The position numbers and the translations under genes are program-made. A stretch of 38,179 bases of DNA from Pelomyxa schiedti (Eukaryota > Protista > Evosea). Under the pieces are notes generated by a model. That model saw only the letters and a program-made list of their open reading frames with translations. It ran no database searches and had not been told where the DNA came from. The stretch covers positions 1-38,179 of the forward strand of contig JAHLWZ010000958.1 of assembly GCA_020536535.1 (NCBI GenBank), written 5' to 3'. Positions within the stretch are counted from its first letter, which is position 1. The number at the start of each line of letters is the position of its first letter. Below are positions 1-38,179 of this stretch, one piece after another.

Positions 1-574
1 CTATAGTTCTATCAGCAGTCGCAGTGACATCACCACACACACTGTTTAGAACTATCCTAAAGGATTAGAAGTTATAGAAATAATAGAGAACACTTTTGTT
101 CGCTTGCCGACTTTCGTTTCGTACATCCACAAGGGTTCGTCTTACAAGTGCATCGTTACACATTCTCATCTCCACTAACTGGCGTCGCCCCTGAGAGGCG
201 GCCTAAACACACGTATCAATTCCGTGAAAGTAACACCACCGGTTATCTACCTCCAATTCGCCGAAATCAAAGAAGCTATCGGAAATCATTGTTCGATTTC
301 CCCCACAAGTACGGTTTCGGCGGAATCATCGTCCAAAACACGGGAGCAGAAAGAGTGATTGTTACAGAGGTTCTGGGAGCCCTTAGTGGCCACTGCGGAC
401 CGAGAACTGGAAACATACATGCATCAAATTAAGAAGAATAAGGAGGACAAATACAACGTGGACGCGCAACTACATACATCATTTAGGAGGACGAAGTTTC
501 CAGTTCTGGCGAGACCGGCCCTCGGGCGAGCAAGTCGCAAAGAGGACGAGTTCCCCCACAATTGGAACGTGGGG

Positions 575-790
575 TAATACAGCCAAGGGTCGCAAGGGAT
601 CAAACTCCCGGAACATTTTTTGCATTTTTTTATTTGGTTTTTGTTGAACTGGGTCCTTTGTTGAAAATTGGAGAGGCCACTAAACGTAGAACTTGTTGTG
701 GCATCCATGTGATGGTGTAATATAGCCCAGGGTCGCAAGGGAGCAAACTCTGAGAACTTTTTTTTTGCATTGGTTTTTTTTGTTACTTCA
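575..790. repeat. Imperfect direct repeat of about 70 bp, copies at ~575-645 and ~718-790
   Basis: taatacagccaagggtcgcaagggatcaaactcccggaacattttttgca versus taatatagcccagggtcgcaagggagcaaactctgagaactttttttttgca. The copies are about 143 bp apart and each is followed by T-rich sequence. Confidence 0.8.
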
Positions 791-806
791 AAACATATTG
801 ACTGGC

Positions 807-1235
807 CTACCACGAAATAGAACTACAAGGGGCCACTGAGAACAACAAGACTGCTGTCCCCTCTGGGATACAACTTTCCGCATTTGGAGCATTTGGGAGC
901 ACAGCAGCTTGGGGTGGTGCATCATCACATATTGGGGATAGTGGTGGAATAATAATAATAACAGCCATCCTTCTGATAGATAATACAGGCGGGGGAAAAC
1001 GATATCTTGCTGAGAAAGTTGGGGGGAAAAAAAAAACGAACAACGTGGTGTGTTTTTAGCTGTACCAGGTTGGTGTATTAGTGGCGGTTCGGCCCTGAAA
1101 CGACACCAACACCCTGAGGCACGGTAATGTGTTCCATCATGTTATGTTACCTGTGGAGATGAACTGAAGTTCAATATCTGCAGACCAGGGCCACAGCTTC
1201 CAGATTCCTCAACTTGGTTTTTCCTGTTGGCTAAT
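807..1235 (-). CDS. Possible short spliced hypothetical protein, unrecognised
   Basis: Three putative exons join in phase through GT-AG introns: IELQFISTG / CWCRFRAEPPLIHQP / ARYRFPPPVLS...CSSISW (ORF 807..1043). No recognisable domain; start and stop are uncertain. Confidence 0.25.
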
Positions 1236-1269
1236 CATTTCTTCATCACAAAAAACTGCGAACCCCGTC

Positions 1270-2745
1270 ATGTCTCTGTGCATTGCCGGTTGTGGATTTT
1301 ATGGGTGTGCCCTTCCTCCCCTCTCCCATAATGTAGGCACTGCTGTTTACCAACGTCGCATGCAACTAGCAAGGCGGAGACTGGCGGCATGTGCAGCGTG
1401 TGCTACCGCCAATTGACTGGCGGATCGGCCGCCCCCAGCACCCCAGGGGCTAAAGGCGCCGCGGCGGTGTCCCGCGCGTCCGTGATTGTGGGAGGCACCA
1501 CGCTCGAGGTGTGCTACGGCGACATGACAAAAGAGACGTCGGACTGCATCGTCAACGCCGCGAATTCCACCCTCGATCACGCTTGTACGTTCGCCAGTCT
1601 GCCCTCCCATAATAACTAATATATTTATACTACGCTATGCTTTTTTTTCCCCTTTGTTACCCCATGAAATAGCTGGATTGGCTGGGGCTATTAGCAAGAC
1701 AGGTGGTCGTATTATTCAGGAGGAGAGCGACCTGTGGATTGCTACTCATGGGAGATTACAAGACGGCGAAGTTGCTATCACGCAGTACGTGGCATTCTGT
1801 CATTCCTATTCCTATTCCTATTCTTCGTCTTTTTTTTAAACAATATCATTTTGATTTTGATTTTGGTTTAGTGCAGGCACCCTTCCTTGCAAATGGGTTA
1901 TACATGCAGTTGGACCGATGTGGCATGGTGGAGCTGAAGGCGAGGAGATTGTGTGAATCCATCATTGAAGTTCTTTAGTGTAAAGAATTTATAAAAGATA
2001 CTGGGCATGGCGGTGCATAGCTCTCTTTCCACAGCCGATTCCAAGGGCCTGAATTCTATTTCTCTTCCTGCCATAAGTTCTGGTATTTCACTCAAAGAAA
2101 CTAAGCATATCTCAAAATTCTGCAGGCGTATTTGGGTTTCCAAAGGATAGGTGTGCGAATGTAATGGTTGATTCGGTTGTGGAATATTTGAACTCAAAAC
2201 CATCGACTACCTTGAGGAACATCAGGCATTTTTCTCCTTTCCCCATAAATCCTCCCTTATCGCGGTTAAGATTCACCAATTTTGATGAGCCAACTGTACA
2301 GTACTTCCTAAAATCTCTCCTCAGAGTGAAGCCAACTGCACCTGCAACTGCGACTCCGATTCCTACTCCCACTCCAATTCAGGCCACCCCCGCTCCCGCT
2401 CTCTCTATAACCACTGTTCCAACACCAACTCCCACTCCGACACCACCAATTACTCCCACAACACCAATTCCCACTCCAACTCCAACTTCCACCCCCACCC
2501 AAATAAATTCTCCAATCACACCAGAGCCTGCAATAACACCCACAACGGCACCTAGCACGGCCTCTGCAACCGTACCACAAAAAGATACCGCAGCAACCGT
2601 AATATCCCCTACCATCATCACTGCTGTTGAACCCACTCAAAGCACAACACCTACCTCTACTCCCGTCACCTCCGTTCAACCACCAACATTACCCCCACTT
2701 GAAGTACAGAATGCACCACCCTCGACCACTGAAAAATCTTCGTAA
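1270..2745 (+). CDS. A20-type zinc finger + macrodomain (MacroD/YmdB/PARP14-macro1-like) + Pro/Thr-rich tail
   Basis: ATG 1270 with intron 1305-1369 gives MSLCIAGCGFYGKAETGGMCSVCYR (A20 ZnF: CxxxCGFYGx6MCSxC). It is followed by spliced macro motifs GDMTKETSDCIVNAANSTLDHASGLAGAISK, AGTLPCKWVIHAVGP, SISLPAISSGVFGFPKDRCA, then a PT-repeat tail to the stop at 2745. Confidence 0.9.
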
Positions 2746-2845
2746 AGAAGAACATGTTGCAAGAGAAAATTGGGTTTAGTTCTTTTCTTTTTTTCAAAGT
2801 GTCCAAACACAACAGGGCTTTAGGAACAAAAATACTTAAGGTCTC

Positions 2846-3548
2846 TTATGATACGAGTGTTGAGGCGGTGGCAGAGTCGCTGTAGGCGGTCGTTAGTCAG
2901 GAACCACAACACAACCGTTTTCAAAAACGGAAAGTGTGTGGGGTTAAGGGCACAAAGAAATAAAACAAAAAGGAAGCAAGGACATACTATCTCCAGGTTG
3001 GAGGAAGCTGGCGGGTTCGCTTGTAGAAACGGGCAATACGATAGATTCTGCTCTCAATAAGAATCAGCCTGTATTTGGTGTCCTTGTCTCGGTGGTTCCT
3101 CTCGAGATGCTTGCGCATGGAGACTGCCTTCTTGATGAGGCAGTAAAGATCCTCAGGGATTGTTGGTGCGAGACCTGGTGTGTGAATTGCAGGTTAGAAG
3201 CTATTGGTGTGCACTACACTTTTAACTACGTACAAAGAGGGAGGGCATGTACCGTTAATTTTGAGGATGCGGAGAATCTTGCCACCGGTGACCATTCTGA
3301 CTTGGCCAATTCCGTGGGAATCCCTCAAGATGGTGCCGATTTGGGATGGGGTGAGACCCTTGCGAGCAAGTTTGCAAATAAGTTCGCAAACTTCGGTGGA
3401 TGTGGTTTTCAACCATGATGGAGGAGTGCGTCGGTAAGGCAGTGCTGACCCCGCAATACCCTTTCTGCATTTCGTGTTCGGTTAGAAAAATACTCCAACC
3501 CAAAGTAGAAAAAAAAAAACCAGCAGCAGCACAACGCCAACAAACAAC

Positions 3549-3590
<42 letters not shown>

Positions 3591-3694
3591 AAAAAAAAAA
3601 AAAGCGACGCCGAAAAACGAACGCGAAAAGCGTCTGGTCACGTAAAAAAACGAAAACGGAACGCGGCGCACCCTGGACTGTGCATTCGACCCAT
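2846..3694 (-). CDS. RPS13: 40S ribosomal protein S13 (uS15)
   Basis: Spliced [29 protein letters not shown]...[20 protein letters not shown]...[39 protein letters not shown]...[10 protein letters not shown]. Confidence 0.98.
3551..3603. repeat. (AAC)n microsatellite plus poly-A in RPS13 intron 1
   Basis: A run of aac units followed by an A tract, directly visible. Confidence 0.95.
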
Positions 3695-3941
3695 TGTTGA
3701 TGAATGAACGGTGTTAGGCGGTCGAACCGAGGTGTCGCCTTGCTGTTGTGACGCGGTCTTTGTTGCAAAAAAAAAGAGATTTATTTTTTTATCGGCATCT
3801 GCCCATTTTTTTCCTTGATGCAGTTGCTTGACACGCTGGTTAAATGAGCGCGAGATTTCGGAGAAAGGGCTATAACTCTATTCTAATTTCTTTTCTAACG
3901 GGAGATTATCGAAAGTGTGTGGTGTTGGGTGTTTCCTTTCT

Positions 3942-4673
3942 TCAGGATTTGTGGGAGTGTGCAGCGTTTTTACGTGGTTTTGTTGGTTGCCTTTTGCCCT
4001 TTCCTTTTCCTTTGCCATGTGTTGTTGCCGTGTGTAATTGAGTGGTGGAGGCAGGAGAGGTTCCATTATGAAGATTCCCTGAGAACAGTTTAGTGGGGGT
4101 AATTTTTTTTTTTTTTTTTGATGTATTGGGTGGCAGCTTACTGTTGTGTCGGTTTGCTTCTAATTGAATAGTTCGAGAGGCAGGGCTTGTGCAACTAGAC
4201 AGAGAAAATAGCCTGTCATATTCTGAAACTACTTTTGCTTTCTTAGCTGGTGGTACCTTCATAAGGTAACCACCCCAGCCCCTGTTTTTTGGTTTCAAGG
4301 TGAAAAACAACAGAACATATGAGAGTACAAGTGCGTAGGAATTGCCCTATAGCTAATTCTTTTTGTTAGAGTTTAGACTCGAACTTGACAATGTTCCCCA
4401 CGTGCTGCGTCTCCTCAAGATAGTTTCCCTCCAACGCATATATTTGCTTCTCGAGCGCAACCAACTTGGCGTCGAGCTCTTCCTTCTTTCTCAGCAACTC
4501 GGCCAATTCCCCTGCACATGAAAAAAAAAATGATAATTAATTAACAACGGGTGCTTGGGGTTGTCGTCGAGAACGGACACCAGTAGATCGAAAACACATA
4601 ACATATCGCTGATATTAACGAACAGTATGCCACCGCTACAACGTCACGAACCCCCTGGTTTGCTATGCGCCAT
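3942..4673 (-). CDS. EAF6: NuA4 histone acetyltransferase subunit Eaf6/MEAF6
   Basis: ELAELLRKKEELDAKLVALEKQIYALEGNYLEETQHVGNIVK / GWGGYL...DRLFSLSSCTS matches the Eaf6 pattern (ERQIYAFEGSYLEDT..GNIIRGW..YL..RLFSxSS). The start exon (MAHSKPGG, ATG 4673) is tentative. Confidence 0.9.
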
Positions 4674-4748
4674 CAGATCCGCGGCACCAGGTTGGTGCTG
4701 TGTATTTTGCTGCTTTTGATTAAGGTTTTTGATAGCAGATCTGGGCAG

Positions 4749-5715
4749 ATGGAGCCGAGGCAGTTCGTAGCGGTTGTGCGACACGGTGACAGGGCAGATA
4801 TGAACGATCCCTCCTGGGAAACTACCGCAGAAAAGCCCCGCGACACGCCCCTTACATTGTAAGTTGTGCTAATTACCCGACACTTAATTGCTAATGCGGA
4901 TGCTATTTTAGAAAGGGCCACAAGATGGCCGAGAAAACAGCTGCATTGCTGAAAACCTTGCACGTTTCATGTGGAGGAGGCCCTGTGCGCGTTCTTTCTT
5001 CCCCGTTTCAGCGATGCCTGCAGACTTCAGCTCCGATTTCAAGAGCTCTTGGTGTGGACCCTCCTCCATTTTCTTTAGAAATCGATAATTAAAGTCTGCC
5101 TGTCTAACTATCTCACCCCTCCAATTTTGTGATAGTACGATATTTCTTATAATGGTTTACTATTTTTCTGGGGGAACCCATCCCGTAGGTGTGCCAGTTG
5201 AAGTTGAACCAGGGCTTGGTGAGGCCATTCTACCGGCATTCTTTTCATCACCCCCGGCCACTGAGGACTTGTGGTTCAACTCCGTCACAATTGAAGAACT
5301 TGCTGCCATGTTGGGGAGACCCCATGACTCACTTCCTGCTGATCCCGTGCAACTCTGCATGTCTCACCCGCTTGTTGAGCGTTTGCCTTGTGGCTTTGAG
5401 ACTGTTGGCAGTCTCTTCGCTCGGTACCAACAAGTTGGTACCGCCGTGGAAAGCACACCAGGGACATCCTACGTATTAGTGACACACGGGTAACCTCCCC
5501 ATTATCATTACATAGCATATCTCACCTCCCAATCCCTCCTGCCGGCCTGCAGATATGGCGTTCAAGTCCTCACCGAGTTCTTTTCTAGAATGGAGGCCGA
5601 GGAAGTACTGGTGACAAACACACCTCTTTGTTGTGTATCCAGCTTCGTGCGGGCCAATTCCAAATCACACTGGACCAACCACCTCTTTTGCAGTGACAAG
5701 CACATCTCTGATTAA
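4749..5715 (+). CDS. Histidine phosphatase (phosphoglycerate mutase-like) family protein
   Basis: VVRHGDRAD (RHG motif), DTPLT, SSPFQRCLQT, VEPGLGE, LVTHG. The spliced model ends ...DKHISD* at 5715. Confidence 0.92.
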
Positions 5716-5958
5716 CAAGCCCCGAGGCCAAGAGACCCTTGCCTGAAACTGTGACTTCATTCCAATTACCCCCCAAAAAAAAAAAAACATTCACACTGAG
5801 TATATGCCTTGAGGCATCATGCTCATTTGCATCTCACTTTACCCCTATCTTTCTGTTCCTTCCTCAATCTGAACAAGATTCCATTCCAGGTCCCAATCTG
5901 TAGTCTCGATCGAAATCACTTCGTGTCACACAAAACAAACAGAACAATAAAAGAAAAA

Positions 5959-8557
5959 ATGAGTAAGAAGCAGAGGCTAAGCGACGGTGGTGCGGTGACG
6001 ACGACGACGACAACGACAGATGCAGCGTCTACAACGAGGACGGATGCACAGTTGGACGACCATGTGCATCTCACACCGGTGGTTTCAAACACCCAAGATG
6101 CTGTTGTAACGTGCGCCGCTACAGCGGCAAGCAGCGGCGTATCGAGTTCTGCAACTGCGTGTGAAAGCGCTGCCGCAATGCACGACGGCGGCTGCAGCAG
6201 CACTACCTCGTGTGGCAGCCACGGGGAGGGGACGCACGGCACCGCGGCGGCGGCGGCTTCTTCTGCGTCGACGGCGTTGTGCAGGACTATAACTCTGAAT
6301 CAGGATGAGACTAGGGTGTTTTCTATGCTGCTGGATGTGAGTGACTGACTACCCTCTGAATTCCTTTATTTTGCCACCTTCATACATATTTAATGTATTT
6401 CCTTTTTTTTTTTTTTCTTGTATTTTATTTGCTCTTAAAGCAGTCCAATATAATTTGTGAATGTTGCACAACCAAAAAAAACACCATTGACCAGTTCACA
6501 GGTTGTGAGAACTGCAGGGCTTGGAACAACCTTGAGAGCTGCTGGTGGATGGGTTAGAGATAAAGTCCGTATTCTTCTTTCCACCTTCAATTCTAATCAT
6601 TTCCTCCCCCAGATTCTCGGGCGCCAGACACAAGACATTGATATTGCATTGGACAATATAACAGGTATGTATTACTTGAAGTACCAGAAAAATGGTGAAA
6701 CATCGAAGGGGCCGAGTTTGCTGAGAGTCTTGTGAAATATGTAACAGACCATGGGCTCCGTAAGGATGTCTCTCAAATTGGCGTGGTACATGCCAACCCT
6801 GATCAATCCAAACATTTGGAGACAGCCACAATGATGCTGTTTGGTAAGCCAGAAATCCTTTGGCCGTCATGTTGATCCATTTCAAGGGATATCCCTGGAT
6901 TTTGTCAATCTGAGATCAGAAGTCTATGCCAGTGATAGCCGCATTCCCATTGGAATGGTTAGAGGACTTCTTCTATTTCTTTACTTATTAATCACACAGA
7001 AACTTGGGACTCCAACAGAAGATGCTTTGAGACGGGACTTGACAATTAATAGCATGTTCTACAACGTCAACACCTCAACACTTGAAGACTTGACTGGCCA
7101 GGTACTGATCTCAAGCAGTCTATCATACTTCACTATTCCCTCTCCCAAAGGGGCTGGCAGATCTGGAAAAAGGGATAATTAGAACTCCCTTACCACCTCA
7201 CGTAACGTTCCTTGACGATCCATTGCGTGTTTTACGTAGTATTCGCTTTGCATCTCGATATGGCTTCAAGTATGCAAACAAAAAAAAAAAAGTCAAAGTT
7301 GGCGAGTAAGTGCACCATCAGGATTGATGAGGAGTTAATGGCAGCCGCGCAAGAACGGGATGTGCAGGTATGTTCTCTTAAATGTACGCATGTAAACTGA
7401 AACCTGGTTAAAAGAGAGCTCTACAAACGAAAATAAGCAGGGAGAGAATTGGGAAGGAAATTGGTTTAATTCTTGTTGGTGGTCCTCCTTTAATATTTTC
7501 TCTTGTAAGTAATTGGCTTTACTAGGTCCTAACATGAGTTTTGGGATGCGAAAATTCTACGAACTTGGCTTGTACGACACTATTCTTGACTTACCAAGAG
7601 CCGCCAGTCAGTTTTGCACTTATTTTCTCTCATTTTCCTAAGCACGGAATAGCCATTGAAGATAAGCAATATCGATTACATGGATTGACGTGCTTAGTTC
7701 AATTTGACAGGTTTTTTTCCTTGTTTTGTTTCCTTGTTCAAACTTAAGGTCAGATATATGAAATTTTTGAAACGCCGCGATGGTGAACCAACTGGTAGAT
7801 GGGAAGCACTTGCATGCCTTCTTTTGCCTCTGCACAGCTCTACCTTCATGGAAAAAGGCCGCCCAAAGCCGACGTCCTTTCATGTTGTGCTATCATCTTT
7901 GAAGGTAAACATACTTTTTGCTCATTTACATTCACCTTCCATGTAGTTTTCAAACAGGGACGATTCTGAAGTTAGACGAATTCTTGACACTGCGCCTCTG
8001 TTCTCCAGGCTGATCCACTCTCACCCCGACCTGGCAATTCCGCGATGTGACACAGGTATCGCCCATTATCTTCCTGAATACTTTACAATTGTATCAGGTC
8101 TTATTATGCGCAAAGTTGGTACTCTCTGGAAGTATTCACTTATAGTGGCTCTTGCAGCAGATTTATCAGCTGGTAAAACCTTGGTGGACTCTTCCGATGC
8201 ACCCTGTAATACCAGCATCAAGGAAACTTAAGCGAGACTAACAGTGGCACACAGATACCCCAGAGGAACAGGAACTGATCAACAGATACAACGCGGTTGT
8301 GGACATCATAGAGAATAAATTGCACCTCGTCGGCGTTTGGGACTTGAAGCCGCTGGTTGATGTACGTAACATCTAAGGATCACCCTTTTCTGTTTCTCAC
8401 TGCAAAACAAAAGGGTTCCGAAGCTGCTGAACTTCTGCACAAAAACCGAGGTCCATGGCTAAACCAGTTCCTGCAGAACGAAATTATGTGGCAACTTGAC
8501 AATCCCACAGCCACTGTAGAGGATGCAAGGCTATGGACATTGCAGCAACATGTGTAG
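5959..8557 (+). CDS. CCA1: CCA-adding tRNA nucleotidyltransferase (class II)
   Basis: LRAAGGWVRDK, DIDIALD, NPDQSKHLETA, DFVNLRSEVY..SRIP, EDALRRDLTINSMFYN, FLDDPLRVLRSIRFASR across many short introns. Confidence 0.96.
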
Positions 8558-8651
8558 TAACACCAAACACAACAACAAGCCAACAAAGTAAAATGAAAAA
8601 AGTTTTGGTTTTAAACTAGACAGTATTATGCATTTTACTTTACACAGCAAA

Positions 8652-10952
8652 CTAGTTTCTTTTGTGGGTGGGGAGAGGGTGCTGTTGTTGTCTGTTTGGT
8701 ATTGCGTTTGGGTTTTGTTTGTGCTGTGGAAGCTTGGTGCTTGTTGAAGGTTGGGTGGTGTGTGAGGGTTTGTTGTTGTTAGGGATAGCAAAGTTGACTT
8801 TCCGGGTGGGCTGTGTGGTGTTTGCCGGTTGATGTGGTGGTTGTGACTGGAGTTGCGGTGCCGATTCTTGTTGTGCCTGCCTAGGCGGCGGGTGTCTGGC
8901 TTGATGTTGATGTTGCTGGGGTTGTGGGTGTTGCTGGTGCTGAGGCTGAAATTGGTGCTGTTGTGCTGAGGGTTTTGTTGGGTAGTAATCTTCTTCCCTG
9001 GATGAAAAACCATTTCTGGCGGAAAGAAGCTCTTCCACGGATTGCAGATGAATTTGTGTAACTCTCAAGTTCTCAGAGAGCTTGTTAATCTGGATTTGAT
9101 GACTTCCACGCTCCAATTCTAATTCCGCCTTGAGGTCTTCGTACTGTGAGCGAGTAAGAAACTCCGGTATAAAGTCGGAAGTTAACCTGTTTCCTCCACT
9201 GATTGGCTGATGCGTCGAGCTTATCCGCCTGACCTTGTAATGCGGTATTATGATTGGCAACATACTTCAGATGATCTACGGTATGCTGAAGACCCACCAA
9301 CTGTTGGTCTTTTACAAGTAGAGCGTGTTTGAGGGCCGCGGTAGTTTCTTGCTCCCGCAAGAGATCTTGCATCAGTGATTCTTCAGTCTAGTAGTTTTCA
9401 ACTCAAATATTTCCGCTCGAGGGTCTACCTTGGTCCGTTCGTCACTTAATCTTCTCATGTCCTCCCTGCGTCTAACAGACTCCCTGCGTATTTCCTCCTG
9501 GTGCTTATGTATCTACTTGGAAGGTGGGAACTCAGGTTTATTACGATAAAAGCAGTTACCACTTGCTCTTTAACTGCTATGAGTTCCTTCAAGTCAGCTA
9601 CTTTTTTGTGAAGTCTGGCATTCTCATCCTGTAGTAGGGCTGCTTCACTTGGAGTGAGGCTAGTAAGTTTCGGTGTATGCATTTTTGTAGAGCCAATGGC
9701 AGGTTGGTACCCAATGCCAGGATCTTTGAGAAAAGCTTCATCCCAGGAACGAGGTTGAGGCGATTGGGGATGAGACTTCACCAAAGGAGACGGAGTGTAG
9801 GTGCTAACAGTGTGACTTGGCTGTGTTGAACAGGACAAAGAACTCTACGAATAGGTAAACCTAATTGAAGACGAGACTAGGCTCAAGGTAAACCTTGGGA
9901 GGCTTCTTATGCACCGGAGTACTTTGTGATGCCGCATTTCTGGCTACATAAGCGTCAACCTTATGTATACTTGCTGAACTCATTGGATTTTGTACCAAGT
10001 CCACCTTGCTTTGGTATTATTAAACGTTCCATTATTTTGAGTACAGACCATCTCCAGGGTATTGTTATGTTCAAGGGCTTGAATCAGGTGAGACGCACCG
10101 GCGTCGGTAATCTTTGCGGATCTGAGTATCAATGTTTTCAGTGCGCAACGGGAATCGCCCAGAGCTTTGGAGAGTGCCTCTGCTCCCTACTCCTTTGCAT
10201 CAATAGGCGGGAAGGAATTCAACAATCATTACAGTATCTCCAAGAGGATTTCCGCTTAAATCAAGAGATGTCAATGATTGTGCATTTTCACTGAGGAGCA
10301 TATCTGCAATAGCCTTTCCTTGTAGGAAAAGTAACACAATCAAACAAATTAAAAAAAGGAAAAAAAAAAAAACAAACAAAAACCAAAGACCAAAAGGAAA
10401 TTAAGTTAGGGATAGAATAGAGCAACGAGATACAAACAGATGCAGAATTAGCATCGAGCATGTTAAAAGCCAAGTTTAGTGCTTGTACTCCCCCGCATCC
10501 ACTACGTCGTGATAACGCCGCAGCAAAAGGCAAGAAATACTGTGCATCCTGACGCCGAAGATTTTAGTCCACTCAACCAACCATTACTTAATTAAAGGCA
10601 CGAAAAACGCGGTACATCAGCGAGGGAGTACCTCGCGTATTGTTATTATTATTATTATTATTATAACGCACAACTTTAGAGCTACGCACGAACTAACGCA
10701 TATGGCGCACCAAAGAACAATAAGATAGATCTACGAGGGCGACGCGGCCACCACCGGCCAATCCAGCCGCGTGCCTGTCAAGTGAAAGCATCACTCCCCT
10801 GCATGGCTCGCACGAAAACTCCGCGCACTCGGCCTCGTACCCGGAACGAAGTGCTCCCACAAGTGCCTGCATCGCACGATTGCTGCCCGAATCTGTGGTT
10901 CAGAGAATCCCGCTGTTGCGAACTCTGCCTCTTCGTGTCCAGTTCCTTGCAT
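8652..10952 (-). CDS. RNI-like leucine-rich-repeat protein with coiled-coil and Q/P-rich C-terminus
   Basis: Spliced LRRs VQALNLAFNMLD, LTSLDLSGNPLGD, LKTLILRSAKITDAGA..LIQALEHNNTL, then heptad-rich ORFs (9455..9838, 9085..9372, 8652..9263). The start exon (ATG 10952) is tentative. Confidence 0.75.
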
Positions 10953-11621
10953 ATCTTTGAAGGTCTGTAGCTACACGTTCCCAACTCGTCAAAGAACAAT
11001 GAGGGGACGGAGTAGCTACTGCCTACTAGTTACCGTGGGACCGAAAACGGGAACAGACAGAGATATTTTTTCCCAGGTGGCTAGACCCATTCCACTACCT
11101 CAGCAAAGCAGGAATTCCCCCACCTTGTCAGAGAGCAAGTTCCAAGAATCATCGGGAAACTTAGTTAGGGACAGAGCCGGCCATTCACAGGAACGGCCGG
11201 AGCGTTCATTCTAATGGCCTTTCCTTGAATCACCCGCCGTTGTACCACAGAAAGATTGTAAATAGGAATAATAACAAAAATAATTCTTCTTGATAGACAC
11301 TATCACACACACAACTCAAATGGGAACGAGAGTCCTATCAACCTACACAGTCACTTATGGCTGTGACTGGGGAGAGTGATGTGGTGTGATGAAGACCAAG
11401 TTGTTATATAAAACATCTAACATACATGAGGACAACAACACTATTCAGCCCACAACGTCCCTCTCCCAGACCACCACTCTTACATCAGAAAATTGTGAGG
11501 TATGGGACAATGTTTCCACTGAGGCCTGTGTTTCTACAAAAATGTATTTAAGAAAGAAGAAAAAAACGAACAACACTAAGATTTTAAGGGAACAAAAAAT
11601 CCTGATTTGGTTTAAGTTTCT

Positions 11622-14015
11622 TTAGGATTGTTTGTTGACCAGAGGAAGGAAAGGTATTGCCCCTCTTTGTGCTGAGTCCACCCACCACCTCCCAAACACA
11701 TAAGTTCCACACTCAAACTGAATCAGCCAGTGTGACTGACTGTCAACTCCCCTGACAACTCCCTCAGCCCCTCGGTTGCTGGCATTTGGGTGCACAATGA
11801 CCACATGTGACCCCTTGCTCAGGTTCAGTGTGGTTGTCGGGAGTGGTGTTTCTGATTCAACAACCCCGGTTGGTGTCGTTGCTGATGTAGATGCAGTGTA
11901 TTCCACGAGTTTGTGGTTGTGGATTCCGGTGTGTGGGTCATATGGTAGTCCGCTGAATATGTCTCCAGGTGGGAATTCTGACAGGGAAGAGGCCGGTGGG
12001 ACTGTTGTGATGCCGAGGGCGGTGGCGAGGAGCCGCAGGGCGTCATCAAGCCGCGACCATATTCGCAGAACACTCTTGGAATCCAACGGGGTTTGCTGCA
12101 GGTTGATAATCACTGTGCCTATCGCTTTGGGAGGGTACATTAGTGACTTCTCGGCTGGTGTTGAGGCTTGTCTGTCTGCATTCATGCCGGAGAGGCTGCA
12201 GAAAAAAAAAAAAAAAAAAGGTATATGTGAATTTTTGCTGAAAGGTGTGGCCAAGCGGAAAAGAAGATACCTTGTGCCGAGGCATAAGCACAAATCAGCT
12301 GAAACTTCCGTTCTTGACAATGAGGTAAACAAATCTGCTCGGAGATTGCTTCCAAACTGAACTGATTTGCATATGAGTTTATAGAAAAGAATTCCCAACA
12401 CCACTCACCGACTGGATTGCTGGGATCATAAATTCCACCATGAATTTCATTCATTTTTTCTTGAGGGAATCCAGCTTTTTGAGGTAACCTAACTTAGGGG
12501 GTAATACGGGCTGAGAATTTTGAAGAGCTTACCCGTCGTGGTTCTGTTGTACAAAGTGCTTAAGATACCCAGCCTTTTCCATTGCCGCTAGTACATGGTG
12601 TGATAGAGAAGGACGAGCTTCATACATAGAGGACACTGTGACAGAAGTATTGGATACACTTGACAGATTTTTTGTAGCGTAATCAGATATTCCAGCTGAT
12701 TTGCTATGTTCAAGTAAGGTGAAAAGTAACACACACAATTGATACCTTAAACCAGCACCAGTGTAGGCCACACAAAATTTACTACGTTTCACATATTCAG
12801 CTAGGCGTAGCACTTTTTCTTCTAAAACGCTCTGTTCGTCCAGGTACTCATGCCGTGGAAGTGAATTTCCGTGGTCAGACCGAGCCGCTGACGGGTCAAA
12901 TGTAACCATTTTTGGGGTCACCCAACTTGGGTGTCCTCCAAAACCATGAGCCTCTTTCCAGTCTCCCGTCAGCCGCTCCATTTCTGGCTAAGAGTACTTA
13001 GTGCAAGATCGAAATGAAATGAGTGTGTTTGCTACTCAGATTACCGTCAAAGTGGTCGCTTTGCCTGTCTTGGCAGCCTTTCCTTTTGTTGGAGGGGGAG
13101 GAGGGGGCGGAGGAGGGCTTGTATTAGCCGGACTCGGTGTGTCAATTATAGGCGTTGGAGTAGGTCCCTTGGGTTTCACATCCAATCTTCTTTCCCCGTC
13201 AATAGCTCCCTTTTCAAAGGCCAAGTTTCCACCACTACAAATGATAAGAAGAGGGATGCGCTGTTAATTGACTTACATCACTTTTCCTACAACAGCTCCT
13301 TCTTCATCATCCACAGGGCAGTACTCTTTGCCCTCATAATAAACCTTTGTTTGCCTTGACAGAAAAAAAAAAAAGAGCGTTAACAAGGGAAAAAAATGGT
13401 CTGTGTGCATACGTGCAGCTTACAAGAGAGATAACTGAGGGATGTCTCCCAGAATTCCATTGTTCAAGAAGATGCAATGTAATCTGTTAATGGCTAGTAG
13501 TTAATGAAATACTCACTCTGGGTGAATGGACTCGTACATTCTTGGAATTAGACACAGTAATTGTAGGTACATCAGTGGATACAGTAATTTCACAGGCTGA
13601 GCACTTGATAATCTCCATGCTCTTTGTTGTAATGACACAACGAATGGTGAACTTACTGTCAGCGCAATTCTCACAAATGACCTAAGTGCAGATGCTCAAT
13701 TAGACTCTAATGGTGAAAATTCTTAAGAGTGTTTCCACACTTTCACAGCGGCGCCATCCACTGTCACAACAGAATTTTCACTGACTCGAGAAAATAACAT
13801 GAGCTCATCCCTGGCGGTCCTAGAGGCCGAATTGTCTAGGTTCAAATTCAAATGCGGCCCTGTGTACTTCCTTCCATACGAGCGAACATATTTAGTGCAA
13901 CAGGCATCAAATGCAATCAATCATTTGAAAACAAAAACCTATTTGCCCTGGATGCATTGGAAGCAACAGCACCGGTTGCTCTTCTTCTCAACTCGTTGAA
14001 GTCAATACCCGCCAT
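11622..14015 (-). CDS. CAP_C/CARP beta-helix + poly-Pro + sirtuin (class IV-like, Zn ribbon absent) fusion with small beta-rich C-terminal domain
   Basis: N-terminal SENSVVTVDGAAVKVICENCADSKFTIRCVITTKSMEIIKCSACEITVSTDVPTITVSNSKNVRVH resembles cyclase-associated protein C-terminal repeats. Next is PPPPPPPPP, then an in-frame 57-nt intron (12988-13044) into the sirtuin motifs YTGAGLSKSAGISDY, RPSLSH, QQNHDGL, EIHG, LGTSL, VIINLQQTPLD. Confidence 0.85.
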
Positions 14016-14079
14016 TGCTTTGTTTTTTTTTTTACCCTTCTGCGAATGAGTGATGACGGTTCGTTTCCCAAAAAAAGCG
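14016..14079. promoter_or_regulatory. Putative minimal bidirectional promoter (64 bp)
   Basis: Divergent ATGs at 14015(-) and 14080(+), each preceded by an A-rich tract on its own strand. The start codons are inferred. Confidence 0.5.
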
Positions 14080-15516
14080 ATGTCTGACGCGTGCCAGTGC
14101 CGGGCAATTCTGTCCGCACGCGCCCAACTTGGTGCCCTAGCGTTGTTGTGCCTCGATGGTCTTCGCCAAGGCAGCAATCTTTTGGCATCAGCAGCGACAG
14201 CAACAGCAGCAGCAGAACAAAGCAGCTCGGCTCGCGGCGGGTGGCGACGCTGCGGCGCCCACCTCGTAGCGCGGCTGGTGTGGGCCTACGTGCTCGACAC
14301 GGCGACGCAGGCCATGGTCGAGGTGCAGGGGGTGTGGCGCGACGGCGGCGGCGGCGGCAGCCAGAAGGGGGGGGACCAGTGCGGCCCCGAGGGCGCCGAG
14401 TGCGTCGCGATGGCGGTGTCGCCGCTCACCCTCGGGCTCCTGGGCCCGGCCGAGCGCCTCGCCCCGGCCGTCGGGTGCGCGTTCGTCGACCAGGCGCACT
14501 ACTTGGCCCGAACCACCACGGCCGAGGGGTGCGAGGAGTGGCACTTGCGGGAGGCGCCCAGGATAGATTGTGGGACGAACACGCGCGGACACGGGGGAAA
14601 TACGGACGTGGACGAGAATGGGAACGTGGACGTGATAACGAGGGCGCCGGCGGGGTTCTGTACAGTGGAGTTTTGTGCAAACGGGAATTGGCTTGTGGAC
14701 TGTGGTTATTTTGAAGGTTTGTATAGTGATGGTGGTGATTTTGAGACGGCTATGATTGTAGTGCCTATTGCTGGGGAAAAGAGGGCCAGTGTAAAACAAG
14801 GGGTGGTTGTGGGGGGTACTGGTGATTGTGGCATTTTCTCGGTTGTTGTGCCTCTTCGAGACTGTTCCATGACGGACCTGCCACTTCTCACTTTCAACGA
14901 GCAAGTCCCAGATGAACTGATTCTTGCCGTGTTCTCGTCAGCTAATAGGGACTTGAATCTCCTGCGGATCGACTTGCAAAAAACCTTCACCAGCAGGACT
15001 CTCACAGTTACCAGCTCCACATCCTGCAAATCCTTACCCGATCACTACGTAATGGACGCGCTCCACTTCACGAGGCCAAGCGGCCCCGGCGTTTTCATCG
15101 TCAGTGCCCAGGACTTTCGCAAGCACATGGCCAAAACCTGGCAAGTGGAAGAAACCACCGGCAACAAGACGGACCTCGTCGTGTCCCTGTTCGACACCAC
15201 GGAGTCGTCGTGGCTGAGCGGCTCCAGGTTCACCGTCTGCCACTCAAAAAGCCAGTCGTGCGAAGTCTGGGACTGTGACACTACCACCGACAACGAAGGC
15301 GGAGGCGGGGGCACAGGCGCCAGGACGCCGGCGATTGTCAAGACTCTTTCGTTCTCTGGGTCCTGCAGCAGACCGCCCAGAGCCAAATCGGGATTCGTTT
15401 GCTACGTTGTCGGCAACCGAGTGGAGGTGGCCGACATACAGTCCGGCATCACATTTGTCGCCCTCACGTTCCCCCAGTGGAACGTGCTCAAGATCTCCCA
15501 GGCCTTGTTCTTCTAA
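14080..15516 (+). CDS. Intronless hypothetical protein, lineage-expanded family (paralog 1; beta-rich C-terminal region)
   Basis: Uninterrupted ORF 14050..15516, with likely ATG 14080 after an A tract. It aligns along its length to the next ORF (ARAQLGALA, VSPLTL, DQAHYL, EETTG, SWLSGSRF, CEVWDC, LTFPQW). Confidence 0.88.
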   Translation: MSDACQCRAILSARAQLGALALLCLDGLRQGSNLLASAATATAAAEQSSSARGGWRRCGAHLVARLVWAYVLDTATQAMVEVQGVWRDGGGGGSQKGGDQCGPEGAECVAMAVSPLTLGLLGPAERLAPAVGCAFVDQAHYLARTTTAEGCEEWHLREAPRIDCGTNTRGHGGNTDVDENGNVDVITRAPAGFCTVEFCANGNWLVDCGYFEGLYSDGGDFETAMIVVPIAGEKRASVKQGVVVGGTGDCGIFSVVVPLRDCSMTDLPLLTFNEQVPDELILAVFSSANRDLNLLRIDLQKTFTSRTLTVTSSTSCKSLPDHYVMDALHFTRPSGPGVFIVSAQDFRKHMAKTWQVEETTGNKTDLVVSLFDTTESSWLSGSRFTVCHSKSQSCEVWDCDTTTDNEGGGGGTGARTPAIVKTLSFSGSCSRPPRAKSGFVCYVVGNRVEVADIQSGITFVALTFPQWNVLKISQALFF

Positions 15517-15676
15517 AGCCCGTTTGTTTGCATTCAGGAGTTCTTGGAGGGAAAAAAACCCAGGTTTCACGGTCACTTTGGCGTTCGCATCCTCCGTCAT
15601 CCGTTACTCCCAGCGCCCCACATTTGCTGTCATCCCCGATTCTAGGGCCAGAGATCAGAACCGTTTTTTCTGCGCG

Positions 15677-16966
15677 ATGCCACGTCACGTGCTCACACGG
15701 GCAGCGCTGTCGGTGCGAGACCAACTTGGTGCGCTGGCGATGGCCTCGCACGGCCGATGCGGGGGACATGCAACGTTCCGCGGCAAAGCGACGCACGACG
15801 GGGTGCCGGCTCCAATTGTGGGTGCAATGATCGAGCACGGCCACACGATACTCAGGCACGTGCAGGCCTACATCGTGGCGACGCTGGCCAAGGTCATAGT
15901 GGTCGTGAGTGCCGACGAACTCTCCACCTCGAGAAAAACGGTCGGCGCTGTTCTTCTGAGGGTGTCTCCCCTCACTCTCGCGATTATGGGTGACGCCGAG
16001 GACACCTTTCCCTCTTTCGATTGGGTTGATGAGGCACATTATCTTGTGGTGACAGATGACCTCAGATGGGGGTCCATTTGCTGTTGGAACCATCACCTTC
16101 AAACAGAGGGCCAGAACGACCACCGCAGTACATGTGAATGGCAGCTCTGTCCTTGGCCTACGGGATATTGTTCTAATTTGGCATTGCCCTTATGTGGCAG
16201 CACAAAGTGGTCGGTGGGCTTCGCGGAAAAAGAGTGCACCGACCACCAAGTGTGCATGATGATTCAGCCAATTGGGAGGGCTTGTCAACCACAAATGGGA
16301 GGCCCTCTGGTTGTTGTTCCTGTACCAACCACAGGAAATCCACGAGTGATCCAAGTGGCGAATTTCAACAAGGTTGCTCCAAAGGACGTTTTAATAGTTG
16401 TGACAAGCAGGATGTCAGGTGATGATATTTATTTCATAATCGTCGATGTGAATCAGACATACACCTCAAGGAGCCTATGTGTTCTAGGCATCACACACTA
16501 CACAGGGATGGTACTGGATTTTATGTGGGATGTATGCCACATGCCGAGGCAGAATGACTCATACTGTGACGGATACTTCATTGTTCACTTCCGCAGGCCT
16601 GACTTTGACTGGGAAATATGCCAATTGGAAGAGACCACTGGAATTAAAAGAACCCTGGTTAGTTCTAACCACGCACTGGGGATATCATGGCTGGGTGGTT
16701 CCAAGTTCTCAATTGCTCATAAAGCTGGCTCAGTTGCTTGTGAGGTCTGGGACTGTTGCAGCATCAAAGGCAGAGTGGGGCCCATCCCACACAAAGTCAT
16801 TGAATCCAGTGCCATCGCAGCCACTAGTTCAGTGGAAGGTCCCTTTCTGTTCCACCTTGTCAACAACCAAATTGCTGTTCTCGATGTTGTTTCTAGTTTC
16901 ACTGTTGTCACCCTCACATTCCCAAACTGGACCAACCTCAATGTGCGTGAAACCTTGCTGTTCTAA
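15677..16966 (+). CDS. Intronless hypothetical protein, same family (paralog 2)
   Basis: ORF frame 15275..16966, likely start MPRHVL at 15677. Motifs VRDQLGALAMASHGRCGG, VSPLTL, DEAHYL, EETTG, SWLGGSKF, CEVWDC, LTFPNW. Confidence 0.88.
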   Translation: MPRHVLTRAALSVRDQLGALAMASHGRCGGHATFRGKATHDGVPAPIVGAMIEHGHTILRHVQAYIVATLAKVIVVVSADELSTSRKTVGAVLLRVSPLTLAIMGDAEDTFPSFDWVDEAHYLVVTDDLRWGSICCWNHHLQTEGQNDHRSTCEWQLCPWPTGYCSNLALPLCGSTKWSVGFAEKECTDHQVCMMIQPIGRACQPQMGGPLVVVPVPTTGNPRVIQVANFNKVAPKDVLIVVTSRMSGDDIYFIIVDVNQTYTSRSLCVLGITHYTGMVLDFMWDVCHMPRQNDSYCDGYFIVHFRRPDFDWEICQLEETTGIKRTLVSSNHALGISWLGGSKFSIAHKAGSVACEVWDCCSIKGRVGPIPHKVIESSAIAATSSVEGPFLFHLVNNQIAVLDVVSSFTVVTLTFPNWTNLNVRETLLF

Positions 16967-17057
16967 TTTATTCCACTATTAATTTACCATTTTTGAGCCT
17001 GGAAGGCAAAAGCATTCACAAATCAGGTAAGTCTGAAAAAGCCTAAAATACAAAATC

Positions 17058-17965
17058 TCAACAGTTGCAACATGGGTTGGAGTTGTCATCCATTGGAACA
17101 AGCTGACTTCCCAGAGTATTATGCTCCGGTGTGGGAATGTTGGTAATAACCGTCAAAGGCTGAATCATTTCCCAAATTCTCAAGTTCACCATTAGTTTTA
17201 CAGTGCAATTCTAGGTCACACTATCAGAAGTTATGCCAAAGCCCACTAATATTGGCAAACAGACCTTGTGGGCAATAAGCCAACAAGGTATGCCAGGCTT
17301 GTTGAGTTGGGTGGTTTCCCTGTCTATGATTTTTTTCCAGTCCAGAACGGCATCAAATGATGCTGGATCAGTGATGTCAAAAACAATAAAGGCACCATCA
17401 GAACGACTGCAGTATGTCTAGGAAAAATAAGGCATGTGACATGATGGTAGTAGCAGTATACAGTGGTGATTGCCAGGAATCTCTCTTGCCCTGTGATAAG
17501 GATAATTGACATCATAAATGTTAAAAAAAAAAAAAAAAATCAGGAAAATGTGAGAATGCAAGACTTCCTCATACCTGCAGTGTCCCACAGCTGAGCACTC
17601 ACAGGTTTCCCAAGCACTCGGACTTCACATCGATGGAAATCCACTGCCTTGTTTTCCCAAACAGCAAACAAACAAGCAAGCAAGCAAGCAACAAATGACA
17701 TCGAGTGAGTGAGTGGCACCCTCCTCCTCAATTCATCATCAATACAGACGGAAAACGGAACCGTAGTCGTTGGGGCTCCCAGCTGAAACTCATTGCTCGA
17801 AAGCCGACGAATGAAGCACGTCTTGCCGGCGCGTGAGGGCCCCACAACAAGCACTTTGTAAACACCACGACGCACCGAAACTGCAGCTGCTGCCCTTGTT
17901 GCGATCGTGGTGGGAGTTGGAGGTGGCGGATCCAGCACAGCACCTACAGTTGTTTCGGCCGCCAT
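17058..17965 (-). CDS. Rab-family small GTPase (divergent, Rab32/38-like features)
   Basis: KVLVVGPSRAGKT, AVDF, QLWDTAG|QERF, GAFIVFDITDPASFDAVLDWKKIID, LIAHK, and a final exon ending NPCCNC* (double-prenylation motif). The 3' exon structure is ambiguous. Confidence 0.88.
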
Positions 17966-18105
17966 TAAGTTGGGGCAGTAGTTCACGCCGGTCCTCCCCA
18001 AAGCTCAAAAACGAGGAGCAAAACAAAAAGCCAAAAAAAAAAAAAGATGTCTGGGAATCCCGAAAAATGCCATCGCCTAGTTTTCTTTCTTTACAGAGGT
18101 TGGAA

Positions 18106-20477
18106 TCAGCTGGCTGGCTCGTTGTTGGAGAGAGATAGACTCGGTAACAAAGGGGATGACAGCGATAGTTGAAGAGTGTGGGAGAATTGGGATGCACCCG
18201 AACACCAATAGCCGGTGCCGGCTTGTTCATCAGCTTTAGGCCACCCTCTCACAATCCTTGTCCCACAGTCTTTTCCAAGTGTGCAGACCTTTGTTTTTTT
18301 TGCAAGTCAGTATTGGCAGGGAGAAAGTTCAGTGTTGAAATTGCGCTGTTTAATTGTTGTATTTCTAGTAGAGGGAAACTGACAAGAAGGTTGTTGATCC
18401 AAATAGAGTGATCAGGAGAAAGTGGCCCGCCAGAAAGTTCGAAATTAAATAGGTATGAAACAAATTTGTTGACTATAGGAGATATCTCAAAGGGATGAGT
18501 CCATATTCCCCCCTTTTCAAGTTTCAGAAAATTAAGAACGAAGGAGTTTGATTACCATAAAAACAGGGTGGCCGGGTGTGAGCCACACTCCACCCACTTC
18601 ACACATAGGAATCACTTTTTCCACTGTTTTCATCTCAACAAGGCAAACTGTCTTGATCCCTGATTCAGTTTTAACGTGATCCCCAATCTGAACATCACAA
18701 ACTTTCCTAGTTTTGTTATGGGATGTTATGGAAATGTTCTTATGAAAGAACATACTTTTCAGAACCATCTGCCATGGTCACACTTCCCTCGCCTGTGAAG
18801 CATTTCCGAAACTACATATAATTGAGAAAACAAAAAAGTACAAGAAAGTAAGTACCTTGCCCTGTTCAGATGAAGAAAGCACATCAAATAGACTTTCATA
18901 TAATCGTATGGCCATGAACCTCTGCTGAGGAGTGCGTGCAAATGCTCCATTTCGGAACAATGCATAACATTTGAGATTTCCAACATTACCAACTTCTGTT
19001 GGATAAAAGTGTTGGGCACAGCAAGGGAAAAAACCAACAAACCAACAGCACTCACAAACTCCTCAAGAGAAATAAGTGGCCCATGCCCATGAAGTAAGGC
19101 ATATGCTGCAATAACTTGTTGTGGTGTTATTTGTAGCCAGAGTTGACTGTTTTAGCTGTGACTCACTTGTATGAAAGCCCATATCAGCTTGGTTTTCACC
19201 AACGTCGAAATTTCCAAATGCTCCAATCTGAAGATGATTTTTTCTTGTGGGAATCCATGAAAAAAACCCTTGTTGCAGGTCTTTCTCAAACTCTGTTTGA
19301 GGAGGTTCTCTCTGCAAACCATCCAGGTCATCGCACTTGAATTGTGTGCATAGTGTGACGATGGTTACAAGAAGATGGGGACTGAGGAGAGATATAGGGC
19401 TTCTCCTTCCAGCACGAGGGCTGGCGCCACAAAGGAACGCCGTGAATCGTTGAGCAACATTTCGGCACGCTCCTTGGAAAATGAAGTGTTAATCAGAATC
19501 CAACCAGAGGAGACATACGAGAAATCATCCTCCAGGGTAATGTTGAAGTGATCAAATCCCGCACGTTTTTGGGATACCAGTCCTCCCATGCCCGCCTGCA
19601 TGCTGTAGATAGCAAAGCTAGAGGTTGGCCAGCTGCTATCATATTCCTTGCCCAAGAAACACATGGCCTCTGTCTGTACCACTTGATTCTATTTTCTACC
19701 CATTGAATTTGTGTTTCCTTTTGTATGTAAGTTACCACTTATCACTAATTCTTTAATCTCAGCTCTTAGAGATAGGATTTCATCACCCATTTTCACATGG
19801 CTGTTCAATTAAAGTTTTTTCCAAGACCCGGACCTCATTGCACACTTATTTTAGTTGCACAATTTTGATCACACCATTACATTGACATAGTCAAAACGAA
19901 ACATAAGCGAGATAAAACTTGGACACACGTCGAGTCTAGGAAGCCCGGATGTCACCGGTCTTCTGCATTCTGGCTCCAACAAGTGACCTCCCCAAGGATC
20001 ACTCTCGATCTCGCTCACTGCCGGCCTCTTCATCAGAAACCCCTTCATCACTTCCTCCCCGACCCCGTCCCCGTCACCCGTCTCAGTGTCAGTCTCGCCC
20101 CACCGGTGTCGCCCCAGTGAGTCCTTTGGGAACGCCGGGAGGAACTCCTCTTGATGGGGGCTCCGGCCGTCCCTGTAGAAGTACGACGCCCTGTGGGGAG
20201 CGGACCACCCGCCGCTGTAGAACCCAAAGAGGGGACGCCACTCTGGGGAGCTGATGTGCACCAGGTCGTCGAGGTAGGGCGCCATGCTGTTCGCATTTGG
20301 TGCGGGTAGGGTCCCTGAGTCGCAATTGTGGGAGTGGGACGCGTCGGCCCACTGCTCGAGGATTCGGGATATTGCTTCTTTGCGGTTCGTCAACAGTTGG
20401 GCCTTCTGCTCCCACGATGGGGCTCGTCTGAAGTCTTCACGACGAAGCCCAGGCCATGCAATTCTCTGGGAAGACAT
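18106..20477 (-). CDS. Unknown N-terminal region + C-terminal Hint (Hedgehog/intein) domain of Vint type
   Basis: Spliced CFTGEGSVTMADGSEKKVCDVQIGDHV (Hint block A, Cys codon 18800-18802), WLTPGHPVF (block B TxxH), then YLFNFELSGG...HSIWINNLLVCTLGK (Vint-like C-terminal block). The upstream exons give an unrecognised polypeptide of several hundred residues. Confidence 0.85.
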
Positions 20478-20689
20478 TATGGGAGGCCGGGAAAGTTTTC
20501 TTCTGCGTTTCTTTGTGTACTACGGTGCCCGTCTTTTCGCTCGTTTTTTTTTTCTTGTGATGACGGTTCGCAACACGAAAAGCCAAACAAAGAAGGCAAA
20601 GACGGAAACTTCTTTGAGCCTGAAGATTGGAAATAATTCAACATTGTTGCTGTGGAAAATGGAATGGTGTGGTTGGATCCAGTCTTCAA

Positions 20690-21659
20690 TTAGAGGCGTC
20701 TTCTTTTGCCTTTATTTTGGGATACGGTTTGGACTGGTGGATTTCTTTTTATTTGTTTTTGGATGTGGGTGGATTTGGGGCTGCCTTCTTCTGTAGTTGG
20801 TTTCTTTGTTGGTGTTGTACTGGTTGTACTGGTTGTGCTGGTTGTTGCTGTTGTTGTTGTGGGTGCTGTTGTGTTGTCTGATTGTTCTTCACCACTTTTT
20901 GTCTCGTCGGAGTCAGAATCTGACTCGGAGTCTAATTCACTGGATAATATTACCTCAGATTCATCACTTTCACTTGAACTGGCACTCTCACCATCCCTTT
21001 CACCTGTGCTTTTCTCATCTTTCTCCTCGTTGGTTTTCACATCTTTGCCATCTTTCTCCTCGTTGCTTTTCTCCTCTTTCTCGTCTTTCGACTGTGAAAA
21101 ATGAGTTTAGATAATGTAACTGCACTCAATGTACCTTTTTCTCTAGGGCCGGAAGAAGCTCGAATATTGGCTTCTGCCATGAGGGAAGTGGAATTTTCCT
21201 GGAACATGTGGTTGATACACCTATGAGAAAAGAAAAAGACAAACCTTGGGTTACCAGAACCCCCAGACTTTGGTGCTTTCTTTTTCGATGTACCACTTGC
21301 TGGTCTACTAACGCTCGCAGCAGGCTTGGCAGCCTTCTTCCCACCCTTCTTACTAATAAATTACACCAGCGCAGAAAGAGCGTGTCGTTAGTTAGTTCAA
21401 ACCCCCGCACACACGCGCACTTGCTCGAATCATCACATAAACCGTATCATCACTCTCGAAAACACACACGCGCATCACATTCCACATTGGCATTCACACA
21501 TTCGCATCACATCCGCACATACCCTGGAGCGGGCCCCACGCGGCCTCCGACGACCACCTTCCTCCCTCCGCCGCCTCCTCCTCCACCCGATGCTTTGCCG
21601 CTCCCGCCGCCCCCTGCTCCTGGGCCCCCGCTTCGGCTTCCCGCCACGGTTCGGGCCAT
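20690..21659 (-). CDS. PAF15/PCLAF-like PCNA-binding disordered protein (tentative) with acidic and Thr-rich tail
   Basis: Spliced model MARTVAGS..RKVVVGG...SRKIPLPSWQKPIFELL, then E/D/S-rich and T-rich segments and a basic end KGKRRRL*. It resembles PAF15 MVRTK..RKVV..PTPKWQKGIGEFF. Confidence 0.55.
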
Positions 21660-21919
21660 CACCTTTGCTTTTGGTGTTGAGTAACAAAATGATCAGTTTC
21701 TGGGATTGGCCTCCCCCCGAGGCAGATCTACTGACTAATGTTGGGTTGCACCGCGCCCACAGCAAGGGTGTGAAGAACCTTGGTTGGCGGTTCTGACAAC
21801 CACAACACAGGTCTTATGACTCTCAATTCTGAAGTGGAAAAGGCAACAAAAACCGAAACGGCGTCAAATTGCGTATCTGCTAAATTTTTTTGTTCTTTGC
21901 AGTTTATCCCAACTTGGTG

Positions 21920-23355
21920 ATGGACCCCGGCGACGAGTGGACGCCAGGCTGCGAGCGACGTGCCAAAAGCACACGACGCGTCGGAGGAGGACGCAAAACG
22001 AGGCAACCAGAAAATCCCGTAAAATACAACGACAACCGCGGTCGTGTTTCCGGCGGTGTTGCTGCGCGCCCTACGGCCACTTCTTACGCACGGCGACAGC
22101 GCGTTTCCGATGATGACGAAGACGGCGATGATGGCGACACGCAAGATCTGCGAGATCCTGAGATCTGCTGCGCAACGGAGATCTCGACAGCTGCGTCGTC
22201 GTCTGCATCGCGTTCGTGCGTTTGTACTAGTACGGCAACGACTTCTACGAGTGGATCTCCCTCGGGTGATACTGACCTCCACGAAATGTTGGCGATGAGG
22301 AATTTGCCTCAAATGACTTCCCGCCGGGAGGTAGAGGCGGAGTTCGACAAAATTGCGTCGTTCTTGGTCAATTACTGCACTGTGATGATAAACCACGTAC
22401 CTCACAGTGCGCGATTTCTGAGTTTTCATAAATATCCTAACTGGTTTAGGGTTTGCTGAACTCGAGTTTTATTTAAATGGCCCCACTCATCAAGGCACAT
22501 ATGACCCAGTTTTAAATTATGAGTGTAATGTCTGCAGATACTTTTACTCACGGAGACCAAATGCAGCGCACTTGTGCCAACTGGTATTTCCACAGAGTTG
22601 GAGGAAAGTATAAGGGAGGAACATTCAAAGGTTTTCAATTTAATGACTCAAAATTGTATTGATGGGGGAAAAGGGATGGATTTGACGTTTGGCCCTGAGT
22701 CTGCCTATGGTGGAATTCTTATCCGAGGTCTCTACGATATGGTCAATAATACGTTACTTGGTATACCACATTCATTTATTTCCTCGTACATACAATGTCG
22801 TAGATGGCCCTTGCGTGTGCGTAGACCACATCTTAAAGCTCAATAGCTGCCCTTCAATAGAGGCATTTGTAACAAAAGAGGGAACTACAGTGGCGTTCGT
22901 TGACATAGGTTACCGCTCTGTTCCCTTTTTCGATTCATGCATAATTTACCACACCAGGTCAGCCAAAAGCGCAAAGAGGCCTGTATATTGAAAGCCACCC
23001 GAACTTGGCTAGTCGCGATATCCAACCACTTAAAACACCGCGGGTAGGCTTGACACTGAAAAACTACTCGCCGCACCGCGAGGAGTTCATCATGCAGCTA
23101 TACAGATATGTCGCCGAGCCAGCAGCAACCCGCAAAGGGAAGTACCACATGTGTGCCGCCTTACATGCACGCGGTACCGCACAAGACGAGGTTTGTAGAA
23201 TCACAAGAGCAACACCATCAACAGCACAGCTGGCAGCCCAACTCTTTGATAAAGGAGCCAGTTGCCCAACAACCCAGTTCCGTAGATTCCTTGATGTAAT
23301 CCTGTCTGACGAAGCTGTGTGTGAATTGTATGGCATTTGCAGCAAGTTTGAATAG
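21920..23355 (+). CDS. Divergent 3-methyladenine DNA glycosylase (AAG/MPG)-like protein
   Basis: Spliced RFAELEFY..THQDTFTH, NWYFH..GKYKGGTFKGMDLTFG..YGGILIRGL, DGPCVCVDHIL, TPRVGL. These parallel the AAG blocks RIVETEAY..D...H, AVLIRA, NGPGKL and TPRIGI. Confidence 0.7.
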
Positions 23356-23576
23356 GAAAAACGCAATAACAAAAGGCCAAAATAACAGTTAGTCTCAGGT
23401 TGAGACACGAGCTTTTTGTTTAAATTTTCTTTGAACAGGAAACACGTGTAATAATTGTGGTGATGGGTGACTTTTTAGTGTTGTTGTATTTGCTGTTGGC
23501 GGCACAAACTTGGTTTCAGAGTAGAGAGCATTTTACAAACCCAATGAGAGGTTGATATAAAACAAGAGCCAAATGC

Positions 23577-26500
23577 CTATGAGTTGGATTTGGATATTGC
23601 CGCCATTTTCTGGGCACGTAGGGCTTCGTCTCTTAATTTGTGGGCCCGCTCCTCTTCCTCGCGTAGTCTGCGGGATTGAAGAGCAATTTGCTCGTCAAGT
23701 TCCATTTGCCTGGTGAGTTCTACATTTCTAGCTTTACGTGCATTCTCTCTTATGCGTGAGTGTTCAACTTTGCCATTGGCCATAACTTCAGTAAATTCCT
23801 CCTACGGTGGAAAGCGGTTATAATGGTGTTGAGGCACTTGAATAGTTACGTCGGAATCGGATTTTTCATCAAGGATCCCTTTGGCTGCTTTTTGAGCATC
23901 TTCCCTTATTTTGGCGGCAGCCCTGTTGGCTTCTTCCATCACAAGTGTAGAGTTGTACTGACGAACATGTCAACTAAAATTTCATAGAGAAAAACCTGCC
24001 TGCTCCTGAAGTCTGGTGAGAACATGTGAGCTCCCTGCACTGCTGACATAGTTTGCCTGGCCCAGGGTATTCTTCGTCTGTGTGTATTCAATACTTCCGT
24101 TGTTAATTGAAAACTCCAGCATACCTTGGCATCAAGTTGCATGTTTTCATTTTCGAGAGCTTCCAGCCTTTTTTGAAGAAATTCTGCCTCACGTGCCTTG
24201 ACTGCAGATTCTGTTTCAATAGTCTCGGTTTTCCTTTCGATAGCATCTCTCTTATTTTCTGCAATGGATGCTTGTATTTCCAGAGCTCTGCCCGCTGCAA
24301 TGTTGGCTTCAGCGTCACGGCGCGCCCTGTTGAAAGATAAGAAATTTATGATGAGGAAGAAGCATACTGCTCCTGCAGCTTGCGAGCGTCTACAATATCA
24401 CGCTCTAGAGCAACAGCACTCTGTCGCTGCTGCTCAAGTGCCCTATTTTCCGCGCTTATTTCTATTGCGCTCTTTGTGGCTAATCTGTTGAAGTAAGCTC
24501 AAGTGGGGATTGGTAACCGTAAGTACCGAGCTTTTTCTGCCATTGCGTTTCTTTTTATTTCTGTGACTTGTTCCTCTGTTCTTGTTTTTACTGCTTCAAT
24601 TTCATCCTTTGCCTCAAAAATTTCTGATTGCAAAGTCTCAGCCGTATCCACAAGTTTTCTCTTGATAGAGTCTTGTTGGGCAATAGTCTCGGTCACACTG
24701 CTAATATCTGCCTGCATAGGGTTATTTTCTGATAATTAGGGTATCTGCTAATGTACCTGCACAACAGCTGCAGTTGATGCTAGATTTTCAGCCTCCCGTT
24801 TGTTAGTTTCTACATTGGTTTTTACATTTTTCGTCTTAAGACCTGATTTCTTTATTGATTTCGATTTGCTGGCATGCATTCAGTGGAACATTTCACAATA
24901 AAGAGAAAACCTGCTTATAGAATGCTTAGTGGCCTCAATTGACCTGGTGATGTCCTGGAGTTGTGTTGTAAGGTGTTTATTTGTTTGTGCCAGAGTGCGA
25001 GATTCAGCACTATCTTGAGAAGTTTGGGTTGCCATTGTATTGATTTTATCTCTCATCTAAAAGACGTTAACACTGTTGCACTGTGAGTAGTGTTGTCTTT
25101 ACTTCTAAAGCAGCGGTTGTGTTACTTTCGACAGACCGTAGAGCAGCTTCAGCAGCAGCTTCTGAATTGCTCACATCAGCAAGTGCCGCTTGCTGGGCAA
25201 TGCCAGCCCGAGCTTTGGCTCGTTGGTGCCTGTCAGGAAAATAAAAAAATATATCAAATGTCACGCCACCAAATACTTGTTCATTTGAAAGCGCAAGTTC
25301 CTTTGCGCAGTTTCCTCAAGTGCTGTGACTGTCGCTGCTGTTTCTTCCCTTTGGGAATCTATACTTGTCTAGGGATGATATGTATGTTAATACAAACTGG
25401 TAGAGGAAGAATTATACGTCAAGTTCAATCGATTGATCGGTCAAATCTCGATTAGTATCTTTGACACCTTTAAGCGTGCGCTCATTATGTTCTATCTCCG
25501 AATCGTCAATGGCAATTTCATCCTGGAGGAAATAGTTGGTTACGCCACCCTGAAGGATGAAAGGGACAAACTCTAATATCCTCACGGGCATTTTCGACAA
25601 TTCGAATTTCTTCTTCTGCTTTTCGCTCGGCCTCTTTTACTTGTTTTGATTTCTTTACCCTGGTTTTGTGATTTGAAGCCACAGCAATAGTGTGCTGCAA
25701 CTGAATTTCTAGGGAGTGTTACTTAATGCCTTGGTGATGTGTAAATTACCCAGCAACGACTTCTTTTCCTCAACACGTGTCCTAGAGTGTTCTTCTTCCT
25801 TTCTGGCGTCTTTAAGAAGTTGCTTTTCGTTATCGACCCTAATAAAATAAGAAAAGAAGTACTTTGAAGGGCGCATACAGCTTCTTTGTGTGAGTGACTT
25901 TCTTTTCCTTTTTGGCAACTGTTGTTCGTAAGGAGGCTGCTTGTGCTTGAGCAGCGTCATTTTCTTCCCTTAATTGTTGTTCCTTGGCAATGGCATCCAA
26001 CAGTTCTTTCTTTTGATTTCCAATTGGATGAGATTTTTTTAAAAAAACTACTGGGAGCTCAACTCGTAATTGTTCAACTTTCTTTCGGTGGGTTTCATTT
26101 AGCATAGCAAGTTCTTGTTCTTTAGCTTTGGCTTTTTGTTCAAGCTCCCGTTTGACTCTATTTTCTTCTTCCAAACGAGCTCTATCGTTGAGAGTGAGAG
26201 AAACAAGATGAAACACTGCAATTATACCTCAGTCTGTCAAGTTCGTCCTGCAACTCTTTCCTGAAAAGTTGCATCTTTTTGTTTTCTTCCTCTGCTCTCT
26301 CTAATTCTTCTCTCAGTCTCTTCCTTTCTGCAGTCTCCTTTTGTCCTTCTTTGTTCATCTGCACCAGTGTTAGCAATAAGAGGAATGGGAAGTCCTACCT
26401 CGTCAATTTTTTTCTTGAGAATACTGATCTCCATTTCTTGTTTTAGTTTTTCAATTTCAAGTCTTTCTTGAAGTTGTTTTTCTTTCTTCGACAACTCAGC

Positions 26501-27161
26501 TTTTGTTTCTTCCTATTTTTTTGTCCGTGAACAAACTCAAGGTTTGCTTTGTATGTACCGTAGATATTTTATTGTTAAGTAGTTTTTGCTTGATTTCGTC
26601 GACCTCATTTTCCACAGCTTTGATTTCCTCTTCAAGCTTGTTGGAAAGAGAAAATGGTAACATTGGGCAGTACTTTGTGTTTTTTGATGTTCCTCAAGGG
26701 TTCTATCGTTTGCTCCAATAGTATTTAAAATATCGGCATACTAGTTAATTTGGATATTAAAAAACCTAAACAAGTGAAAACATATCATACAAGGTGATCA
26801 AACGAGCTGAGTTCCGCAACTTTTTGAAGTAAGAACACAGTGGAAGGCACTACTACATTATAATAAAAAAAGGAAGGCAAAACCAACCTCCCCTCGTTCG
26901 ATTTGAAGCCAAAGAAGGCAAGTGACCCAAGGCCGCACCTGCACCGCCAGCACCCCTCCCGCCAACAGACGGTGACGACGACGCTGGTGGCGGTATAGAA
27001 AACGAGTACGCCGGCGGTGGTATCGATGGCGAGTGCGATATTGCGGGGGACAAAGCAAGTGCTGGGGACGACGACGGGGTGTGTTGTCGAGTCGGTGTCG
27101 AAGTCAACGCACGTAGTTCCGCAAGAAGCGTCTCCGTGTCGAGTGCCGCTTTAGTTGCCAT
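23577..27161 (-). CDS. Large multi-exon coiled-coil protein of unknown function
   Basis: A chain of E/K/Q/L-rich heptad ORFs on the minus strand (26237..26494, 26182..26376, 25839..26216, 24499..24717, 23577..23783 etc.) separated by GT-AG introns. The N-terminus MATKAALDTETLLAELRAL is followed by an S/P-rich linker. Confidence 0.75.
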
Positions 27162-27544
27162 AGATCTGTTTTGGTGGTGTTTCTTTTGGCGTTCTGTTCT
27201 GTTCTGTGGTACTAGATGATGTGAGGTGTGGATAATCTCTCGTGCTACAGTGGATTTTGTTTTTTTATTTTTTTTCGTTTTTTTCTAGTATGTACAAGGG
27301 AGTAACTTACGGCAGGCAAAATGAAATTAACAGGAAAAAAGCATTTCCTTCACTTCTCGATTTCTCTCAAATCTCGGGATTTTGCCCCACTCAACCTCCT
27401 GCAACACCACTGAGACCTCACTGGTCCAAGAAAAAAACCCTTGTCCTTTAAAGACTGAACACCCGTGAACGTTATGCGCAAAAAAGCTGGGGGCGGAAAC
27501 TGCAGTTGCACCTCGTAATTTATCGCTCTCGGGAGGGTGAGTTG

Positions 27545-29632
27545 ATGCCGAAGCCAAGTAACCGACACGTAGTCACTGCGGAGGTGGCGTCACAGTCCCA
27601 GTTGGCCAAATCTCTCACCGCAAAGATCTTGGGTGATCCCGTGGGTTGCATACGCGATGGCCTGCCTCGTTTGCTCGAAATGGCTCAAGTGCCTTCTCAT
27701 CCAACCCTTTTTCCCCCTTTATTTATTTTTTTGTTTTATTTTATTTTATTTTTTTTTTTGGTTGTTAAACGCGAAACAAATAGGTGGAAGAGAGTGTTAC
27801 ATTGAGGGCAGCTCTGGAAGGACTCGTTGATATTTTTAGGGCAATGGCAGCTTTGCCAGCACTCAATTTTGCCTTCCCTACATGTATGCACCCATCTCGC
27901 TCCATAACGACATACTTTTCCCAACTTTGGTTGCAGTTGAGCACAGAGGGAAGAGGAGAAGATGTGCAAAGAACCCCCAGTTAGACGATTTGAACAAGTG
28001 GTGCACTGAGCTGTTTTGTGACATGCAAAAGCGCATTGACCAGTTGCTACACTCTACATTAGAACACCAGGTTACTTGTTGCTCCATCTAATAGAGTATA
28101 AATAATTTCTTAAAACAATTCCAAGTGTTGTACCAGACTTTGGCACTGGACATTTTAATGCGAATGTCACATAATGACAGCCAGTCCATAATAGATTACT
28201 GCACCAAATTCCTTGTTCACTCTGATAGCTATGAACTTCTGGAATATTTCTTGGCATACTTGTCTTACGATGACGTTGCAGTTTTCGTAATGACGTCTTT
28301 GAAGTTAGTACACTCTCAGTTGATAAATAATGGCGACCCACTTTCACAGAGATGAAGTGACAAGACTACAAGAAAGCACCAATATTCGGGGGTCACAGGA
28401 AATGTACAGTTCAGCCACTAGACTTCTTCTCACAATACCACTTCCGCCTCTCCCAACAGCCACTACACCAAAAACACTAAATGAAATGCAAACCCGAAAA
28501 TTTTATACATCCTTGCCACCAAATACACCTACCCCAGCTGCAGTCTATGGAGAATGTTGGCAAGCATTGCTATCTGTTCCTCATAGCAAAGCCGGAGCGA
28601 AACAGGCACTTTTTTTTTTTTTTTTTTTTTTTTTGTGGCTCACTGAACTTTAAGATTCTGGAAATCTTAGCGGAAAAAATCCTCCCATACTTACCAGAAC
28701 CGCTATTTTTGATGGATTTCCTTGTAGACACATACAATTTTGGTAGATTTATATCATCTTTTTTTTTTTTTTTTTACAGTCCACAGGAGGTGTATTGAGC
28801 CTTCTTTGTGTGGAAAGCCTCTTGCTTCTTATTACCCAGCACAACATGTATTTCAAATTACAGTTCTATGAACGTTAACTCTTCTGAAAGTGAATTCCCT
28901 GATTTCTTCCTGAAAGTTTACAATCTTCTTGAACCGAGTATACTTTGCACCAGACATGTCTCCCAATTTTTTCAACTCCTAGAAAAATGCCTTAGTAGCT
29001 CGTTGGCATACCTTTCATCTTTTTTTTTTTTACACATTGACCAGGTATATTCCTGCAGCTTCTGTTGCTGCATTTATTAAACGGCTTGCTCGTCTTTCCT
29101 TAACTGCACCAACACCAACTCTTCCAACTCTCTTGGCTCTATCATACAATTTGATGTTCGTGCACAGACATACTCGGCTTTTGGTGGATGTCAAGAGAAT
29201 TTTTAGTACTCTTCTCCTCCCGTCTCTGCCAAGACTAACACATTCCCCGCAAACAGTTCCTTGGGAGGAAGACCCGTTTGATTTTTTTGAAACCGATCCT
29301 TTGAAGACCTGTGCTCTAGATAGCTGGCTGTGGGAATATACAGTATGCACCACACTTGCTAAATACACTTATAAATCAAATTACCGCAGATGTTGCAAAA
29401 TCACTATCTTCCTGCTGTCTCTAAACTCGCCGTGGCCCTCATTTCCTCCAAATTTGACAGACAGTTGTTCTATACACCGCATTTCTCAGGCCACTCGTAC
29501 AAAACTCTTACAGAAGCTGAGCTAAAGCGTCACAATAAACCGGCTCCACTAGGAATAGTTGAAAGGAAAACACTACTCGATGGTGAGTCCATTTTCTCCC
29601 AGCATTACCCATTTACAACACACAGAACCTGA
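27545..29632 (+). CDS. NOC4: Nucleolar complex protein 4 (CBF/Mak21 domain)
   Basis: ILPYLPEPLFLMDFL, FPDFFLKVYNLL, YIPAASVAAFIKRLARLSLTAP, DPFDFFETDPLKTCALDSWLWE, LQNHYLPAVS. Confidence 0.93.
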
Positions 29633-29758
29633 TGACGAGCCGTTTTCACTTTGGGCAAGGAGTTAAAGCTAAAAAACCAAATAAACAGGAAAGAGTTTTG
29701 AAACTGGAGTTTGTTTTTTTACAAGGACTTTATGATTGCCAGCACGTTTTTTTTTTCT

Positions 29759-32465
29759 TTATGGCCTCAGGAAGGGATGGGACAGGCACTGCTTTGCTGT
29801 TATCCTTCGTTCGGGGTCGTACTCCAACAGCCTGGTTATGAAGTCGTACATGTCTGGGTGCTGAGTGGGGTCAACAATGGCCTAAGAAAGTAGTGTGAAT
29901 AATGGAAATTGATAGTGGAAGGGAAGTTTACCGGTAGAGGGTGCATTAAGTCAACAAACTTGGTTGTTTCATTACTACTGGGGTCTGGGAAAATCATACG
30001 GCCGGATTTGTCAAAGTACTTGGGAGCTTGGCATCTGGATATCATGTGATGGGGGATGGGCCCAAGCACTTTCTCCATCATCGCGAGATGTTCTCGATTG
30101 TGATGTGTTTGAAAGAGAGGGTCCCCCGTGAAAAGTTCAATTATTATACAACCAACACTAAACATATCAGAGGGGTAGCTCCAGCCAAGACCTGAGAATA
30201 GAAGGTAAGTGGGTTCAGTATAAAACACAGAGGTGGTTGTTTTCTTGATGACTTTCTGGGGTTGTTTTTGGTGATTTAGTTAACACTTAAGCCGGAGTCC
30301 AAAGGGAAAGGGGAGGGCGTCTACTCGAAGTCGTTTTAGAGCCTCAAATAAGCTGCCAACTAGTTCAGGTGCTTTCTTTAAGTGTATGCAGTTATTAAAA
30401 GTTCCCTCATATGAGATTATTGCAATAATTGAAGCATGTACGAAATGGCTGCCAAGTAGCTCTTGTCCTTGAAATACTGCCCCAATTCCCCCCTCGATTC
30501 TATTTCTACAAAAAGACAAACACAACAACACTCTAGAGAAGGAAAAAGAAACAGTCAAACCTAGTATAACCTCAGGTGCTCGATAGTGTCGTGTAGCGAT
30601 CACTGAAGTGTGGTACTGGTGATCATAAGTTGCGTTGCCAAGGTCGATAAGTTTAATATCAGGCGAGCAAGGAACGCGTGTTGTGGTATACTGATGGCTA
30701 ACCAAGCCTAAGTTGGCACACGTACGTGATGTGAGCGGTTTTGTAGTGTAAGCCGAGTTATTCAACAGTATGTTTTCAGGCTGGGAAAAAAATTAGGGGA
30801 ATGGCATAATGAAAGGAACAACTACCTTGAGATCCGTGTGAATCAAGGATAAAGCATGTATAACTAAAAGTGTGAATTAAACGTAAGGAAAACGTGAGTA
30901 TTACATACAGCAAAGAGATTCAACCAACTGTCTGGTGATGTGCTTAATATGGGCCATGGAATATGGAATGTTACGATTTCGGGTAAGGAAGTCATACAAA
31001 CTGGAGCCACATCTTTGAAAAACGAGGCAAGTGTGCCCACCAAACTTAAAGTCACGCAAGTACTTGATCACAGGACTAAAGAGAAGGTTAAAAGTTTCAT
31101 AACATCAGGAATACATACTGTGACCCATCTTGGTTATGGCGCTGCACGTCATTAAGGATTTCAATCTCTATATCTGCAGACTCGGTGTAACGATCAACTG
31201 CTCGAACAATCTTGATTGCCACTTCTGAATGATCTGTAACATCCAAGGCAGAAACAACTTTGCTAAACTTGCCCTCTCCTAGTACTTCTAGAACTTTATC
31301 TGAAAAAAAAAAATTAAGAAAGAAAGATAGGGAAGGTGGTTGTCTTACATCTCGCAGTCAAAAAGTCACCAGCAGCGACTATGAGATGGGACTCTTCATC
31401 ATCCAGAAGTGTCTTTGTAGTGGAGATTGTCTTTGTCGAAGTGGCATGAGATAACCCCCGTGTCGACGAACTCGGAGAGTAGGACGCGCTCTCACTTGGG
31501 GACGAGGAGGGAGACGGTGAATAAGACTGAAGAGGTGACCTTGAGTTTCTACTGCCGTGTCTGCCCCGATCACATGACAAACTTGAACTTGTGCAACAAG
31601 AGCGAGGGGGAGATAATGACAGTGAGGGATAGTGAACTGCTCTCAGATTCCTTCGTACCGAAACTTCTCTCCTTCTTTCGTACAACGGGGATCTGTTGGG
31701 TTCCTGCACTCTCCTAGAATAGGCCAGTCTGCTTTGATACGCATAACCCTCAAATTCCCCGGTTCTGTGCCTGTTGTCACAAGAAGGCGAAACATCGCGT
31801 TCTCTGTAGTTCAGTCTTCCGTGGTCCCGTCTTGATCTTTCCCTTTCCCTGTCTCTCCAAGCATGCACTGGGGCGGGGTCTCTCCCCCTTCGTGGACTTC
31901 TGCGATCACTTTTGTTCCTCAAAACAGAGTGGCGGTCAGAGTGTCGGCCAACGCTCTCCATCGGCCTCCTGCCACTTGACGGCGTCCTGTGTCTTCTGGC
32001 GCTGCGGCTTCTGCTCCTGCTCGCGGTTTTGTGGCAAGACTTGCAGTGGCTAGAATCATTGCTCCTGCTTCTGCTGCCGCGGCACATTCGCCTCGTCCTG
32101 GTGCCACTTCTGCGGATCGACTTCTCACTGCGAGAGTGACTCCTTCTCCTTCTCCTGCCATCGTAGTCGCTGCCACAAGAATCGCTGCGCGAGTGCGATC
32201 GCGATCGCGAGCGAGGCCGAGAGCGAGAGTGTGACGAGTCACCGCGAGCGCGGTGGCGCGAGTGGTAGCGCTCACGAGATCTGCGGCCGCCATTGGTTTC
32301 GTACATGCATCGGTCGTCGTGGTAGCACCCATCACGCACAGATCTCACTCTCCGTAACTTTGTGGGTCTGCGAGCCGGACCGCTGCTGACAACATTGCAG
32401 TATGAACGAGGCGACAGATCCTCTTCCTCTCTGTTGCGTGGTCTCTTGTGTCCCGCGTACGACAT
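29759..32465 (-). CDS. CLK: LAMMER/CLK dual-specificity kinase with long RS-rich N-terminus
   Basis: RS-rich ORF 31314..32507 (ATG 32465), [69 protein letters not shown] (LAMMER motif), [12 protein letters not shown]. Confidence 0.96.
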
Positions 32466-32765
32466 TTCTTTTGTTTTGTGTCTTTGTTTGCGGTAGTGCA
32501 CCTGCACTTACTCAAATTTTTTTTTTTTTTGGTTGTTGTTTTGATGGCATTATTTTCCTCATTAAAAAAGATAACGGAATTGGATACTATAAATAGATTC
32601 TGTGGTCACCTGCGGAAATTTCTGTTGCTTCTGGCTCCAGTTGGAAACTACACCTGTCGTCTGGGGTTAAATGGATGTGACACTGTATGTTGGTGAAACA
32701 CAGTGAAAGTTCTGTTTATTTCCCTGAGCCATATCGCGTTGTTGGTCTGAGTCGTGGGTGTGTAG

Positions 32766-33527
32766 TTACAGAAGGGCCGACATGAACGTGGGGTGGAAAA
32801 GTGGGGGTGGTTGGAAGTACACAATTGGCGGGGCATTTTGTTGTTGGTGGTGCGGGTCTGCGTTGTGGTTGTTGTTGCGTTGAGCGACTGGGGAGTTTGT
32901 GTCTTGGACTTCTTGGGCTGGGGAGTTGTTCGTAGTTGGTGGTGTATTTACTGTGCTCGCGACTGGCTTTTTGCCGCTGTCAAAGGTTTCAGTGGCTTCA
33001 GGGGCAAGAGAGGATGAAATATCGCGATTTTGTGCTAAGAACTCTTCTAGCTTTGTTGCACATCTTGCAAAGACTACGTATGTGTACCCACCAAACACAA
33101 ATTCGTCGAGGTAGTGCTTCATATGCCTGTTGAAGTAAAAAAAGAGAACGTATTGACAACAACAAAATACCTCCAGGTTGTTTGGGTTTGCGAGAGCCTC
33201 TCCAGTATAAAATATGGGATTCTCTTTATGGCGACTTCTGAATTATCTGCTGTGTCCGTAGCTGAAATAACTTCACTGTCGCCCTCCCCAAGTACTTCGA
33301 GAACTTTATCTAATTACGAAAATTACGTGCGTTTAATCAGTAGAAAATATCTTACATCTTCTAGCCAGTAAATCACCATAGACGAGTGCCTTTGGCTTGC
33401 TTGCCGGCATAGAATATGGTACAGGAGAGATCTGGGGCAGTGGATCTGGTATATTAGAAGGACCACGACTCCTTTCTGATGCTGAAGTACACGTACACAG
33501 TGGCACCACGAGTTCACGTTCCTCCAT
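32766..33527 (-). CDS. Truncated CLK paralog: kinase N-lobe only + N/Q/P-rich tail (pseudokinase or pseudogene)
   Basis: ALVYGDLLARR|[30 protein letters not shown]..|HMKHYLDEFVFGGYTYVVFARCATKLEEFLAQNR aligns to the neighbouring CLK, with the same agat|gtaaga intron. There is no HxD, DxG or APE motif. A further small 3' exon to ~32650 is possible. Confidence 0.8.
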
Positions 33528-33711
33528 GATCACGATTAAATCCGGATCTTTATTTTATTCTGTCTCACAAACATAAATAAATCTTGATGCCGTGCCGGGC
33601 ACTCATGCCAAACTTGAATGCGAAATAAAAAAATCGTCTGAACTTTTTATGTTTTTTTTTCTTTTTCCTCATACATACAGTGGCGGAACTCTTTTTATTT
33701 TTTTGGTTTGT

Positions 33712-35863
33712 TTATAGTTTTCTAGGTGACACTGGTGGGGGATTCACAAAATCTGGTCTAGGTGGTATGATAGATGATGACAAAAGGGAATTTATAATGG
33801 AATTAGGTGGGGATGTTGAGAAACCAGTGGGTCCTGGTGGTGGACTGGGCACCTTAGACAGAGGGGGTGTAACAAGTCCAGTCCCAGTGGAGGTTACAGT
33901 TCCGGTTCCGGTTCCAGAAACTGTAGCGGTACTGGTCCCGCTTGTGGGTGCCTGGGCGGTGTTTGAGGCGTGGGGGTGTGTTTTTGATCCTATTTTGGTA
34001 TGAAGTACTGGGAGTAAAGCTAGTATCTTATCTAGTAAACCCAGAATGCATCTGAGTGCCTGAGAAGAAAAAGGGTTTGTATCGGCCACCGGGAAGAACA
34101 AGTATACCATTGTCCATTTTTCTTCTGTATTGCCTTGTATGCGAATAGAAACGGGAGGTGAACCAGCTTTCCATTGAATCTTGTCACCTTCTATCCTAAA
34201 GAAAGTTATTAGTACAAGCCACGTACTGTAAATTACTTGGCTAAGACATAGTAAAACGATTCTTCATGTAAGGCACAGAAGCTCCAAAACTCCCTCAGGC
34301 AAAACAGATAGGCCTCCATGGCTTCATCAAACACTGAGGGATGTGAACTACCGGTACCACCTCCACCCCATGTCCACAGTGACTGATAGTTTGTAAATAA
34401 AGAAGCCAAAAAAAAATACTTGTCTCACAGTTATGCCACCCTTTGCAAACTTGCATTCATCAGTCCCATACCTGAAATACATTATCATTAGATAAAAATG
34501 ACAGAACCAGTACAATACAATGGAAGACGTGAAGTTAAGAGTCCTTTCTGCTGAGCGGCTAGAAGAGGTTGTTGTTCTCGTGGCTTTATTGTAGACCGAT
34601 TACCAAAAGGTGCCAGATGGTATCTACCTGTGTTGTAAGGTGGATCCATGGAAATTAAAGCAATTTCTTTTTGGATGATACTTGGTGAATTTGAATCGGA
34701 CACTGTGGCACATTAAATAGGTTAGTAGCGTGACCTCCCCCCAAGCATTATTGATTTCATCCCACGGCACCTGCAGGCTGTGAGGCGAGAATTGGAGCCA
34801 CACAGGTTACGGGACGGGATATCTAACTGGAACTGTTGGAAGCCGCCCAAATCGCAGGCCGTTTATGGTTGCTATTCCTTGGTGTGCCGATATCACAAAT
34901 AATTCTGAGTAAACTCCAGCTAAAGCTCGTGAGGAGGAGATCGATTGTGGGGGGAATCCTTGAGGTGGTGGAACGGTAGTTGAGGCGAAGAGGGACGAGG
35001 GAGGCGGTGCCGAATTTGTGGGTCCCGTCGAGGACTGGTTGAAAGAAGTACTGAGAAGTTGAGCATGAGAACGCAGGGCAATGTTTGTGCTTGACAGGTT
35101 TTCAATGTTTTCTTGTAGTCCAAACAGTTGATCCCAAAAACTAGTGTATTCATCCCAGTGCCTTTTTAATCATGAGCAGATTTCAGTAATCGGAAGGGGG
35201 ATCACTATACATTTGCTCCAAGGCATCGAGATTCCTTTCTCTTTGGGTTGCTTTGTCATCTTCAGTCGTGAGTTGAGTTATTTGTTCGTTAACAGCTGCT
35301 AATTGTTGTCGTAGTCTCGCCTCTCTCACTTCCAACTGCTTGTCAACATCGTCGTCACTGACGCTTCGAGTTTCATATGCCGTGGACAATCCTTCAATGC
35401 ACTTTGCATAAACTGAAGCCGTGGCATCCTCCTGGTCTCGAAGTTCCTGGATTCTGACAGGAAAATATTGGGAGAGGAAAAAGCCAGGATGAATTACCGC
35501 ACAATGGCAATTAGAATATTCATACATACGCCGCATTTTACAAGTTTATCCATTTTTTTTTTTTTAATTTGACTTTTTTTTTCTACTACCTGCTAAGTAT
35601 TTTCCTATGGCAGCTCCCGCATACAACGACGTTGTCAGCCAACGTTCTACCACGCCTCGTGCCACATAAATCAAACAACCTCGCCGTCGTACTAGCATCC
35701 GAATACTTTCTTCATATGCAAAACCATTAGACCCAAACGCCGACGTGTCAATCAAAAAAAAAAAAAAAAAAAAAGGGAAAATGTGTTGATACAATTCATG
35801 ATCTGCCTGCACATAATAAAACGCGTTGTCGAGCACGTGATGACACTCCGCGCACCGCTGCAT
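33712..35863 (-). CDS. BECN1: Beclin-1/Atg6/Vps30 (class III PI3K subunit)
   Basis: N-terminal QRCAECHHVL, a coiled-coil, GIATINGLRFGRLPTVP|VPWDEINNAWGE, YHLAPFGNRS and NTEEKWTM|ALRCIL (BARA domain), then an S/T/P-rich tail. Confidence 0.92.
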
Positions 35864-36122
35864 CTTCTCACTTCGCACCGATCAATTTTGCTAGTGTTTA
35901 TCCAATCTCTCCCCTCCACTTTCAGCTTGCTTTCTCCCAAGCAATGTCCATTGGCGGCTGGCGTCCAGGTGTGTTCCTCCCTCGTTGGCACCTCTCCGAG
36001 GCATCTGAATCTGGCTCTCCTACAAGGGGCCACCATTCGACGAACCACCTCCTAAGAAGGACGAACAATCAGAAAGAAACAAAAAACCTACGGTCGTAGT
36101 TTTTCCTTCTACTACTACTAGG

Positions 36123-37566
36123 ATGTGGGCGAGGGTTGTTGTGGCCGTGGCGTGTTGGGCCGCGTTGGTCGTATCTCTTCATTTCGATGACGCAACTAGG
36201 ACCTTCAAAGTGGTCCAATTCACAGGTTCGTTGCGGCAGGGTTTGGGGTTTTCTTGGGATTGCCAATTGGCGGGCCTTGGGTTGCGTGAATTCATGCGAA
36301 TTGCGGGACTAATGGGATGTCTCTAATTACGCAGATTTGCACTTTTACAATGATTTCGACGATGCCCTCACCCTTGAGGTTCAAAAAATTGTTTTGGGTT
36401 TGTGACCTCAATATCATTAAATTTTGGAACTGTGGGGACTTATCTGTATTCATATTCACAATTCCAAAATAAAATGCAGATGCTGAAGCTCCTGTGGGGT
36501 TAGTGGCCCTATCTGGGGACATTCTTGCTGGAAGCAGTATAAACAACAATACATATGGAAGAAACCATGCCACAGCGGAATGGGAGAAAATGGCCCAGCC
36601 GATGATTGATAGAGGCCTTAATTGGGCTATTACGTACTAAGCAAACTGTTGTCTTGGGCAATCTAAAGGTTCTGTAGATTTGGAAATCATGATGATGATG
36701 GCCCCTTAACCAGAGAACAAATGATGGATATAGATACCTCCCTGCAGGGAAGTTTGTCCCAATTTGGTCCCAATGGTATGTATTGCAATCTTGATAACAC
36801 AAAAACCCTGACATGGCACATTAGACTTACCTGGGGTGAGTAATTACTGGTTGCCAGTGTACAAAGACTCCACAGAGAAAGAAATATCTGCTGTAATGTA
36901 TTTCTTGGCTGTATCTGATGGCGGGTGTGAAAATGTGACAACTGGCGATGGTTGTATTAATACTGATCAAGTAAGTAAAACCAAACATTTTAAGCCTTAC
37001 ACTGTATGAAGATAAACTGGTACAAGTCTATCTCCAAGCAATTACGGGGCAATGGATGGCCAATTTTTTCACTAATGTTCATTCACATTCCTACACCTGA
37101 ATTTATGGATGCATGGAATACAGAAATATGTTATGGAACCAAGAATGAAGATGTCTGCTGCCCTAGTGTAAACTTTTTCCACCTTCTATTATAAATAAAA
37201 ATGTAACCACTACAAACAAGGAAATAACCACAACACACTACCAATGAACAGTATAACACTGGACTATATGATGCCCTTGTTGAAATGGGAGATGTAAAAG
37301 TTCTAGCTGTGGGACATGACCATTCCAATGATTACTGTTGTGCCTATGCAAGCAGTCCTGATATGAACCTTTGTTATGGAAGGAAATCAGGCTTTGGCTA
37401 CTACAACCCACCATTTCCTGAGCAGCATGGCGGCCGTGTATTTGAGATGGAAGTTGATACTACAGGTGCAGTGAACTATGCTACATGGATAAGAGATGAC
37501 CTAAGTGAAAAGAAAGTTCAAGAAGCACACTTTCCAGAAGGTCCTGGCCAAACGGTTTGTGTATAG
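36123..37566 (+). CDS. Secreted calcineurin-like metallophosphoesterase (Dcr2/PAP28-29 type)
   Basis: Signal-peptide-like N-terminus, FKVVQFT|DLHF, LSGDI, GNHD, MFIHIP, GHDHSNDY, LCYGRKSGFG, GGRVFE. Confidence 0.93.
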
Positions 37567-37896
37567 GGGAAATACAATAGTTGCCCTGTTTTACTTTGTT
37601 TTGTTTATAAATTGGATGTGGTAATAGGTGGGGGTATGGCAGTGGACAAAGGGAGAGGAAGAAAAGAAAAGAGAAAATAAGAAAAAGAGGCAACCACCCA
37701 AAAGTGAGGGAGCACAGCGACCACACTTTTGGGTGGGGAAGAACGTACTAGGAAGGGATAACAACAGGGGACACTAAACGGCGAGACAACAGTAGGTATA
37801 AGTACATGTGAGGAGCCTAAGAACCAGTGCACACGGAAATAAAACAGACAGAAAAAACATGAAGCAGAGCAAGAACCTGCCAACAGTGCTACTGAA

Positions 37897-37969
37897 GGCT
37901 CCATGGCTTAGTTGGCAAAGCGTCGCTCTTGTAAAGCGAAGATCGCGGGTTCGATTCCCACTGGAGCCT
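37897..37969 (+). tRNA. trnT: tRNA-Thr (anticodon UGU)
   Basis: Cloverleaf: acceptor stem GGCTCCA/TGGAGCC, anticodon arm TCGCT-CTTGTAA-AGCGA, T loop TTCGATT; 73 nt. Confidence 0.95.
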
Positions 37970-38070
37970 TGTTTTCTAGTGAGGTTTTTTCTATACGGGA
38001 GAATTTTTTTTTTAGTTTTTTATTTGTAAGGTGAAATAACGAGAGGGTTATCCACAAGGCAGACCTGTAA

Positions 38071-38142
38071 GGTTCAGTTGTATAGCGGTAATACGCTCGT
38101 CTCACACACGAGAGATCCTGGGATCGACACCCAGCTGAACCA
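38071..38142 (+). tRNA. trnV: tRNA-Val (anticodon CAC)
   Basis: Acceptor stem GGTTCAG/CTGAACC plus A73, anticodon arm CTCGT-CTCACAC-ACGAG, T arm CTGGG-ATCGACA-CCCAG, followed by a TTTTT Pol III terminator. Confidence 0.93.
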
Positions 38143-38179
38143 ACTTTTTGTTGCTGCTTCACAGTAAGAATGGAAAAGA

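Follow-up and report, generated by a model that had tools for sequence, protein, structure and literature searches.

The closest described counterpart of the protein considered here is SIR8, a class-IV sirtuin of sponges, corals and an anemone in which a CAP_C domain lies upstream of the SIR2 domain (Gold and Sinclair 2022, PMC9486876). SIR8, of which six proteins are given in Table S1 of that paper, among them XP_011406188.1 of Amphimedon, has been reported from animals only and was dated to the animal stem; it has a specific motif of about 9 residues, and around its CAP_C domain the authors found neither a predicted ligand nor an activity (PMC9486876). No follow-up on this CAP_C-SIR2 architecture was found in the searchable literature. 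The related enzymes SIRT6 and SIRT7 are weak deacetylases which also have ADP-ribosyl and long-chain deacylase activities, and the bacterial defence SIR2 proteins that lack zinc are NADases.

The window, which is the whole stretch of DNA that was analyzed (38,179 nucleotides), comes from Pelomyxa schiedti, an anaerobic amoeba that belongs to the amoebozoans. A first-pass annotation of this DNA had proposed that it encodes a CARP (CAP_C) domain and a poly-proline tract fused to a sirtuin, and had known of no description of such a fusion. The latter statement has to be withdrawn, since a CAP_C domain upstream of SIR2 had already been published for SIR8 (PMC9486876). The proposed architecture itself is evaluated below.

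Gene model and domain assignments

The gene lies on the minus strand, and its spliced 11-exon coding sequence translates exactly into P0011, a 615-residue GenBank product (GCA_020536535.1, JAHLWZ010000958.1) which is annotated as “sirtuin-7” over the same gene range. The coding segments are as follows.

11622..14015, minus strand: whole coding range in 11 exons, from the ATG at 14015-14013 to the stop TAA at 11624-11622
14015-13939, minus strand: exon 1
13870-13741, minus strand: exon 2
13681-13538, minus strand: exon 3
13483-13413, minus strand: exon 4 (71 nt)
13354-13277, minus strand: exon 5
13234-13045, minus strand: exon 6 (residues 167-230), a low-complexity linker
12987-12746, minus strand: exon 7
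12704..12745, minus strand: intron 7 (42 nt), which contains no stop and keeps the reading frame
12703-12533, minus strand: exon 8
12488-12409, minus strand: exon 9
12361-12271, minus strand: exon 10
12195-11622, minus strand: exon 11

The ten introns are all of the GT-AG type and measure 42-75 nt, with GC contents of 0.33-0.43 as against 0.53 in exon 6. The annotation of the P. schiedti genome was made with Augustus and then improved by PASA/EVM using transcriptome data; its genes have a mean of 7.4 introns (PMC8887013). In the stretch from 13540 to 13354 the annotation has introns of 54 and 58 nt on either side of the 71-nt fourth exon; a 10-exon model with a single 172-nt intron was dropped in favour of the 11-exon model, which matches the intron sizes and yields P0011 exactly. 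If intron 7 is read through, 14 extra residues are inserted inside the GAGxS NAD-binding loop, and in a database search a 152-residue query that included this read-through aligned to 138 residues of P0011. The in-frame Met residues of the coding sequence are 1, 50, 91, 233 and later ones. Exon 6 has no ATG, and it therefore requires exons upstream.

The exon chain that was proposed to run in frame from the CARP region into the sirtuin turns out to be that of the deposited gene model, and the position of the joining intron is conserved in P0175, a sister paralog. The peptide fragments quoted in support of the CARP region are likewise encoded where they were placed: the one ending in NSVVTVDGAAVK joins VICENC.. 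over a 59-nt GT-AG intron (13740-13682, minus strand), and SMEIIKCSACEITVSTDVPTITVSNS is encoded in exon 3 on the same strand. The domains and motifs that can be assigned to the product are these.

13463..13782, minus strand: match to the CAP_C/CARP beta-helix (residues 56-124, exons 2-4), in a range that spans two introns
13090..13116, minus strand: run of nine Pro codons in exon 6 (residues 207-215) with a Lys/Ala-rich tail after it, as read from the sequence
12000..12948, minus strand: catalytic domain of the sirtuin, encoded by exons 7-11 (about residues 244-490), resembling class IV and lacking a zinc ribbon
12440..12442, minus strand: codon of the catalytic His384 (NEIHG)
11634..11888, minus strand: KOW-like beta-barrel (residues 528-612), found throughout the zinc-less sirtuin family

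A search of the whole product for the two domains, which had been suggested as a check, finds each of them above its Pfam cut-off. CAP_C (PF08603) scores 27.3 bits where the cut-off is 23.8, a borderline match of about 70 residues, and SIR2 (PF02146) scores 44.7 bits where the cut-off is 24. On single exons both signals fall below threshold, and the full product is needed to detect them. The CAP_C match also survives when residues 1-232 are searched alone, at 24.0 bits against the same cut-off of 23.8, while TBCC (PF07986) reaches 14.7 bits on the same residues and stays under its cut-off of 24.8. The sole PDB sequence match of the CARP region is to 2b0r, the C-terminal domain of the Cryptosporidium CAP, which aligns to residues 52-136 with an E-value of 1.5e-4. 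These matches bear out the proposal that the N-terminal half is CAP_C/CARP-like, and we conclude that the N-terminal region of P0011 (approximately residues 40-175) is probably a divergent CARP domain. The family alignment leaves the CARP region uncovered, and AlphaFold run with it gives short, regularly spaced strands at residues 50-122 with pLDDT no higher than 50-69, and a single-sequence AlphaFold prediction of P0011 has a mean pLDDT of 33.6.

No other CARP domain was seen among 266 fetched relatives; a local phmmer search for it in 160 fetched relatives produced no match, residues 1-175 recovered only themselves when used as query in a word-based protein search, and a metagenome scan for CARP relatives found nothing. 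A tblastn search upstream of the paralog P0175 found the poly-Pro tract but no CARP exons. The run of nine Pro codons that had been noticed is present, but it does not belong to a CAP-like block: it follows the CARP domain and occurs also in the CARP-less P0175. Because the CARP-less sister paralog shares the tract, the poly-Pro segment came with the sirtuin.

One gene or two

The claim that the two halves belong to a single protein depends on one intron, and the alternative to it depends on a start codon just beyond that intron.

12988..13044, minus strand: intron 6 (57 nt, GT..AG, phase 0), at the junction of the CARP/poly-Pro half with the sirtuin half
12979..12981, minus strand: internal ATG (Met233), candidate start of a stand-alone sirtuin if there are two genes

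As had been described, the 57-nt GT-AG interval from 13044 to 12988 links ..KATTLT in frame with PEMERLTGDW.. when spliced out. On retention of the interval, the reading continues GTA ATC TGA and ends at the stop codon at 13038-13036, and the internal ATG that would then open a second reading frame is present at 12981-12979; these two features, named in advance as the basis of the opposing interpretation, are thus both in the sequence. Under that interpretation annotation has merged two neighbouring genes, of which the first would encode a CARP/poly-Pro protein of about 233 residues that ends in ..TLTVI at the TGA at 13036, and the second would encode a stand-alone zinc-less sirtuin of 383 residues that starts at ATG 12981. 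In that event an ordinary family member would merely lie beside a small CARP protein.

The case for two genes draws on the in-frame stop three codons inside the putative intron, on the ATG two codons past its acceptor, and on the evidence that members of the sirtuin family can begin just before the W..HG segment: P0013 starts a few residues before it, and in a homolog from another organism (L001) the open reading frame starts at the equivalent of Met233. The 52-nt gap between TGA and ATG is compatible with two genes because same-strand coding sequences 34 nt apart are annotated elsewhere in the Pelomyxa genome (L006), and for the same reason we rejected the shortness of this gap as a proof of fusion. 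It also counts for two genes that P0011 is the sole CARP-bearing member seen, and that the acceptor of intron 6 is unremarkable. In a weight matrix built from 39 introns of five paralogs, which discriminates poorly in this genome, the acceptor outscores no more than 44% of decoy AG sites, while the donor outscores 91% of decoy GT sites.

The structure of P0175 tells against two genes. Nine codons separate intron 6 of P0011 from the Trp of the W..HG segment, and its position and its phase 0 are the same as those of intron 1 of P0175, and the first exon of P0175 consists of a poly-Pro tract and a Lys-rich peptide which resembles the end of exon 6 of P0011; the two genes also have an NPV|V intron in common. 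If the halves were separate, the upstream gene would have had to capture the ancestral poly-Pro exon of the sirtuin. Further, the interval is typical of the introns here in length (57 nt) and GC content (0.37), and the deposited Augustus/PASA/EVM model has both halves fused. There is no record of a product that begins at Met233, which weighs slightly against a separate sirtuin gene, and a search for transcript-type records found P0011 on the GenBank contig only. On the strength of these comparisons we consider it likely that the CARP and sirtuin halves form a true single-gene fusion, and rather unlikely that two neighbouring genes have been merged. The composite claim, that one P. schiedti gene encodes a CARP domain, a nine-Pro linker, a zinc-less SIRT6/7-like sirtuin and a KOW-like barrel, is put forward with moderate confidence. 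The fusion would have arisen on the plan of an ordinary family member such as P0175, whose 5' poly-Pro exon would in the P0011 gene be preceded by exons that encode the CARP domain.

The predicted enzyme, its family and the question of actin

The C-terminal half had been read as a sirtuin with the catalytic His retained, and this reading is upheld: His384 is present in NEIHG, and the GAGxS, QNHDG and GTS motifs accompany it. In detail, His384, G307-A308-G309-S311, Q364-N365-D367-G368 and G423-S425 are present in P0011 and invariant in a 106-sequence family alignment. P0011 carries all 22 invariant columns of this alignment and keeps 80 of the 81 columns in which conservation reaches at least 85%; the sole deviation is W387I, P0011 alone having Ile in place of a near-invariant Trp that follows the catalytic HG. 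The best PDB sequence matches are SIRT7 (1.2e-23) and SIRT6 (about 2e-17), with other classes at 1e-8 or weaker, and the alignment to both shows a gap of about 40 residues at the site of the zinc ribbon, where the aligned blocks are 24 residues apart in P0011 and 66 in SIRT7. AlphaFold with the family alignment predicts residues 235-615 with pLDDT above 90; the model has the Rossmann-type fold of sirtuins, and Foldseek matches it to SIRT6 at 1.4e-16. Judged by these motifs and matches, the sirtuin half is of the SIRT6/7 type, with catalytic motifs intact and without a zinc ribbon.

We predict an NAD+-dependent lysine deacylase that is possibly also an ADP-ribosyltransferase. Its chemistry could differ from deacylation, because the Arg of the SIRT6/7 cosubstrate loop (DFR/DYR) is Ala here (GISDYATK in P0011, DYA[ST]K across the family) and the zinc ribbon is gone; the enzyme half might then be an NAD+ glycohydrolase, a protein ADP-ribosyltransferase or a non-catalytic binder of NAD+ or acyl-lysine. 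Both of these losses are family-wide, and the change of the Trp after the catalytic HG, confined to P0011, adds to them. Such an outcome is nonetheless unlikely in our estimation, given that the other class-IV catalytic motifs (His, QNxDG, GTS) are invariant family-wide, and that the predicted fold overlays SIRT6 (Z 24.1, rmsd 2.7 Å over 223 residues in VIA-align) far better than the defence-type SIR2 proteins ThsA, HerA-Sir2 and Avs5 (Z 9-10).

The C-terminal barrel, which AlphaFold models as five strands and a helix with pLDDT above 90, was identified by sequence profile, the hit lists of whole-model fold searches being filled by the sirtuin domain. A profile of the family (A4) matches the KOW domain of SPT5 in the PDB at 3.6e-6, and uL24 and NusG as well, and 10 of 36 family members match the Pfam KOW motif (PF00467), with a best E-value of 1.1e-5. 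The barrel of P0011 itself does not match KOW in Pfam, and its only match there is to DUF4314 (E 0.0085).

This zinc-less sirtuin and KOW core is widespread in protists (P0013-P0266), and P0011 has 40-53% identity to the family over the catalytic core and barrel. None of 183 members has, in the segment from the His to the GTS, the pair of CxxC motifs expected of a zinc ribbon, and the median length of this segment is 39 residues. There are six further family paralogs in P. schiedti, among which the CARP-less P0175 is the sister of P0011 (SH-aLRT 96 in the family tree). The paralog P0016, considered as another possible CARP-sirtuin, carries a YEATS-like domain rather than CARP at its C terminus. 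Other members carry interchangeable modules, namely zf-UBP with UBA, YEATS, SAP, CAP-Gly (in P0095) and CaaX, and P0011 stands apart from all of them as the sole member seen with a CARP domain and in having Ile at the position of Trp387. Acanthamoeba AcSir2 was considered as a characterised relative and set aside, since both CxxC pairs and the usual Arg motif are present in it and make it a canonical class-IV enzyme. The SIRT6/7-like enzymes that lack the zinc ribbon and end in a KOW-like barrel form a large protist family that is apparently undescribed so far, and this module-swapping family may be a more useful lead than the CARP fusion itself.

For the CARP domain, a role as a targeting or dimerising module may be proposed, and because CAP_C outscores TBCC, the leading candidate partner would be G-actin or a CAP-type complex. 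Actin targeting of P0011 is what this resemblance would suggest. The fusion could also be real and the CARP-like domain have no contact with actin, serving instead as a dimerisation or scaffold module, as a TBCC/RP2-type module for tubulin or an Arl GTPase, or as a neutral, recently captured appendage. This is possible, though we lean away from it. CARP domains are found in TBCC, RP2 and TBCCD1 as well; the weak TBCC match falls on the same residues; the family member with CAP-Gly carries a binder of tubulin and EB tails; and the domain is very divergent, with no Pfam matches in P0011 to the CAP hallmarks (helical folded domain, WH2). The SIR8 authors, too, saw no predicted ligand or activity around CAP_C (PMC9486876). 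Against this stand the scores of CAP_C, above its cut-off and above TBCC, the CAP C-terminal domain as the only PDB match, and the published animal CAP_C and SIR2 fusions, which suggest that the pairing is not random.

A bolder extension of the actin reading is that CARP and a class-IV-type sirtuin came together on two occasions, in early animals (SIR8) and, on the zinc-less sirtuin with its KOW-like barrel, in Pelomyxa. Selection would have favoured the pairing because CARP brings the enzyme to actin monomers or to a CAP-type complex, and these proteins would be devoted to the NAD+-dependent removal of acyl groups from actin lysines. We regard this as speculative and quite improbable.

Comparison with known systems

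In sequence and in structure P0011 matches SIRT7 and SIRT6 best, and it shares with them the GAGxS, QNxDGL..G.P and ELHG-type motifs. P0011 differs from them in lacking the Cys4 zinc ribbon, with about 40 residues deleted, in having DYA[ST]K where they have a DF/YRG loop, and in carrying further parts at both ends, the CARP domain and poly-Pro at the N-terminal side and the KOW-like barrel at the C-terminal side. The resemblance to CAP/Srv2 lies in the CAP_C match and in 2b0r; unlike in CAP, no helical folded domain or WH2 was detected in P0011, which aligns over only about 70 residues and has its poly-Pro after the CARP domain, inherited from the sirtuin lineage, whereas in CAP the poly-Pro precedes it.

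HDAC6, a cytoskeleton-directed deacetylase, is alike in logic only, being a lysine deacylase with non-chromatin targeting modules, one of which, zf-UBP, is also found in sister members of the P0011 sirtuin family; it is a zinc hydrolase of an enzyme superfamily unrelated to sirtuins. Two papers link HDAC6 and a CAP/acetyl-actin complex in the regulation of INF2 (PMC7555357, PMC11589041), and the question of a CARP-bearing deacylase ties to CAP/acetyl-actin regulation of this formin.

With SIR8, P0011 shares its domain order, in which CAP_C (PF08603) precedes a SIR2 domain of the SIRT6/7 group. The SIR8 rows of the published alignment, however, align with SIR6 through the zinc-ribbon region (Fig. 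S4, PMC9486876), a region which P0011 and its family lack, and SIR8 is an animal protein whereas P0011 is amoebozoan and nested among CARP-less protist proteins. Set apart in this way by the published alignment and description of SIR8, the P0011 fusion is probably independent of it, because it is zinc-less and amoebozoan, and because it is nested among CARP-less proteins and sister to the CARP-less P0175. If so, it would be a second, amoebozoan occurrence of the pairing on another sirtuin scaffold; the pairing would then look more like a product of selection than like an accident, and P0011 would give a second system for asking if a deacylase is directed to monomeric actin by CARP. The pairing of CAP_C with a sirtuin is itself already known, and P0011 is its zinc-less amoebozoan version.

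Gene model and sirtuin core

The gene encoding P0011, a GenBank protein of 615 amino acids annotated as sirtuin-7, is a multi-exon eukaryotic gene on the minus strand, running from 14015 to 11622 in exact agreement with the GenBank gene range on JAHLWZ010000958.1 (11622-14015). The longest open piece, used as a database query, recovered the protein, and the two sequences are identical over that stretch once a 14-residue intron is removed. An initial 10-exon splice chain was dropped, and an 11-exon chain translates into P0011 with zero mismatches.

Exons of the P0011 gene
14015-13939, minus strand, exon 1
13870-13741, minus strand, exon 2
13681-13538, minus strand, exon 3
13483-13413, minus strand, exon 4
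13354-13277, minus strand, exon 5
13234-13045, minus strand, exon 6
12987-12746, minus strand, exon 7
12703-12533, minus strand, exon 8
12488-12409, minus strand, exon 9
12361-12271, minus strand, exon 10
12195-11622, minus strand, exon 11

All ten introns are GT-AG, with lengths of 42-75 nt and a GC content of 0.33-0.43 versus 0.39-0.53 in the exons. This set fits the genome-wide pattern published for Pelomyxa schiedti (7.4 introns per gene, 98% GT-AG), whose annotation was produced with Augustus, then PASA/EVM with transcriptome data (PMC8887013). Intron 7 (12704-12745, minus strand; 42 nt) is in frame and contains no stops, so an ORF-based reading passes through it and adds 14 residues to the GAGxS NAD-binding loop; an mRNA that kept it would probably yield an untruncated but inactive enzyme. 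On the plus strand lies a divergent neighbour (14016-14080, 14050-16000), whose coding range ends about 65 nt from the ATG of the P0011 gene; its 918-residue product has no Pfam match, and its first 2 kb have a GC content of 0.60 versus about 0.45 in the remaining window.

This single deposited gene model holds a CAP_C-like domain, a poly-Pro linker, a SIRT6/7-like core with its NAD-binding and catalytic parts intact, and a KOW-like barrel. The sequence observations of the first-pass annotation are confirmed: its quoted peptides are encoded in the window, nine prolines lie at 13116-13090, the 57-nt interval at 13044-12988 would, if retained, introduce an in-frame TGA ending at 13036, an ATG stands at 12981, and the sirtuin has its catalytic His. 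In full-length P0011 Pfam matches both CAP_C and SIR2, the latter with 44.7 bits. The interpretation placed on these observations, an NAD+-sensing modifier docked on the actin machinery, is partly supported.

The sirtuin half matches SIRT7 (1.2e-23) and SIRT6 (about 2e-17) far ahead of other sirtuin classes. Since the SIRT7 alignment stops right after the catalytic His and restarts ahead of the GTS strand, with 24 residues between in P0011 versus 66 in SIRT7, the Cys4 zinc ribbon is missing. AlphaFold with a 106-sequence family alignment models residues 235-615 at pLDDT >90, and the model matches SIRT6 (Foldseek 1.4e-16; VIA-align Z 24.1, rmsd 2.7 A over 223 residues). P0011 keeps 22 of the 22 invariant columns and 80 of the 81 at >=85% conservation, the single deviation being Ile for the near-invariant Trp that follows the catalytic HG; normal constraint therefore acts on the enzyme half. 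The C-terminal 85 or so residues form a five-stranded barrel with a helix. A profile of this barrel from 36 family members matches the KOW domains of SPT5 (3.6e-6), uL24 and NusG, and 10 of the 36 match the Pfam KOW motif.

A protist family of zinc-less sirtuins

HMMER searches against 1.8 billion representatives, together with a word-based search, returned hundreds of relatives of P0011 from protist transcriptomes and metagenomes, with source labels that include MMETSP and EukProt (for example a Physarum transcript and an Odontella entry). Measured in 183 full-length members, the median distance from the catalytic His to the GTS motif is 39 residues, and in no member does this stretch contain two CxxC motifs. 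The cosubstrate loop is DYA[ST]K family-wide, versus D(F/Y)R in SIRT6/7, and the KOW-like barrel with its terminal WW..A..G..P..P motif is general. The enzyme half (11634-12948, minus strand) thus places the gene in a large protist family of zinc-less SIRT6/7-like sirtuins, of which no description, with its KOW-like barrel, was found in the searchable literature. The characterised Acanthamoeba AcSir2 was rejected as a member: it is a canonical class IV sirtuin that has a YEATS domain as well as CxxC pairs.

Other members carry zf-UBP with UBA, N- or C-terminal YEATS, SAP, CAP-Gly or a CaaX end. With CAP-Gly (45.5 bits) ahead of its sirtuin, P0095, from a metagenome or transcriptome source, brings a second module of cytoskeleton type to the family. 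No detectable CARP domain besides that of P0011 was present among 160 relatives, a set later enlarged to 266. P. schiedti has at least six further paralogs (P0175, P0185, P0199, P0226, P0016 and P0073). P0016, encoded on another contig, has the CaaX-like end CLLM (the corresponding ends are CTIC in P0013 and CFMQ in P0213, both homologs), and hhalign identifies its C-terminal domain as a divergent YEATS (97.3%, E 1.6e-11), a CARP helix being rejected at 0.1%. A member from another eukaryote (GCA_025450795.1, L001:1934-3921), fragmented into several ORFs by a prokaryote-style gene caller, has a C-terminal YEATS and no N-terminal module, and starts a few residues ahead of the W..HG segment.

The CARP region and the probable unity of the gene

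The proposal of a CAP_C-like N-terminus held at the level of sequence profiles, and a confident beta-helix fold was not obtained. CAP_C matches residues 56-124 of full-length P0011 with 27.3 bits (Pfam cut-off 23.8), and in the N-terminal 232 residues alone it scores 24.0 bits versus 14.7 for TBCC over the same stretch. The sole PDB sequence match of residues 1-175 is 2b0r (E 1.5e-4), the C-terminal domain of a Cryptosporidium cyclase-associated protein. With these scores and this match the CARP assignment is statistically supported, though borderline and partial. AlphaFold gives the region a pLDDT of 33 from the single sequence and 50-69 with the family alignment, with short regular strands.

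Whether the CARP and sirtuin halves belong to one gene, or to two adjacent genes split at 13044-12988, turns on that interval and on P0175, the sister paralog of P0011 (SH-aLRT 96). A split is favoured by a stop three codons into the interval, an ATG two codons past its end, a homolog in another organism that begins at the equivalent Met, and same-strand coding regions annotated as close as 34 nt in this genome. The latter spacing separates the stop of P0199 from the next same-strand gene, an alpha-amylase (L006:4093-4128), so short spacing is no argument for gene fusion in P. schiedti. In a splice-site weight matrix built from 39 introns of five paralogs, the acceptor of the interval is unremarkable and the donor outscores 91% of decoy sites. 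Against a split, intron 1 of P0175 has phase 0 and precedes the Trp of the W..HG segment by nine codons, a placement identical to that in the P0011 gene; the two genes also have the NPV|V intron in common, and exon 1 of P0175 encodes a stretch of prolines and then a Lys/Ala-rich tail, resembling the end of P0011 exon 6. The N-terminal tails of the other paralogs differ from this type. The matching introns and poly-Pro exons indicate that splicing of a poly-Pro exon to the sirtuin exon was present in the common ancestor. The P0011 copy of the poly-Pro exon lacks an ATG, and its frame stays open into the CARP exons upstream. With two separate genes, a neighbour would have to have captured the ancestral 5' exon of the sirtuin. 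On this comparative sequence evidence the two halves are probably a single gene, and separate genes are the less likely arrangement. There are no CARP exons upstream of P0175, and since P0011 and its sister both fall within proteins that lack CARP, the P0011 lineage most likely acquired the domain.

Proposed function and comparison with SIR8

The core of P0011 is a predicted NAD+-dependent deacylase; it may instead perform ADP-ribosyl transfer or NAD+ hydrolysis, as the loss of the zinc ribbon and of the Arg could suggest. The variable modules of the family would steer the core to different substrates, the CARP domain being the putative targeting module in P0011. Because CAP_C outscores TBCC, the leading candidate for a partner is monomeric actin, and the regulation of INF2 by a CAP/acetyl-actin complex (PMC7555357, PMC11589041) makes an actin deacylase conceivable. 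On an equal footing with actin, the CARP domain may serve dimerisation or bind a tubulin/Arl-type partner. In CAP the poly-Pro lies ahead of CARP, whereas in P0011 it follows CARP and is inherited from the sirtuin lineage; CARP and poly-Pro are therefore not a transplanted CAP segment.

The combination, of which the first-pass annotation knew no description, is not without precedent. No paper combining "CARP domain" with sirtuin was found in the searchable literature, but CAP_C (PF08603) upstream of SIR2 has been published for about half of the members of SIR8, a class-IV family of sponges, corals and jellyfish dated to about the origin of animals, with six proteins in Table S1 (Gold and Sinclair, Mol Biol Evol 2022, PMC9486876). 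Those authors modelled Amphimedon SIR8, saw no predicted activity near its CAP_C domain and did not settle on a role (PMC9486876); no functional follow-up was found in the searchable literature. The zinc-ribbon region is filled with sequence in the supplementary SIR8 alignment (PMC9486876), whereas in P0011 it is absent, so P0011 is not a typical SIR8 and, judged from that published alignment, the two fusions are probably independent. P0011 thus extends the published CAP_C-SIR2 architecture to a new lineage, where it sits on another scaffold.
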